Source of the DNA: Candidatus Hodarchaeota archaeon
Lineage (GTDB): Archaea > Asgardarchaeota > Lokiarchaeia > Sigyniarchaeales > SOKP01
Reading direction: 5' to 3'
DNA: 64,000 bases
Assembly (NCBI GenBank): GCA_048887225.1
Contig: JBHLJY010000002.1
Coordinates: 1-64,000, forward strand
Position 1 is the first letter of the stretch. Each line of letters starts with the position of its first letter. The translations under genes were made by a program, and so were the position numbers. The notes below the pieces were generated by a model. It was not told the origin of the DNA. It worked only from the letters and a program-made list of their open reading frames with translations, and ran no database searches. Shown here piece after piece: positions 1 to 64,000 of this stretch.

Positions 1-1461
1 ACAGACGAGATCGTGAAAATTGTAAAATACTGCAATGAAAATGGGTTGCAATTTAAAGCACAAAGTACTGGTTGGGGTGCTCATAATTGTGCCGGACGGG
101 AAAATATGGTTATAATATTAGATTGCCGAAGAATGAATAAAATTTTAGATATAGATCCAAAAAACATGATTGCAGTGGTCGAACCTTACGTGATTAGCGG
201 TCAACTACAAACGGAGCTCTTTAAATTAGGATTAAACTGTCACATTGCTGGAGTTGGTGCGAATGGATCCCAATTAGTAACGGTCACAAGCATGTGCGGG
301 CAAGGTTGGACCGGAATCTCAACAGGATTTTCTAATAGAAACATTGTCGGAGCAGAATGGGTCATGCCTGAAGGTAAAGTATGCAGGATAGGTTCTTGGG
401 GTTCATTTGAGGGTGCTGAGGATCCTAAAAAAGAAATTGACGCTTCTGAATGGTTTCTTGCTGACGGTCCAGGACCAAGCATACGCGGAGTATATAGAGG
501 TTATTTTGGTGCATTTGGAGGTATGGGTATTTTTACAAAGGCAGCCATAAAAATTTATGATTGGCCGGGGCCAAAAATACTGGAAATTCAAGGCCGCTCT
601 CCAAATTACAGCTTAGTTAAAAATAAGATGCCAGATAATTGCGACGCTTATCACATTATTTGGGACGATTGGGAAGATTTCAAAGAGGCAGGATATTTAT
701 TAGCTTATTCAGAGATATGTTGGGGTCTTTGTAGAATACAAGGATTCGATTTGGCTTTAGCAGCTGCTCCTAATAATACAACAATGTATACAGAAAAAAT
801 ATTTCAAGATTTAGCTCATAGAGGAGGTCACGAATTTATGGTAATTATTGTGGCTGATAATGAAAAAGAATTTGAGTACCGGCAAAAAGTATTGAACCAT
901 ATAGTCGAAAAAACAAATGGCGAATATAATCCCCTTACACAGATTAAGCCGATGAAAGCTTTAGCTTTTATGGCAATAGTGAGGCAATGCAATACAACGA
1001 GAGGGGTATTTAGAGCAGGCGGAGGTTTTCATACGTCTTTAGGCGCTCTGGGAAGCTGGGATTGGTGCGTTGAGGGTGCTAAAATCGGAGAAAAATTAAA
1101 ACAAAAAGCGATTGATACTGGGGGATTAGTTGATGATGGAGCAGATAATGTTTGGGGGAATCCATATGAAGGAGGAACATTTTCTCATTTAGAAGAGTTA
1201 TTTATGTACGATATTACAGACGAAACCTCTCGTAAAGCTGCGATTCAGTACCTTAATTCGGTAATAGAGGCAAGTAAAAAATATCCTCTTGGAATTGGTT
1301 TGGGCATAGGGGATATGGAAGGAACCGTACATCAATGCGATCTTTTTGGACCGATTACAAGTAATTACCACACATGGATGAAGGCAATCAAATACGAATT
1401 TGATCCAAATAATGCTTCAGATCCAGGAAATTACACTGATGGGAAAAAATTTGAAGGATAA
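1..1461 (+). CDS. FAD-linked oxidoreductase (GlcD/FAD_binding_4-like), 5'-partial
   Basis: Frame open from base 1; STGWG and RMNKILDIDPKNMIAVVEPYV FAD-binding region, GMGIFTKAAIK, C-terminal IKYEFDPNN motif. Confidence 0.85.
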   Translation, partial: TDEIVKIVKYCNENGLQFKAQSTGWGAHNCAGRENMVIILDCRRMNKILDIDPKNMIAVVEPYVISGQLQTELFKLGLNCHIAGVGANGSQLVTVTSMCGQGWTGISTGFSNRNIVGAEWVMPEGKVCRIGSWGSFEGAEDPKKEIDASEWFLADGPGPSIRGVYRGYFGAFGGMGIFTKAAIKIYDWPGPKILEIQGRSPNYSLVKNKMPDNCDAYHIIWDDWEDFKEAGYLLAYSEICWGLCRIQGFDLALAAAPNNTTMYTEKIFQDLAHRGGHEFMVIIVADNEKEFEYRQKVLNHIVEKTNGEYNPLTQIKPMKALAFMAIVRQCNTTRGVFRAGGGFHTSLGALGSWDWCVEGAKIGEKLKQKAIDTGGLVDDGADNVWGNPYEGGTFSHLEELFMYDITDETSRKAAIQYLNSVIEASKKYPLGIGLGIGDMEGTVHQCDLFGPITSNYHTWMKAIKYEFDPNNASDPGNYTDGKKFEG

Positions 1462-1665
1462 TTTTTTTAAAAATTCTTAGTACTTTAACACATTTTTGTT
1501 ATTTTTCCCTTTGATACCTATCCCAAATAATTACCAATAGTATAATTTTTTTTTGACATTTCGAGATAATACTCAAATAACATAAGCATTTTTGAATTAA
1601 ATTTCATCCTTTATTTTTGTTAAAACTATAGTTATATACTGTTTATTATAATAAGGTTAGGTTTA

Positions 1666-3672
1666 ATGTCAGACCAAAAAAGTAAGCAAATATGCCGATT
1701 TTGTCAAAGAGAAATGAAAGTTATATTTTATTGCGAAGACTGCGGCGTAGCTTGCTGCTCTGACTGTCTGCGGGATGATTTCATTGATGATTTTGTATGT
1801 CAAGACTGCAATTCTAAAGATATTGAATTTAACCAAACGGAAGAAAAAAAAGTTTGTAAGGAATGTGGAACTGAAAATGTTATTAAAACCACTCATCATT
1901 ACAAATCATGTCCAAAATGCCATTCTCACAAAGTTCTTAATATTTACGAAAAAAAAGAAGAATTGGAGCAAAAATTTTTGGAATTAATTAAATTATCCCG
2001 CAACTTTATCCAACCTATAAGAGATGTAATTAACGAATTATACTTAATAAGGCATAATATTAAAAAATCAAGAGAACCACCCATAAGATGTTATCACTAT
2101 CCAAAAATGGAGTCAGAATTATTAGCTCTTTTTAAACAAGTTGAATATCTAAAAGAAAATTTACTTGGAAAAATTAATACGCATTTCCGTCATTTAGCTA
2201 TGAATAAGGTATATTTTCTTGATATTTATAATCAGCCTAATTCGAACGTAAGAATTATTGAAAGCATTTTAGAAAGTGTAAATCAAGGCCATGATTCTAT
2301 CGATAATTTTGTTACCAAAAATATTAAAGAAATCCTTGAGAAATTTGAGGATTTCCAAAAGAATTTACAATTCATTGAAAAAATAACAAAATTGTATTTA
2401 CCATATCAGCAATTTCTAAATTTGGCAGAGAAAGAGAAACCAGTTTATGCTATTAAAACCAAGCTTACTAACGGATTAGACCCTCAAAAACGATTCAAGA
2501 AAAGTAACGGTATTTTATTTATTACTAATTTTGATTTATCTTTTGTACATGAATATGGTTTCATCAAGAAAAAACGCGAATTAATTTTTAAGGCTCCTGT
2601 TGATGATTTAATTAAAATTCGAGATAGAGGGAAACTATTTAAAAAATTGCTTATTCAATTCGAATATGGAAAATACGAATTTTCATTTCCATCGAATGTT
2701 GTTTCAAAGATAATTGATTATATTCTTTTAGCAAGAAACTTCCAAGAAAATGAGATATATGATAAAGAATCAGCAAAAAAACTGCAAGAAATTGAAATAG
2801 ATTTAAATGATTTAGTAAGATATATTGAAGAAGGCATCAATTCATTTTTTAATTTAAAATGTCAAATTAATCAAAACGTCAATAATAGTGAAGATGAAGA
2901 ATTTGAATCATATTTCAATAGTTTTCAAAAACATCCACAATATTGGACCCCAAAATATATGAATAATCACATTTCAGCTAACCCTCCTTGTAATTCAAGA
3001 TTTTATAGCGATATTAATTCCCTAATCCCAGATCAGGAAGATTATAATTATTATAGAAACAGATTTAATCCTCAATACCCCTATAATCCATATAGATTTC
3101 AGAGTTACGTTCCTATATATAATTATCAATATTACGATGGGCCTTATCCATTCAATAATAGATCCGATTTTGATGAAAGAAATATTTTAATGAAAAGATT
3201 AAAAAGAGCACAAAGATTCGATCAGCAATTTCCACCTAGAATAAATGGATTAAGGTATAATAATTTTAACGAAATGAATGCTTTTAGAGATTGTGAGCCA
3301 ATGGTTAACGATAATTTTAATGATTCTTTCAATGATTATCATAAAAACCATATATCCGATTTATTTAATCAAGAAGAGCCCCCTATAGATAATATCTACG
3401 ATAGTCGAAACCATATATATGAATTTGATAAAAAGATTTATAAAAGAATGATGGAACTCAAAAGAGAGAAGTACAGTCTAAAGGAAACATTAAAAAAATT
3501 GGATGATAAATTTGATCAAGGCATAATTCGCGAAGTAGATTACTTTAAGACATTTAAAAACTTACAAAAAGAAATCTACCTTATTGATAAAAAAATTAAA
3601 TCCTTGTCTAAAAAAGTTAAAGATGATCGATTCTTTAGAAGAAAATTTAATAAAAAAGGATATTATTCCTAA
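1666..3672 (+). CDS. Multidomain protein: B-box-like and Zn-ribbon fingers, coiled coil, PH-like domain, N/Y/P-rich region, C-terminal steadiness-box-like helical hairpin
   Basis: CxxC-x9-CxxC-x4-CxxC at N-terminus plus 3 further CxxC pairs; GILFITNFDLSF PH/GRAM-like strands; C-terminus resembles Vps23/TSG101 SB by eye. Confidence 0.6.
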   Translation: MSDQKSKQICRFCQREMKVIFYCEDCGVACCSDCLRDDFIDDFVCQDCNSKDIEFNQTEEKKVCKECGTENVIKTTHHYKSCPKCHSHKVLNIYEKKEELEQKFLELIKLSRNFIQPIRDVINELYLIRHNIKKSREPPIRCYHYPKMESELLALFKQVEYLKENLLGKINTHFRHLAMNKVYFLDIYNQPNSNVRIIESILESVNQGHDSIDNFVTKNIKEILEKFEDFQKNLQFIEKITKLYLPYQQFLNLAEKEKPVYAIKTKLTNGLDPQKRFKKSNGILFITNFDLSFVHEYGFIKKKRELIFKAPVDDLIKIRDRGKLFKKLLIQFEYGKYEFSFPSNVVSKIIDYILLARNFQENEIYDKESAKKLQEIEIDLNDLVRYIEEGINSFFNLKCQINQNVNNSEDEEFESYFNSFQKHPQYWTPKYMNNHISANPPCNSRFYSDINSLIPDQEDYNYYRNRFNPQYPYNPYRFQSYVPIYNYQYYDGPYPFNNRSDFDERNILMKRLKRAQRFDQQFPPRINGLRYNNFNEMNAFRDCEPMVNDNFNDSFNDYHKNHISDLFNQEEPPIDNIYDSRNHIYEFDKKIYKRMMELKREKYSLKETLKKLDDKFDQGIIREVDYFKTFKNLQKEIYLIDKKIKSLSKKVKDDRFFRRKFNKKGYYS

Positions 3673-3738
3673 TTTCTTTTTTACTGCTTTTAAAAACTAT
3701 TAATAATCTTTAAAACCATATTAATACTTATTTATTTT

Positions 3739-4758
3739 ATGGAAAAAGAAGGATTATTTACTACTGTTGTAGGAAGCTGGCCATTAATTAATAAAAATGA
3801 CAATATGATAAGGGCCTTCGAAGATCAAATTAATATGGGTGTTGATTATCCTTGTTATCCACAATTAGTATCAATGATTACCCAATTTTTATCTCCACTG
3901 TCGGAAATGATTGGTCCATTAGAAGAAAAGAGTGAAAAATTTTATTTAAGCGAAGATTTTCAGATTCCAGAGAAGTGCATTGCTTTAGAATATGGAGAAT
4001 TCATTATTAACTTTTTAAATGAACACATTAACCTTAAAAAATTAATTAAAGGAACAAAAGCTTGCTTAACGGGACCATTTACCTTAGCCAGTGAAATTTT
4101 TTTAGAAAGGGAAGTGGCAAAAGGAGTCACGCCAAAAATTTTTAACGAACCGCGCGCTATAATGGTAGAATGGATTGTAGATAAGTTATCAGAGATTATG
4201 AAACAAATAGGTAAAGCTTACAGCGATTTAGGGATAAATATTATTTCTATAGATGAACCTATATTAGGACTTTTGATAGGCAGGCAGATTTGGTTCCACA
4301 CAGAGGATTTTATTGTGGAAACGCTTAATAAAGCTCTATCTGGAATAAAAGATCTTCCCTCTATCCATGTATGTGGTCGAATTAGTCCTAAGCTACGAGA
4401 TTTACTTTTACAAACTGAAGTAAAAATACTTGATCATGAATTTCGAACTAGTGAAGGAAATTTCAAAATATTTGAAAAGAAGCATTTCGAAAATACTGAC
4501 AAATATTTAGCAATTGGTACTGTACAAACTAAAGTAGCTCCTAGAAAAAATGCAGAAATAAATGATTATATTGAAAATGTTGATTTTTTAAAGAAATACA
4601 TAAGAAAAGCTATTGATTTATACGGTAAAGAAAACTTAATTATAAAACCGGACTGTGGTTTTGGACCTTTAAAAGAAACCTTTGGTGAATTTGACGCATA
4701 TAAACTAGCTTTGGGTAAAGTAAAAAATATGGTTCAAGCTTTACAAGAATTTAAATAA
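3739..4758 (+). CDS. Cobalamin-independent methionine synthase catalytic-domain (MetE-like) protein
   Basis: TTVVGSWP, LTGPFTLA, IDEP, Zn ligands IHVCG and PDCG. Confidence 0.8.
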   Translation: MEKEGLFTTVVGSWPLINKNDNMIRAFEDQINMGVDYPCYPQLVSMITQFLSPLSEMIGPLEEKSEKFYLSEDFQIPEKCIALEYGEFIINFLNEHINLKKLIKGTKACLTGPFTLASEIFLEREVAKGVTPKIFNEPRAIMVEWIVDKLSEIMKQIGKAYSDLGINIISIDEPILGLLIGRQIWFHTEDFIVETLNKALSGIKDLPSIHVCGRISPKLRDLLLQTEVKILDHEFRTSEGNFKIFEKKHFENTDKYLAIGTVQTKVAPRKNAEINDYIENVDFLKKYIRKAIDLYGKENLIIKPDCGFGPLKETFGEFDAYKLALGKVKNMVQALQEFK

Positions 4759-4819
4759 AGATTTCTCCTATTCTAAGAAGTATTAATTTTTTATTAAGAG
4801 TAAATTATTTTTAAAAAAC

Positions 4820-5473
4820 TTAGCTTTCTAATTCTTTTCTGAGCTTTTCTATTTCTTCTTCAAGTTTTTCTTTCGTTTGAATTTCTTCCTCTTCTAGATC
4901 TACATCCGAAATATATTGTGGCATTTCTCCTCCCGTTGGGACGGTTGGCATCGTACCGCTAGCATCTAACAACATTTCTGTTTCAAGCTGATTCAATTCG
5001 GCAGAGACATCAATTCCTAGATCTATTTCGGGATCTCCCGCAAGTATATCTCCTGCTTCTTCAATTTCCGAAACATACATTTCGCTGTCTTCTGCAATTT
5101 CCGCGATTTTAACGGGAGATGCCTTTGCTGCAATTGTTTTAAGTTCATCGCGCATTTGTGCCATAAAATTTCCAGATTGAGCTATTGCCGATCCCTCTTC
5201 TACAGCTTCAATTTGTCTTTCGAATTTAGCTCTAATATTAGTTATACGATCAACTTTAGTTTGATAACTTTTGTATTGTACGAGATAATTTTTAGCTCTA
5301 GTCTTTTCTCCTCTCTGTAAAGCGATTTTTGCGTTTTGTCTCGCAACTTCAGCTCTCTTCTGATGCGCTTTGGCTCGAAGTCCTAATGTGCGTGTATATC
5401 TTTTTACTGAAGTTATTAACTTTTCTTGAGATGCTCCTTTGCGAGGAAATAATTTCTTACCCAATTTTCCCAT
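4820..5473 (-). CDS. Snf7-family ESCRT-III protein (Vps20/32/60-like)
   Basis: Basic N-terminal helical hairpin (AKIALQRGEKTRAKNYL), acidic C-terminal half, terminal amphipathic helix. Confidence 0.75.
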   Translation of the reverse strand: MGKLGKKLFPRKGASQEKLITSVKRYTRTLGLRAKAHQKRAEVARQNAKIALQRGEKTRAKNYLVQYKSYQTKVDRITNIRAKFERQIEAVEEGSAIAQSGNFMAQMRDELKTIAAKASPVKIAEIAEDSEMYVSEIEEAGDILAGDPEIDLGIDVSAELNQLETEMLLDASGTMPTVPTGGEMPQYISDVDLEEEEIQTKEKLEEEIEKLRKELES

Positions 5474-5661
5474 TTTTTACATCGTCTCTATTTATTAGGA
5501 TTCAAAATTATAATCTTTAATTTTATATTAAATATGATTTTTCTAATTTAAAAATTTATTTTGAAGCATTAACATTTTTACTTAGTTTACGAAAAAATAG
5601 AAATTTTAATAAATAAATTTTGTATAGACCAATTACTACCAAAGATTTAGTTTGATTTGAT

Positions 5662-6771
5662 ATGAAAAAAATAATATTAAATTTCGAGTCTAAAGGCCAC
5701 GATTTTAAAGAATTAGTCCAAGAAGCATTCAATAAAGATATTCTCAATTTTTTAGTTTCTAAAGAAACTTATCCAGAATTCGAGAAAGTTGAGAGAGTAA
5801 ATATATATTCAAAAAGTTTAGAATTAGCTCCAAAATTTACAATATATTCCGACAAGCAAAAGCTTCAAGATAAATTAGATAAAGCAGATACCATCGAAAA
5901 TATTGGATACTATAAAGAGTTAAAATCAAAAGAAGATGAATTAGAGATTATAGAATTATCAAAGACACGCATGATAGATTTCATTATAGTCGCTGCAAAA
6001 GATTGGAAAATTATTCCGTTTGAAAATCTCATAGCTGAGATGCATACCAATGAGACCGACCTCATTGCAGAGGTTGAAGCTGTGAAAGAGGCTGAATTAA
6101 TGTTAAAGACGTTAGAAATAGGAGTCGATGGAATTTTAATAAAACCTACTGATGCTAATGATATTATTAATTTGAAAAAATTACTTCACACAACATTTAA
6201 TATTGAATTGACCAAAGCTAAAGTCATTAAGATACAAAATATTCCCGAAAGCGAACGAGTTTGTGTTGATACTACATCACTTCTTCGCCAAGGTGAAGGA
6301 ATGTTAGTAGGTTCAACCGCAATGGGTTTCGCACTAGTTCACGCTGAAGTATTTGAAACGCAATTTGTTAGTTCTAGACCGTTCAGAGTAAATGCCGGAG
6401 ATGTTTCCGCTTACATATTAGTTCCTGGCCAAGAGCTAAATACCTATAGAACGAATTATTTAAGCGAATTAAAAGGTGGAGATAAGGTTCTAGTTGTTAA
6501 TAATAGAGGAGATGCCCGAATAGTATCTGTTGGACGGGTTAAAATAGAAACTCGCCCAATGCTAAGATTTGAAATAGAAGTGCCTCAAGGAGATAAAAAT
6601 ATAATTATTAATTTTATATGTCAAAACGCAGAGACTATTCGATTGGTTGACGCTAATGGTAATGCTAAATCTGTTGTTGATATTAAGAAGGGCGACGAAA
6701 TACTCGTTCATATTGGTCCTGGAGCAACGCATTTTGGTACCGCTATAAAAGAAACTATTATAGAGAAATAG
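5662..6771 (+). CDS. aroB': 3-dehydroquinate synthase II
   Basis: DWKIIPFENLIA, RVCVDT, SRPFRVNAG, YLSELKGGD, VGRVKIETRPM, QNAETIRL. Confidence 0.95.
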   Translation: MKKIILNFESKGHDFKELVQEAFNKDILNFLVSKETYPEFEKVERVNIYSKSLELAPKFTIYSDKQKLQDKLDKADTIENIGYYKELKSKEDELEIIELSKTRMIDFIIVAAKDWKIIPFENLIAEMHTNETDLIAEVEAVKEAELMLKTLEIGVDGILIKPTDANDIINLKKLLHTTFNIELTKAKVIKIQNIPESERVCVDTTSLLRQGEGMLVGSTAMGFALVHAEVFETQFVSSRPFRVNAGDVSAYILVPGQELNTYRTNYLSELKGGDKVLVVNNRGDARIVSVGRVKIETRPMLRFEIEVPQGDKNIIINFICQNAETIRLVDANGNAKSVVDIKKGDEILVHIGPGATHFGTAIKETIIEK

Positions 6772-6813
6772 AATTATGAATCGGAAATTAAAATATTATA
6801 ATTTAAAACGATC

Positions 6814-8082
6814 ATGATTTATTGGGCGCCAATATTACATCTGTATCAACCACCAACACAGGAGATTGATATTTTAAGATTAATAAATAAGGAGTGCTAC
6901 AAACCATTATTTTCAATAATAGAGGACCACGAAAATGCTAAATTCTGTTTAAATATTAATGGCTGTCTCATTGACCTTCTTTACGAATTTGGCATGGCTG
7001 ACACATTGGATTTACTAAAAAATCTTGTGTCCGAAAATAAGATTGAAATTATGGGTACTGCCAAATTTCATCCAATTCTTCCCTTGATTCCTGAAAAAGA
7101 GGCATATCATCAAGTTCGAATGAATGAATTGGTGAATCGCAAAGAATTTGGAACTATTTGGGAAAGAAAAGGTTTTTTTCCACCAGAATTAGCGATTTCA
7201 AAACAAATTCTTAAACTGGTACGTAAACTTGGATATAAATGGATAATTATGAGCGGAATTGCTTGTCCAATAGAATGGCCCTACGATAAAATATATAGCT
7301 TACCAAACGGACTTCAATTATTTTTTAGAGATGAAATCTTGAGTAATAAAATTTCGTTCAAACAAATTACTACTAAGAAATTCATAAAATCGTTAAAAAG
7401 TATATTTAAAAGTGAATCTAATAAAGAGAGATACGATAAATATATTATTACAGCAATGGATGGAGAAACATTTGGTCATCATATTAAAAACTATGAAAAG
7501 ACATTTTTAGGAAAAGTTTTATCCTTAATTAGCAATAATGATGATATAAAAGAAGAAAAAATAGAAATTGTATTAATATCTGAGTTGCCTAATCACTTCC
7601 CGATAATAGATAAAAAGATTAATCCAAGAGACTCAAGTTGGAGTACAACTTACGAGGATATTAAGGCGAAAGTGCCATATCCACTTTGGAAACATCCAGA
7701 TAATAATATTCATAATTATTATTGGAAAATAATGAAAAGTCTGAATAATTTACTTGATTTAGCAGATAATTTAGATCTAACTAAGAATTGGGAGGTCACT
7801 AGTTATTATAATACTGCTAGATGGTTTTATGATCGCGGTATGTATTCTTGTCCTATGTGGTGGGCAAATCCTCAAAGTGGAATGTGGAGCCCTAACTTAA
7901 TATATAAGGGTTTAGAATTATTAATGAAAGCGGCACTTAATGCACAATTAGCATTGGTTCGAGCGGGTAAGAATGAGGGTGAAGGTTATTTTGACTCTAT
8001 CTCTTATTATCACGGATTATTACTTATGGAGCTTTACACAATCACAAAAAAAAATCTTAACAAAGAAAATGAAGGATTCTAA
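6814..8082 (+). CDS. Glycoside hydrolase family 57
   Basis: HLYQP, HPILPL, nucleophile FPPELA, acid/base MDGETFGHH, SSW. Confidence 0.9.
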   Translation: MIYWAPILHLYQPPTQEIDILRLINKECYKPLFSIIEDHENAKFCLNINGCLIDLLYEFGMADTLDLLKNLVSENKIEIMGTAKFHPILPLIPEKEAYHQVRMNELVNRKEFGTIWERKGFFPPELAISKQILKLVRKLGYKWIIMSGIACPIEWPYDKIYSLPNGLQLFFRDEILSNKISFKQITTKKFIKSLKSIFKSESNKERYDKYIITAMDGETFGHHIKNYEKTFLGKVLSLISNNDDIKEEKIEIVLISELPNHFPIIDKKINPRDSSWSTTYEDIKAKVPYPLWKHPDNNIHNYYWKIMKSLNNLLDLADNLDLTKNWEVTSYYNTARWFYDRGMYSCPMWWANPQSGMWSPNLIYKGLELLMKAALNAQLALVRAGKNEGEGYFDSISYYHGLLLMELYTITKKNLNKENEGF

Positions 8083-8183
8083 AATCGAAATATTATAGTT
8101 TTTTAACAGATTAGCATAAATTTTATAATTATTAAACTAATATATTTAACAAATAAGATTTAAGAATAAATACTCTTATTGAA

Positions 8184-9275
8184 ATGGCCAAAAACGAGAG
8201 AAAATTAAAAAATTGCGTTTACTGTGGAGCAATGACAGAAGGTCAAATATATTGTCCTAACTGTGGTAAATTAGTTATCACTAAAAAACCTGGTGAGAAA
8301 CCAAAAATTTCTGAAATTAAAATTTCTAAACCAATTTCGATAGAGAGAGTTTGCTCTGGATGCGGTTCTGTAATTACATCTACTATTCTTGAACAGTGTC
8401 CCATATGTAATACACGATTAGAATCAATCCCAGATTATCAAAAATCAGCTAGAATTAAGCCTGGCTTTGTGTTTAAAGACAAAAAACTGAAATCTGAACA
8501 AGATTTAATGATAAAAAAAGATGCTTGGAATATAAAAGAAGGTCTAAATGTTTTTATGAATAGTATAATTGTATATGTGTTTATTCAGCTATTATTGATC
8601 ATGCTTATATGGTTTCAATTAGGATTATTCCAATCAACTTCAGAAATAAATATTGATTTAATTCTTCTAAGTCAAATACCTGGTATAGCAATAGGAATTT
8701 ATCCTTTATGGTATATATATTCTAATAAACATAATATCGAGAAATTAGGTTTTACTTCTGATTCAAAAAAAATCATAATTTCCATTTTTATTGGAATTGC
8801 TGGAGGAATATTACTATTGGCAATAAATTATTTAGCTGTCTTAATAAATTCTTTCCTTAATGAGGTTGGTTTTGTCTTCTTTGATATAAGTGAGTATATC
8901 GAACAAGAATCTAAAGCAATTCGAGAAGCAGACCTTATTTGGATAATTTTATTAATAATATTAATAAGTTTACAAGCTATTTCGACAGAAGTTGTATTTA
9001 GAGGTGTATTACATAACGCCCTAAAAGAGAGATTTGAAAATAAAAGTGGAAAGAATTTATCAGGAAAAATGGAAGTTATACTAATAGTAGCGTTTGTCTA
9101 TGCAGCTTTATATATATTATTCTTGTTTCTTATAGGTATTATATTTTTTATTCTAAATTTCCTTATCTTTCTAATACTCGGAATTCTTTACGAAATAAAT
9201 AAGAATATCTATAATACAATTATAGCAAATGTTTTTTACTTTAATCTTGTTATAATCTTGATGGTTTTCTTTTGA
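8184..9275 (+). CDS. Double zinc ribbon + CPBP/Abi (CAAX protease-like) membrane protein, catalytic motifs degenerate
   Basis: Four CxxC pairs, multiple TM helices, TEVVFRG in place of EExxFR. Confidence 0.7.
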   Translation: MAKNERKLKNCVYCGAMTEGQIYCPNCGKLVITKKPGEKPKISEIKISKPISIERVCSGCGSVITSTILEQCPICNTRLESIPDYQKSARIKPGFVFKDKKLKSEQDLMIKKDAWNIKEGLNVFMNSIIVYVFIQLLLIMLIWFQLGLFQSTSEINIDLILLSQIPGIAIGIYPLWYIYSNKHNIEKLGFTSDSKKIIISIFIGIAGGILLLAINYLAVLINSFLNEVGFVFFDISEYIEQESKAIREADLIWIILLIILISLQAISTEVVFRGVLHNALKERFENKSGKNLSGKMEVILIVAFVYAALYILFLFLIGIIFFILNFLIFLILGILYEINKNIYNTIIANVFYFNLVIILMVFF

Positions 9276-9402
9276 GTTTAAAAAATTGTAGCGTAAATAT
9301 AAAAATTTAATAATATGAAAAATCTAATAACTCTAGTATTATTATTTATAACCTCTTCTCTAATTAATACGACAAAATTTAATTCTTCTGGAGTAATACA
9401 GA

Positions 9403-10125
9403 TTGAGTAAAACAATTTATCGAAATAAAGGCTCGAAAGATAATATTGTAATTTCAATCGCAGGGGCTCATGGTGTTGGAAAAACAACTATATATAACTT
9501 ATTTAAGAAAAGAATTGGAGAAAACAACCTTAAATTTAAATTTTATTCAGAGAGATACAAGAAAATACCCCCCTTTCCATTTGGATCCCATGATAAGCAA
9601 ATAGCTTTTAGAAGTGAGATTCACTTTCTTCAACAACTAATGAGAAGAAATAGAAATATTTTAAAATACGACGAAAGATATAATGGTAGAATAATTGTAT
9701 TAGACAGAACTCCTATTTGCGTATTGATTTATTCAAAAAGTCTAAATTTAAAAGAAAAGGATTATCAGCTTCTATTAGACATGTATCACTCAGTTGAGTG
9801 GAGAGAGGATTATATAATTTATTTAACTGCGCAACCTGATACCATATTAAACAGAATAATTCAACGAGGTTCTCTAGAAAAAATAAGAAAAGAATGGAAT
9901 GAGCAAGAAAAAGAATATTTGCTGAAAATCATATCTTATTATAATCAATTTCTCTCATCAAAAAAGGAAAAAGAAAAAATTTTTATTATTAACACAGAAA
10001 ATTTAACTGCTGAAGATATTTTAAAGAATATCGAAGAAATTATTACCGAAATATCGGATTATCGTTTTAAAAAGATTGTTAAACCACAAGATCATCAAAT
10101 GAATTTAATTAACTTTTTGAAATAA
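9403..10125 (+). CDS. Deoxynucleoside/thymidylate kinase-family P-loop protein (TTG start)
   Basis: GAHGVGKTT, VLDR, IYLTA..RIIQRG. Confidence 0.8.
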   Translation: MSKTIYRNKGSKDNIVISIAGAHGVGKTTIYNLFKKRIGENNLKFKFYSERYKKIPPFPFGSHDKQIAFRSEIHFLQQLMRRNRNILKYDERYNGRIIVLDRTPICVLIYSKSLNLKEKDYQLLLDMYHSVEWREDYIIYLTAQPDTILNRIIQRGSLEKIRKEWNEQEKEYLLKIISYYNQFLSSKKEKEKIFIINTENLTAEDILKNIEEIITEISDYRFKKIVKPQDHQMNLINFLK

Positions 10126-10249
10126 ATATATTAAGAAAGATAAATAAATATATTAAGATAGATTTTTTGTTTATACTTAATACTTAGTATTTTCCAAAAT
10201 GGACTATATTTATATTAAAACATGATCATAGGTAAAAGTTAGAGAGAAA

Positions 10250-11254
10250 ATGGCAGCATCAGGAGAATTAGCGGCAGATATAAGAGAGAAGGTTATGCAT
10301 ATTTTAAAAATAGAAGAAGAAAAAACAGATTTGGACAATTTAACCGTTTTATCAACAGTAGGATTAAAAGTTGCCTCCTCAACTTCATCAGAGTTAGATG
10401 CTGATACGACTTCTGCTTCAAGTACAGCTTTAATCGACCTCGGACTTCGACTCAGCAAAGCAACTCAGCATGGTTCGTTGATGGAAATCCTTTTACATAA
10501 TGCTGCAGGATATAGTATTTTAATGGCTATTAATGAGAGCTATATTGTATTTAGTGGTTTAAGCGTCCCCTATCGTATTGGATATTATCTTGGTTATCTA
10601 CGAGAATTGACAAAAAAATTAAATATTATTATTTCTGGAGAGGAAATTTCTGAAATGGCACTTTCTATACAAGAAGAAGAGCTACAAAAAACACTACAAC
10701 GACAAGAAGAAGAAGAAGCTTTAGCAAGTGTGGCAACGCTCCCATCGATTGATAATGACAAGGCGGCTATGGACGATTTATTAGGTTATTTAGATGAATG
10801 GGATCAAGAAGAAAAAGAAGCAATGGGTATTGAGGATATTGAAGAGTTAGAAACAAATAACATTATATCCATTCCCAAATCAATGACTGTGGGGATTCCA
10901 AAAGAGAGTGAAACTATATCGATTCCTGAAGAAACTCTTCAAGAAATTAAACAAGCAGATCAAAGTCAATTTAAATTATACGAGGATGAGGTACCTCCTA
11001 TTCCACTTGACGATTATACACCAATGGATGTTGAAGAAAAAGCCACTCAAGAAGCAGAATATCACGAAATAGCTGTTCAACAACCTACCATTGAAGCTAA
11101 AACTGATGAATTGCCCTCTCTTGATTCTTTACCTCCTCCCGATTTTGACTCACAATTAGTCTCTTCGGAATACGATACTAAATTTGTGTTAGAAGAAGAA
11201 TCTGAAGCATTAGACTCTGTTTTAAAAGAATTAGGATGGGAAGAGGAGGATTAA
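10250..11254 (+). CDS. Roadblock/LC7-domain protein with long acidic low-complexity tail
   Basis: LTVLSTVGLKVASS..DTTSASSTAL..GSLMEILL roadblock pattern; E/D/P-rich tail of about 200 aa. Confidence 0.75.
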   Translation: MAASGELAADIREKVMHILKIEEEKTDLDNLTVLSTVGLKVASSTSSELDADTTSASSTALIDLGLRLSKATQHGSLMEILLHNAAGYSILMAINESYIVFSGLSVPYRIGYYLGYLRELTKKLNIIISGEEISEMALSIQEEELQKTLQRQEEEEALASVATLPSIDNDKAAMDDLLGYLDEWDQEEKEAMGIEDIEELETNNIISIPKSMTVGIPKESETISIPEETLQEIKQADQSQFKLYEDEVPPIPLDDYTPMDVEEKATQEAEYHEIAVQQPTIEAKTDELPSLDSLPPPDFDSQLVSSEYDTKFVLEEESEALDSVLKELGWEEED

Positions 11255-11356
11255 ATTACTATTTTATTCTTTAAATTAAAAAGTAAAATTTAATTCAGCA
11301 GTATTAAATAAAATTAAATAAAAAGAAGCTCGAAAAATTTACAACATTTCTAGGAT

Positions 11357-11656
11357 CTAGTATCGACGATCCTTTACTAAAACTTTAACATTTAAAGCTT
11401 CAGGTCCCTTTCCTTTTTCTATATCTTCTTTTACTTCAAACTCAACACGGTCTCCCATATCTAACTTTTTAAAACCGTCCATGTCAATATTAGAAAAATG
11501 GACAAAAATATCTTTTTGTCCTTCGTCACCATTCACACTAATAAAACCATAGCCTTTTCGATAATCGAACCAGAGTGAAATGAGTCAGAAAACGACCTAT
11601 TTTTTCACGTGTCCGGTTAATCGGCTACTAGCTGGCTTTCTTTTTTCATTTGCCAT
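11357..11656 (-). CDS. csp: Cold-shock protein (CspA family), two exons 11603-11656 and 11357-11572; 89 aa if spliced
   Basis: Manual translation [18 protein letters not shown]|[71 protein letters not shown] with RNP1 KGYGFI and RNP2 IFVHF; missed by ORF track because of stops in the insert. Confidence 0.9.
11573..11602 (-). other. Putative 30-nt bulge-helix-bulge mRNA intron
   Basis: Insert AAATAGGTCGTTTTCTGACTCATTTCACTC with in-frame TAG and TGA; central helix GUGA/UCAC flanked by 3-nt bulges AA^A and UC^U; canonical cuts restore the frame. Confidence 0.8.
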
Positions 11657-11833
11657 AATATAACACTTAATCAAGTTTAGATCTGTGATTAGAATAGAAT
11701 TTTATTTTAGTATCTTAATTCTATATTTTTAATTATGTATTAAAAAAATAAATTATTTTAAAATCTTTTTAATAACCATTTCTTCTCTATAATAAAATAA
11801 AAAATATGATCTTTTACTATATTTAGTGAAGTT

Positions 11834-13198
11834 ATGAACTCAATTTTTGACAGAGTTTTAGAGATTTTTCAAAAATATTATATTTGTCCACATTGTCTTG
11901 GAAGAATTTTTGCTTTGTTAGGGACAAGTACTACAAACTTAGAGAGAGGAAACTCGTTATTACTTTCATTTACTATGGAAAATCATAGAAAATATTTTTC
12001 AGGAGATAAAAATTATGAAAAGACTACAATTAATAATCTGAGAATTTTGGCTGAGAACGCAAAATTTATACCAGCTCAAAAGGTTTTAGAGAATGAAGGA
12101 TTTGATTATTCCAAAGCGAGATTGGACAAAAAGTGCTATTTATGTAACAATATTTTTTTAAATTTACAAATCTATGTAGAAAAAGCAAAAGAAATTGTTA
12201 AATCTATTGAATTTAATAGTTTTTTAATTGGCACGAGTCCAAATTCCGAGATAATTAATCGGGAAGATATTTTCAAATCAGAATTAAATATCTTAAATTC
12301 AGAATCGTTTAAGAGCCATTTCAATCGCGTTGTTGGAAAAAAAATATCTGAGGAATTAAAAAAAACAGTTGAATTTAATAATCCTGATATCATTTTATTA
12401 TATTCAATAGGTTTTGAAAATTTTAATATAGAATTAATATTTAAATCTATTTTTATTGCTGGAAGATACAATAAACTAATTAGAGGCATCCCCCAAACTC
12501 GTTGGATATGTAAGAATTGCCAAGGAAAAGGATGCGATATTTGCAATTTTTCTGGTAAAAAATACGAAACAAGCGTAGAAGAATTAATTAATCCTGAATT
12601 CATTAAGGAGACTCATGCATCAGATTCAAAATTTCATGGAGCTGGACGTGAAGATATTGACGTAAGAATGTTAGGTACTGGAAGACCATTTATTCTAGAA
12701 TTAAAAAACCCACAGAGAAGGATTTTAGATTTAGACAAAATTGAAAAAAAAATTAATCAAATTAATGCTGGAAAAATAAGAATTTGTGATCTAAGATATA
12801 GTAACAAAAAAGAAGTTATTAGCATTAAATTCAGAGCAGAAAGCTCAAAAAAAACATATAAAGTATTAGTAGAAGCTGAAAAAGGTTTAAATTTGGATAA
12901 ATTTAAGGACCTAATAAACGAATTAAAAAATAAATTTGAGAATCAAAAAATTTCTCAAAGAACACCAAGTAGAGTGTCTCATCGACGTGCTGATATAATA
13001 AGAAAGAAAATGATTTATAACATAGAAGCTCAACATATTAAACCTAACTTATTTGAATTTATAATTGAGACTCAGGGTGGGACTTACATCAAAGAATTAA
13101 TCAATGGTGATAAAGGTCGGACAACTCCATCCTTCGCTGAAATATTTAAAATTCCCCTCATTTGTAAAGAATTGGATGTTATAAGCGCAGAAAACTAA
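11834..13198 (+). CDS. pus10: tRNA pseudouridine(54/55) synthase Pus10
   Basis: GRYNKLIRGIPQTRW, HGAGREDIDVRMLGTGRPF, GGTYIKELINGD. Confidence 0.95.
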   Translation: MNSIFDRVLEIFQKYYICPHCLGRIFALLGTSTTNLERGNSLLLSFTMENHRKYFSGDKNYEKTTINNLRILAENAKFIPAQKVLENEGFDYSKARLDKKCYLCNNIFLNLQIYVEKAKEIVKSIEFNSFLIGTSPNSEIINREDIFKSELNILNSESFKSHFNRVVGKKISEELKKTVEFNNPDIILLYSIGFENFNIELIFKSIFIAGRYNKLIRGIPQTRWICKNCQGKGCDICNFSGKKYETSVEELINPEFIKETHASDSKFHGAGREDIDVRMLGTGRPFILELKNPQRRILDLDKIEKKINQINAGKIRICDLRYSNKKEVISIKFRAESSKKTYKVLVEAEKGLNLDKFKDLINELKNKFENQKISQRTPSRVSHRRADIIRKKMIYNIEAQHIKPNLFEFIIETQGGTYIKELINGDKGRTTPSFAEIFKIPLICKELDVISAEN

Positions 13199-13315
13199 AA
13201 AGAACGATTAAAAACAAATTAATAGATTAAATCATAAAATAAATAAATTATAATTCATAAAATTACTAAATTACACGAGCAATTATTAGATTAATTTGCC
13301 TTAAGGTTGAAGAAT

Positions 13316-13624
13316 TTGACTATACATAAAGGCTATCGGAATAAATGCAGAAGAAGACATCGAAAAAAAGTACGTTCACGTGGCTTAGGTTCGATAGAAA
13401 AATATTTGATAGATTATGAAATTAACGATAAAGTTGATATCATAACCGATCCTTCTCAACACAAACGTGGAATGCCTCATCGAAGATATCATGGTCGAAC
13501 GGGGGTAATAGTCGGAAAAAGAGGCCAATGCTACAAAGTCTTAATAAAGTTAGGGAAATCAAAAAAGTTCCTAATAATTGGTAAAGAACACTTGAGGTTA
13601 AATCCTATTTCAATAAAAGATTAA
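13316..13624 (+). CDS. rpl21e: 50S ribosomal protein L21e (TTG start at 13316, or at 13307)
   Basis: GMPHRRYHGRTG; conserved pus10-L21e-rpoF-DUF655-ksgA order. Confidence 0.95.
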   Translation: MTIHKGYRNKCRRRHRKKVRSRGLGSIEKYLIDYEINDKVDIITDPSQHKRGMPHRRYHGRTGVIVGKRGQCYKVLIKLGKSKKFLIIGKEHLRLNPISIKD

Positions 13625-13660
13625 TTTAATTAATACTAATAATATTGAACGATTTAAATA

Positions 13661-14026
13661 ATGTCTGGACGTAAAATAGCAGAAAAGACAGTGTCAATAC
13701 CTGAAGTAAAGGTAATTATGGAGTCTGTTAAAGAGAGAATAATGGAAATTGATCCCGAAGAAAGTATGTCCCATTTTCAAGAAATTACTTATAATTATGC
13801 GAACCACTATGCTAAAATGTCTGAGAAGGATGCTAAAAAAATTAAAAAGTTCTTAATGGAAAAATACGATCTTGAAGAAACATTTGCAATTAATATAGTG
13901 AATATTGATCCTCAGACCGTTCCAGAATTAAGAATTATCTTAGAGAAGTCTTTTGTTGGAAAATCTTTAAATAACAATGAACTTCAAGATTTATTATATC
14001 AAATAAATGAATTAAAAACATCTTAA
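13661..14026 (+). CDS. rpoF: RNA polymerase subunit F (Rpo4)
   Basis: VSIPEVK, AINIVNIDPQTVPELRIIL; operon position. Confidence 0.9.
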   Translation: MSGRKIAEKTVSIPEVKVIMESVKERIMEIDPEESMSHFQEITYNYANHYAKMSEKDAKKIKKFLMEKYDLEETFAINIVNIDPQTVPELRIILEKSFVGKSLNNNELQDLLYQINELKTS

Positions 14027-14206
14027 TAAAATACAATTTATTATAATACTATTAGGAGAAGTTTGTAACATTCATAGAACGATGAATTTATAAGTTTTAA
14101 TTGTTTTTAATTTTAATGAACAATCCTAAACTATTCTAAGTTTTCATTTAGAAGCAAAACATTATTATGGATATTGGAAAAGTAAAAAATGATATAATTG
14201 GTGTTT

Positions 14207-14857
14207 ATGGAAAGAAGAGACCGATACAGAAGACCTCAGAATCGCAGAGGTCCACCATACCGGAATCGAAGGCCCAGAAAGAGGAAACAATTCATAAAAA
14301 AGGCCCGCGAGCTTATTGTCTTAGATGTACTGCCGCATGGACATCCCGAAGAAGATAGACCAAGTTGGACAAAAATACCAATCGCACAGGTTCTTACTTT
14401 TCCTGATTTCGTTCTTTATGAAGTTAAAATTGAAAAAAATACCGATCTTAAACCGGAAGAGAAAGGTATTTACGAGGATTTTTTACAAAAAACTAAACTA
14501 AAGGAAGTATTGAAAAAAATAGATTATGATGAGTTAACAAGTACTTCAAAAGCACTGATTCAACCAGTTCTCGAAAAGGAAATTTTAAATTATGAAGACG
14601 AATTCATAAGTTTCTTTAATAATTCTACCGCAATAACGCCTAGGATGCACGCTTTAAAATTACTGCCAGGTGTAGGAAAAAAGCATATGTGGGAAATTAT
14701 TGAATCAAGAGAAAAACAGAATTTTGTAAAATTTCAAGATATAGCGGATAGAACAAGTATATCAAATCCTATGAAATTAATCGCACTAAGGATAATTAAA
14801 GAGTTAACTAGAGATGTCAAATATTATTTATTTTCGAAGACTCAAAAATATGAATAA
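14207..14857 (+). CDS. DUF655 family putative nucleic-acid-binding protein with Arg-rich N-terminus
   Basis: VLDVLPHG, FFNNSTAITPRMHALKLLPGVGKK (HhH); operon position. Confidence 0.9.
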   Translation: MERRDRYRRPQNRRGPPYRNRRPRKRKQFIKKARELIVLDVLPHGHPEEDRPSWTKIPIAQVLTFPDFVLYEVKIEKNTDLKPEEKGIYEDFLQKTKLKEVLKKIDYDELTSTSKALIQPVLEKEILNYEDEFISFFNNSTAITPRMHALKLLPGVGKKHMWEIIESREKQNFVKFQDIADRTSISNPMKLIALRIIKELTRDVKYYLFSKTQKYE

Positions 14858-14904
14858 ATATCATTGAATTTATATAATTCTTTTTATAACTTGGTAAATT
14901 TAAT

Positions 14905-15732
14905 ATGAATAAAAGTGATGTACAGCTCATTTTAAAACAATTAAAAATTAGACCTAAAAAGAGATTAGGTCAAAATTTTTTAATTGATAAAAATATCGGA
15001 GATAAAATAATAGTAGAATCTGAACTTTCGGGTGACGATGTTGTATTAGAGATCGGTCCTGGATTAGGAGTTTTAACAGAATTATTGATAAAAAATGTTA
15101 AAAAGGTCTATGCAATTGAAATCGAATCTAAATTTTGCTCTTATCTTTTTGAGAAATTCTCTGAATGCGATAATATTGAAATCATTAACGCCGATATTTT
15201 AAAAGTGGAGTTGCCGTTTTGTAATAAAGTTGTGTCTAATATTCCATATTCAATAACAGGACCACTCTTAGAAAAGGTTTTTTTTAAGCATAATCCTCCA
15301 CAAGGAATTTTGACCGTTGAAAAAAATATTGCTGAACGAATTTTTTTTAAAGAAGATTATAAACATTTTTCTAGAATAACTATTTCCTTAAACGCTTTTA
15401 TGGAACCAGTCAAAAAATTTAGTATTTCACGAAATTGTTTTTATCCTACTCCAAACATTGATTTAGCACTCATTAAAATAAAACCAAAAAAGGATTTAAA
15501 TCCATTTTTGTTAGATAATCATAATAAAAATTTTTTTTTGAAATTTATTGCTGGGATTATGCCTTATAAAAATAAAAATATTGCTAATGCCTTGAACTTA
15601 TATTTAAAAAAAGATAAACAAGAAATACTAAAAATTTTATTGAAGAATAATTTTGAAAATAAGAAAATCTTTAATTTAAAACTTGAAGATTTAATTAGAT
15701 TAAGTAAAATATTTCTTAATTCAAAAAAATAA
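14905..15732 (+). CDS. rsmA: 16S rRNA adenine dimethyltransferase KsgA/Dim1
   Basis: KKRLGQNFLID, VLEIGPGLGVLT, VSNIPY. Confidence 0.95.
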   Translation: MNKSDVQLILKQLKIRPKKRLGQNFLIDKNIGDKIIVESELSGDDVVLEIGPGLGVLTELLIKNVKKVYAIEIESKFCSYLFEKFSECDNIEIINADILKVELPFCNKVVSNIPYSITGPLLEKVFFKHNPPQGILTVEKNIAERIFFKEDYKHFSRITISLNAFMEPVKKFSISRNCFYPTPNIDLALIKIKPKKDLNPFLLDNHNKNFFLKFIAGIMPYKNKNIANALNLYLKKDKQEILKILLKNNFENKKIFNLKLEDLIRLSKIFLNSKK

Positions 15733-15802
15733 AAAAAACTAGTGATTTAAATAGACAATCTACCAGATCCAATCATTAATTATGATTAAATATAGATGTA
15801 AT

Positions 15803-17074
15803 TTAAAAAGGTCTCCTATTTCTTCGTTTTTCTAATAACAAGATACCATTTTTATTTAAAATTCTTGTCAAACTGTTAAATAATAGTTTTACTTCTTGAG
15901 CTTTAAAAGCTGCTCTTTTATGGGCCTCAATTTGAGGTATAGGCACCCCATAACGTTCGTTCATTCCTGAAATAGGTAAGATTATCGAAGAAATTAAATC
16001 TGCCTTTTCAGATGCCTTCTTAAAATTGGTATTTTCATCCGTAAAAAATTCTATTCTACAAGGTGTATCATATTTAGCCGTTTTTATATAAAATGCATAG
16101 AAAGAAAGGGGAAAATAATAAGGAATTTCCTTTTTAATCCCAGTATCTCTAATTTTATCAATTTCACGTTTACAAATGAAAATACAACTTCTTTCAGATT
16201 TACATAATAGCTTATTAAATAGGTCTAAATCGGAAACAAAATCAATAACCTTTCGATAATTTATTTTTGTAAAATCATTTAAAATATCATTATTAGGCGT
16301 TAAAAATTGAATAGCATCCCTTAATATATGCGATAAAGCCGCCGTTCGCGTATCTTTGATAGATCCTACTAATATAATTCCTTTATCTTTACAATTTGAA
16401 TATAATTTATGATATTCTTTCAATAAATTATCGTATTTTTTAGAAATTTCAAGGTCCTGTGAAAATAGTAAATTAATTGGTGTTGGAACGACTGATCCAT
16501 CTATAATGATAAAATCAATATCTGTCGATCTTTCAATTAACTTATTTAATAGATTTATCTCCATGAAGGTCATATCCATTGAAATCTTATTTTGAACAAG
16601 ATTTTCATCCCGATTAATGTAATTACCTTGGATGAAATAATTATTAAATCCGTTTAAGTCGGGATAATATTCAATTTTTGCGCTTTTACCGTCTTTATAA
16701 AAGTAGTACTTAACAGCGATAGCTTTTAAAAACGAAAAATCTACATTCATAAAAGTTTTAGTAATAGCGCTCCCATCAACGCTGACTACCTTCAATCCGC
16801 TGATACATGAGGCACAAACTTGTTTTTTTATATGCTTTTCCTTAATAAAAAATTTAGGATATTTCGTAAAATCTGAAAATTCTAAGTTATTAAGATTTTT
16901 AAGAATTATTTTGCAAAATTTTTCTTTTATTTTTTCAAGTTCTATATATTCTTGAGCAATAAATTTTAAATTTTTCAATAAAATCTGCTCTTTTGTAAAA
17001 CCGATATTATTTATACTAAGCGAAAAATCATCAAATTCTTTATTGCCAATTTTTAAGGAATTACTTTCGATCAT
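15803..17074 (-). CDS. nurA: NurA-family 5'-3' nuclease
   Basis: VSVDGS, IIIDGS, GSIKD, YGVPIPQIEAH; ATG at 17074 preferred over upstream GTG. Confidence 0.85.
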   Translation of the reverse strand: MIESNSLKIGNKEFDDFSLSINNIGFTKEQILLKNLKFIAQEYIELEKIKEKFCKIILKNLNNLEFSDFTKYPKFFIKEKHIKKQVCASCISGLKVVSVDGSAITKTFMNVDFSFLKAIAVKYYFYKDGKSAKIEYYPDLNGFNNYFIQGNYINRDENLVQNKISMDMTFMEINLLNKLIERSTDIDFIIIDGSVVPTPINLLFSQDLEISKKYDNLLKEYHKLYSNCKDKGIILVGSIKDTRTAALSHILRDAIQFLTPNNDILNDFTKINYRKVIDFVSDLDLFNKLLCKSERSCIFICKREIDKIRDTGIKKEIPYYFPLSFYAFYIKTAKYDTPCRIEFFTDENTNFKKASEKADLISSIILPISGMNERYGVPIPQIEAHKRAAFKAQEVKLLFNSLTRILNKNGILLLEKRRNRRPF

Positions 17075-17260
17075 CTTTAAGACGATTATAAAAAAAGACA
17101 CATTAATAATTATAGCGGGATATAAAGTTTTTTGATTTTTAGAATATTAAAGATATTTTGATTTATATTTGATCTTAATTTATTAGTTTTAAAGACAAGA
17201 ATTAAATAATTATAAAAATATATCTATTAATAATTGCTAAATAAATTTCTAAGGGATATT

Positions 17261-17800
17261 ATGACTGACTACGATTATACTTTTAAAGTCATGATGCTTG
17301 GAGATGCTAGCGTCGGTAAGACATCACTTACCCTTAGATATATTTCTGGATTTTTTCTAGAAGATCTTAAACTTACCATAGGCGTTGATTTTTACTCTAA
17401 ATCGCTCTTTTTTCAAGGTAAAAGAGTGAAATTACAAATATGGGATTTCGGAGGAGAGGAAAGATTTAGATTCCTCCTTTCGCAGTATTGCAAAGGAGCT
17501 AATGGTGCCTTTTTTCTCTACGATATTACAAACTCTATTACATTAGACCATTTACCTGATTGGACGCAAATAATTAGAGAATACGCTGGAAACATTCCAA
17601 TAATGTTAATTGGTTCCAAACTGGATTTAGAAAGATTTCGCTCAGTTCAAAGAAATAATGGCATACATGCTGCGAAAAAATACAATCTTGCATCATTTGT
17701 TGAATTATCTTCTAAAACTGGACAAAATGTTGAAAAGGCGTTCGAAGTGTTTACAGAGATCCTTCTTGAAAAAGCTACATCTCAAGATATTCAAGTATAA
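17261..17800 (+). CDS. Rab-like small GTPase
   Basis: G1 GDASVGKTS, TIGVDF, KLQIWDFGGEERF, GSKLD, SSK. Confidence 0.92.
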   Translation: MTDYDYTFKVMMLGDASVGKTSLTLRYISGFFLEDLKLTIGVDFYSKSLFFQGKRVKLQIWDFGGEERFRFLLSQYCKGANGAFFLYDITNSITLDHLPDWTQIIREYAGNIPIMLIGSKLDLERFRSVQRNNGIHAAKKYNLASFVELSSKTGQNVEKAFEVFTEILLEKATSQDIQV

Positions 17801-17806
17801 GAAATA

Positions 17807-19765
17807 CTATTTCTCCTTTCTATGCCAAATTTGCATTTTACTCGGACCACGATTACACCATGAGTAATAAGGAATTGCTCTAAATTTTTTATTATCTGAT
17901 AAGTTACCTTCAATCACATTAATTCCACCTAATAGGTCTGATTTGTAACTAACCCTTAAATTAGAATTTTTTGAGATTTCAACTCTGAATATATTAAATT
18001 CTGTATTATCTATTTGTTCAATACAATAAATCAAAGGACCAAACGATATTGCTTCTCTTCCACGATTTTCATTAATTCTACGATCGCTTAACTCAAGTTT
18101 TGGCTCCATTTTGAGATTTAATTCAATAACATCATTATTGCTCCAATTACGTATAATTTCTACATATTTTCCAGGAGATAACCTATCCTGATATTTAGTA
18201 TTATTAATGAAAAGTACTGCGTCACCGCACCAGTTAGGTACCCTTAAAAAAATAGAAAAATTTTGATTTCCTTTTAGTTCTAGAGTAATTTTTACTTTTC
18301 CATCCCAAGGAAAATTGCTGTCTAAATTTAAATTGATTTTTTTATCCTCATCTAAAACAATTTTCATTTTACTACCTATATATTGATGAATCCATATCCC
18401 GTTTTCAGAAACGCTATAAATATATTTTCCTAGAGAGGAAATAGTTCTGGCAACATTAGGCGGACAACAAGCACACTTAAACCATTCATGCCTATTATCA
18501 TCACCACTCGAGATTAGTGGATTATCGTAAGTAAATTTTTTTCCATCAATAGATATTCCAACGAGCATTGCGTTATAGAGCAATTTCTCAATCAAATCAG
18601 CGTATTTACATTTTCCTGTAATATTTAACATTCTCAAATTCCACATCATATTTCCAATCGCAGCACAAGTTTCTGAATAAGATTTTTCGCTTTTTAAGAC
18701 AAAATCTCGGTCAAAACCTTCCACACCTCTGATTGAACCTATTCCTCCCGTAATATACATCCTTGCTTTGACCATCTTTAGCCAAATTAACTCTAAAGCT
18801 TTTAATAAATAATTATCACCAATTTCAGAATAAAGATCAGCCATCCCACAATAGAGATATGTTGCCCTTACTGCGTGTCCTACAGGCTCAAATGTATCCC
18901 GAACTGGGATATTTAATTGATTATATTTTCCGTTAATAATTTGCTTTATTAATCCAATCTTTTCTCTTATTGTAAGGTCTGAATAAAATTCTTCTACTTC
19001 ACTTTTTTCATTAATATTCTTTTTTTCGTATCTTTCATTGTTTTTTTTTGCTAATTTGAGTGTTTTTGCCATATCAATAATTTGATTTAAAATATAAGTT
19101 TTTAAATTCTTAATTTTCCCTCTTCTATCAATTAAATCTTTCGCAAGATTTAGATAATTAATTTTATCAGTTAATCTATATAATTCAATCAATGCTATTT
19201 CAATTTCTTCATGTCCTGGCGCTCCTTTTCTTGTACCACTTAAAAAAATAGTAACTAACAAATTTGCATACTTAATTGCAACATTTAACAATTTATCTTT
19301 TCCAGTTGCTTTATTATGAGCTATAGCTGCTTGAATGAGATGCCCAGCACAGTAAAGTTCGTGAAAAAATTGTAAATTTATAAATCTTTTATTAACGAAT
19401 TTAGTAGAAAAGAATGTATTTACATAACCATCTTTTGTTTGAGATTCAGCAATCAAATCAATTATTTCATTTGCTTTATTTTCTAGTTCAGCATCAGGAT
19501 GTAAATGTAAAATATAGCATGCTGCTTCAAGCCACTTGTATAGATCTGAATCAAAATAGAATTCACCTCTTTGAGTTCCTTTTTTAATCCCTGCAGCTAT
19601 TCTAAAATTATTAATATGATGATCCTCTTCAAGTTTTTGGTGTTGAAGATGAATAGAAACTTCTCGATTAACTTTTTGCTTTTTGGTCCAAAATTTATCG
19701 TTTATTTCAACTTGGTGAAAAGGTAATGGAGCTAATTTATTAAACTGGCGTTTTTTAATATTCAT
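17807..19765 (-). CDS. Glycoside hydrolase family 127 (beta-L-arabinofuranosidase-like)
   Basis: DSDLYKWLEA, HELYCAGHL, GHEEIE, GHAVRA, YSETCAA, CACCPPN. Confidence 0.95.
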   Translation of the reverse strand: MNIKKRQFNKLAPLPFHQVEINDKFWTKKQKVNREVSIHLQHQKLEEDHHINNFRIAAGIKKGTQRGEFYFDSDLYKWLEAACYILHLHPDAELENKANEIIDLIAESQTKDGYVNTFFSTKFVNKRFINLQFFHELYCAGHLIQAAIAHNKATGKDKLLNVAIKYANLLVTIFLSGTRKGAPGHEEIEIALIELYRLTDKINYLNLAKDLIDRRGKIKNLKTYILNQIIDMAKTLKLAKKNNERYEKKNINEKSEVEEFYSDLTIREKIGLIKQIINGKYNQLNIPVRDTFEPVGHAVRATYLYCGMADLYSEIGDNYLLKALELIWLKMVKARMYITGGIGSIRGVEGFDRDFVLKSEKSYSETCAAIGNMMWNLRMLNITGKCKYADLIEKLLYNAMLVGISIDGKKFTYDNPLISSGDDNRHEWFKCACCPPNVARTISSLGKYIYSVSENGIWIHQYIGSKMKIVLDEDKKINLNLDSNFPWDGKVKITLELKGNQNFSIFLRVPNWCGDAVLFINNTKYQDRLSPGKYVEIIRNWSNNDVIELNLKMEPKLELSDRRINENRGREAISFGPLIYCIEQIDNTEFNIFRVEISKNSNLRVSYKSDLLGGINVIEGNLSDNKKFRAIPYYSWCNRGPSKMQIWHRKEK

Positions 19766-19792
19766 TATATTCGAATCTAGAATTTGGATCTT

Positions 19793-21232
19793 TTATTTAC
19801 TTTCGTTTTCTTCTTCTAAACAAGCTAATCTTTCACGACATCTTTGTAATTTTTCCTTATGTAATATACTAACTTTCCGTTTCATTTCCTTATAATCCTC
19901 ACATTTAGGATTATGAGGATATAACCATAAAAATATCATGCCAATTATAATGAAGATTGCTGGGATAAGCCCAATTAACAATTTTATACCAAATACAGCG
20001 CTTGCGGGTTGAGTTTCTCCAGGACTTAAATCTTGATTATAAAATGTGAAATAAAAAACTAAACCAGATATCGCAGCTGATACTGATTGAGCTGGTTTTG
20101 TAATTAGAGCATTAGTCCCAAAAAACATACCTTCCCTTCTGACTCCTGTTTCGAGTTCGTCTTCGTCAATAACATCAGCTAATAAAGTATAAACTAATAG
20201 TGTTTGTCCCGAAAATCCAAAACCTATGATTGCAAAGCAAATATTAGCCATTATTATATCGGTAGCAAATGTTACACACACCAGTCCAAAAACTACTAAC
20301 GACGATAATATAAAAACGGCTGTCTTATTCCCGCATTTTTTATTTAAAAAAAGTCCTAAAGGATAACCTATAATTGAAAAAACAATAAATAATATCAAGG
20401 GCATGCTAGCAAGAAGATCGTTTTCTGAAACGTTCAAAACGTCTTGTATATAGAATGGAAGATTTGAAAGAATGGCAGCAACGACATAAGTTATCATAAA
20501 ATTGAAAATAACAAAAGTTAAAAAAGCTTTATTTTTTAACGTCGTTTTAGTAGATTCCCATAACCCCAAATTCTCATTTTCATCCGGCAATAACTCAGGG
20601 CGTTCTTTAATTCCGAATGCTGTAAATGCTAAAAATGTTGCGCCCAAAATTGCTATTAATATTACAATACTTAAAAAAATTGGACGATTTTGACTATATG
20701 GTTGGACATTTTGAATAAACAAAATAGGAAGGGCATAAGATATGGCAATCGCGATTCCTCCACCTATCCCGGCAAATAAATTCAAAGCTGCTCTCTCTTC
20801 GGGCTCAATAGATAACTCGCTCATGAGAGAATTAAAACATAATCCTACAATCGTAAAAAAACTATCGTAAGCAATGAGCGTAATCAATAGCCATAGAAAA
20901 TAAACCCATTGTTCGCTTTCCGTAGGAGTAAAATATAATAAAATGAAACTCAAGGACAGTAAAGGGCTACAAACCATAATAAAAGGAATTCTTCGTCCAT
21001 GTTTTGTGTGAGTACGGTCAGATAAGTGTCCAAAAAGAGGATCATTAACAGCATTCCATGCGAAATATAAAATAAACGCAAGAGCCCACAATAAGGGTTC
21101 AATCTTTACAATCTTAATGTAATATGTTAAAGTCCACGCCCCGAATAATCCTGTTGTTAATTGGAGCCCAAAGGATCCTAATCCATAATTTATTTTAGTT
21201 TTTAAAGGGATGATATCTTTTTCGATTTCCAT
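19793..21232 (-). CDS. MFS glycoside-pentoside-hexuronide (GPH) symporter
   Basis: NDPLFGHLSDRT..GRRIPF, DVIDEDELETGVRREG; about 12 TM. Confidence 0.9.
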   Translation of the reverse strand: MEIEKDIIPLKTKINYGLGSFGLQLTTGLFGAWTLTYYIKIVKIEPLLWALAFILYFAWNAVNDPLFGHLSDRTHTKHGRRIPFIMVCSPLLSLSFILLYFTPTESEQWVYFLWLLITLIAYDSFFTIVGLCFNSLMSELSIEPEERAALNLFAGIGGGIAIAISYALPILFIQNVQPYSQNRPIFLSIVILIAILGATFLAFTAFGIKERPELLPDENENLGLWESTKTTLKNKAFLTFVIFNFMITYVVAAILSNLPFYIQDVLNVSENDLLASMPLILFIVFSIIGYPLGLFLNKKCGNKTAVFILSSLVVFGLVCVTFATDIIMANICFAIIGFGFSGQTLLVYTLLADVIDEDELETGVRREGMFFGTNALITKPAQSVSAAISGLVFYFTFYNQDLSPGETQPASAVFGIKLLIGLIPAIFIIIGMIFLWLYPHNPKCEDYKEMKRKVSILHKEKLQRCRERLACLEEENESK

Positions 21233-21736
21233 TATAATTATAGTATAAATTTAAGAATTAATAAAATAAATGAAAATTAATTGTTTTCAAAAATGACCAC
21301 AATAAATAGAACGCGTATCATTGAGATATCGTGAAAGAAATTCCGGGATTTTCTGTACATAGATCCTCAACCAAACAAATAAAAAATTAATATGATATAA
21401 CAATGCTCTAAAACTCAGCGACAAAATCATTTTTATCAAATAGCGTATCTTAAAATTGAGAGCTCAAAGGAGGCCAAAATTTAAAATTTATCACGTTATA
21501 TAATTCGAAAAATTATTAACCATTTCAGTTTATACATTATCATTCTAAACTCTCTTGGATTTATAGGGAAGTTACCAACTAGTGATCTACAACTGATTTA
21601 TTAATCCTCAGTTTTTGATTTTATCCAATGATCGGAATAAACTATTTAAAAATTTTTTTTTTATCTTTAAGGTTTTTTTTTGTCGACCATATTCGATTGA
21701 AGATAACATTCGGATTATTAATAACCAAACAATATA

Positions 21737-21824
21737 TTTATATATAAGAAATGCTAAATAAAATATAATTAAGTTGTAAAAACTTAATAAAAAAATATTA
21801 AAAAAATAAAATATTGGTGGAGGA
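21737..21824 (+). promoter_or_regulatory. Probable TATA box (TTTATATA, about 21737) and Shine-Dalgarno (GGTGGAGGA) of the histone gene
   Basis: Consensus-like archaeal TATA; purine-rich SD 8 nt before ATG 21833. Confidence 0.5.
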
Positions 21825-21832
21825 ATGTTAAA

Positions 21833-22039
21833 ATGGCCGCATTCGCATGGAGTCCTTTAAGGGCTCTAATGAAAAAAGCCGGAGCTGAAATCGTTAGTCG
21901 AGCCGCAGTAGATAAATTAATGGATTGGTTGGAAGAATATGCCAAGAATTTAACGACTTGTGCTCTTGACATTGCTAAACACTCCGGTAGAAAGAAAGTA
22001 ACACAAGCAGATATGAAGATCGCCATTGGTTTAGTATAA
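21833..22039 (+). CDS. Archaeal histone (HMf family)
   Basis: PLRALMKKAGAEIVSRAAV..AKHSGRKKVTQADM histone fold. Confidence 0.95.
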   Translation: MAAFAWSPLRALMKKAGAEIVSRAAVDKLMDWLEEYAKNLTTCALDIAKHSGRKKVTQADMKIAIGLV

Positions 22040-22209
22040 AACATTTTAAATCGGATTAATTGTTATATCCGATGGCGTTTTTCTATATTTAAAATTTTTT
22101 TTTCCTATTTTTATTCAAATTTTATATCTCCAATTTTATTAATTTTTGCCCAGATGGATCTAAAGAGAAATATCGCGATGTAGGTATTAAGCAGTAGTAG
22201 ATAAATACT

Positions 22210-23520
22210 TTATTTTGATATTCCAGGAATCCTTTCTTTCCGATAGTCTACCTTCGGAAGCCTATTAATGTTATACGGAAGTGTTGCATTATCAGGGATT
22301 GAATCGATATAAAAGTGGCGGAATTTCGAATTTTGCATCCTACAGAACATTGTTCTGTGATCGAAGGCAGGATGACGTACCATTCTCATCCAGATCTTCT
22401 TTAAGGGGTCAATACGAATGTTTCCAAAAGAAAGAGGGGTAAAATCGCAGGGTGCAACATCTCCATAAGCAGAAACATAATACTGAATATTTGCTGCTAG
22501 GCACCCCATACCTCCGAGATACGATTCCACAGAATTCTCAATCCACGGTGAGGAGGAAAGAGGAGGAACTTTCTTCTGTCTGAATATCTCAGCAGAAAAT
22601 TCATAAATTTCTTCACGCTGCTCTGGGGTAAGCATCTCACTTGTATCTTTCAAATTAGTGGCTGGTGGAACACAATCAAAAAGGATCAAATTCTTAGTAC
22701 CGAGTTCTTGTGCCATTTTATACATTTTCTTATACATTCCATTTATGGTAGCGGAGCGTGTTGCGTAAGAAGAGATCCCAACAAGTACTCCTTTTGATTT
22801 CATTTTCTGGAGTCCATTCATAGCAGACTCAAAAAGACCCGGCATCCCCCTTAAACTATTATGCTCCTTAGGAGATGGACTATCAATACTTACAAATAGA
22901 GAATAGAGACCTGCATCGACTAGTTTTTTTATATTTTCATTTGTGAGTAACAAACCATTTGTAAACATAATGGGTAAAGCCTTACGTTTATCCACATAAG
23001 AAATGAGTTCGAAAATGTCCTCCCGTAATAAGGGTTCTCCCCCTGTAAAAGCGATAATAGTCACACCTAGATCTTGACTCACATCTATGAGCTTTTTTGC
23101 CTCTTCTGTAGTGAGTTCTGATCTATCTTTTCTTAAATGCCTTCCAGCACTACAATGAACACATTTACACTGACATCTATAAGTCACTGCGAAGGTCATT
23201 GCGACAGGAAGAGGATAACCTATTAAATAGGATTTTATTAAATTTTTAAGCGCTCGAAACATAGGGTGACTTCCAACTGGGGGGGCAAACGTGTTTGAGA
23301 CTCTCTTCCCCTTCCATACTCCAAGATTAGTATAATTTTTATAAAACTTACTCTGATAATAAAGCATAGTGAATAAGCGCAATAAGCGTAGCTTTTCAAG
23401 AGGTGGGTTAAGAAGGCCTGTACCTAATAATTCACCATTCTCTAATCTCTTAAAGCTTATGAGATTTTTACCGAAGAGTTTCCAAAAAATTTGCTCTCTC
23501 TCCATTGATAGATCTCTCAT
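22210..23520 (-). CDS. Radical SAM protein with SPASM/twitch domain
   Basis: CQCKCVHC (CxxxCxxC), FTGGEPLLR, TNG, GC..YGDVAPC. Confidence 0.9.
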   Translation of the reverse strand: MRDLSMEREQIFWKLFGKNLISFKRLENGELLGTGLLNPPLEKLRLLRLFTMLYYQSKFYKNYTNLGVWKGKRVSNTFAPPVGSHPMFRALKNLIKSYLIGYPLPVAMTFAVTYRCQCKCVHCSAGRHLRKDRSELTTEEAKKLIDVSQDLGVTIIAFTGGEPLLREDIFELISYVDKRKALPIMFTNGLLLTNENIKKLVDAGLYSLFVSIDSPSPKEHNSLRGMPGLFESAMNGLQKMKSKGVLVGISSYATRSATINGMYKKMYKMAQELGTKNLILFDCVPPATNLKDTSEMLTPEQREEIYEFSAEIFRQKKVPPLSSSPWIENSVESYLGGMGCLAANIQYYVSAYGDVAPCDFTPLSFGNIRIDPLKKIWMRMVRHPAFDHRTMFCRMQNSKFRHFYIDSIPDNATLPYNINRLPKVDYRKERIPGISK

Positions 23521-23682
23521 TCTGATATATAATTTGTATAATTTAAATTATTTATATTTATATTGTTTTTAATGATAAATTATAAGATAAGATATCTTAT
23601 TCTTGGCTTTACTCTCTCATCGGGGCTATAATTTAATGAATTCTTTGCAAGGAATTGGAAATGATTAACCTATTTCCTTAAC

Positions 23683-25158
23683 TTAGTTCTTATTTAGGAT
23701 TTTAATTTTTCTTCCATAATTATATAGAGCTAAAAAAGATTTTGCTGCCCTTCGAATATCAGGATACACCATAAAACCATCTTTAATAAGTTTTTTAAAA
23801 TATTTGGTTCTAATTCTATCGGGATATTCGGGCATAATAATAACAAGAATTTTGTTTAAAGACTCAACATATTCTTTTATTTTTATTAAATTATCATATC
23901 TCCTTTTGGAGCGCTCGTCATTCTGACGATCTGCATCTTTATATATCATTACAAGATCTATGTCTTCTGCAATTGCAGCTTTACAAATATCAAGGTATTC
24001 TTTCGATGATGAGATCCAAGGTAAGTCTAATGGATTGGAAAGAGAACCGACCTTAAAATTGGGATGTGCTTTCAATAATTTTTCTTTCGTTTTACTCTTA
24101 AATATTGGCATGTCAAGTTCTAATTCTATTAAGCAATCAACATCTATTACACCCATCCCTCCAGACCAAGTAATTGTGAGAACTCTTTTTCCTTTTGGAT
24201 ATAGACTTATTTGTTCTTCTAACGATAAATTATTCTTTTTTTTGTAAAATTCGTAAAAAATGTATAAATAATCAATTAATTCATCTAAAGAGCTTCCAAC
24301 TTCAATAAGCGATGTTTGTTTATATACAGCTTGCCAAATTTTACTCTCTGTTCCCAAAGAGCCCGTGTGTGTTATCACTGCTGACTGACCTCGCTGAGTT
24401 TTGCCACCTCTTAAAAATAGAACGGGTTTTTTAATAGTTTTCAATAAATTAAATAATTTTCTTCCTTCTAAACTTTTATAGGGTGTGAAACCTTCGAAAT
24501 ATATACATATTATATTTGTTTCATCATCTTGGTTAAAATATTCCAAAAAATCTGAGATTTGTAGATTTACGCAATTGCCTACACTTACTCCCTTAGAAAA
24601 CCTGAGGTTATATCGAATAGCTCCATATCCTATTGTTCTCGAATGTAAATCACCAGAATGAAAAATTAATCCAATATTTCCACTTTCTGTTGGAAAAAAT
24701 GATAGATACGCGTTTTTTCCATTTGGACAATAGACTCCCATGCAATTTGGCCCGATTGCTCGAGTATTAATCTCTTTAGAATCTAAAATTTTTTTTATTT
24801 GATTTTCTATTTCTCTTCCTAATTCGTCAAATTCACCTGTTCCAGCTGTAAAAAAATGAATGAATTTTATTTCTTTTTGTTTTAAAATCTCATTTAAAGA
24901 TTGAATTAGATTTTCCCTTCTTATGGTAAAGATTAGAAGATCAATAGTATCTATTGGTAAATCTTTAATAGACTTATAGCATTTAATGCCAAATAATTCC
25001 TTTTCCGATGGATTAATTAAATATAAATTATTTAAATCAAATCCTTGGGTTTTAAATCCTTCCACAAAATAAGAAAATTTCTCTTTTGCTTCGAAAATAG
25101 CAACATTTCGAGGTTTAAAGAGAAAATCCAAATATTTAACTTTATTTTCATCCGTCAT
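23683..25158 (-). CDS. ADP-forming acyl-CoA synthetase alpha-like (CoA-binding) protein
   Basis: LFKPRNVA, IGPNCMG, VSVGN, THTGSL phospho-His, NPLDL. Confidence 0.85.
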   Translation of the reverse strand: MTDENKVKYLDFLFKPRNVAIFEAKEKFSYFVEGFKTQGFDLNNLYLINPSEKELFGIKCYKSIKDLPIDTIDLLIFTIRRENLIQSLNEILKQKEIKFIHFFTAGTGEFDELGREIENQIKKILDSKEINTRAIGPNCMGVYCPNGKNAYLSFFPTESGNIGLIFHSGDLHSRTIGYGAIRYNLRFSKGVSVGNCVNLQISDFLEYFNQDDETNIICIYFEGFTPYKSLEGRKLFNLLKTIKKPVLFLRGGKTQRGQSAVITHTGSLGTESKIWQAVYKQTSLIEVGSSLDELIDYLYIFYEFYKKKNNLSLEEQISLYPKGKRVLTITWSGGMGVIDVDCLIELELDMPIFKSKTKEKLLKAHPNFKVGSLSNPLDLPWISSSKEYLDICKAAIAEDIDLVMIYKDADRQNDERSKRRYDNLIKIKEYVESLNKILVIIMPEYPDRIRTKYFKKLIKDGFMVYPDIRRAAKSFLALYNYGRKIKILNKN

Positions 25159-25756
25159 TGCCGAGACCTTCTAATATTAGTTCTTTAGAACAGTTATAAC
25201 AATATTTAGGAATGGAATTATATTCAATTCCACAAAAGGGACACTTAATTTTATTTTCTTGTATAATGAGCTTTAGATCTTCAAATTTAGTTATATCTGA
25301 GGGTATTTTAATTTTTTTTAATATAAAAGTAAGTCCTAATGAAAATAACACGATAAATAGACCAAGGAAAAAAGTCTGAGTAAAAAGGGTTTGGAAATGC
25401 GAATAAAAATAATTTGGAGAATGTCTGTATAAAAACACGTAAAAAAAGAAATTTGGAAAGAAAAATGTTGTTAAATTCATAGAATAGGATTTTTTATAAT
25501 CGTCAAAATTAAAAATTGGAATCAAAGAAACAACCATCCATGATATACAAATAAAATATAGACTAGACATATCATTTAAGTCAAAAAAAATGTAATTTGC
25601 GATGAATTGAATAATAATCCTGCGTTCATCTGAAATATCTATATCAAAATTTATATTATATCTATAATCGAAGAGATATATTAATAAGCTTAAAATAAAA
25701 ATCTGAATAATAAAATTAATTATCTTATTCTTAAAGATTATTCCAAGTTTATCCAT
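25148..25756 (-). CDS. Membrane protein with C-terminal zinc ribbon
   Basis: About 4 hydrophobic segments; CPFCG..YCYNC; overlaps the start of the next gene. Confidence 0.7.
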   Translation of the reverse strand: MDKLGIIFKNKIINFIIQIFILSLLIYLFDYRYNINFDIDISDERRIIIQFIANYIFFDLNDMSSLYFICISWMVVSLIPIFNFDDYKKSYSMNLTTFFFPNFFFYVFLYRHSPNYFYSHFQTLFTQTFFLGLFIVLFSLGLTFILKKIKIPSDITKFEDLKLIIQENKIKCPFCGIEYNSIPKYCYNCSKELILEGLGNDG

Positions 25757-26039
25757 TATAAATTAATTAAATAACAAAAAATAAAAATAATTTTTCATTA
25801 ATTTATGCTTTATTATGCCCAAATTTCTAATTAATTAAAATAAAATCAACACGAAAACCAAAAATTTTTTATTTTTTTATGTATTAAGTAATATACAGTG
25901 GAAATTTTGTTAACTTATTCTTTCGTTGTTTATTATTTTAAAAGTATAAGAGAGAATTTTCTTCGATTGCGAGACATAGAATCGAATAGAGAAATAACTA
26001 ATAACAATTTATAATAATAATATAGGATGGTATTGGTTT

Positions 26040-29000
26040 ATGAGTTATACTTTTAGCCGAACTAAAATGATTGAGAAAATTAAGTTTGGCTTATTATCTC
26101 CAGATGAAATCCGTAAAATGTCTGCTGCGAGAATAATTACAGCAGATACTTATGATGAAGATGGACTACCTATTCCATCTGGCCTTATGGATCAGAGATT
26201 AGGTACTATTGAACCTGGTCAAAGATGTCAAACTTGTGGCAATCTTGTTTCTAATTGTATGGGGCATTTCGGACACATCGAACTTGCCCGCCCTGTTATT
26301 CATGTAGGCTATGCAAAAAAAGTTTTAAAAGTTCTAAGATCTATCTGTCCAGAATGTTCTAAATTAATGCTTTCAGAAGAGGATAAGACGCGATTTTGGG
26401 ATGAACAATTAAAACATCGAAAGATGTTTTTTGAGGGTGATGAAGATTTTACTAAACTTGTATTCAAAAAAGCGAGAAAAGCAAAAATTTGTCCTCACTG
26501 CAGTGCAACTAAGAAAAAAATAGTAATTGAAAAACCAACGACTTTTTACGAAGAGGAGGAAAATAAAGGTTCTCGGAGATTAACTCCTATTGAGATTCTA
26601 GAGCGCCTAAAAAAAATAAGCGACACAGATTTGAGGATATTAGGTATTTCACCAGAGAATGCTCGACTAGAATGGGTTATTTTTATTGTATTACCTATAC
26701 CTCCCGTATGCGCAAGACCTTCAATTACTTTAGATAGTGGAATTCGTTCCGAAGATGATTTAACTCATAAACTAGTCGATGTTATTCGGATTAATCAAAG
26801 ATTAAGAGAAAATATTGATGCTGGAGCTCCGCACTTAATAGTAGAAGATTTGTGGGAATTATTACAATATCACATTACTACTTATTTTGATAATCAAGTT
26901 TCAGGAATCCCACCTGCAAGACATCGTTCGGGCAGAGCGTTAAGAACCTTGACTCAAAGATTGAAAGGTAAAGAAGGAAGATTTAGAAGTAATCTAAGCG
27001 GGAAAAGAGTTGATTTTTCAGCAAGAAGCGTAATATCTCCTAATCCATATATAAGCATTAATGATGTCGGAGTTCCAAAAGACGTAGCAAAAATTTTAAC
27101 AATTCCAACTAATGTAAACGATTGGAATATTGAAGAAATGAAACAATTAATTTTGAATGGTCCTAATAGACATCCAGGGGCAAATTACATAATCAGGAAC
27201 GATCGTAGAAGAATCGATCTTCGCTATGTAAAAAATAGAAAATTAATTGCTGATATGATTGCACCGGGATTTACAGTTGAACGGCATTTAAACAATGGCG
27301 ATTTAGTTTTATTTAATCGCCAACCTTCTCTCCATAGAATGTCAATTATGGCGCACGAAGTAAAAATAATGGATGGAAAGACTTTTAGGCTAAATTTAAC
27401 AGTGTGCCCACCTTACAACGCTGATTTCGATGGTGATGAAATGAATTTACACGTTCCTCAAAGTGAAGAAGCTCGAACTGAGGCGGAAATGCTGCTCAAA
27501 GTTCAAGAACATATTTTATCTCCTCGATTTGGCGGACCTATATTAGGAGGTATTCAAGATTTTATTTCAAGCGTTTTTCAATTCACAAGCATAGATGCGA
27601 TGTTTAATAAAAAAGATACTTTGAAATTATTATATAAAGGAGGAATTTATGAAAGTAATCCTAATTTTACTATAGATCATTTAAAACCTGTAATAACAGA
27701 TCCTAAGCCGATGTATTCTGGCAAACAAATTTTTAGCACTCTATTCCCTAATGATTTAAACTTACGAGTAAGATCAAAGTTTTGTAAGAAATGTTATACA
27801 AAAGAAGGAGAAGAATGTCAGGAATTAAATTGTCCTTATGATGCTTATGTAATGATTAAAAATGGAGAATTAATATCAGGCACGATAGATGAAAATTCAT
27901 TTGGAGCAATGCAATCAAATAGTATTTTACAAAGAATAATAAAAGATCATGGTAACGCAAGAGGACGAGAGTTTCTAGATAATGCAACCAAAATGCTTCT
28001 CTACATAATACGCAAAAACGGAATGACTATGGGTTTAGATGAAGTTTATGTAAAAGGAGAAGCATTTGAAGCAATTCAAAATATCTTGAATGAAGCTAAT
28101 AAAAAATCTGACAGGTTGATAACAGCTTTTCATAATAATAATACAAAAATATTGAAAAGAGCTCCTGGGCGGACAATGAGAGAAACGCTAGAACTAAGAA
28201 TTAGACAAGTTTTGGCTGAAGCTCGTAAGAAAGCAGAGGAAATTGCAGCACATTATATTGGAGATGAAGCTCATTCTGTTATAATGACAAAATCTGGAGC
28301 TCGTGGAAACATTTTAAATTTAGGACAAATGTCTGCTGTAGTTGGACAACAGGCAATCAGAGGCGAAAGAATTAATCGAGGATATACGCAGAGAACACTG
28401 CCTCATTTTAAAATTAATGATCTTAGTCCCAAATCACGAGGATTTGTATCTTCTTCATATAGAAACGGATTAAAACCAGAAGAATTTTTCTTTCATGCAA
28501 TGGGGGGACGTGAAGGTTTAGTGGATACTGCAGTAAGGACTTCAACGAGTGGCTATATGCAACGGAGATTAGTTAATGCACTTCAAGACCTTGTTATTGA
28601 GAACGATGGTACTGTCCGGAATTCAGACAAAAATATTATTCAATATGATTTTGGAGATGATGGTATAGATCCAATGCACACTGATCATGGCAACGCTGTT
28701 AATTTGGATGTATTATTACTTAAAGCAAAATCGCTTGATGTCAATGAAATACAAGAAGAAATCAAGAAAATATCAGAGAAAAAGATTCCTATGAAAAAAG
28801 CTCCAAAGAAAAAGGCTGCTGCAAAAAAGGCTCCCGCGAAAAAAGTTCCAAAGAAAAAAACCCCTGTGGTAAAAGCTCCTGCGAAAAAGGTTCCTGCAAA
28901 AAAAGCTCCAAAGAAAAAGGTTCCAAAATCTGAAGATGAAGAAATTTTACAAGAGCAATACAAGAAAGATACTGGAAAAAATGCTATTTGGAGAGGAAAA

Positions 29001-29048
29001 TTAACGAAAGCATACAAAGAATGGAAAAAAGAAAAAATTGGTAAGTAG
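26040..29048 (+). CDS. rpoA1: RNA polymerase subunit A' (Rpo1N) with K/A/P-rich C-terminal extension
   Basis: NADFDGDEMN active site, GHFGHIEL, GGREGLVDTAVRT. Confidence 0.99.
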   Translation: MSYTFSRTKMIEKIKFGLLSPDEIRKMSAARIITADTYDEDGLPIPSGLMDQRLGTIEPGQRCQTCGNLVSNCMGHFGHIELARPVIHVGYAKKVLKVLRSICPECSKLMLSEEDKTRFWDEQLKHRKMFFEGDEDFTKLVFKKARKAKICPHCSATKKKIVIEKPTTFYEEEENKGSRRLTPIEILERLKKISDTDLRILGISPENARLEWVIFIVLPIPPVCARPSITLDSGIRSEDDLTHKLVDVIRINQRLRENIDAGAPHLIVEDLWELLQYHITTYFDNQVSGIPPARHRSGRALRTLTQRLKGKEGRFRSNLSGKRVDFSARSVISPNPYISINDVGVPKDVAKILTIPTNVNDWNIEEMKQLILNGPNRHPGANYIIRNDRRRIDLRYVKNRKLIADMIAPGFTVERHLNNGDLVLFNRQPSLHRMSIMAHEVKIMDGKTFRLNLTVCPPYNADFDGDEMNLHVPQSEEARTEAEMLLKVQEHILSPRFGGPILGGIQDFISSVFQFTSIDAMFNKKDTLKLLYKGGIYESNPNFTIDHLKPVITDPKPMYSGKQIFSTLFPNDLNLRVRSKFCKKCYTKEGEECQELNCPYDAYVMIKNGELISGTIDENSFGAMQSNSILQRIIKDHGNARGREFLDNATKMLLYIIRKNGMTMGLDEVYVKGEAFEAIQNILNEANKKSDRLITAFHNNNTKILKRAPGRTMRETLELRIRQVLAEARKKAEEIAAHYIGDEAHSVIMTKSGARGNILNLGQMSAVVGQQAIRGERINRGYTQRTLPHFKINDLSPKSRGFVSSSYRNGLKPEEFFFHAMGGREGLVDTAVRTSTSGYMQRRLVNALQDLVIENDGTVRNSDKNIIQYDFGDDGIDPMHTDHGNAVNLDVLLLKAKSLDVNEIQEEIKKISEKKIPMKKAPKKKAAAKKAPAKKVPKKKTPVVKAPAKKVPAKKAPKKKVPKSEDEEILQEQYKKDTGKNAIWRGKLTKAYKEWKKEKIGK
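28778..28927 (+). repeat. Degenerate 15-nt coding repeats (KK[AVT]P[AK] pentapeptides) in the Rpo1N tail
   Basis: KKIPM KKAPK KKAAA KKAPA KKVPK KKTPV VKAPA KKVPA KKAPK KKVPK. Confidence 0.9.
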
Positions 29049-29073
29049 CTAAAAAAATTGAGGTAGTTAAGAA

Positions 29074-30267
29074 ATGGTAAAAATCACTCCTAAAATTTTA
29101 GAAGAAAAATTGAAAGAATTACAAGATGATGGAATACCAGAAGATTTAATTGAAAAAATTAGAGAAAAAGTAAAAAGTGAAGATTTAGAGGAAGAACAGT
29201 TAGAATACTTATTAAATAAGATTTATATTAATTTTAATAACGCAATTGTAGAAACTTCAGAACCAGTTGGAACCGTAGCAGCACAATCAATTGGTGAACC
29301 TGGAACTCAAATGACATTGAGGACATTTCATTATGCAGGCGTAGAAGAATTTTCCGTAACTCAAGGACTTCCTCGCCTTATCGAGATTGTTGATGCTAGA
29401 CGTTTTCCCAGTACGCCACAAATGGAAATATTTTTAGAATCTGGTTTTAGTGAATCTGAAGAGACAGCAATAAAAGTACATAATCGTATTGAGCAAATTA
29501 GAATAGAACAAATTACTCACGACGTAGATTTAGATTTTGTTAATTGGAGCATAGTGATAAATTTAATACCTGAGATTTGTGAAAAGAAAGGAATAGATAT
29601 CGATGAAATTCCTGAAATTTTAAAACGCTACAAGAAGAAAGGCACAATTAAACGAGAAGGAAATTCAGTGATAATTGACCCTGGTATTGAAGATTTGCAA
29701 AGCCTTCAAAAAATGCGGGAGAAAATTTTGAAAAAAGTAGTTAAGGGGATTAGAGGTGTTAAAAGAGGCTTATTAACTCCATCCGATGATAATCTCGAAT
29801 GGGTAATTAAGACGGAAGGCACAAACCTTCAAGGAGTAGTTCAAATTGATGGTGTAGATGCGACCAGGACGGTTTCGAATCATATACATGAAGTTGAGAA
29901 ATTATATGGTATAGAAGCTGCACGAAATATGATTATTAAAGAATCTCAAAAAGTGCTAGAACAACAGGGTTTAGATGTAGATTTACGCCACCTTCTAATT
30001 TTATCGGATTTGATGTGTACAACTGGTACTATTCAATCGATTGGTAGACATGGCATTTCTGGTTCAAAATCGAGCGTATTTGCTCGAGCCGCGTTTGAGG
30101 TTACAGTAAATCAGTTACTCGATGCTGGGTTATATGGAGAAGAAGAAAGATTGCTTGGCATTCCAGAAAATGTCATAATTGGACAGGTATGTCCCATAGG
30201 AACTGGTCGCACTCAGATTATGTTCGATCTTGATGCTAACTTAGAGATATTAAAAAAGAAAAAATGA
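29074..30267 (+). CDS. rpoA2: RNA polymerase subunit A'' (Rpo1C)
   Basis: [30 protein letters not shown]. Confidence 0.99.
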
Positions 30268-30395
30268 ATTTATTATAATTTTTATTCTATATTTAAAAAT
30301 TTAAAAAAAAAATCTTATAGCAGAAATTTACAAAAAAATTAAAAAAATTATATACTTTTGTTAATTAATTAATGTAATTAACAACTATTAATGGC

Positions 30396-30785
30396 ATGGA
30401 AAAAGAAATGGCACGGAAAAAAAAGAACAGCCAATCAGTTGTTAATACAATGGATATATCGCGTAAGAAAGTAAAAGAATTTGATATAGATACCAATATT
30501 AAAGTTGCTTATAAGACTGGGAAAGTTATTTATGGTAAAAAGCAGGTACTAAAAGAACTAAGGCAAAATCCATTTAAAATGTTAATAATTGCCAATAACT
30601 GTCCTAAAGAATTAGAAAATCAATTATTTTGCTATAATTCATTTATGAAAAACAAACTATTCATTTATAAATATAAAGGTTCTAGTTGGGAACTGGGATT
30701 AGCTTGTGCTAAACCCTATATGATTTCAGTAATGGGTATAATTGATCCTGGAGATTCTGATTTATTAAGTTTAAGATCAAATTAA
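30396..30785 (+). CDS. rpl30e: 50S ribosomal protein L30e
   Basis: KTGKVIYG, IANNCP, ELGLACAKP, DPGDSDLL. Confidence 0.95.
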   Translation: MEKEMARKKKNSQSVVNTMDISRKKVKEFDIDTNIKVAYKTGKVIYGKKQVLKELRQNPFKMLIIANNCPKELENQLFCYNSFMKNKLFIYKYKGSSWELGLACAKPYMISVMGIIDPGDSDLLSLRSN

Positions 30786-30813
30786 AAGTACTGTCTAGAT
30801 GGAAATTTAAAAA

Positions 30814-31293
30814 ATGTTAAAGAAAAATATTAAGATTGACAGATCTTCGATGGAACTCATTTCACTTTTTAATAATATCTCTGGTGCCATAATTAAAGAT
30901 TGTTTGGTGTTTAAATCTCCTGAAAATTACGGGGAAATTATAATTTTCTTAGTAAAAAAGCAAGATGTTGGAAAAGCAATTGGAAAAAATGGCGAACACG
31001 TTAAAGATTTGATGAGTAAACTGCAAAAGAAGATTGATGTAATTCCATTTTCTGAGGATCTTGAAGAGTTCATCCAATATATCTTAAATACGACAAAGAA
31101 TTCAATAAAAGTTCAAAATATTGAACTAAAAGAGAGTAAAAACCAAAAGAAAACGGTTATTATCACGGTTCGACCTCAAGATCGCGGAAAAGCTATTGGA
31201 AAGGATGGATCAATGATTAAAAAAATTAAGGAATTAGTTCTCAGGCATTTTGATGTTGACAATGTAATAATCAATACAAAAAATGCTTATTGA
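30814..31293 (+). CDS. nusA: Archaeal NusA (two KH domains)
   Basis: GKAIGKNG and GKAIGKDG; operon position. Confidence 0.92.
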   Translation: MLKKNIKIDRSSMELISLFNNISGAIIKDCLVFKSPENYGEIIIFLVKKQDVGKAIGKNGEHVKDLMSKLQKKIDVIPFSEDLEEFIQYILNTTKNSIKVQNIELKESKNQKKTVIITVRPQDRGKAIGKDGSMIKKIKELVLRHFDVDNVIINTKNAY

Positions 31294-31404
31294 GAAACTG
31301 AATAAAAATCTTATTCTCAAACTAGTTCGAAAATTTTAAGTTTAAGAAAATATATCTCTTATTATTGTAATTATTTTATTACTTGACAATTTAGGTGTTT
31401 TCGA

Positions 31405-31839
31405 ATCGGCAAACCTAAAGGATTGTATGCTGCTCGGCAGTTAAAGAAAACTCGTAAGAAATTTAGATGGTCTAAAACGAAATATAAAAGGAAGAAGCTC
31501 AAATTAAAACAAAAAGCAGATCCACTTGAAGGAGCCCCTCAAGCTTTAGGTATAGTTTTACAGAAGGTCGGAAGAGAAAGTAAACAACCTAATTCTGCAA
31601 TAAGGAAATGCGTACGAGTGCAGTTGAAAAAAAATGGCAAAGCTATAACTGCATTTTTACCTGGTGATGGAGCTTTAAACTTTATAGAGGAACATGACCA
31701 AGTTATTGTCGAAGGGATTGGTGGTGCGAAGGGCAGGGCTGTTGGAGATTTGCCAGGAGTAAGATGGAAAGTTGTTAAAGTTAATGGAGTGAGTTTGGAC
31801 GCTCTATTAACTGGTAGGAAAGAAAAACCATTAAGGTAA
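31405..31839 (+). CDS. rps12: 30S ribosomal protein S12/S23 (uS12); probable ATC start at 31405
   Basis: [22 protein letters not shown]; conserved GKPKGL continues upstream of the track's TTG to ATC. Confidence 0.95.
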
Positions 31840-31843
31840 AATT

Positions 31844-32461
31844 ATGAGTAAAAGTAAAACTGAAATAAAATTATTTAATCTCTGGTCCTTTAATGATATA
31901 GAAGTTAAAGATGATACTTTAATTAACTATATTAATTTAAGACCTATTATTATACCACATTCATCTGGAAAACACGAGCATAAAAGGTTTTGGAAGTCCC
32001 AAAAAGTCTCCATTGTTGAACGATTTATTAATAGATTACTTTCTCCAGGATTTATTGCTGGAAAAATAAAAGGTCATAAGAGCTCTTACAATTCAGGAAA
32101 AAAAAGTAAAATCATTAAAAGCGTTAAGACCGCATTTATATTAATAGAACATATTACTGGACAAAATCCAATCCAGGTGTTAGTAGACGCTTTAATCAAT
32201 ACATCTCCAAGAGAAGAAACTACTAGAATTGCGATGGGCGGAATTTCCTATGCATCAGCTGTAGATATTGCTCCTCAACGAAGAGTCGATTTAGCCATTA
32301 AATATTTAACTCAAGCAATTGCTGCTAGAAGTAGTGGAAGTTTAAAAAATTTTAAGGAAAATATATCACAAGAACTTATTATGGCGGCAAGAAACTCTCA
32401 AGAATCAAGAGCGGTAAAAAGAAAAGATGAAATTGAAAGAATTGCCGTATCTGCACGATAA
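31844..32461 (+). CDS. rps7: 30S ribosomal protein S7
   Basis: IKLFNLWS, NPIQVLVDA, PREETTRI, KDEIERIAVSAR. Confidence 0.97.
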   Translation: MSKSKTEIKLFNLWSFNDIEVKDDTLINYINLRPIIIPHSSGKHEHKRFWKSQKVSIVERFINRLLSPGFIAGKIKGHKSSYNSGKKSKIIKSVKTAFILIEHITGQNPIQVLVDALINTSPREETTRIAMGGISYASAVDIAPQRRVDLAIKYLTQAIAARSSGSLKNFKENISQELIMAARNSQESRAVKRKDEIERIAVSAR

Positions 32462-32598
32462 ATTTTTTTAAAGTTTTTATCATCCCCCTCTTTCTGAATT
32501 TTAATATCACCCATATATTATCAGAATTTGTTTATATTTATATACTTGTTAACCTTATTATTTATCATAAAGATTTAAGTAATTCTAATAACAGAGAG

Positions 32599-34581
32599 AT
32601 GAGTGCCGACAAAAATAACAAAAATAACAAAAATTTTGAAAAAATATTAAAAACATTAGGTCAACGGATTAGAATAGATATTTTAAAGAAGTTAAAAAAA
32701 AATGAATCTTTATTAACTTTTTCTACGCTTCAAAAAGAAATTTTAGAAACGAATCAAAATTCTGTCAATTTTTCTTACCATTTGAAAGCATTGGAAAAAG
32801 TTGGTTTAATTTCATCTTCTGATAAAGGATATTTTATTACTTTACTTGGTAAGAAGATCTTAAAAATAATTTTATCAATGAAACAGTTTATAGATGATCA
32901 AAACAAGGTTAAAATGATTAGGACCTCAAAATATTCTAAAGAAGTTTTTGATTTTAAAACGATTATAAATTATTTGATTAAAGAAGGCGAATTAGATCAA
33001 AATTTAGCTAAAGACATTGCCAATGAAGTTAAAGAACGCCTTTCTAAGACAAAAATCGAATATATGACAGCGCCTTTAATGCGTGAATATATAAACGCAA
33101 TACTTTTAGAAAAAGGCTTAGAACATGTGAGGCATAGATTAACGCGATTAGGGACTCCTCCATATGAAGCATTAAAATTATTTAAAAATAAAGAAATCTC
33201 TCCAGAAAGATTCATCCAAATATCAGGTTCAGATGTTTCGGAGCAATTTTTATTATTAAATCTGTTGCCTAATCACTTGGCTGATCTCTATTTATCAGGA
33301 GAAATAGCTTTATGTAATCTTAACTATTGGAGTTTAAGACCATTAAGCATATACCTCAATACAAAGAGTCTCATATCTCGTTTATTTAATAAATTTTCAA
33401 TAAAATTAAAAAATTCAAGAGATTATATTAAATTAATTTTAAACTTCGGTGAATTGGTATCTGCCTTTAAACCATATATTTCTGAAGATCTACTCTTGGG
33501 CAGTTTTAATAAACATTTTCTCTCTCTATTTCGTAATAAAAAGCATGCAAATTTCTTGATTAATATTTTGACCTCAAAATTTTTAAAATATAGTAATAGT
33601 TATGGAGATGGACGATCACACATATCATTGGAATTTTGTTATAAAAACAAAAAAGGTTTAAAAGATAAAAATTTACCTAATTTTCAAACTGATAAAATTT
33701 TCATTAAAAATATTGAGAACGAAACAAATTTAGATAGTTTTCAGATAATTCCATTGATTTTATTTGATTATACACAATCAGGGATAGAAGATTTCATTTT
33801 AAGTGAAATTAATCCAACTGTAACAAAAAATAATATTACATTTTATAACGCTAACAAATCACATTTACTTAATTCAACTGTTATTAGAATTAAAAATTCT
33901 GACGAAAATGAATTTTTAAAGGTAAGAATTATTTTAGACAAGGTTTTGATTAATTTACATTTAATTTCATTAGAGGCAAATCAAAATGACGATTCTTTTT
34001 GTGATATATTACAAGATAGATTAAATTCCGTATTTGAATTTTTTAAATATAAAGAATACTTGATTAAAAAGAAATTGAATTCGTTAAAAAAATGGGAAAT
34101 GTTAATATCTCATTTTTTAGGGGCAGATTTTAGAAATTGGAGTAAAAATTCGTTAAAGTCAGTTAGTTTCCTTGGATTAAATGAAGCTATTACAAATCAT
34201 TGTGGTATTGAGCTCGATAGAATAGAAACAAGTCAATCTTTTGCCTTAAAAATTTTATCTCTTTTGAACGAACAAATTAAAGAAAAAAACGAAAATGAAA
34301 ATGAATGCTATATTTTAAGCCAGCCTCATAGTGATAAATATTTCGAAAGAAATAATAGAATAAAGGAATTAAATAAGAGAAGAAATTTTTATTCACCCAG
34401 AATAATAAGAAAACATTCAAAATTATCTTTAGAGAAAAAAATTTCAATTTTCAAAAAATTTGAGAAAATAATTGAAGGGGGAATTATATTCAATAATTCA
34501 GTTAATTCTGATAATGCATTATTTAAAAAGAATTTAAAAATTTTAACACAATCTAAGATAAATGCATTTTTAATTGATTAA
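32599..34581 (+). CDS. Winged-HTH + ATP-cone + degenerate class III ribonucleotide reductase (NrdD)-like protein
   Basis: RIDILKKL..FSYHLKALEKVGLI; IRTSK..FD..TAPLMREYINAILLEKG; SVSFLGLNEA; no C-terminal Zn ribbon or RxxGY loop. Confidence 0.7.
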   Translation: MSADKNNKNNKNFEKILKTLGQRIRIDILKKLKKNESLLTFSTLQKEILETNQNSVNFSYHLKALEKVGLISSSDKGYFITLLGKKILKIILSMKQFIDDQNKVKMIRTSKYSKEVFDFKTIINYLIKEGELDQNLAKDIANEVKERLSKTKIEYMTAPLMREYINAILLEKGLEHVRHRLTRLGTPPYEALKLFKNKEISPERFIQISGSDVSEQFLLLNLLPNHLADLYLSGEIALCNLNYWSLRPLSIYLNTKSLISRLFNKFSIKLKNSRDYIKLILNFGELVSAFKPYISEDLLLGSFNKHFLSLFRNKKHANFLINILTSKFLKYSNSYGDGRSHISLEFCYKNKKGLKDKNLPNFQTDKIFIKNIENETNLDSFQIIPLILFDYTQSGIEDFILSEINPTVTKNNITFYNANKSHLLNSTVIRIKNSDENEFLKVRIILDKVLINLHLISLEANQNDDSFCDILQDRLNSVFEFFKYKEYLIKKKLNSLKKWEMLISHFLGADFRNWSKNSLKSVSFLGLNEAITNHCGIELDRIETSQSFALKILSLLNEQIKEKNENENECYILSQPHSDKYFERNNRIKELNKRRNFYSPRIIRKHSKLSLEKKISIFKKFEKIIEGGIIFNNSVNSDNALFKKNLKILTQSKINAFLID

Positions 34582-35495
34582 TCAGCAAGTAATTCTGTTA
34601 AAATTGCCTTTCTCATTTTCAAACCGTAAAAAGTCTGTTTGAAGTATATTGCCTTTCTTGAATTATCTACATCCGCAGAAATTTCTGTAATTCTCGGGAG
34701 AGGATGCATAAGAATAAATGTATTCTTGGTATTTTTAAGATCTTCTTGTTTAAAAATATAGACATTTTTAACTTTTTCGTATTCTTCCACATCAACAAAT
34801 CTTTCTCTTTGAATTCGCGTCATATAAAGCACATCAAATATATCTAACAAACTCTTATATTGAACTACTTCTTTAAATTTGAGTTGCCGCTGAATTAAAA
34901 ATTCTTTTTCTTGGGCCCTTATTGTTAATTCCTTCGGACTTATAAAATAAATGTTTACATCGAAATTTGACAATAAAATCGATAGAGAATGTACTGTTCT
35001 CCCGTATTTTAAATCTCCCATTATACCAATATTTAATCCATCCAAGGTTCCACATTCTTCTTTAATAGTCAATAAATCCAATAACGCTTGAGAGGGGTGT
35101 TCACCGCTACCTGAACCTGCGTTAATAATAGGAATTTTAGCAAATCTAGAGGCTAATTTAGCTGCCCCTTCCATTGAATGTCTTATAACTATACAATCGC
35201 AATAATTTTCCACGGTCCTTATAGTGTCAGCAAGGCTTTCACCTTTTTTAATTGAAGATACTTCTCCTGATTGAAAACCAATTACATTTCCTCCTAATCT
35301 ATACATAGCAGATTCAAAACTAAGCCGAGTACGAGTAGATGGCTCGAAAAACAATGTGGCAAGTATTTTTCCTTTGAGAATATTCGAATTTGTAGCATTA
35401 ATCATTTCTTTACCTTTTTTCAAGATATATTCAATATCTTCTCTATTAAATTGTTTAGCACTTATTATACCTTCGCTAAATTTCTCTTTAAACAT
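34578..35495 (-). CDS. pyrB: Aspartate carbamoyltransferase catalytic subunit
   Basis: FFEPSTRTRLSFE, EHPSQALLD, GDLKYGRTVHS, MHPLPR. Confidence 0.98.
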   Translation of the reverse strand: MFKEKFSEGIISAKQFNREDIEYILKKGKEMINATNSNILKGKILATLFFEPSTRTRLSFESAMYRLGGNVIGFQSGEVSSIKKGESLADTIRTVENYCDCIVIRHSMEGAAKLASRFAKIPIINAGSGSGEHPSQALLDLLTIKEECGTLDGLNIGIMGDLKYGRTVHSLSILLSNFDVNIYFISPKELTIRAQEKEFLIQRQLKFKEVVQYKSLLDIFDVLYMTRIQRERFVDVEEYEKVKNVYIFKQEDLKNTKNTFILMHPLPRITEISADVDNSRKAIYFKQTFYGLKMRKAILTELLAD

Positions 35496-35794
35496 ATATA
35501 CTCTTTTCCAAAGGTTTTTATTTAAATTATGTAAAAATTGCTTAAATTATTTGTTATTAATCTTTTTATTTTTCATAGTTGACCATGTTTTAATATATAT
35601 TGGATAGCCTCTTTTTACGATTTTCTATTTTCTCGCATGAGTGTTGCGATTATTCTAATGATCGGTGCTTTTTTGGGATATTTAACACTCAAAAGTAGAG
35701 AAGCGCAAAATACGTTTACAGAATGCGAAATAAATAAAATTTAAAATTTATGATTTATTAACTAATTCATTATTTTAATTTCGGTATGTAAAAA

Positions 35795-36076
35795 TTGAAG
35801 TACCCAAGATCTGTGAATAGATATTGTCCTTACTGTCGAAAACATGTAAAGCACAATGTGAGTATCTATAAAAAAGGGAAAGAAAGTATGTTAGCCCATG
35901 GAAAGAGGAGATTTGAAAAAAAGAAGAAAGGTTATGGTTCTTTTCCTAAAGAAATTTTTCATCGAAATGCAAAGATAAACAAAAAGACAACACCAATACT
36001 TGAATGCAGTGAATGTGGTAAGAAGCAATATGCTAAGTCCTACCGTGTTAAAAGACTTGAATTACAAGAAGTTTAA
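35795..36076 (+). CDS. rpl44e: 50S ribosomal protein L44e (TTG start)
   Basis: YCPYCRKH, KKGYGSFPK, LECSECGK. Confidence 0.95.
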   Translation: MKYPRSVNRYCPYCRKHVKHNVSIYKKGKESMLAHGKRRFEKKKKGYGSFPKEIFHRNAKINKKTTPILECSECGKKQYAKSYRVKRLELQEV

Positions 36077-36101
36077 TTAAAAGTTTGGGAGCAAAGTCGT
36101 T

Positions 36102-36308
36102 ATGGGAAGGAAAAAAAAACCAAAAGAACTAATTCCACAACCTAAGAGCCGATTTTTAAGAGTTAAGTGCTTGAATTGTGGAAATATCCAAATAATTTTC
36201 GGCTGTTCAGCTACAGACGTTGAATGCTTAGTCTGTGGAAAAACACTGCTCCAATCTACTGGTGGCAAGGCTCGAATTCTTACAAAGATATTAGAGGTCC
36301 TTTCCTAA
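36102..36308 (+). CDS. rps27e: 30S ribosomal protein S27e
   Basis: [25 protein letters not shown]. Confidence 0.96.
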
Positions 36309-36335
36309 AAACTAGCCCTTTTTTTTCGTTTTTAT

Positions 36336-36653
36336 TCATTCAAGATCTTTTTTCAGTTCATACAATTTTTGATAATAATCAAAGTTCAATTTATTCATAT
36401 CTTGGATAATATCAGCTTTTAGTACTTTTTCACCACTTGTAATTATAATTAAATTCCCAATTACATTGATTAAATCATTTTCTTTAAAATTATATTCTAC
36501 ATCTTCAATATTCGCTTTGATTTGACCAGTTTTATCGTCTAAAACTATATATTGGTCATCAATAATATTTTTAATGTAACCAGTAATTTGGATTCGAACA
36601 TCATCGTTTTTTACATCTCTTATTATTCTCTGTTTCGCATATTGACTTTCCAT
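36336..36653 (-). CDS. Small OB-fold protein, RPA14/Rpa3-like
   Basis: VLDDKTG, VIG, ADIIQD plus C-terminal helix, as in Thermococcales RPA14. Confidence 0.75.
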   Translation of the reverse strand: MESQYAKQRIIRDVKNDDVRIQITGYIKNIIDDQYIVLDDKTGQIKANIEDVEYNFKENDLINVIGNLIIITSGEKVLKADIIQDMNKLNFDYYQKLYELKKDLE

Positions 36654-36821
36654 TTAATATAACGTCCTTAAAATGTTATAAAAGATATGTTTTTTAGAAT
36701 TTTAGACGAATATAAATAATTAATTCAATAAGTAAAAATTTGCTATTTGTTCGAGAAATAAAATTAGGTATTATTAAATCAATAATATTAAATTTAATAA
36801 AGAAAGGCAATAAAACATTAT

Positions 36822-36881
36822 TAATATATTGTATTAATATAAAGCAATCAGTAATATATTGTATTAATATAAAGCAATCAG
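36822..36881. repeat. Perfect 30-bp tandem duplication upstream of PCNA
   Basis: taatatattgtattaatataaagcaatcag x2. Confidence 0.95.
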
Positions 36882-36907
36882 TTTTTAAATAAAAGAGCTA
36901 ATGATAT

Positions 36908-37711
36908 ATGAGTTTTACTTTAAAATTAGAAAATAGTCGCATTTTGAAAGGCATAGTAGAGACTCTTGCCAGTATTATTGATGAAACTGAGTTTAGAGTA
37001 ACGCCTAAAGAATTCACAATTTCGGCAATGGATCCAAGTCGAATTTGTTTGTTAAAACTATCTATCAAAAAAGGAGATTTTGATGAGTATAAATGTAGTA
37101 AAGATTCTAAAGTAGGATTAAATTTAGATGATTTGGATAAGATTTTGAAAAGAAGCGCTGCTAATGATTCAGTGGAAATTGATTTTAACGACAAAGACCA
37201 AAAGATCAGAATTAAAATGCAAAGAGAGGGGACTACACGCATTCGAACGTTTAGCTTGGCACAATTAGATATCGATATGGAAGAGATTCCAATGGATAAT
37301 TTATTAAATATTGAATATCCCTCAAAATGGGTAATAGATCCAGATTTTTTAGTTGAGGCGATAAAAGACGCTGAAATATATTCTGAAATTTTAAATATGA
37401 AATCAATTGAAGATCAAGGATTAATTTTTAGTTCATCTGGACAAATAGGAGAGATGAATTATGAGCTTGAACTTGATGAACTGATTGAATCGGATATTAA
37501 TGGCACTAGTAATGGTGCTTATTCTCTAACTTTCTTAAAAGCTATATTAAAAATAGCTTCAATCACGGAAAAATTAGAGATTTCGTTAAAGACAGATCAT
37601 CCATTAAAAATGATATTTAATTTACTTGAGGGTGGCGAATTATTTTATTTTCTTGCGCCACGTGTCGAAGAAGCTGAATTCGACGAAGATGAGGATATGG
37701 ATGAATTTTAA
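36908..37711 (+). CDS. pcn: PCNA sliding clamp
   Basis: AMDPSRICLL, YSLTFLK, YFLAPRVEE. Confidence 0.97.
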   Translation: MSFTLKLENSRILKGIVETLASIIDETEFRVTPKEFTISAMDPSRICLLKLSIKKGDFDEYKCSKDSKVGLNLDDLDKILKRSAANDSVEIDFNDKDQKIRIKMQREGTTRIRTFSLAQLDIDMEEIPMDNLLNIEYPSKWVIDPDFLVEAIKDAEIYSEILNMKSIEDQGLIFSSSGQIGEMNYELELDELIESDINGTSNGAYSLTFLKAILKIASITEKLEISLKTDHPLKMIFNLLEGGELFYFLAPRVEEAEFDEDEDMDEF

Positions 37712-37785
37712 TTAATTTTAGCTCAACTTTTTTTAGTTGTCAATTTGAAAAATAGATGTAAAAAATTAGTTTTTTTTAATAATGA

Positions 37786-38589
37786 CTAAAGTCCTGCTTC
37801 TTTAATAGCTTCATTTACTTCATAGTCCTTATTTACAATTAAATATAAGGCTCTTACTGCTTTGGTTGGATCTTCAGCCTGGAAAACATTTCTCCCATAA
37901 GCTACACCTGCTCCTCCTACTTCTATTGATTGCTTGGTTATTTCCAAAATCCCTTTAATCCCTGTTTTTTCTCCCCCTGCTATTATTACTGGAGCCATAC
38001 ATCCCTCAATTACTTCTTTAAAAGAATCAGGATCACCGGTCCAGTTTGTTTTTACAATGTCGGCTCCTAATTCAGCGGCAACTCTGGCAGCAATCTTAAC
38101 CGCCTCAACATCATACTCATCTTCTATATTTTCTCCTCTCGGATACATCATAGCTAATAGTGGCATACCATACTCTCTACATTCTCTAGAAACTTTTCCT
38201 AATGTTTCAAGCATTTCTGGATCTGATTTTGTCCCAATATTTATATGAATTGATACCCCATCAGCACCTAATTTAACCGCTTCTAAAACAGTATTTACTA
38301 AAACTTTATAATTTGATTCAGGGCTTAATGAAGTTGAGCCTGACAGATGTAAAATCAATCCTATATCCGGTCCATAACCTCTGTGGGCATATAAAGGGAT
38401 TCCAATATGTCCTAAAACGGCATTTGCTCCCCCTAAAGCGATTTTATTTACCATTTCTCCTAAATTTTTCTCAATGCCTTTTATAGGTCCTGCAGTTAAT
38501 CCATGATCCATAGGAACGATTATAGTTTTATGATTTTCTCTGTTCACGATTCTTTCCATTCTAATCTTTTTACCAATATATCCTGACAT
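37786..38589 (-). CDS. aroA': 2-amino-3,7-dideoxy-D-threo-hept-6-ulosonate synthase / DhnA-type class I aldolase
   Basis: GKKIRMERI, VPMDHG, MPLLAMMYPRG, ELGADIVKT, GRNVFQ. Confidence 0.85.
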   Translation of the reverse strand: MSGYIGKKIRMERIVNRENHKTIIVPMDHGLTAGPIKGIEKNLGEMVNKIALGGANAVLGHIGIPLYAHRGYGPDIGLILHLSGSTSLSPESNYKVLVNTVLEAVKLGADGVSIHINIGTKSDPEMLETLGKVSRECREYGMPLLAMMYPRGENIEDEYDVEAVKIAARVAAELGADIVKTNWTGDPDSFKEVIEGCMAPVIIAGGEKTGIKGILEITKQSIEVGGAGVAYGRNVFQAEDPTKAVRALYLIVNKDYEVNEAIKEAGL

Positions 38590-38803
38590 TTTTCCATCCA
38601 ACCTTAATTTTTGACAATTATTCAAATATAACTTTAATTTAAAAGATGGTTCACGGTTTTTTTAATTCTCTTCTACATTAAATCTTGAACTATATGATAT
38701 TGATGTGTAAATAATAATTATTAATAAATCAATGTGCTCTATGTTTATTAAAATATTAGTTTATCAAATATATTATATCAATAATAATAGAGAATTTAAC
38801 ACC

Positions 38804-39994
38804 TTGAGTAATACAATTGAATTAATTTATCATTATCCTTGGCTTCCGTCCTTAAATGAATTTTTTTCCGATATTGCTAATAAACCACCTTCAGAGTTTA
38901 TTTCGATGATTTTCTCTGAAACTCTTAGTGAAGACATTCAAGAAAGAATAATACATATTTTTAAAGCTGCTTTTGATAATTTGGAAAATATATCCTATTA
39001 TAAGCCCGATAAAGTTAATATATACGTGTATTTAATCCTGAAAATCTTGTTATTTATTTTAGATAACAAAATTATCACAAATAAAATCGCTAACTTATAT
39101 TCAAAAATGAACTATAACAATCTAATTCAAGAGAATGATTACAACATTTTTTCTATCTGTGAAGATTTAAAATTTGACCTCCGTTTTAATATGGAACCAA
39201 TGGAGTATGGTGTAAATATATATAAGGACCAAAAAGAGATACTTAAAACTAATTTTCGAATTCATTATACAGATTATTTAAAGCTAGCTTCTAGATTGCG
39301 CGACGAATATCGTAAATTAGTAAATAATGCTCTATCCAAAGGATATGTTTTTATTCAAAAGGGAAGGTTGATTCGTCTTATCCAAGAATACATTCGCGAT
39401 AAAATTGAAGTGGAAGAAAATAAAGCTTCATTAAAATTCTTTAAAAAGGATTTTTTGAATATACCAGAATTTAAAGAATTATATGAAAATATTTTAAACC
39501 AATGGGAACTTAAGAGAGAAGAATTTGAGTATTATTTTGAAATTGGTTTTAAAGATGGATCTGATTTTTCAAATTCTTTTCCCCCATGTATAAATGAAAT
39601 CCTTTCAAAGGCCAAAGAAGGTCAAAATTTGATTCATATAGAAAGGTTATTTTTAGTATTTTTTTTACATGCTCTTAACTACCCTGTTGATAAAATTATT
39701 GATATATTTATATCTATGCCGGATTTTAATAGAGAAAAGACAACTTATCAAGTTAATTTTGCTAAAAAAAAAGGGTATACTCCACATAAATGTACCACTC
39801 TAAAATCATTAAATTTATGTATGGCCGCTAAATACAAAGATGATATCTGTTTAAATGGATATTATTCAACAAAAGCGGATGCTCAAAAAAAGATTAGACA
39901 CCCACTATTTTATATACAATTAAAGCAATTTCGAGCTTCTAAAATAGAGAATTTTGCGAAAAATCAATTAAAAAAAGAAAATGAGCTCAAATAA
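38804..39994 (+). CDS. priL: DNA primase large subunit (start uncertain, 38732-38804)
   Basis: YPWL, FPPCI, HIERLFL, YTPHKCTTLKSLNLC Fe-S cysteines. Confidence 0.92.
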   Translation: MSNTIELIYHYPWLPSLNEFFSDIANKPPSEFISMIFSETLSEDIQERIIHIFKAAFDNLENISYYKPDKVNIYVYLILKILLFILDNKIITNKIANLYSKMNYNNLIQENDYNIFSICEDLKFDLRFNMEPMEYGVNIYKDQKEILKTNFRIHYTDYLKLASRLRDEYRKLVNNALSKGYVFIQKGRLIRLIQEYIRDKIEVEENKASLKFFKKDFLNIPEFKELYENILNQWELKREEFEYYFEIGFKDGSDFSNSFPPCINEILSKAKEGQNLIHIERLFLVFFLHALNYPVDKIIDIFISMPDFNREKTTYQVNFAKKKGYTPHKCTTLKSLNLCMAAKYKDDICLNGYYSTKADAQKKIRHPLFYIQLKQFRASKIENFAKNQLKKENELK

Positions 39995-41231
39995 GTTCTT
40001 AAAAAAGCTGTTTCAAGCATATTATAGTGAAAAAAAGGCTGATATTCCTATTGTTGATTTGTTAGAACATCGGGAATTCGGATTCCTGTATTGGGACAAA
40101 CTAGGAATGATGAGACATATAGGTTTTAATAATGGTGAAAATTTAAAGAATTATTTAATTAATAATGGTCCTAAACATGTATATTCGAGTGGTTCTTTAT
40201 ATATAGAACCAGATCATCCAAATATGGATAAAAAACAGTATCAAGGTTGCGATTTGATAATTGATATTGATGTTGATCATTTTGAAACACCTTGTAAAAA
40301 TGATCACGACTATTGGTACTGTAAAGAGTGTGGGAAAAGTGGAAGAGGGATGGTACATAAATGTCCTGAGTGTGGCAAACTTAAGATAAAAAATTTAAAT
40401 TGGATTTGTGATATTTGTTTAGATATCGCTAAAAAAGAAATAATTAAATTAATTTACGATTTTCTATTTCCGGATTTTGGGATTAGCGAAAAAGATTTAA
40501 AAATAGCATTTTCAGGACATCGTGGTTATCACTTAAAGATCGAAAATAAAAAAATGAGGGTATTGTCAAGTGAGGAAAGAAGAGAAATTGCGGATTATCT
40601 TACTGGAGATAATATTTCTTTTGAAATTTTAGGTCTTAAAAATTTAAGCTTAAATATAAGTCTGTTAAAAAATAATATAGGCTGGTCTAAAAAAATTGTG
40701 TCAAAAATTGAAGAAATTTTAAAAAATTATTCTAACAATACTATAATTCAACTCTTTAGCAGTAAACAATTTGGATTGAATGATAAGACCATTGAATACA
40801 TATTAAATAATAAACAAAATTTTTTACAGACTTTATGGAATATAGATGGTTTCGGTCTAAAATCATGGGAAAAATTTCTAAATGGGATAATCAAAGAGGT
40901 TGGTATTGAAATTGATGAACCGGTTATAATCGATATTCACAGACTTATTAGATATCCTGGGACTTTACACGGTAAAACCGGATTTAAAGTTCAAGAATTG
41001 AAACTGCTAGAGCTTGAAACCTTTAAGCCCCTTAATGAAAATAACAAAAGTCTAGATCCAATAGTATTCTATAGTGATATCACACAAAAAATAGAGATTG
41101 TAGAGTCTAATATACCTGCCACTAAAATAAAGGGGCAAACTTTTGGTCCTTATGATAAAGGAGATCTAGTTGAGGTACCTAATCATATAGCTGTATTTTT
41201 GCTTTGTAAAGAAGTTGCTAAATTTGTATAA
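39981..41231 (+). CDS. priS: DNA primase small subunit
   Basis: HREFGF, DLIIDIDVD, FSGHRGYH, IDEPVIIDIHRLIRYPGTLHGKTG. Confidence 0.97.
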   Translation: MSSNKFLKKLFQAYYSEKKADIPIVDLLEHREFGFLYWDKLGMMRHIGFNNGENLKNYLINNGPKHVYSSGSLYIEPDHPNMDKKQYQGCDLIIDIDVDHFETPCKNDHDYWYCKECGKSGRGMVHKCPECGKLKIKNLNWICDICLDIAKKEIIKLIYDFLFPDFGISEKDLKIAFSGHRGYHLKIENKKMRVLSSEERREIADYLTGDNISFEILGLKNLSLNISLLKNNIGWSKKIVSKIEEILKNYSNNTIIQLFSSKQFGLNDKTIEYILNNKQNFLQTLWNIDGFGLKSWEKFLNGIIKEVGIEIDEPVIIDIHRLIRYPGTLHGKTGFKVQELKLLELETFKPLNENNKSLDPIVFYSDITQKIEIVESNIPATKIKGQTFGPYDKGDLVEVPNHIAVFLLCKEVAKFV

Positions 41232-41290
41232 GTTAATAATAAATTTATTCTATACCTCTTATGCATAATAAAAATAAATTTTCTCTATTT

Positions 41291-41977
41291 ATGGATATTA
41301 AAAACGAATACGAGAAGCTATATCAATATTGGCTTAAGGAATTTAAGAATAAAGATTTAACTCTTGTAACTAAAGAATTATTTACCGAATTTAAAAGAAA
41401 TTTTCAAATTCTTAATGATCCATTATTAAATGAAGAAAATTACAGAGAAAATAAAAAAATAAAATCTCAGATAGTAGACTCTTATCGAGAAAATTTTAAA
41501 TTTCTATTTAACGACTTTTTAAAGATTCGCGAAATAAAAATTATAAATTCTGCGTTAGCTTTACAAGAAATTAATCTTGATCATCTTTTACAAGCTGAGA
41601 AATTATTTTATCGAAATTTAGTAAGCGATATTAAAGGATATAAAAAAGTTAAAGCTATGTCGATTTACGAAGAAGTTAAAGAAGAAGAGATTGAAAGTTT
41701 GTTTGAATTGAAGGAAAAAGGAAAAATTGAAACTAGTAAAGATGTTGAATCTTATAAAATAAGTGATGTTGAAGATATTAAAAAAAATTTGAAAACCAAA
41801 AGTGGTGATTTCGATTATGTTTTAATCAGATTTTTAAAAAAAACTCCTCCTTTAGTTGGTATTGACCTCATTAATTATGGGCCATTCCAAAAAGAAGATA
41901 TTGCTTATATGCCTTCAAAAAACGCAAAAATACTTCTCAATGAAAAATTTGCTGAAAAAATCGAACCTACTAGTTGA
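41291..41977 (+). CDS. GINS subunit Gins51/Gins15
   Basis: Helical A-domain (FLKIREIKII) plus B-domain LVGIDLINYGPFQKEDIAYMP; follows priS. Confidence 0.85.
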   Translation: MDIKNEYEKLYQYWLKEFKNKDLTLVTKELFTEFKRNFQILNDPLLNEENYRENKKIKSQIVDSYRENFKFLFNDFLKIREIKIINSALALQEINLDHLLQAEKLFYRNLVSDIKGYKKVKAMSIYEEVKEEEIESLFELKEKGKIETSKDVESYKISDVEDIKKNLKTKSGDFDYVLIRFLKKTPPLVGIDLINYGPFQKEDIAYMPSKNAKILLNEKFAEKIEPTS

Positions 41978-42155
41978 ATTTTTTCTTAAATTCTTCTTTA
42001 AAATATTTCAATCGATATTTTCCATATTTATCTATTAATGAAAATTTTGGTGGTTTTGGATTTATCAATTCACCTCCACAGTATCTACATTTTAAATTTG
42101 GATTAATCAATCCATATTTACTACAATTCTTACATTTTTGAAGGTATTTTGTCAT
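41970..42155 (-). CDS. nop10: H/ACA RNP protein Nop10
   Basis: KCKNC..CRYCGG..PPKFSLIDKYGKYR. Confidence 0.93.
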   Translation of the reverse strand: MTKYLQKCKNCSKYGLINPNLKCRYCGGELINPKPPKFSLIDKYGKYRLKYFKEEFKKKFN

Positions 42156-42189
42156 TTTATAAAATTAAAGTGAAATTATACTAATTAAT

Positions 42190-43008
42190 TTAGTCTCGAA
42201 TAAAATTGAATGTTCCATTAAATTTATTCACCTTGGCTTCAATAACCTCTAAAACCTCAGAAAGTATGTTTTCAGCATCCAAATAATCCTTTGAGACGAT
42301 TTCAAGACGATAATATGGGGCTGCGATATAACTAATGCTTAAGTTTCTAGTTTCTTTTGGATTTTTTATAATATTTTTAGCTTCAATTAAAGATTCTTTA
42401 ATTAGATCAATTCCATTTTCGTCATTATAAGAAAGTTGAATTTTTCCAACAATGTTAATAGTTGATATTTTTATATTCTCATTAATTATCTGCAAGAAAG
42501 CTTTTTTCACATCTTCAGGAACATTTTTTATATCCTTTAAGATATTTTTTCCATTTTCTTTAAGTTCTTCAATAGTTTCTTGATAAGTATTATATCTATC
42601 TAATATGGGAAATCCAATTAGCTCGTAAGCATCATCAAAAGTTAAATCTTTAGCATCAACTAAAAATTGTAATAAATTTTCGAATTTTAAGGCATATTTC
42701 CATTCCTTCATTCGAACTTCTCTTTGAGCCGAATTAACCCTTCTTAAAGATAAATCAATGTGTCCCTTTGTTGGTTCTACACGCAGGACTCTTAACACAA
42801 CTCTTTGACCAACTCTTACATGATGTCGTATATTTTTTACCCATCGGCTTGATATTTCGCTAATATGAATCATGCCTCTCGCAACGTCATCCGTATTTAA
42901 ACCTTCATAGTCTATTAAGTCTACATAAACATATTGATCATGAACATCGGTCACTTTTCCGACTACGAATTCTCCTTCCTTTGGAAATTTTGTTCTTGAA
43001 CGAACCAT
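42190..43008 (-). CDS. eif2a: Translation initiation factor 2 alpha
   Basis: S1 domain IHISEISSRW, GHIDLSLRRV, YIAAPYY. Confidence 0.96.
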   Translation of the reverse strand: MVRSRTKFPKEGEFVVGKVTDVHDQYVYVDLIDYEGLNTDDVARGMIHISEISSRWVKNIRHHVRVGQRVVLRVLRVEPTKGHIDLSLRRVNSAQREVRMKEWKYALKFENLLQFLVDAKDLTFDDAYELIGFPILDRYNTYQETIEELKENGKNILKDIKNVPEDVKKAFLQIINENIKISTINIVGKIQLSYNDENGIDLIKESLIEAKNIIKNPKETRNLSISYIAAPYYRLEIVSKDYLDAENILSEVLEVIEAKVNKFNGTFNFIRD

Positions 43009-43172
43009 TACTTTTTATGTTTTATAGATTTATTACAATAGATTTTGTACATTCCTTAATTTTTTATAGAGTAATATAATTTTTTATCTTTATTATTTTG
43101 ATTAACTTAAAATTTATTTTTAGTCTTTTTTTAAGATTTTATAGATTTCAAATATTTATCAAGTGATAAAAA

Positions 43173-43628
43173 ATACCTAATTGGATCGTACATATAAAAT
43201 GGTGTAAAAAAGCTGGAATTGATGAATTAGTTGCGATTATCGTAAATAGATTCATAGATTATGGCTCTCATTACAGTATGTATGATAAAGAAATTTTATC
43301 TATTTACAATGAAAATGAGAGAATAATTGATCGCCAGCTAAAATATTTTTACCTAATGGATAAAGAAAAAAAATATAGCAATGAGAATCTCTATATTAAA
43401 GCATATTATCTTCATCACTTATTAGATTATTTTACGGAAACTCGTGTCGAGATAAATAATATAGAGCTTATTTTTGATAAATTTTTAGAAGATAAAGTAA
43501 TAGTAGAATTATCCGATAATGGTAAAATAATCAACTTTAGAAAAGAAATTAAAGAAATATTTCAATTGCTAAGAGAAAATAAACAAGAATTATATGATGA
43601 TTTTAAGGGATTGCATTTAATTAGCTAA
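43173..43628 (+). CDS. Putative metal-dependent hydrolase-like protein; probable ATA start at 43173
   Basis: Frame extends 35 codons upstream of ATG 43278 as (I)PNWIVHIKWCKKAGIDE..VNRFID; LHHLLD motif. Confidence 0.6.
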   Translation: MPNWIVHIKWCKKAGIDELVAIIVNRFIDYGSHYSMYDKEILSIYNENERIIDRQLKYFYLMDKEKKYSNENLYIKAYYLHHLLDYFTETRVEINNIELIFDKFLEDKVIVELSDNGKIINFRKEIKEIFQLLRENKQELYDDFKGLHLIS

Positions 43629-43835
43629 AACGAAATAAAAAAAAAAGAAAAAATCATTAAATACAAAATCTTTCATTTATTTCCCTAGACAATCCTTTAT
43701 CTTTCCAATATAGTAAAGAATTTAAATTCCAGATCATTTAAGTTCATTATCAAATTATAATTGATATTATTATTAGGAATTAAAAATTAAGTATATTAAT
43801 TCTATTTTAAAATAAATATGGAAATTGATTGAAAA

Positions 43836-45134
43836 ATGGTTGACAAGCAACATTTAAATCTAGTAATTATAGGTCATATCGACCACGGCAAATCAACAAT
43901 GATGGGCGCATTACTTATAGAAACAGGAGCAGTAACAGATAGAGAAGCAAGAGAGCTTGAAAAACTCGCTAAAGAATATGATCGAGAATCATGGTCCTAC
44001 GCTTTCGTTTTCGATAGATTAAAAGAGGAGCGTCAACGCGGAATTACAATTGATCTTGCGTTTAGAAAATTCGAGACTCCAAATCGATACTTTACAATTA
44101 TCGATGCTCCAGGTCACGCTGATTTTGTTAAGAACATGATTACAGGGGCATCACAAGCGGATGCAGCAATTTTAGTCGTTTCTGGTAAAAAAGGGGAAAT
44201 GGAAGTAGGTATTGCTGCAAATGGACAAACAAGGGAACATGCCTATCTCGCGCAGACTTTAGGGGTTAAACAACTCGTAGTTGCAGTTAATAAAGCGGAT
44301 GTCTGGGATTATAATGAAGAGAGATTTAATGAAGTCGTTGATAATGTATCCGATCTCCTTAGAAACATTGGCTTTCCAGTAAAAAAGATCCCATTTATTC
44401 CATGTAGTGGTCTTGATATGGAGAACTTATCGAAATCTAGTGATAAAATGCCATGGTATAAAGGACCAACATTAATTGATGCTATTGATCTTTTTGAAAT
44501 TCCTCCAAAGCCAACCGATAAACCTTTAAGACTTCCAATCCAAGACTCTTATTCAATTAAAGGAACGGGCGTAGTTCCCGTTGGTAGGGTTGAGACTGGA
44601 ATTTTAAAGAAGGGAGATAAAATTATTATTATGCCAACTGGTTTTAAAGGCGAAATTAGATCAATTGAAATGCATCACGAAGAAATACCTCAGGCCGAGC
44701 CTGGAGATAATGTTGGTTTCAGTATCAGAGGAATTAGCATGAAAGACGCAGGCAGAGGCGATTGTTTAGGACATCCTGACAACCCTCCTACAGTAGTTAC
44801 TCCAAATGGAAAATGGACGGGACAAATCATTGTAATTTGGCATCCAACTGCTATTGCACAAGGTTATACTCCTGTTATTCATGCTCATACAGCACAGGTC
44901 GCTGCAAAATTTACCAGCCTTGTTAAAAAATTAGATCAAAAAACTGGGGCCGTTATAGAGGATAATCCTAAGTTCCTCAAGAGAAATGAAGCCGCAATTG
45001 TAGATTTAAGTCCAATAAAAAAAATGTGTATTGAAAAATATACTGAGATTCCTGAAATGGGCCGATTTGCAGTGCGTGACATGGGGAGAACTGTTGCAGT
45101 AGGAATTGTCAAAGATTTGGAGACAGGAGCGTAG
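43836..45134 (+). CDS. tuf: Elongation factor 1-alpha
   Basis: GHIDHGKST, RGITID, DAPGH, NKAD, GRFAVRDMG. Confidence 0.99.
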   Translation: MVDKQHLNLVIIGHIDHGKSTMMGALLIETGAVTDREARELEKLAKEYDRESWSYAFVFDRLKEERQRGITIDLAFRKFETPNRYFTIIDAPGHADFVKNMITGASQADAAILVVSGKKGEMEVGIAANGQTREHAYLAQTLGVKQLVVAVNKADVWDYNEERFNEVVDNVSDLLRNIGFPVKKIPFIPCSGLDMENLSKSSDKMPWYKGPTLIDAIDLFEIPPKPTDKPLRLPIQDSYSIKGTGVVPVGRVETGILKKGDKIIIMPTGFKGEIRSIEMHHEEIPQAEPGDNVGFSIRGISMKDAGRGDCLGHPDNPPTVVTPNGKWTGQIIVIWHPTAIAQGYTPVIHAHTAQVAAKFTSLVKKLDQKTGAVIEDNPKFLKRNEAAIVDLSPIKKMCIEKYTEIPEMGRFAVRDMGRTVAVGIVKDLETGA

Positions 45135-45140
45135 GAAATT

Positions 45141-45200
45141 AATTTTTTTTTTAGATTATTTTTATTTTTCGTTATTTTTTTTGGTTTCTGTCTTTTTACA
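45141..45200 (+). terminator. Oligo-T tracts after EF-1alpha (archaeal intrinsic terminator)
   Basis: T10 followed by several T5-T8 runs just after the stop. Confidence 0.5.
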
Positions 45201-45362
45201 TTCTTCTTTATTAGTAGCTTTAACTTTACTTTCCACCTTGAACAAATTTATTATTTAAATTTAGGTATAACACCTTCATGATATCTAAATATTATTCTGT
45301 TTTTTGAGGTATTATTTGGGTTTTCTAATTAACAAATCTTCAAATAGAAGACTCGATTGGAA

Positions 45363-45845
45363 ATGATTCATATTAAAAACAAGATATGCATTATTGGAGA
45401 ATCTGGAGTGGGAAAAACTTCACTATTGACTCTATTACAAGGTGAGGAGGTAAAAAAAGGAAGGGATCCAACTATTGGATTGGAGATTAAAATAGAAAAA
45501 TTAGCTCATTATGGTAAAGTGTCTTTATGGGATTTTGGCGGGCAAAAAAGATTCAAATTTATGTGGAAGGACTTTTTGAGAGGGGCAGGTTTAACTGTAT
45601 TAGTTACCGATTCATCGGAAGACAATGTTTCTAAAAGTAAAGAGCTCTATGAAAGATTCGCGCGTCATGCTGTAAATTCCAAAATCATTGCCATAGCAAA
45701 TAAGCAAGATCTTCCAAATGTTCTGAGTGAAATAGAAGTACAGAAGAAATTAGGTGGCATAAAGACATATGGAATGAGCGCTATTCGTCCTGATTTGCGT
45801 CAAAGGATGCATGATATATTAGAATATGAGATGAGTTCAGAATGA
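45363..45845 (+). CDS. Arf-like small GTPase
   Basis: GESGVGKT, PTIG, WDFGGQ, ANKQDLP, SA. Confidence 0.9.
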   Translation: MIHIKNKICIIGESGVGKTSLLTLLQGEEVKKGRDPTIGLEIKIEKLAHYGKVSLWDFGGQKRFKFMWKDFLRGAGLTVLVTDSSEDNVSKSKELYERFARHAVNSKIIAIANKQDLPNVLSEIEVQKKLGGIKTYGMSAIRPDLRQRMHDILEYEMSSE

Positions 45846-45886
45846 CTTTTTATTTTTTTCTAATGTAATTTTACTCTTTTAAATTC

Positions 45887-46450
45887 TTAAAATAATTTTC
45901 CTATTATATGAGCAAGGCGAATAGGCTCGGGAATTTTCGAATCAATGCACACTTTTTGTAATAACAATTCTACTTCATCTAATTTAATCCCTTTAGAATG
46001 AAAAAAAATCCTTGATAAACCCCCGGCAGTTTCAATCTCAGTCTCATATAAATTTCCTGCATTAATTATTTTTTGAATTTTTAAATCGTAATTATGAGGA
46101 AATTTTTTTATTAAGGCCTTATTAACTGAGTTTAGATCAACTTCTTTTTCGGTAATGGCTATTATAGGTTTTTTTGTTTCATTGTAAATTTCTTTTAAAT
46201 CAATTATATTAAACCCCCCAAATGTTATTGTGTCAGTTAAAATATATTGAACATGATTTTCGTTTTGTTTTGTGAGTTCAATTAAAGCTCCAGTCGCATC
46301 TTGACCATCGATTTTAATTTCTTTTCTAACCACATTAACCATTCGTTTCCCTTGACAAATTACGCCTATTAATTGAGTTGTATTTTGTGAAGTCGATTTA
46401 AGCGCAAAAGGCGCATCATCGAATCCGATAGTTATAGGATATTCTTTCAT
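45887..46450 (-). CDS. DUF99 / endonuclease V-like nuclease
   Basis: IGFDDAPF, DGQDAT, ITFGGFNIID, IPEPIRLAH. Confidence 0.88.
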   Translation of the reverse strand: MKEYPITIGFDDAPFALKSTSQNTTQLIGVICQGKRMVNVVRKEIKIDGQDATGALIELTKQNENHVQYILTDTITFGGFNIIDLKEIYNETKKPIIAITEKEVDLNSVNKALIKKFPHNYDLKIQKIINAGNLYETEIETAGGLSRIFFHSKGIKLDEVELLLQKVCIDSKIPEPIRLAHIIGKLF

Positions 46451-46453
46451 ATT

Positions 46454-46909
46454 TTAATTTTGAGGTAAATATTTTCTTATATAAATTAGAAAATTTGAAA
46501 AGGCCGTCGTCGCACAACGTATCTCATCAATCCTACTTTCTAAAGGTCCTGAAAAATTATCGGTTAAAAAATCAATAATTTCATTTATGGACATTTTATT
46601 ACTTAGCCAGATAAAAGCTATTATCGCTTCTACAGTATTAGCAAGATCGTGAGCATCAGCCCTATTCTTAGCAAAACCTTTCATATCGGCGTTTTTTAAA
46701 GCATCGGCTAAAATTATTTTACTTACTTTTAATCCAGTACGTAAAATTTTATTTTTATTTAAACTATTTCTTGTTAAATATATTGACTTTGCCACGGAAT
46801 ACGTTAAATTAACGATAGCATCTCCTATTTTAGCTAAGCCTTTATCAGTTCCAATACTCTTTTGAGAATTAATTCGATTCAGATCCTTAATTAAAAACTC
46901 ATAAGCCAT
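46454..46909 (-). CDS. Archaeal mini-RNase III-like protein
   Basis: DKGLAKIGDAIVNL..S, ANTVEAIIAFIWL. Confidence 0.8.
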   Translation of the reverse strand: MAYEFLIKDLNRINSQKSIGTDKGLAKIGDAIVNLTYSVAKSIYLTRNSLNKNKILRTGLKVSKIILADALKNADMKGFAKNRADAHDLANTVEAIIAFIWLSNKMSINEIIDFLTDNFSGPLESRIDEIRCATTAFSNFLIYIRKYLPQN

Positions 46910-46964
46910 TATGATAAGTAGAATTATAACTTCTTAAAAACTTTTTACAAAAAAGTAATTAAGT

Positions 46965-47471
46965 TTACATAAGTTTTTGGAAGAGTTTTTCGACCTCTAC
47001 AACTTCTTCTTTTAATGATTCAATTCCTTTATACAAAATATCTTTAATTTTATGTTTATCTTCAAGCCTTATATAAATCTTTGGTGGTTCTAATCCTGTT
47101 ATTTTATACGCTGCGATGTTTACACCTTCGATATTTAAGAGATGTTTAATAAAAATATTGCAAAATCCGTGGGATTGCCCAATTACTTCAATTTCGTAAT
47201 CATTTTCTGCTACAACTTTATTAATTTTAAGATTGAGATATTTATAATCAGGAATTTCTGGTTTTTCTTCAAGTTCAAATTCTATCTCATCTTCATATTC
47301 ATCTTCACTTATATCCGAAGCTGTTGAAATAGTTTCTTCTGTATCAGACTTGTCTTTAGGTGTTTTTTTCGCTACCTTAGGGAGTAGGATCTCAAGTTCC
47401 TTATCTTCTAAATCTAAAAAATCATCTTCTAAATTTTCTTCTGGTTCTTTTTTATCCTTTTTCTTAGCCAT
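46965..47471 (-). CDS. rpoL: RNA polymerase subunit L (Rpo11) with acidic N-terminal extension
   Basis: EIEVIGQSHGFCN..LLNIEGVNIAAY; neighbour of csl4. Confidence 0.8.
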   Translation of the reverse strand: MAKKKDKKEPEENLEDDFLDLEDKELEILLPKVAKKTPKDKSDTEETISTASDISEDEYEDEIEFELEEKPEIPDYKYLNLKINKVVAENDYEIEVIGQSHGFCNIFIKHLLNIEGVNIAAYKITGLEPPKIYIRLEDKHKIKDILYKGIESLKEEVVEVEKLFQKLM

Positions 47472-47557
47472 TATAATAACTCTAAATAATTTGAACTTGT
47501 CAAACTTAATGTATAATAAAATAAATGTTTTTTGGTATGTTAAAAAATTAGAAGCAA

Positions 47558-47779
47558 TTAACACAGATATATCTCTGCTAAATCCCGTAATCTTTCACAC
47601 GCCAAGTGTTGAAGATCTTTTGAGCCGTATAATGTGATTTTAATACTTCTGCCATTGACAGTTGCGTTTAGATTAATATAATTTACTTTTTTTTGAATGT
47701 TCTCAAGAAATTTAACTGTTTTATCCAAATTTCCATTATAGTTGTAGAAATGAATAACTTTTTTTCCGGTTCTAGGCAA
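47558..47779 (-). CDS. Small conserved protein (DUF2067-like), TTG start
   Basis: IKITLYGSK pattern; lies between csl4 and rpoL; AGGTG upstream. Confidence 0.55.
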   Translation of the reverse strand: MPRTGKKVIHFYNYNGNLDKTVKFLENIQKKVNYINLNATVNGRSIKITLYGSKDLQHLACERLRDLAEIYLC

Positions 47780-47847
47780 AAAACGTTAACACCTACTTGA
47801 ATATTTAAACACAATAAAGTTGATTATTAGATAATAAATTAAAAAAA

Positions 47848-48453
47848 TTATAACCTCAATTGATGAGCTACATCCCCATAATCATTTGCGAGTTTTCTTT
47901 TTTCAAAATTCCCACACAGACCGCATTTTAACTTATTAGTTCCGATTTTTTTGAGGGTTTGGCCACAGATCGAGCAGTCAGAGTGTATTACACCTAAATT
48001 TTTACCTACAGTACTTAATGTATATTCATTAGCGTTTTTATTAATCACAGTAGCCCTAATAATATCTGTAAGTTGAAAAGCATCATTAATTTTTTCTATA
48101 TATCTATTAGATATTTGCGAAACATGAATATTTCCTATATAAGAAGAATTAAAATGAATTTTTCGATTAATAGTATTAAAAGTAATTCCTATAGAAAATT
48201 TACGCAAAAAAACGACGGTTCCGATTATAATATCTCCTACATTAACAGTTTTTCTATCTTTTTCTTGATGTGTTTTTATCTCAATTTCTCGTTTTTTTTC
48301 GTCTATTGAAATCAAACCTGTTTTAGTGGCAAAAATTTGCCCCTCTTTAATGTATGTTGATTGCTCATCTGGCAGAAATTCTTCAACGACTCCTAAATAT
48401 TGTCCAGCAATAACAATCTCTTTATTTTTCGCCGTTTTTTTCACATTTCTCAT
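47848..48453 (-). CDS. csl4: Exosome RNA-binding subunit Csl4
   Basis: GQYLGVVEEF, S1 IHVSQIS, LGVI..CSICG..CGLCG..EKRKLA. Confidence 0.93.
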   Translation of the reverse strand: MRNVKKTAKNKEIVIAGQYLGVVEEFLPDEQSTYIKEGQIFATKTGLISIDEKKREIEIKTHQEKDRKTVNVGDIIIGTVVFLRKFSIGITFNTINRKIHFNSSYIGNIHVSQISNRYIEKINDAFQLTDIIRATVINKNANEYTLSTVGKNLGVIHSDCSICGQTLKKIGTNKLKCGLCGNFEKRKLANDYGDVAHQLRL

Positions 48454-48548
48454 CGTAAATCTTTTATGGATAACATCTTTCTATTTTAAGTAATTATTAT
48501 TAAATAACATAAATAAATTTATGCATAATTAATCGTTATAGAGCGGAT

Positions 48549-49193
48549 ATAAAAATTAACAAAAAGGATTTAATATCTATACTTCAAAATACCCAAACAT
48601 TTATTGAGCCAAAATTAAAATTAGAACAGTATAGTATAGATGCTATGTGTGCGGTAGATCTTGTATTTTTCGCTGGTTTCGAATTCGACGACATAAAAAA
48701 CAAGTTAATTTTTGATCTCGGCGCTGGAACGGGTAGATTATCTATAGCGTGTGCTTTATTGAAAGCTGGTTGCGTCTTAAGTATAGATAGGGATTGGAGA
48801 GCTTTACATATATTAAAAAAAAATATAAAAGATCTTAACCTTGAACATATTATCTTTCCTATATGTGCCGAAGTTAAATATTTTGAAATCTCTAAATTAT
48901 TAATTCCTAAGAATCTGAAGATAACAACAATTATGAACCCTCCTTTTGGAGTTCAACATAAAACCGCTGATAGGATCTTTTTAGAAAAAGCCTTTTCAAT
49001 ATCAGATGTTGTTTACTCTATCCACTTAGCAAGTGAGAATGTCCATAATTTTCTTCTTAAATATATAAAAAAGTTTAATTGGAAAGTAGACAATGTTCTT
49101 CCGTTTATTATGGTTCTTGAAAAATCGTTTAGGTTTCACACCCAGAAGAAAAAAAAAGTTCATGTAAATGTTTATAGATACTTGAAAAAATAG
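48549..49193 (+). CDS. METTL5-family N6-adenine RNA methyltransferase; probable ATA/ATT start upstream of the track's ATG
   Basis: Upstream in-frame KKDLISILQ..FIEPKLKLEQY; DLGAGTGRL; MNPPFG; VVYSIH. Confidence 0.9.
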   Translation: MKINKKDLISILQNTQTFIEPKLKLEQYSIDAMCAVDLVFFAGFEFDDIKNKLIFDLGAGTGRLSIACALLKAGCVLSIDRDWRALHILKKNIKDLNLEHIIFPICAEVKYFEISKLLIPKNLKITTIMNPPFGVQHKTADRIFLEKAFSISDVVYSIHLASENVHNFLLKYIKKFNWKVDNVLPFIMVLEKSFRFHTQKKKKVHVNVYRYLKK

Positions 49194-49219
49194 AAAAAAT
49201 TAGATAATATAATGATTAT

Positions 49220-50527
49220 TTATTGAAAACCTTTCCAAGAATCGAAATTTTTTGGATATTTTGCGTTATTTCCTAATATTTCTTCAATTCTAAGAATTTG
49301 ATTGTATTTTGCGCATCTATCGCTTCTACAAGGTGCTCCTGTCTTTATTTGACCTGTGCAGAGTCCAACAGCCAAATCAGCAATAAAAGGATCTTCGGTT
49401 TCACCAGAACGATGTGAGACCATTACGTTAAATCCATTCTTAAAAGACATTTTAGCAGCTTTAATCGCTTCCGTTAGACTTCCTATTTGATTTACCTTAA
49501 GTAACAGGGCATTCCCTGCCTTTTCTTTAATTGCCTTTTCGAGAATTTTAATATTTGTAACAGTAATATCATCATCTACAATTTGAATTGATTCCCCAAC
49601 TTTTGCAGTTAAGTGTGTAAAGCCACTAAACGCTTTTTCTTCAAAGGGGTCTTCAATTGAGTTTAAAGGATAATCGTGAATTAAATCTAAATAGTATTGC
49701 AATAGCTCTCCCTCCGTTAATTTTTTTCCATCGATATGATAATCATCATCATCTCCGTAAAATTCGCTAGCGGCAGCATCTATTCCTAATACAAAATCAG
49801 TTCCCATCATAAACCCGGCTTCCTCAATTGCGTCAATGATAACATCAATAGCGTCTCTAGTCAAAGATAAGTTTGGGGCAAATCCACCCTCATCACCAAC
49901 ATTAACGGACGGCTTCCCATATTTTTTAGATAAAAGACTTTTAAGCGTCTGATACACTTCAGATACATTTTGTATAGCCTGAGAAAAAGATTTTGCTCCG
50001 ATCGGTAATATCATGAATTCTTGGATTGCCAAATTATTTCCTGCGTGCTCACCTCCATTTAATACGTTAGAACATGGTAGAGGCAAAAGGTAATCTTCTC
50101 TAGATCTCCCGTGGCTTAATTCGTATAAATGAGCGAATAATGGTTTATCGGCCAATTTTGCTGCTAATTTTGCAACAGCAAGCGAAATAGATAATATCGC
50201 ATTGGCACCTAATTTGCTTTTATTTTCGGTGCCGTCAATGGCGATCATTTCATCGTCAATTTCTTTTTGATTCTTAACATCGAATCCTACTAATTTTTTT
50301 GCGATTATCTCATTTACATTAGATACAGCTTTAGATACATGTTTACCTAGAAACGATTTTCCTCCATCCCTTAATTCAAGTGCTTCCAAAACGCCTGTTG
50401 AAGCTCCTGAAGGTACTGCCGCTCTTCCAAAACCATCTTCAGTATACACATCAGTCTCTACCGTAGGATTTCCGCGAGAATCTAAAATCCACCTTGATTT
50501 AATTTTCTTTATTTTAAAATCAGCCAT
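49220..50527 (-). CDS. eno: Enolase
   Basis: DSRGNPTVE, PSGASTG, GDEGGFAP, SHRSGETED. Confidence 0.99.
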   Translation of the reverse strand: MADFKIKKIKSRWILDSRGNPTVETDVYTEDGFGRAAVPSGASTGVLEALELRDGGKSFLGKHVSKAVSNVNEIIAKKLVGFDVKNQKEIDDEMIAIDGTENKSKLGANAILSISLAVAKLAAKLADKPLFAHLYELSHGRSREDYLLPLPCSNVLNGGEHAGNNLAIQEFMILPIGAKSFSQAIQNVSEVYQTLKSLLSKKYGKPSVNVGDEGGFAPNLSLTRDAIDVIIDAIEEAGFMMGTDFVLGIDAAASEFYGDDDDYHIDGKKLTEGELLQYYLDLIHDYPLNSIEDPFEEKAFSGFTHLTAKVGESIQIVDDDITVTNIKILEKAIKEKAGNALLLKVNQIGSLTEAIKAAKMSFKNGFNVMVSHRSGETEDPFIADLAVGLCTGQIKTGAPCRSDRCAKYNQILRIEEILGNNAKYPKNFDSWKGFQ

Positions 50528-50642
50528 AAATCTATACTCTGTTTTTTTAATATAATATTTAAATAAGAATTAAGAAAATTTAATCTTAATATTTTCTTCT
50601 ATTAATTATTATTATATATTTTCATCGTAAAGTTGAATTACT

Positions 50643-51608
50643 ATGTCTGTGGAAAACCGTCCTTGGGTTGAAAAATATCGCCCGCGTTCATTAAATGAAG
50701 TAATTAACCAGAATGCTATTATAAAACGTTTAAAACAATTTGTAATGGATAAATCTATGCCGCATTTGATCTTTGCAGGTCCAGCAGGGACTGGAAAAAC
50801 ATCTTCAGCTTTAGCAATGGTAAGAGATTTATACAGGAGGAAAATGGAGCTTAATCTTACTTATTTAGAATTGAATGCTAGTGATGCTCGAGGTATTGAT
50901 GTAATTAGAACTTTTATTAAAGATTTTGCTAAAGCAAGACCACCAATTGATATCCCCTTTAAAATATTAATTCTAGATGAAGCTGATAATATGACTGCCC
51001 CAGCTCAACAAGCATTAAGAAGAACAATGGAAAAATATACGAAAAATTGTCGAATGATTTTAATATGTAATTACTCAAATAAATTAATACCTCCTATTCA
51101 ATCAAGATGCGTAGTATTTAGATTTAAAGCGTTAGGTAATGAGGATATAAAAGGGAGAATTAAATTTATAGCCTCGCAAGAAAAATTAACTCTCGCTGCA
51201 AACGGATTAAACGCATTAATAGATGTTTCTAACGGAGATTGTCGAAGAGCAATAAATTATCTCCAATCATGTGGGTCTATTTCTAAAAAAATAAACCAAG
51301 AGATTGTTTTTAGTGTTGCTGGTGAAGTGCCACATGATAAAATAAAAGATATTCTTCAAACTGCCATAAAAGGGCAATTACAATTATCACTTAAACTTTT
51401 AAATGAACTTATTAAAGACTATGGTGTTTCAGGGATAAATATCATTAAAAATCTACACAGAGAAATTTATGATTTAAACGTATCGGAATCTTTAAAAATC
51501 GAACTTTCAAAACTTTTAGCAGATTTTGAGTATCGTTTAAGCCAAGGAGGAACAGAAGAGATTCAATTACAAGCTTTGCTAGCTAAGATTGTTTTACTAC
51601 ATGATTAG
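50643..51608 (+). CDS. rfcS: Replication factor C small subunit (no intein)
   Basis: PWVEKYRP, GPAGTGKT, ELNASDARG, DEAD, IQSRC. Confidence 0.98.
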   Translation: MSVENRPWVEKYRPRSLNEVINQNAIIKRLKQFVMDKSMPHLIFAGPAGTGKTSSALAMVRDLYRRKMELNLTYLELNASDARGIDVIRTFIKDFAKARPPIDIPFKILILDEADNMTAPAQQALRRTMEKYTKNCRMILICNYSNKLIPPIQSRCVVFRFKALGNEDIKGRIKFIASQEKLTLAANGLNALIDVSNGDCRRAINYLQSCGSISKKINQEIVFSVAGEVPHDKIKDILQTAIKGQLQLSLKLLNELIKDYGVSGINIIKNLHREIYDLNVSESLKIELSKLLADFEYRLSQGGTEEIQLQALLAKIVLLHD

Positions 51609-52447
51609 ATATCGCTCTCATGCAAAATTTCAAATAATTTCGTTTTACAATCAAATTTTAATTTTTGATTTAAAAAATAAGTTTCCATTCTTTTTTTCGA
51701 TTTTATATCTATTTTAAATTTAATATTGTCATTAAATTTAATATCCCATAAAATTAAACCTGAAGGATCGGCTGGCTGATATGAAATGCGTCTCGTTTCG
51801 TCAAACAATTTTAGAAAATCCTCATAGTCAATTTCGCCTTTCCCTAATTCTATGATTTTTTTTACCATTCTTCGAATTTGTTGTCTCAAGAAAGCCTTAC
51901 TTTTAAAATTAAAAATCAAGAATTCGTTATCAACAGACATTTTCAAAGAATCTAAAGTCCTTATAGTTTTCACTTTTCTTTTTTCCCATTTAGAGAAATT
52001 AATAAAATCGTGTTGACCTTCTAATTCTTTACAAGCTTTTTGCATTAATTTTAAATCGATATTATAATTTTTCTGAAGAAAGCTAAAAGGGTCAGGAAAA
52101 ATATATTTATAATGCCGGAGTAAGGCGTTATATCGTGATGAAAAATCTTTCGGAACATCAGCATAAGCCCATAACCCAATTTCTTGTGGTAAAATTGAAT
52201 TAATCTCCATTAAAATAGGTTTCTTTTTAGATAAAAAAGAAAACGCAGCTCCAACAGCAGAAACAAGCTTATCAGTTCTGCTCGCAAATTCAATACCAGA
52301 ATTTTTAACATTTTCGATATATTTTTTTTCCTTTAAAGCATTTATTAAACACCTTTCTATAGTTAAAAGATTATTTTGCCGTTGCGAGCCAAAAAACCTT
52401 TGCTTTCCAATATAATAGAATTTAAAGAGATATCTTTGATTTTCCAT
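51605..52447 (-). CDS. truA: tRNA pseudouridine(38-40) synthase TruA
   Basis: GSQRQ, SRTDKLVSA, GQHDFINFS, FLRQQIRRMV. Confidence 0.93.
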   Translation of the reverse strand: MENQRYLFKFYYIGKQRFFGSQRQNNLLTIERCLINALKEKKYIENVKNSGIEFASRTDKLVSAVGAAFSFLSKKKPILMEINSILPQEIGLWAYADVPKDFSSRYNALLRHYKYIFPDPFSFLQKNYNIDLKLMQKACKELEGQHDFINFSKWEKRKVKTIRTLDSLKMSVDNEFLIFNFKSKAFLRQQIRRMVKKIIELGKGEIDYEDFLKLFDETRRISYQPADPSGLILWDIKFNDNIKFKIDIKSKKRMETYFLNQKLKFDCKTKLFEILHESDI

Positions 52448-52741
52448 TAGATTTTTCATCTCAAGTTTAATAATTAAACATTGATTCACCATACTTTATA
52501 CAAGTAAAAATCGAAGGATGGAGCATATTCTAAAAAATTTATAACAGATTTTTAAATTATTATTTTTTTATAGTAAGTTTAAAATAATTTGAATAAGTAC
52601 AGAGCAATTATTTTATATTTCCTCTTTATTCTCTTATTTCAAAAAATTTTAAATGATTTAGATTTTTTTATATTCTAAATTTAATAAGATATTAAAGATT
52701 ATCTTTATCATTAGAGTTTTAAAAAATTACGACTAAGTTCG

Positions 52742-55700
52742 GTGTCTTCAATCGGTAAAAGAATCGATAGGATAAGTGCCTCCTTTAGAAACTTTAAAGA
52801 TAGGATTCGTGCGTCTGTGAGCGTTAAAAAGCGAAATATCGTATTTTTTTTAGCACTCATCTTAGTTGTAATTGTAGCAGTAATGATTCGCCTTACACCT
52901 GTTTTACGTGGTCCAACCCTAATTAAAGCATTTGATCCATGGATGCAGTATTACAATGCTAAATACATTTCAGAACATTCTCTCTATGAATACTTTCATT
53001 GGGTTGATAAAAAGAGTTGGTATCCCGAAGGATATCAACGAGCAGAAACGCGTCCAGGTTTACCTTTTACCGCAGTTGTTATTTGGTGGATTTTAAATTT
53101 TATTGGATTTCCAGTAACAATTTACGAAGTTTGTTATTATTTCCCTGCATTTATGGGTGGATTAACAGTTTTAGCCGCTTATTTTTTAGGAAAAGAGGTT
53201 TATGATCGAAATTGCGGACTCCTTGCTGCATTTTTTCTAGCATTCAATACAGGACATATGCAGAGAACAATGGCAGGTTTTTTTGATAACGAGACAATTG
53301 GAGTATTTGCTACTATTATGACACTTCTCTTTTTCTTAAAAACAATTAAAACGGGTAAGTTTTTGCATTCAATAATGGGGGGTCTCTTTCTAGGTTATTT
53401 GTCTTTAAGTTGGGGTGGATATCAATATGTTTTTTTTATCATTCCTCTTGTTTGTGTCATTTTAATCCTATTAAATAAATATAATGAAAATGTATTAATT
53501 GCTTATGCGGGAATTATAGGAACGGGTTTTCTAATATATTCATTATTTTTTAATTTCGATTATAAAAATTTTTTTAGCAATATATCTCTAGGAGGTATTT
53601 TTCTTTTTACTATAATTTTAATACTATTTCACATGATTCATTCAAAAAAGAACACTTATCCAAGATTTTATAATCTTTTGCTAAATTCAATTAAATGGTT
53701 TTCGATTCCCTTAATTATTGTTATTGCTATAATAATATGGGTTGATCCCAATATAATACCTCTCGGTATTGGTCCTAGATTAAATAGTATTCTTAGTCCT
53801 TTGTTACGAGATAAGTTGCATCTTGTAGCTTCGGTTGCGGAACATATGCCTAGTGCTTGGTCAATTTTTTATTATAATACTTTGATTCCATTGCTTCTTT
53901 TACCTCTTGGAATTTTCTTTTGTTTTAAGAGATTAAATGCTGCAGATATATTGTTAATGGCATTTTTATTGACGATATTTTATGCTACAGGAAGTATGAT
54001 TCGTGTAATTTTATTATTTGCACCTGCTGCATCCTTAATGGGTGCTTATGGATTAGTGAATATTTTAAAAATCTATGGTAGCTTTATAGGGGAAAGAAGG
54101 ATTAGCGTAAGTAGAAAACGAAGAAGACAATTAAGAAAACCAGTTGGTAGGTCTGAGGTCTTTGCGGTTTATTCTTTGATTGCATTTTTATGTATAGCTC
54201 AAGTTTTTCACGCAACTGATGTATCAATTAATCAATTGTCTTACAGCCAAATGGTGGCTGGAGGTCAATTTCATGATTGGGAAGATGCATTAACATGGAT
54301 GAAAAATAATTTAGCCGGAACCGATGTTGTTGTAAGTTGGTGGGATTATGGTTATTGGTTAACTCCTGTAGGAAACGTTACTACGGTAAATGATAACAAT
54401 ACCCATAAAAGTAAGAGAATAGGAATGACAGGAATGGCATTCATGCAAACTAATGAGATATATAGCGCAAAAATACTTCGTGAACTAAAAGCTGATTATG
54501 TTTTAGTTTATTTTGGATTTTTAATTACTGGAATGGGAGGCGATGAGGGCAAATGGCCATGGATGTTGAGAATTTGCAACGATCATTATGAATCTTACAA
54601 AGAAGAGGGTCTTGAAGAAGACAACTGGGCTGAAGGCAGCGTTTTTTTAGAAGATGATTATATAAATGAAACATCTGGAAAATATGAAGAAGCTTGGTTT
54701 CAATCTCAATTAGTCAGGTTGATGTTTTATGGCGAGCCAACAAGTCCCTCAGGAATTAATCCTAATACGAAATATTTACAGTGGTTTTACGCTTCGCAGA
54801 TTGGTGGGAATCCTTCACAAGGCATTAAACCAAGAGAAGACGATAATGGCAATGAATGGTCAGATCACATACCTACTAATGGGTTATATGATTTTAAAGT
54901 ATTTAAACCAGCCTATTTTTCTCGAAATGGGATGGTCAAAATATTTCAAGTTGACTACACTGCATTAGATTCTAGTTTTTCAATAACCAATCCTAAAGTA
55001 TTTGATATTGGTAGCTCTACGTTTAGTTTGGAAAATACTGGAACGAGAGATTTAACAATTAAAAATATAAAAATTAACAATAAAGAATACAATTTTACTA
55101 TGGGGAGATCGAATAATGATAGAAAATTGAGCATAAATGAAGAAGATATAGTTTGGATTGATCTTAGCGTTCCTTATAAAAAGGATGATGTTGTAAATAT
55201 AACAGTTACAGCTGAAGCAGACGCCTTGGGGGGTACTAAATATATTTTTGAGGAGAGTACAAAAAATTTCTTTGCTACTGAAGCTGAACCTGGCTTGATA
55301 AAAATAAATCGAGAAAATAGTAAAGTGGAACAGAATGGTAATTTAGCCAATATAATTCTAGAAGTAAAAAATGTTGGAAGTTACACTACCAATTTAGATT
55401 ACTTTTATGTCAATGATGAACAAAATAGGTACAACGCTACAAGTTATATTAGTGGTTCTTCAGTATTAAGACCAGGAGAAAAATCGGTTGCATATATTGC
55501 AGATGTCAATGGAGAATTTAATCCTCAAGAACCCGGAATAAAAGGAAATTTAGTTGGAGTAATTACATCACAAGGTGTAAAGGACGAAACCTTGCTTTCA
55601 TATAATACTGAAAATTACAAACTTGTGATACTTAATGAGGATAGAACGCTTTCGCCAGAACTTTTAGCAGCAAGCAGTAAAAATACTTACAAATATCACA

Positions 55701-56725
55701 TTCCAATTGATTTTAATAATATAGATACATATGCTTACACTAATGGTAACATTAGAATTCGTGTGAAAAATAGAGGAAGTAAAGTTCTCGGATTAGATTC
55801 AGTTTATATAGCTAAAGCGAATTCTGTGAAGTATGGAAATATATTTAATTTAACTAACGCAAATGATGCTATCGAATCTGATAAAATTGATACAATAAAT
55901 CACGATTTAATATTAAACCCTAACGATGAAAATACAATTGTAATAGAGCCTTCAGATCTACCTCCGGGATTATCACAAATTAATTTAAATGAGGAATTAA
56001 TTATTGCCGTTTCGGCAAAGGGATATATGGTCCCCGAACCGGTTGCTTCAGATATTGGTGTAATTCAAGCAATTAAAGCTGAACCGAATATTACAATAAT
56101 AGAAACAATAGATGGTCTAACTCCCTCTTATATCGCAGCTAATGAAACAGGAAAATTATTAATTAAAAATACGGGTAATGAGGTCGTAAACTTAACAAAT
56201 ATCATTCTTAACGATACAACAACAATATCAATTGCTAATAATGTAAGTCTTCTATATGGAGATGCTATTTTAAATGTCTCTAAATGTACATTGCTTACTT
56301 TTGATATTCCCGGTTTGAAAATTAATCAATCAAATGAACTTAAAGTAAATGTTACTACAAATACAACGGCACAAGATATCCATAGATTTAATGCAATTGT
56401 AAATAGCAATTATTATAATATTTTAGTTATCAATAATGGAACGGGCTCAGCAAATTTAATATTTAGAGTCAATAACAATGGTACATCCAGTGTAGAAATA
56501 GATTCCATTTATATTAATGGAACAAATATCGATCTAGGTGATTTTACGAGAAATCCGCCGACATCATTGGTGATCAGTTCGGGAGGGACAATACAATTTT
56601 CTATCGCAATTACCACTTTAGAAACTAATTATTTTGGTGGAGCAGAACTGAACGATAAGAAATTAAGAATACTTGGGAGGACAAAGGAAGGCGCTGAAAA
56701 TACTAAAGATATAGCTATACCCTAA
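52742..56725 (+). CDS. aglB: Oligosaccharyltransferase AglB/STT3 with extended beta-rich C-terminus
   Basis: FDPW, GFFDNE, SVAEH, SWWDYG, DNNT, DEGKWPWMLRI. Confidence 0.96.
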   Translation: MSSIGKRIDRISASFRNFKDRIRASVSVKKRNIVFFLALILVVIVAVMIRLTPVLRGPTLIKAFDPWMQYYNAKYISEHSLYEYFHWVDKKSWYPEGYQRAETRPGLPFTAVVIWWILNFIGFPVTIYEVCYYFPAFMGGLTVLAAYFLGKEVYDRNCGLLAAFFLAFNTGHMQRTMAGFFDNETIGVFATIMTLLFFLKTIKTGKFLHSIMGGLFLGYLSLSWGGYQYVFFIIPLVCVILILLNKYNENVLIAYAGIIGTGFLIYSLFFNFDYKNFFSNISLGGIFLFTIILILFHMIHSKKNTYPRFYNLLLNSIKWFSIPLIIVIAIIIWVDPNIIPLGIGPRLNSILSPLLRDKLHLVASVAEHMPSAWSIFYYNTLIPLLLLPLGIFFCFKRLNAADILLMAFLLTIFYATGSMIRVILLFAPAASLMGAYGLVNILKIYGSFIGERRISVSRKRRRQLRKPVGRSEVFAVYSLIAFLCIAQVFHATDVSINQLSYSQMVAGGQFHDWEDALTWMKNNLAGTDVVVSWWDYGYWLTPVGNVTTVNDNNTHKSKRIGMTGMAFMQTNEIYSAKILRELKADYVLVYFGFLITGMGGDEGKWPWMLRICNDHYESYKEEGLEEDNWAEGSVFLEDDYINETSGKYEEAWFQSQLVRLMFYGEPTSPSGINPNTKYLQWFYASQIGGNPSQGIKPREDDNGNEWSDHIPTNGLYDFKVFKPAYFSRNGMVKIFQVDYTALDSSFSITNPKVFDIGSSTFSLENTGTRDLTIKNIKINNKEYNFTMGRSNNDRKLSINEEDIVWIDLSVPYKKDDVVNITVTAEADALGGTKYIFEESTKNFFATEAEPGLIKINRENSKVEQNGNLANIILEVKNVGSYTTNLDYFYVNDEQNRYNATSYISGSSVLRPGEKSVAYIADVNGEFNPQEPGIKGNLVGVITSQGVKDETLLSYNTENYKLVILNEDRTLSPELLAASSKNTYKYHIPIDFNNIDTYAYTNGNIRIRVKNRGSKVLGLDSVYIAKANSVKYGNIFNLTNANDAIESDKIDTINHDLILNPNDENTIVIEPSDLPPGLSQINLNEELIIAVSAKGYMVPEPVASDIGVIQAIKAEPNITIIETIDGLTPSYIAANETGKLLIKNTGNEVVNLTNIILNDTTTISIANNVSLLYGDAILNVSKCTLLTFDIPGLKINQSNELKVNVTTNTTAQDIHRFNAIVNSNYYNILVINNGTGSANLIFRVNNNGTSSVEIDSIYINGTNIDLGDFTRNPPTSLVISSGGTIQFSIAITTLETNYFGGAELNDKKLRILGRTKEGAENTKDIAIP

Positions 56726-56904
56726 TCTTCTTTTTATTATGTAGTATTAATCAACAATAAGTAGCTCCTTTTTATAATAAATATTTTTATTTTTAAATCA
56801 AAAAAATCATAAGTTAGAATTCATTAAAATTTCAAAGACTAATTGCTTTAATAAATTCATCAGTTATATACAAGCACTGATTAAAAAATTATTTTTAAAA
56901 TTTT

Positions 56905-58896
56905 ATGAGTGTTAAATTTACAATAGACTCTGATTTTGAGCCGAAGGGAGACCAGCCACAGGCAATTATTACGCTTGCAAATAATATAAAAGATGGTAAA
57001 AGGTTTCAAACTTTATTGGGAGCTACTGGAACAGGAAAAAGTTTTGTTATTGCTAATATCATTAAAGAAATCCAAAAACCAACTTTGATTATCGCTCCAA
57101 ACAAGACCTTAGCAGCACAATTATATCAAGAATTCAAAAATTTATTTCCAAATAATGCAGTCCATTATTTCGTTTCATACTACGATTATTACCAACCTGA
57201 AGCTTACATGCCAATCACTGGCTTGTATATCGAAAAAGATTTTAGCGTAAACGAGGAAATTGAAAAATTAAGATTGGCATCTACTCATGCAATAAAGACT
57301 CGAGAGGACGTAATAATAATTGCCACAGTTTCATGCATTTATGGAATTGGAAATCCTGATGAATGGGTTGCTGTTTCTTTGAATTTAGAGGTAGGACAAA
57401 CAATTAAAAGATCTGATATATTGAAACACGTAATCAAAATGAACTACGAACGAAAAAACATTGAATTTAAAAGAGGCGTAGTTAGAGTGAAGGGAGATAT
57501 TGTTGATATTTTTCCAGCATATTTAGACACGGCTATAAGAATATCGTTATTTGGAGACGAGATTGAATCAATTCAAGAGATACATCCGCTTTCAAATCAA
57601 TTTCTCAAAGAATTACCCAATTGTCGAATCTTTCCAGCAACTCACTTTATTATTCCAGATGAAAATAAAATAAAAGCATTAGAATCAATAAAAGTGGAAT
57701 TAAAGAAACAGATTGCATTCTTTAAAAATGAAAAAAAGTACGCAGAAGCTCAACGAATTGAAAGGAGAGTAAAATTTGATTTAGAAATGATGAGAGAGAT
57801 GGGGTATTGTAAGGGAATTGAAAATTATTCAAGACATTTGGATGGCCGACCTCCAGGAAAGCCCCCAATGAATTTGATTGACTATTTCCCGCAAGACTTT
57901 TTAATTGTAGTAGATGAATCCCACATTACAATACCTCAGATTCATGGGATGATTGGTGGTGATAAATCGCGCAAAAAAAATCTCGTAGAATTTGGGTGGC
58001 GGCTTCCAAGCGCTTACGATAATAGACCATTAACCTTTGAAGAATGGGAAAGTAAAATTAAATATATTATTTTTATGAGCGCTACTCCAGGAGATTATGA
58101 ATTAGAGAAAAGCGGAGGAATTTCGGCAGATCAAATTATCCGACCGACTGGATTAGTTGATCCTCAAGTTGAAGTTAGGCCAGCTAAAAATCAAATTGAT
58201 GATTTATTAGGCGAAATCAAGAAAGTTTTAAAAAATCAAGGTAGAGTATTAATTACAACACTTACAAAAAGAATGTCGGAGGATATTGCTGAATATTATT
58301 CTGAATTAGGAATTAAAATTGCATACTTACATTCCGAAGTTGATACTGTAGAAAGATTTGAGATTTTAAGGAAATTAAGAGATGGCACTTTTGATGTGGT
58401 GGTTGGAATAAATCTTCTTCGGGAGGGATTAGATCTTCCAGAAGTTCAGTTGGTTGGAATTTTAGATGCAGATAAATTAGGTTTTTTAAGAGATACAAGA
58501 TCATTAATTCAAACAATTGGGAGAGCTTCGAGAAATGTAAATGGAAGAGCTATATTGTATGGGGATAAAATCTCTCAATCAATGAAAGCAGCTATAAATG
58601 AAACAAACCGCAGAAGAAAAAAACAAATAGATCATAATAAAGAACATAATATTACACCTCAGACAATCAAAAAGAATATATTAGAATCACTTTCTGAAGA
58701 AAAAGAATTCAAAGAGAAAGAAAGCAAGAGGTTGAAACAAACAATCGAGCAGAAAATAGAAGAATTAGGTGATACTGAGATTATTTTGCAATATCTTGAG
58801 AATAAAATGTTTTTAGCAGCAAAAGAATTAAGATTTGAAGACGCTGCCTACTTGAGGGATAGAATCAAAGAAGTTAAGTTAAAATTAAAGATTTAA
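56905..58896 (+). CDS. uvrB: Excinuclease ABC subunit B
   Basis: GATGTGKS, YFVSYYDYYQPEAY, DESH, C-terminal UVR motif. Confidence 0.99.
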   Translation: MSVKFTIDSDFEPKGDQPQAIITLANNIKDGKRFQTLLGATGTGKSFVIANIIKEIQKPTLIIAPNKTLAAQLYQEFKNLFPNNAVHYFVSYYDYYQPEAYMPITGLYIEKDFSVNEEIEKLRLASTHAIKTREDVIIIATVSCIYGIGNPDEWVAVSLNLEVGQTIKRSDILKHVIKMNYERKNIEFKRGVVRVKGDIVDIFPAYLDTAIRISLFGDEIESIQEIHPLSNQFLKELPNCRIFPATHFIIPDENKIKALESIKVELKKQIAFFKNEKKYAEAQRIERRVKFDLEMMREMGYCKGIENYSRHLDGRPPGKPPMNLIDYFPQDFLIVVDESHITIPQIHGMIGGDKSRKKNLVEFGWRLPSAYDNRPLTFEEWESKIKYIIFMSATPGDYELEKSGGISADQIIRPTGLVDPQVEVRPAKNQIDDLLGEIKKVLKNQGRVLITTLTKRMSEDIAEYYSELGIKIAYLHSEVDTVERFEILRKLRDGTFDVVVGINLLREGLDLPEVQLVGILDADKLGFLRDTRSLIQTIGRASRNVNGRAILYGDKISQSMKAAINETNRRRKKQIDHNKEHNITPQTIKKNILESLSEEKEFKEKESKRLKQTIEQKIEELGDTEIILQYLENKMFLAAKELRFEDAAYLRDRIKEVKLKLKI

Positions 58897-58964
58897 AGAA
58901 TTCTTATAAAATAAAATCATAGAATTTTTCATTTTTGATTAATTCAATATTCATTGATAAGAAT

Positions 58965-61829
58965 ATGAATGATAATCCCATTATAATTAAAGGGGCTAGG
59001 CAGAACAACTTAAAGAATATCGACGTAATTATTCCCAGAAACAAATTAGTTGTGATCACTGGAGTAAGTGGAAGTGGCAAAAGTTCTTTAGCAATGGATA
59101 CTTTATACGCTGAGGGACAAAGAAGATTTCTAGAATCACTATCTAGCTACGCACGACAATTTTTAGGAGAGATGGACAAACCCGATGTAGATTCGATTGA
59201 AGGATTATCCCCTGCAATTGCCATAGAACAAAAGCCTCTATCAAAAAATCCACGAAGCACAGTGGGCACAGTAACCGAAATTTACGATTATTACAGATTA
59301 TTATTCGCGAATGCAGGAATTCCTCATTGTCCAAATTGCGGAAAAGAAATTAAACCTCAAACTCCTCAACAGATTATAGAGCAGGTGTTAAGCTCCATAA
59401 AGGAAAATCAGAAATTTATAATAAAAGCTCCTCTTATCAGAGATAGAAAAGGTGAATACAAAGATCTACTACAGGATCTAAAAAAACAAGGTTACGTAAG
59501 GGTAGAAATTGATGGGATTCAATATACTCTTGACGAAGAAATAACACTGGATAAAAATGTAAAACATAATGTAAGCGTTATAATAGATAGGTTAGTTATG
59601 AAAAAAGATGTAAGAACTCGACTAGCAGACTCAATAGAAAATGCACTAGAATTAACAGAAGGGATTGTAATAATCGATGTGGTTGAGGAAGAAGAACAAA
59701 TGTATTCGGAACACTATGCATGTTTGGATTGTCAAATTTCATTACCTCCAATAGATCATAAAATGTTCTCATTTAATATTCCTCATGGGAGTTGTAAGTA
59801 TTGTAACGGATTAGGCTCAGTTATGGAATTTGATTATAGCCTAATATTAGGAGATAATGTTTATGTACCACTTGCGGAAAGTGGAATTAGAAATATTCCT
59901 GGATTTGGGTCCTCAACAGGTTATTCGTGGCAAATGATAAAACAAGTAGCAAATCACTACGGATTTAACATTAATAAAACTCATATTAATGAGATCGATC
60001 CTAAAAAATTACATAAATTATTATTTGGCTCTGGAGATGAGAGTATAAATTTTCATTTTATAAGTGAAAAAAATGATTATAGGAATAGTACATTTTCAAC
60101 CTGGGAGACAAATCGCACTTTCGAGGGAATTATCCCAATGCTGCATCGAAGATATATGGAAACAACATCAGAAGCAGCTCGCGAAGTGTATGAAAGCTTT
60201 ATGAATAGGATTAATTGCCCTCAATGTAATGGGCAACGATTAAAAGCAGAAAGTTTAGCCGTGACTATCAGCAACTTAAATATAGCAGAATTATCTAATC
60301 ACACAGTAAAAGACGCCATTACATTTTTTAAGGAATTAGAACTAGATGAGGTTCGAAAAATAATTGTAAAAGAAGTTTTAAAAGAAATTAAAGATCGATT
60401 ATCATTCTTGAATAATGTTGGATTAGATTATATTCAATTAAGCCGAAGATCAGATACATTATCCGTAGGAGAAGCTGAAAGAATTAGATTAGCAACCCAA
60501 TTAGGATCAACTCTAGTTGGTGTATTGTATGTTTTAGATGAACCTACAATTGGTTTACATCAGAGAGATATTTTACGTTTAGTCAAAATGTTAAAAAAAT
60601 TAAGAGATTTAGGAAATACTGTGCTAGTTGTCGAACATGATGAAGCTGTCATTGAAAATGCAGATCATATCATTGATTTAGGGCCTTTAGCGGGAGAAAA
60701 TGGAGGAGAGATAGTTGCTCAGGGGTCAATAGAAGAAATTATTAAATCCAATTCTTTAACTGGCAAGTATTTATCTGGAAAGGAAGAAATAGAAATACCT
60801 AAAAAGAGGAGAGATGTTCCTGAAAAATTTATTGAAATAAAGGGGGCTAGAGAACATAATCTAAAAAATATTAATTTACGAATTCCGTTAGGTGTATTCA
60901 CATGCATTACTGGAGTTTCAGGGGCGGGAAAAACCAGTTTAATAATAGATTGCTTATATAGGGGATTGCATAATCTCATTAATATTCGTAGTTCTAAAAT
61001 TAAAACTGGAGATTTTGATGAAATAATCGGATATGAGAAACTCGATAAAATCATTAATATTGATCAATCACCAATAGGAAAGACACCAAGGTCAGTTCCA
61101 GCAACATATTCTAAAGCTATGGATTATATTAGAGATATATTTGCGGCATTACCGGAATCTAGAGAAAGAGGGTATAAAAAAGGGAGATTCAGTTTTAATA
61201 CAAAGGCTGGCCATTGTAGAAAATGTAGAGGTACGGGCTACATCCTTAAGGAAATGTATTTTCTTCCAGATGTTTATATTAGATGTGATTTATGTAAAGG
61301 AAAGCGTTATAATGCAGAAACTCTTGAAATTAAATATAGGGGAATAACTATTTCAGATGTTCTAGATATGACTTTTGATCACGCTTTACAATTTTTTGAT
61401 AGTTATCCAAACCTAAAAAGAACACTTCAAACTGTAGTTGATGTTGGCTTAGGCTATCTAGAATTAGGGCAATCATCAACCACTTTAAGCGGCGGTGAAT
61501 CTCAGAGGTTAAAAATTGCCAGAGAATTAAGAAAAACAAGCACAGGTAATACATTATACATTCTTGATGAGCCTACGACTGGATTAAGTGCTTACGATAT
61601 TAAGATTTTATTAAAAGTACTTCAAAGATTAGTTGATAAAGGTAATACAGTAATAATTATTGAACATAATATGGAAATTATAAAATCTGTAGATTATATT
61701 ATAGATTTAGGTTTAGAAGGTGGTGATGAAGGTGGTGAAATTGTTGTTATGGGAAGTCCAGAAGAAATTATTAGAAATGGCAGATCCTACACAGCTGGAT
61801 ACTTAAAAAAATATCTAAATCAAAAATAA
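58965..61829 (+). CDS. uvrA: Excinuclease ABC subunit A
   Basis: Two ABC ATPase modules (GVSGSGKS, GVSGAGKT), Zn fingers, LSGGESQR. Confidence 0.99.
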   Translation: MNDNPIIIKGARQNNLKNIDVIIPRNKLVVITGVSGSGKSSLAMDTLYAEGQRRFLESLSSYARQFLGEMDKPDVDSIEGLSPAIAIEQKPLSKNPRSTVGTVTEIYDYYRLLFANAGIPHCPNCGKEIKPQTPQQIIEQVLSSIKENQKFIIKAPLIRDRKGEYKDLLQDLKKQGYVRVEIDGIQYTLDEEITLDKNVKHNVSVIIDRLVMKKDVRTRLADSIENALELTEGIVIIDVVEEEEQMYSEHYACLDCQISLPPIDHKMFSFNIPHGSCKYCNGLGSVMEFDYSLILGDNVYVPLAESGIRNIPGFGSSTGYSWQMIKQVANHYGFNINKTHINEIDPKKLHKLLFGSGDESINFHFISEKNDYRNSTFSTWETNRTFEGIIPMLHRRYMETTSEAAREVYESFMNRINCPQCNGQRLKAESLAVTISNLNIAELSNHTVKDAITFFKELELDEVRKIIVKEVLKEIKDRLSFLNNVGLDYIQLSRRSDTLSVGEAERIRLATQLGSTLVGVLYVLDEPTIGLHQRDILRLVKMLKKLRDLGNTVLVVEHDEAVIENADHIIDLGPLAGENGGEIVAQGSIEEIIKSNSLTGKYLSGKEEIEIPKKRRDVPEKFIEIKGAREHNLKNINLRIPLGVFTCITGVSGAGKTSLIIDCLYRGLHNLINIRSSKIKTGDFDEIIGYEKLDKIINIDQSPIGKTPRSVPATYSKAMDYIRDIFAALPESRERGYKKGRFSFNTKAGHCRKCRGTGYILKEMYFLPDVYIRCDLCKGKRYNAETLEIKYRGITISDVLDMTFDHALQFFDSYPNLKRTLQTVVDVGLGYLELGQSSTTLSGGESQRLKIARELRKTSTGNTLYILDEPTTGLSAYDIKILLKVLQRLVDKGNTVIIIEHNMEIIKSVDYIIDLGLEGGDEGGEIVVMGSPEEIIRNGRSYTAGYLKKYLNQK

Positions 61830-61857
61830 ATTCTTTAAATTGTAGAAAAATATTTTC

Positions 61858-62583
61858 TTATTTTTCCTTTAAAAGAAGTTTTTTCATCCAATTAGGTAGT
61901 ATGAAACCACCATAAAATTCGAAAGCACTTGAAATTAATATTAATCTACCCACAATTAAAATTATAATTGAAATATGACTAAAAATCTCCAATATGGCCC
62001 CTATAATAAAGAAATAAATTGCGAACAGTAAAAGTTTTCCTTTTAATTTAATTTCTGGATTGTCAGATTTTAGAGAACTCCTTCCAAATAAAGTACCTGT
62101 AATTAATACTAAGATTATCATAGAAATTTGATAAGCAGTCACTATTAAACCGTATGTAGCATCAACAGGACTTAACACTTCTCCAAGCATATTCGGATTT
62201 GTAAAAAGAAAATATAAATAGTAAACTTCAAACGCAGCGCTATAAATTCCAAATATTAATAGAATTAATTTTTGTTTTTCTTTATATAAAAGGTCGGTAA
62301 ACGCAACCATCCAAATAAATGAGGTGATTGGAAGGAGGGCATTTCCCAGAAACATATATAAATTGTCATCAATTCCAGCTCCTGTTGTGAGAATCAATAA
62401 TACTGAAAGCGAACTAGAATACCAAATTGATGTTAATCCAATCCAAGTAAATCCAACTAATAGCAATGCTTTTTGTTTATATTTAAAATATTTCGAAGCA
62501 ATTGTTAATCCAAGAATTATTGAAATAGAAACAAAAACAATACTAAATATTCCGTTAATCAATTCGAGTGGTGTTAATTCCAT
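61858..62583 (-). CDS. Seven-TM membrane protein of unknown function
   Basis: About 7 hydrophobic helices; no soluble domain. Confidence 0.7.
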   Translation of the reverse strand: MELTPLELINGIFSIVFVSISIILGLTIASKYFKYKQKALLLVGFTWIGLTSIWYSSSLSVLLILTTGAGIDDNLYMFLGNALLPITSFIWMVAFTDLLYKEKQKLILLIFGIYSAAFEVYYLYFLFTNPNMLGEVLSPVDATYGLIVTAYQISMIILVLITGTLFGRSSLKSDNPEIKLKGKLLLFAIYFFIIGAILEIFSHISIIILIVGRLILISSAFEFYGGFILPNWMKKLLLKEK

Positions 62584-62824
62584 AAAGAAATTTCAATGTT
62601 TTTATTTTTAAATATTATAATAAGAAACATTTATTAAAATATTTATTAATAGAGTCTCGTTTGGATTGGATTAAATTATATCTTCCTTATTATAATAAAA
62701 TTTATCTCAAACTCAATTATTTTATAAAATAAAGAAAAAAATACTAAACAATTGTTATCTTTTTTTAAAACAACGATTAATATTTAATTCATTAAGAAGC
62801 CCTAATAGAATATCGTGAGAAAAA

Positions 62825-64000
62825 ATGACAATAAGCGGAGAAAAGATAATTAGAGCACCGATTGCTTGTATTCTGGGTCATATTGACCATGGGAAAACTT
62901 CTCTATTGGATTACATTCGTGGTACTGTAGTTCAAAAAAGAGAGGCGGCAGGGATTACACAACACATTGGGGCTTCCTATTTTCCAACTGAAGATATTAA
63001 AGACTTCTTAATGAAGTCAAAAAAAGAATTTGCTGAAAAAGAAATTAAACTTCCGGGGATTTTAGTTGTCGATACACCTGGTCATGCAGCCTTCATGAAT
63101 TTGAGAAAAAGAGGTGGAGCTGTTGCAGATATTGCTATTTTAGTCATTGATGTTACAACAGGTACTATGCCTATAACTTGGGAATCCGTTCGAATATTAA
63201 GAGAACGTAAAACTCCTTTTGTAATTTCTGCCAATAAGATCGATAGAATTTCAGGTTGGAAATCTATAAAGGATGCTGATTTTTTGGATTCATACAATAA
63301 TCAAAAGCCTCATGTGAAAGAATTTTTAGATGAGAAGCTACTTGAAATTATGGGTAATTTCTTGGAAGAAGGATTCAAAGGAATTGATAGATACGATAAG
63401 ATAAAAGATTTTACAAAAAAAATCGCAATAGTTCCAACCAGTGCTAAGACTGGAGAAGGAATTTCTACTCTTTTAATGATATTAATGGGATTAGTCCAAC
63501 AATACCTTACACAGAATTTAAAATTCTCTGAAGGACCAGCTAAGGGCGTTGTACTAGAAGTCAAAAAAGAGAAAGGCTATGGAAAAACTATTGATATTTT
63601 AATATATGATGGAATTATCAAAAAAGGTGACAACTTTATCGTTGGAGGATTAGAAAAACCGATTAAATCAAAAGTTAGAGCCTTGTTAATGCCAAAACCT
63701 TTAGATGAAATTAGAGATCCGAGACAAAAATTTGATTCTAAAGAACTAATAAGTGCTGCTGCAGGTCTTAAAATACTCGCTCCAAATATTGAAGATGTAG
63801 TGGCAGGATCTCCTTTTAAAATAATAGCAGATCCTTCCGAAGAGGAAAATGTATACAACGAAATTGAAGCAGAAGTTGAAAGCATAAAAATAAAAACCGA
63901 TAAAGCTGGTGTTGTTTTAAAAACTGATACATTAGGATCTCTTGAAGCTTTAGAAAATCATTTTACAAAAAATGGAGTAAAGATTTCCATAGCAGATGTA
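62825..64000 (+). CDS. infB: Translation initiation factor aIF5B/IF-2, 3'-partial
   Basis: Not in ORF track (runs off window): MTISGEKIIRAPIACILGHIDHGKTSLLD..GITQHIGA..DTPGH..NKID. Confidence 0.97.
   Translation, partial: MTISGEKIIRAPIACILGHIDHGKTSLLDYIRGTVVQKREAAGITQHIGASYFPTEDIKDFLMKSKKEFAEKEIKLPGILVVDTPGHAAFMNLRKRGGAVADIAILVIDVTTGTMPITWESVRILRERKTPFVISANKIDRISGWKSIKDADFLDSYNNQKPHVKEFLDEKLLEIMGNFLEEGFKGIDRYDKIKDFTKKIAIVPTSAKTGEGISTLLMILMGLVQQYLTQNLKFSEGPAKGVVLEVKKEKGYGKTIDILIYDGIIKKGDNFIVGGLEKPIKSKVRALLMPKPLDEIRDPRQKFDSKELISAAAGLKILAPNIEDVVAGSPFKIIADPSEEENVYNEIEAEVESIKIKTDKAGVVLKTDTLGSLEALENHFTKNGVKISIADV

Follow-up and report, generated by a model that had tools for sequence, protein, structure and literature searches.

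A putative bulge-helix-bulge intron in a cold-shock protein gene of an Asgard archaeon

A cold-shock protein (csp) gene on the minus strand of the window, by which we mean the whole 64,000-nt stretch of DNA analysed here, is interrupted by 30 nt at 11602-11573 that are very probably a relaxed bulge-helix-bulge (BHB) intron of the hBHBh' type, cut by the endonuclease EndA and with its exons joined by the ligase RtcB. Comparison with orthologues indicates that the insert must almost certainly be removed from the mRNA, and we infer that this occurs through cleavage and ligation of the csp pre-mRNA. To our knowledge, such interruptions are very rare in archaeal protein genes, with crenarchaeal cbf5 as almost the sole documented example. 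The kind of element proposed here, a BHB intron in an mRNA, is therefore known, and what is new is the gene, the phylum, the occurrence of two insertion sites in the same group of orthologues, and the accompanying inserts of similar kind in rtcB and other genes. The csp gene would add a second gene family with an mRNA BHB intron, in the lineage closest to eukaryotes, and it brings comparative evidence in the form of two independent insertion sites and intron length evolution. It also offers a system in which the entry of BHB introns into mRNAs, and whether their removal is regulated, can be tested. Our search of the full-text literature, which covered few subscription journals, turned up no earlier account of BHB introns in the mRNAs of Asgard archaea, although one may exist.

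The interrupted csp gene and its predicted fold

Exon 1 (11603-11656, minus strand) consists of an ATG at 11656 followed by 17 codons (18 in total) and ends in GHVK, the first half of the beta-1 motif (GxVK) of the cold-shock domain (CSD). The insert (11573-11602, minus strand; AAAUAGGUCGUUUUCUGACUCAUUUCACUC) carries in-frame TAG and TGA codons and is followed by exon 2 (11357-11572, minus strand), whose 71 codons (11572-11360) contain the RNP1 (KGYGFI) and RNP2 (IFVHF) motifs and end in KDRRY before a TAG. Owing to the in-frame stops, an unspliced message would yield a 19-aa peptide, and the joined exons encode 18 + 71 = 89 aa. Exon 2 alone covers positions 7-65 of the 66 in the Pfam CSD profile (PF00313), with an E-value of 2.9e-21 and a score of 75.5 bits (cut-off 27); it misses only the first beta-strand residues of the domain, which are exactly those in which exon 1 ends. 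The preliminary description of this DNA had reported a csp gene split by 30 nt with in-frame TAG and TGA, and its coordinates, the 19-aa peptide and the 89-aa product were all verified; its placement of the DNA in an Asgard archaeon also held, as the closest orthologue-bearing relatives are Promethearchaeota. The host genome (3.27 Mb in 49 contigs, 98% complete) encodes four further Csp paralogues, all uninterrupted and reading GTVKWF. The csp gene neighbours an archaeal Pus10 gene (11834-13198, plus strand), and related contigs share the order Pus10, csp and a 334-aa protein. This last protein (10250-11254, plus strand) is encoded convergently with csp, has an acidic, low-complexity C-terminal half, and had no match in Pfam.

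Read 5' to 3' from 11602 to 11573, the insert is laid out as 1 nt of the 5' bulge, a stem strand of 8 nt, a loop of 7 nt, the second stem strand of 8 nt, a helix strand of 4 nt and 2 nt of the 3' bulge. All elements of the predicted fold lie on the minus strand. The central helix has 4 bp, formed by the exon strand GUGA (H, 11605-11608) and the intron strand UCAC (H', 11575-11578). The 5' bulge AAA (11602-11604) is closed by this helix and the 8-bp inner stem, with a predicted cut at 11603/11602, after the second bulge nucleotide. The 3' bulge UCU (11572-11574), with a predicted cut at 11573/11572, makes up, together with G 11571, the longer strand (4 nt) of a 2x4 internal loop. The inner helix h' with its loop (11579-11601) pairs AAUAGGUC (11601-11594) with GACUCAUU (11586-11579) around the loop at 11593-11587 and includes one A.C mismatch and one G.U pair in the window copy. 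The outer exon-exon helix h (11566-11615) pairs CGGAC (11615-11611) with GUUCG (11570-11566), with 100% of cells paired, and 2 nt (5' side) and 4 nt (3' side) lie between it and the central helix. Since the 3' UCU sits inside this asymmetric internal loop, the motif of the csp insert is a relaxed BHB. The fold previously proposed thus stands in its GUGA/UCAC helix, AAA bulge, mismatched inner stem and 7-nt loop, but not in its outer closure, as the outer helix does not directly abut the 3' UCU.

The csp junction can be set by homology to insert-free orthologues, which places it between VK and WF, and this agrees with the bulge rule. A cut after the second bulge nucleotide gives GUG AAA↓UGG UUC, i.e., VKWF as in the insert-free orthologues, and the earlier claim that the EndA rule restores GxVKWF exactly is therefore borne out at a junction defined by homology. 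The observed helix and inner stem at this junction were reached by 2 of 20000 shuffles of the window copy's intron. It should be noted that the window copy has a slipped alternative as its minimum free energy (MFE) structure, at -16.1 kcal/mol, with the BHB fold at -14.9 (1.2 higher). The MFE structure is the BHB fold in G002, and the alternative MFE folds of other orthologues differ from one another; a conserved competing fold that could act as a splicing switch found no support among the orthologue MFE folds compared. The insert matched no Rfam family, and it has no second copy elsewhere in its own genome, where only chance matches of 11-15 nt were found.

In the mechanism that we propose, the csp pre-mRNA would fold by pairing GUGA of exon 1 with UCAC at the 3' end of the intron, with the 8-bp intron hairpin inside and the exon-exon helix outside. 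A heterotetrameric (alpha-beta)2 EndA would cut each bulge after its second nucleotide, and RtcB would then ligate GUGAAA to UGGUUC, creating the junction of CACGUGAAA with UGGUUCGAU in an mRNA for the 89-aa Csp.

Orthologues, covariation and selection

A search of 60 related genomes and a species-representative collection recovered approximately 68 csp orthologues from Promethearchaeota with 60-99% identity over exon 2, a group clearly apart from the canonical paralogues, which are ~50-55% identical. The nearest relatives with an aligned orthologue are metagenome-assembled Promethearchaeota (formerly Lokiarchaeota), e.g., isolates QM1B.325, AMARA_1S, TEKIR_6S and LW60_4. The majority of orthologues are insert-free and read M...G[FHYWI]VKWFD, an unbroken G[HFWY]VKWF being present in ~55 Promethearchaeota genomes. 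An insert exactly between VK and WF (site A) is present in fifteen loci from independent assemblies, and its length is 30 nt in G000, G002, G024 and two metagenome contigs, 29 nt in four contigs and the NCBI record JBHLMF010000010.1 (L158), 53 nt in G005 and G006, and 54 nt in G009. The metagenome set for this site comprises five contigs from independent projects (six loci, L152-L157), with one insert sequence common to L155-L157. A second position five codons downstream (site B, WFDxR↓KGYGF) carries inserts of 29, 30 and 31 nt in G011, G023 and G030, three species of another genus. Four csp copies that are truly damaged or masked (L089, L091, L101 and L114) were left out. The start codon, open frame and GHVK ending of exon 1 are retained in all insert-bearing orthologues. 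A gene tree of 22 orthologues left 11 of 17 forks open, which limits the history of gain and loss to a statement of at least two sites.

The length variants are themselves informative. The hairpin UCGAUCUCCGA is common to the 29-nt and 53/54-nt inserts, which are distinguished by a second hairpin, so the intron evolves by indels without regard to the reading frame. A retained insert whose length is not a multiple of three would destroy exon 2. Among G005, G009 and G006 (L007/L008/L009), the 204 nt of exon 2 show 0-1 differences and the 53/54-nt introns ~7 differing positions and a 1-nt indel, mostly in the second hairpin; the intron interior changes faster than synonymous sites.

The predicted fold is supported by covariation. 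Junctions were placed by protein homology alone and the BHB geometry was asked afterwards, the pairing rule being that the 4 exon nt before the last two exon nt pair with the 4 intron nt before the last two intron nt. This helix is paired at 4 of 4 positions in all 16 insert-bearing csp loci examined, and its partners co-vary (GUGA/UCAC, GUGA/UCAU, GUAA/UUAU, CCGC/GCGG, UCGU/GCGA and CCAG/CUGG), in that the codons (V-K; Y/N/A-R) fix the exon strand, which the intron strand then matches. An intron hairpin of 6-9 bp lies directly 3' of the 3-nt 5' bulge, and the bulge rule also fits the 29-, 53- and 54-nt variants and site B. Nine csp introns from genomes were shuffled, and for eight of them 0-8 of 20000 shuffles reached the observed structure; the count for the ninth was 153 of 20000 because the simple counter does not credit a stem with a 2-nt bulge. 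Across five distinct variants of 30 nt, pairing reaches 98.8% of cells and both sides have changed in 7 of 17 pairs (6 of 8 for the inner helix), a result matched by 0 of 500 shuffles; pairing falls to 28-48% when the partners are slid by 1-3 columns. At stem pair 4, two contigs have A-U and G002 has G-C; the window copy has A.C, and its stem is thereby slightly weakened. The mean energy of the exon-exon duplex is -7.1 kcal/mol in 9 insert-bearing loci vs. -3.2 in 56 insert-free orthologues, which is suggestive of stronger exon-exon complementarity in insert-bearing genes, these loci being related and non-independent. The preliminary description had proposed testing Asgard orthologues for same-position inserts with compensatory BHB pairing, and such inserts are present alongside insert-free orthologues.

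Exon 2 is free of stops and frameshifts in every insert-bearing copy. Its dN/dS is 0.03 for G000/G002 (7 synonymous differences and 1 non-synonymous), 0.21 for G000/G005, 0.13 for G005/G024 and 0.07 for G011/G023, compared with 0.05-0.15 for insert-free pairs. Relaxed selection on this copy had been named beforehand as evidence that would speak against splicing; what is observed is purifying selection (dN/dS 0.03-0.21). If the inserts were retained, exon 2 would be untranslated in all of these lineages and out of frame in those with 29-, 31- and 53-nt inserts.

Splicing enzymes and other interrupted genes

The host genome encodes two EndA homologues (PF01974) of 201 aa each, located at C1:186656-187261 (plus strand) and C3:60977-61582 (minus strand). 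One has the Tyr/His/Lys catalytic residues and is closest to crenarchaeal alpha subunits, with structure matches to 3P1Z_B (E 5e-35), 3AJV_B, 2CV8 and 2ZYZ_B. In its counterpart the catalytic His is replaced by Asp, and this protein is read as a structural beta subunit. Asgard EndA has been described as an (alpha-beta)2 enzyme with an L1 loop that gives broad specificity for relaxed motifs (Kaneta et al., PMC5829648). A single RtcB gene is present and is itself interrupted, meaning that ligation capacity depends on the same splicing assumption.

The rtcB insert (C13:33458-33486, plus strand; L117/L118) is 29 nt long and separates ...ISPGGVGY from DINCGCRLL; it has a UUGG/CCAA helix, its bulges read AU↓A and AA↓A, and its 8-bp stem is perfect. 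It is common to G002 (L150) and G021 (L149, another genus) with wobble-compatible changes, and rtcB is uninterrupted in 32 other related genomes. The acs gene, on the csp contig ~25.8 kb past the end of the window, has two 30-nt inserts with in-frame stops (C2:~89799-89828 and C2:89906-89935, plus strand) at GEPI↓NPEAW and WQ↓TETGG, with a 77-nt mini-exon between them. The first has a helix paired at 3 of 4 positions and a 7-bp stem, and the second a GGCA/UGCU helix with bulges AA↓A and AA↓C. The gene for ribosomal protein uL11 (C4:~65565-65700, minus strand; L161) is broken twice within its N-terminal domain, in the order KALVTGG, an insert with TAA TAA, ASGGPPIGPA, a frame-shifting insert and LGPTGINIKD, and only positions 21-58 of Pfam PF03946 are matched in one frame. 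A cell could hardly live with a broken uL11 or RtcB gene. The cbf5 gene of this genome (TruB_N; C13:47028-47369, plus strand; L159/L160) has no interruption and forms a single 337-aa frame.

A genome-wide BHB scan (central helix of 4 bp, 3-nt bulge, inner stem of at least 7 bp, two 80-codon frames fused) recovered the rtcB insert and a 36-nt candidate at C4:215764-215799 (plus strand), with a GGCT/AGCT helix and a TTTGCT/AGCAAA stem, whose removal would join ...DLFDPQMA to MGMGASVLAINPL in what is presumably an acyl-CoA dehydrogenase gene. The scan returned 70 hits vs. 52 expected at random positions, making it non-specific and unusable for counting introns. ARAGORN found only 32 tRNAs in the genome, 15 of them with introns and several of these at odd positions, and the tRNAs that it missed are probably interrupted at non-canonical sites. 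These counts agree with the intron-rich tRNA genes described in some Asgard lineages (PMC11291895; bioRxiv 10.64898/2026.10.13.758758).

Taken with the csp data, these genes lead us to favour, with moderate confidence, a broader proposal, namely that this Asgard lineage has a population of EndA/RtcB-dependent mini-introns (~28-54 nt) in protein genes, including the essential uL11, the sole rtcB and the metabolic acs and putative acyl-CoA dehydrogenase genes, and that these were gained repeatedly where codons supply half of a BHB helix, as at the two csp sites. If true, interrupted protein genes and obligatory mRNA splicing would be commonplace among close prokaryotic relatives of eukaryotes, and rtcB would need its own product, a ligase splicing its own mRNA, to be expressed. 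Most probably the csp intron is removed constitutively and belongs to a set of ~30-nt mini-introns in the protein genes of this lineage, and is not a csp-specific switch; that housekeeping genes have like introns speaks for such constitutive removal.

Alternative explanations and known systems

Several other explanations of the insert deserve consideration. The csp gene could be a decaying pseudogene, one Csp paralogue too many (the fifth) that lost its function through the 30-nt insertion, as might be thought from the four intact paralogues, the two in-frame stops and the truncated public gene calls. However, exon 2 has stayed open at low dN/dS across insert-bearing lineages with saturated synonymous divergence, exon 1 has retained its ATG, frame and GHVK ending, the BHB fold has been maintained by compensatory changes, and the Pus10 synteny persists. 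We consider decay of this kind highly improbable, and the open exon 2, low dN/dS and kept exon 1 exclude it for practical purposes. Compensatory change also bears on the idea that the insert stays in the mRNA and is crossed by ribosome bypass, as in phage T4 gene 60, or by readthrough. The insert is indeed short and hairpin-forming, with a stop codon soon after the take-off region, but the codons are unmatched (AAA before the insert vs. CUC, CUA, UAA or UAU before UGG), there are two stops, and lengths range from 29 to 54 nt; bypass would also leave unexplained why a co-varying 4-bp helix and 3-nt bulges fall exactly at both junctions. There is very little to recommend this reading.

An origin at the level of DNA, as an assembly artefact or a mobile hairpin of the MITE/REP type unrelated to splicing, might be suspected for any short hairpin-forming sequence in a metagenome-assembled genome. 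NCBI, ENA and JGI projects together supply at least 12 independent assemblies with same-site inserts, and these, the insert's uniqueness in the genome and the lack of a visible target-site duplication make this origin barely credible; an assembly artefact is ruled out by the number of independent assemblies, and a mobile DNA repeat by that uniqueness. Removal from RNA by enzymes other than EndA and RtcB, be it another endonuclease and ligase or a self-cleaving fold, is unlikely, although the relaxed motif and the interruption of rtcB itself leave some room for it. The geometry is that of an EndA substrate (4-bp helix and 3-nt bulges cut after the second nucleotide), as in spliced crenarchaeal cbf5 (PMC2738675), no Rfam ribozyme or other family was matched, and the genes for both EndA alpha and beta are encoded. 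The EndA/RtcB-dependent intron is thus the reading that we retain.

The introns of crenarchaeal cbf5 pre-mRNA measure 16-44 bp, have mostly relaxed BHB motifs and need a hetero-oligomeric EndA (Watanabe 2002; Yoshinari 2006; Yokobori 2009, PMC2738675), and their patchy occurrence among related species has been read as gain and loss (PMC2738675). The csp introns are alike in being short, within coding sequence and mostly relaxed, with a cut between the second and third bulge nucleotides (predicted for csp), in their patchy distribution and in their presumed dependence on a hetero-oligomeric EndA. Unlike cbf5, csp encodes a small RNA chaperone in the phylum Promethearchaeota (Asgard), has two insertion sites in one orthologue group and two length classes (29/30 and 53/54 nt) related by a hairpin indel, and is accompanied by inserts in rtcB, acs and uL11 in a genome where cbf5 itself is uninterrupted. 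Spliced cbf5 cDNA has been sequenced, whereas csp splicing is predicted here from DNA comparison. The csp intron also resembles BHB tRNA introns in its motif, size range and presumed enzymes and in repeated gains where the exon supplies half of the helix. It differs from them in that its host RNA is an mRNA and the exon half is constrained by codons (GUG-AAA, CGC-AA), and splicing would restore a reading frame, whereas tRNA splicing restores the cloverleaf.

In eukaryotic HAC1/XBP1 splicing, IRE1 cleavage is followed by ligation by Trl1 or RtcB. The csp proposal shares with it the non-spliceosomal character, a protein endonuclease, two cuts at stem-loops, RtcB-type ligation (for XBP1) and a changed downstream frame. 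However, the enzymes (IRE1 vs. EndA/TSEN) and recognition motifs differ and HAC1/XBP1 splicing is stress-regulated, making the comparison an analogy only. The idea of HAC1/XBP1-like regulated splicing of csp, raised in the preliminary description, becomes less specific in view of the like inserts in rtcB, acs and uL11.

The annotation of these genes has suffered, as had been anticipated. The joined full-length Csp of G000 or G005 type is absent from a collection of 5.8 billion proteins, which holds only truncated calls of 57-74 aa. Public gene calls at insert-bearing csp loci are 57-59 aa fragments that begin at an internal GTG or ATG, or a 74-aa call. Such truncated and mis-started calls would bias Asgard proteomes as well as estimates of completeness and pseudogenes. 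One record, JBHLMF010000010.1 (L158:301-588), has a deposited 95-aa cold-shock protein with the artificial N-terminus MRKVKKESFNWTRKKLDRFPDNLY, which arose because the 29-nt site-A intron was read through in the frame of exon 2; the real exon 1 of this locus is MAKKKKLEKSKKNLSTGHVK, in another frame.

Follow-up and report, generated by a model that had tools for sequence, protein, structure and literature searches.

The csp gene, which encodes a cold-shock domain (CSD) protein, is located on the minus strand of the window (the whole stretch of 64,000 nucleotides analysed) and adjoins the gene for archaeal Pus10. The host genome (G000) is 3.27 Mb in length with 30% GC. A 30-nt intron of the bulge-helix-bulge (BHB) type splits the gene into two exons, and the features of the locus are collected in Table 1. 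Excision of the intron gives the junction ..TGHVK^WFDY.. (here and below, ^ marks an exon junction or a predicted cut), which agrees with four intronless paralogues in the same genome and with about 85 unique intronless orthologues. The MAKKK-type N-terminus of the product is common to the intronless orthologues. Rfam and ARAGORN searches of the window gave no matches.

Table 1. Features of the csp locus, with positions in the window.
Feature	Position	Strand	Description
csp exon 1	11603..11656	-	18 codons, ATG at 11656; K-rich N-terminal extension, then first CSD strand
BHB intron, 30 nt	11573..11602	-	in-frame stops UAG 11597-11599 and UGA 11585-11587
csp exon 2	11357..11572	-	remaining cold-shock domain and stop codon at 11357; Pfam CSD PF00313, E 2.9e-21
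Central BHB helix H, 5' strand GUGA	11605..11608	-	partner 11575-11578
Central BHB helix H, 3' strand UCAC	11575..11578	-	partner 11605-11608
5' bulge AA^A	11602..11604	-	predicted cut between 11603 and 11602; inside A6 run 11600-11605
3' bulge UC^U	11572..11574	-	predicted cut between 11573 and 11572
Intron helix h' AAU-A-GGUC / GACU-C-AUU with loop	11579..11601	-	8 positions, one A.C mismatch
Outer helix h, exon-1 strand	11609..11618	-	C11609, bulged A11610, CGGAC 11611-11615, unpaired C11616, AA 11617-11618
Outer helix h, exon-2 strand	11563..11571	-	G11571, GUUCG 11566-11570, unpaired A11565, UU 11563-11564
GAU/AUC	11620-11622 / 11560-11562	-	exon-exon block
UAGCC/GGCUA	11623..11627 / 11550..11554	-	possible second exon-exon block
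AAAGCCA/UGGUUUU	11633..11639 / 11543-11549	-	lineage-specific outermost block
Rival helix ACCGGA/UCUGGU	11612..11617 / 11569-11574	-	buries 3' bulge

In the predicted motif, helix H is exactly 4 bp long and lies between the two predicted cleavage sites, and two 3-nt bulges stand on opposite strands, with the predicted splice sites after the second bulge nucleotide. The flanking helices h and h' each contain at least 2 bp. Helix h, which consists of 1 bp, a 1-nt bulge, 5 bp and 2 bp, is imperfect because A11610 is bulged after the first pair. The first-pass annotation had described this region as a long exon-exon duplex with a competing fold, and all the exon 1/exon 2 blocks it named are present on the minus strand. 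The A6 run at the 5' bulge and the U3 (11578-11580), which it proposed could slip against each other, are both there. A slip that shifts H by one position (UGAA/UUCA) would create a second BHB register, which removes 28 nt and shifts the reading frame. This register is disfavoured, since its helix is weaker and two of the five intron types are unable to form it.

Both enzymes expected for a BHB intron, a splicing endonuclease and an RtcB-type ligase, are encoded by the host genome. Two ORFs (203 and 202 aa) belong to the EndA family (PF01974), and RtcB is detected with PF01139 (E 4e-145). Broad-specificity EndA of the (alpha-beta)2 form has been reported in Asgard archaea (PMC5829648). The RtcB gene is itself interrupted by a 29-nt insert (contig C13 of G000, 33458-33486, outside the window; loci L137/L138), and reading across the insert restores ..PGGVGY^DINCGCR... 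This insert has a clean BHB, with H UUGG/CCAA, bulges AU^A and AA^A, and an h' of 8 bp. Judged from the gene sequence, the ligase that joins BHB-cut exons seems to need splicing itself. As to tRNA genes, ARAGORN detected only 33 in the genome G000 (98% complete), 15 of which are flagged with introns whose boundaries are poorly placed. The low tally fits heavily interrupted tRNA genes missed by standard tools; such interrupted genes are described in a 2026 preprint on Asgard tRNA introns, which covers tRNA introns only.

In order to compare, we searched 135 genomes of the family and the JGI metagenomes; among the relatives are genomes assembled as one contig (4.4 and 6.0 Mb). An intron at the csp site is found in 10 sequences, which represent 5 intron types with lengths of 29, 30, 53 or 54 nt, while the intronless orthologues amount to about 85 unique sequences (96 loci). 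All five intron types share the 5' bulge AA^A, and the 3' bulge is variable (UA^U, AA^U or AU^U in the other types). A second csp intron site exists in three orthologues of another genus, where a BHB intron of 29-31 nt, 13 nt downstream, separates the R codon from the K-G codons (L022:1691-1719(-), L025:1479-1508(+) and L023:1704-1734(-)). The central helices at the second site are CCGC/GCGG, UCGU/GCGA and CCAG/CUGG, and close relatives lack the second-site intron. In a DNA tree of exon 2, from which the tenth intron-bearing sequence was omitted as a duplicate, eight intron-bearing and five intronless sequences form one clade, and the ninth intron-bearing sequence (L012) is placed elsewhere, near the clade with second-site introns. 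Four DNA read runs over the csp stretch contain only the known sister-strain variants (11598 and 11615) and fragments of relatives; they show no joints and add no covariation.

The 10 intron-bearing sequences of the five types were aligned to examine the conservation of the structure. The whole proposed structure is 83.6% paired in this alignment, compared with 29-46% in slid-register controls. Helix H is paired in all 10 sequences; its pairs vary between GC and GU, and one has changed from GC to AU on both sides. In helix h', 93-100% of the cells are paired, with 7 pairs changed on both sides. The pairs of the inner exon-exon stem (-7:+2, -9..-13:+3..+7 and AA/UU) are present in 8-10 of the 10 sequences, and this stem includes one A-U to G-C double change, at -15:+9.

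The outer blocks behave differently from each other. UAGCC/GGCUA is paired in 90% of the cells and is kept within one clade only, with three wobble-preserving substitutions; it is retained in all nine g1-clade sequences, even where different residues are encoded (N-L instead of S-R). The pairing fails in L012, and one mismatch each interrupts it in type 4 (A.C) and type 5 (A.A); in the same register of the intronless orthologues the positions are paired at 0.11-0.95. GAU/AUC is paired in 3-4 of 10 sequences. For AAAGCCA/UGGUUUU, 62.9% of the cells are paired, mostly terminal A-U, and the central G/C pairs are present in 2-3 of 10. Among the aligned sequences, GAU/AUC and AAAGCCA/UGGUUUU are specific to this lineage. 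Of the checks over orthologues that the first-pass annotation had put forward, covariation is seen in H, h' and the inner stem, but neither in the distal blocks nor in the rival helix, and synonymous-site bias is seen in the inner stem. GAU/AUC and AAAGCCA/UGGUUUU pair at the level of synonymous shuffles.

Codon choice around the junction differs between intron-bearing and intronless genes. The Gly codon is GGA in 10 of 10 intron-bearing junctions versus 31 of 81 intronless ones, and the Phe codon is UUC in 8 of 10 versus 8 of 81. A cytosine precedes GGA in four of five intron lineages, versus 10 of 81 intronless junctions. The energy of the inner duplex ranges from -4.7 to -16.4 kcal/mol in intron-bearing sequences, versus -5.6 ± 2.2 kcal/mol at the 81 intronless junctions. 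When all synonymous combinations were enumerated exactly in five lineages, the weighted ranks of the native sequence for BHB stability were 0.055, 0.021, 0.001, 0.42 and 0.18; that is, the native codons are in the top 0.1-5.5% in three of five lineages, which are not fully independent. Since the protein dictates GGN..UGG UUY, the core positions of h already pair in 86-100% of the orthologues that lack the intron, so the core of this helix pre-exists there. The comparison of codons and energies supports the inference of the first-pass annotation that the coding sequence is under RNA-structure selection, in the inner exon-exon stem only. 

Beyond the inner stem, selection might have acted on the whole nested duplex, including UAGCC/GGCUA and, in this lineage, AAAGCCA/UGGUUUU, which would serve as a non-regulatory clamp that brings the splice sites together and keeps the AU-rich mRNA from folding in ways that compete with the BHB. 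The retention of UAGCC/GGCUA across the g1 clade, despite the amino-acid change in one type, argues for such an extended function. So do the distal duplexes of G000 and its sister G002 (-19.1 and -22.0 kcal/mol), which are stronger than that of any of the 85 unique orthologues without an intron (mean -11.2 ± 2.9, minimum -18.7). In addition, the native flanks outdo 96-98% of synonymous shuffles in preserving the inner stem (4 sequences, types 1 and 2), and the GC content of exon 1 at -36..-7 is raised in g1-clade intron lineages (0.40-0.57 vs 0.32 ± 0.06). Seven of nine g1-clade sequences are at or above the 98th percentile for this value, with T5 at the 85th, and the excess comes from the first and second codon positions, not the third. 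On the other side, the distal pairing is at chance given the actual amino acids (z 0.39 and 1.27). The expected number of distal exon-exon pairs in G000 is 11.7, versus 9.7 ± 5.1 in synonymous-codon shuffles (z 0.39), and the distal duplex energy has a z of -0.19 against such shuffles. Unanchored duplex folding of long exon segments is uninformative because the shuffles already reach -14 to -19 kcal/mol. Neither UAGCC/GGCUA nor AAAGCCA/UGGUUUU shows a double-sided change in the alignment, both are absent from the independent intron lineage L012, and the nearest sister type prefers local hairpins over the distal duplex in RNAfold. Shared descent explains the distal blocks equally well, because in effect one clade carries them. 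We therefore regard selection on the whole duplex as rather unlikely. Some RNA-level selection beyond the inner stem may nevertheless have occurred, and so may selection on the weakly constrained N-terminal peptide, as the values of one lineage suggest.

Compared with dinucleotide shuffles, the 97-nt region is more stably folded (z -2.29; 4 of 200). With the BHB core forced, RNAfold returns exactly the nested set of blocks for L006 (from G002, the near-identical sister) and most of the blocks for G000. The claimed alternative pairing ACCGGA/UCUGGU, which buries the 3' bulge, is also present, and it is the RNAfold minimum free energy (MFE) structure at 5-80 C. At 0 to 45 C the probability of the rival helix in the 97-nt region is 0.96-0.99 and that of the BHB core is 0.004-0.006; the BHB core lies above the ensemble by a flat ddG of 2.9-3.4 kcal/mol, and the two populations do not cross over in silico. 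In longer contexts, ddG rises from 3.5 kcal/mol at 37 C to 9-11 kcal/mol at 0 C, a monotonic loss of the BHB on cooling that could be read as temperature dependence, although the low-temperature folds contain many isolated pairs and are of doubtful reliability.

The two pairs of the rival helix that bury the bulge are found in 3 and 6 of the 10 sequences, and none of its pairs shows a double-sided change among them. The other four pairs are present because the codons ACC GG / U GGU force them. In sister intron types, the 3' bulge is mostly free in the ensemble (probability of pairing about 0.2 in two types). The native ddG is 5.6 kcal/mol, versus 5.3 ± 2.5 for distal synonymous shuffles (z 0.12), and 29% of the proximal synonymous combinations have a ddG at or below the native one.

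How far such folds can be trusted was judged from other BHB introns. Host tRNA introns were of no use as an RNAfold control, as the ARAGORN boundaries gave no usable BHBs and a relaxed boundary search gave only implausible tRNAs; the RtcB intron and the second-site csp introns were taken in their place. RNAfold ranks the BHB below another fold in 13 of 13 other BHB mRNA introns, with the BHB core above the ensemble by 1.2 kcal/mol in RtcB, by 3.0, 6.6 and 9.6 kcal/mol in the second-site csp introns, and by 1.0-6.1 kcal/mol in the other nine sequences with an intron at the first csp site. Nearest-neighbour models favour the rival helix because the two 3-nt bulges are penalised. Since the 13 other introns give the same model preference, the rival fold is not evidence of a switch, and where a nearest-neighbour MFE structure contradicts a BHB, it should not be taken for a riboswitch-like alternative. 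Taken literally, the rival fold would predict an intron that is never spliced, which conflicts with the conservation of the gene. The rival helix is probably a lineage-specific coincidence.

The first-pass annotation had inferred a thermosensor or a Csp-feedback switch, in which the BHB and ACCGGA/UCUGGU folds interconvert with temperature or Csp binding and gate Csp production at the splicing step. Several points make this idea attractive: the rival helix exists, and its predicted stability exceeds that of the BHB; Csp cannot be made unless the intron is removed, since the intron carries in-frame stops (the peptide from unspliced RNA has 19 residues at most); the bacterial cspA mRNA is a known thermosensor acted on by its own product (PMC9947658, PMC6386945); and csp orthologues gained BHB introns at two different sites. 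However, the partition-function folding recommended as a check returned one dominant fold from 0 to 45 C in the 97-nt region, and the rival pairing is not conserved; in silico, two of the outcomes that the first-pass annotation had named as refuting are thus observed. Of the two mutually exclusive structures only the BHB is conserved in the 10 sequences, the native sequence is no outlier among synonymous variants in either direction and so shows no tuning towards near-equal energies, and the sister types leave the 3' bulge mostly free. Any switch would also be dispensable, because the intron is absent from close relatives within the clade, and a BHB mRNA intron with the same model bias occurs in an unrelated gene of the host genome (RtcB). 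The switch thus appears improbable. A variant, in which the bulge-burying helix together with the clamp, UAGCC/GGCUA included, would define a threshold that cold or melting by Csp shifts, so that Csp would be controlled at splicing by EndA and RtcB, is just as hard to credit. If true, the lineage closest to eukaryotes would possess an archaeal equivalent of the regulated unconventional splicing known from HAC1/XBP1. Finally, the gene might not be spliced at all but be a pseudogene or be expressed by stop-codon readthrough or frameshifting, in which case the pairing would be meaningless. The inserts are 29, 30, 53 or 54 nt long, so that some keep the two exons in one frame and others do not, which excludes readthrough; recoding or a pseudogene was rejected as well, as the insert lengths vary and the structure covaries. 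Both exons are intact and conserved in ten sequences, the covariation in h' and H is strong, the boundaries fall exactly in the BHB geometry, and EndA and RtcB are present; an unspliced gene is accordingly the most far-fetched of these readings.

The likely reading, in our view, is that this part of the csp pre-mRNA forms the splicing motif of a 30-nt BHB intron of the hBHBh' class, which is spliced constitutively and whose outer helix h is the exon-exon duplex. The two-subunit endonuclease of the host would cut both bulges, and RtcB would join GUGAAA to UGGUUC; csp splicing is probably constitutive. In this mechanism, the core of h would be supplied free of charge by the conserved codons Gly GGN ... 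Trp-Phe UGG UUY, and the intron-bearing lineages would then strengthen h by codon choice (GGA, UUC and C before GGA). GAU/AUC and AAAGCCA/UGGUUUU would be incidental, in that a GC-rich N-terminal extension under little constraint happens to be complementary to Gly/Tyr/Phe codons. As the duplex is the exon stem expected of a BHB, little is gained by proposing a switch.

Among documented cases, the nearest is the cbf5 pre-mRNA intron of Crenarchaeota (Watanabe 2002; Yoshinari 2006; Yokobori 2009, PMC2738675; references in PMC5829648). As in cbf5, a short tRNA-type intron lies inside a coding sequence, the motif is hBHBh' with an exon-exon outer helix, the splicing endonuclease of the host is a hetero-oligomer of the (alpha-beta)2 form, and the intron is patchily spread among relatives, indicating gain and loss. 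Unlike the cbf5 intron, the intron described here is in a csp gene of an Asgard host, apparently of the Lokiarchaeia type, its orthologues have introns at two sites 13 nt apart, and its splicing is predicted from DNA. The 4-bp central helix, the flanking helices and the two opposite-strand 3-nt bulges cut after the second nucleotide are also shared with the pre-tRNA and pre-rRNA BHB motifs that are cut by EndA. In contrast to these motifs, the flanking helix in csp is made of codons, so that it is constrained by the protein and tuned via synonymous sites, and with its 1-nt bulge after the first pair helix h is a relaxed form.

Two regulated systems were also compared. The E. coli cspA thermosensor (PMC9947658, PMC6386945) is similar in that the structure of a cold-shock mRNA could in principle control its own expression. 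However, the cspA sensor is a rearrangement of the 5'-UTR and early coding region, acts on translation, and has alternative structures that were experimentally shown, while the csp intron region has neither a conserved alternative structure nor a temperature crossover. In HAC1/XBP1 splicing (Ire1 with tRNA ligase or RtcB; PMC13149111), an endonuclease and an RtcB-type ligase likewise remove a short mRNA intron, which is needed for the active protein, and regulation at such a splicing step has a precedent there. The difference is that HAC1/XBP1 is regulated by nuclease activation and not by an RNA conformational switch, that its substrate is a pair of stem-loops and not a BHB, and that no regulator is indicated for the csp intron.

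In our literature search, no paper joined cold-shock protein, archaea and bulge-helix-bulge, and in the searchable literature BHB splicing inside a coding sequence is documented for cbf5 only. The comparison presented here illustrates how a BHB intron can coexist with coding: the exon half is pre-formed by GGN..UGG UUY and is then sharpened via synonymous sites. In this way it shows concretely what a "proto-splice site" for tRNA-type introns looks like in Asgard protein genes. The second csp intron site and the RtcB intron together favour the idea that this lineage commonly uses the tRNA machinery to splice mRNAs.

Some further observations concern the csp orthologues. The second codon of the intron is an in-frame stop (UAG, UGA or UAA) in 9 of 9 main-clade sequences, at 11597-11599 of the window and at the homologous positions in L006-L009, L089, L091, L092 and L097. 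Between G000 and its sister G002, a change of AG to GA keeps the stop and makes the intron helix perfect. This stop may reflect selection to end the translation of unspliced RNA at once, or AU-rich chance together with shared descent. Two orthologues (L079 and L084, from G083 and G085) are apparently broken, one with TAG for the Trp codon of KWF and the other with TAA directly before FVHF. In L092 (metagenome contig Ga0114919_10007080), exon 1 has 74 codons and contains a K/A/P-rich, histone-H1-like repeat (AKKAPKK..) before the cold-shock domain. About 30 nt upstream of the start codon (window 11657-11690, minus strand; AAACUUGAUUAAGUGUU.UA.UAUG) are nearly identical in intron types 1, 2 and 4, even though the introns and exon 1 have diverged among these types, and this segment may be a conserved leader or promoter.
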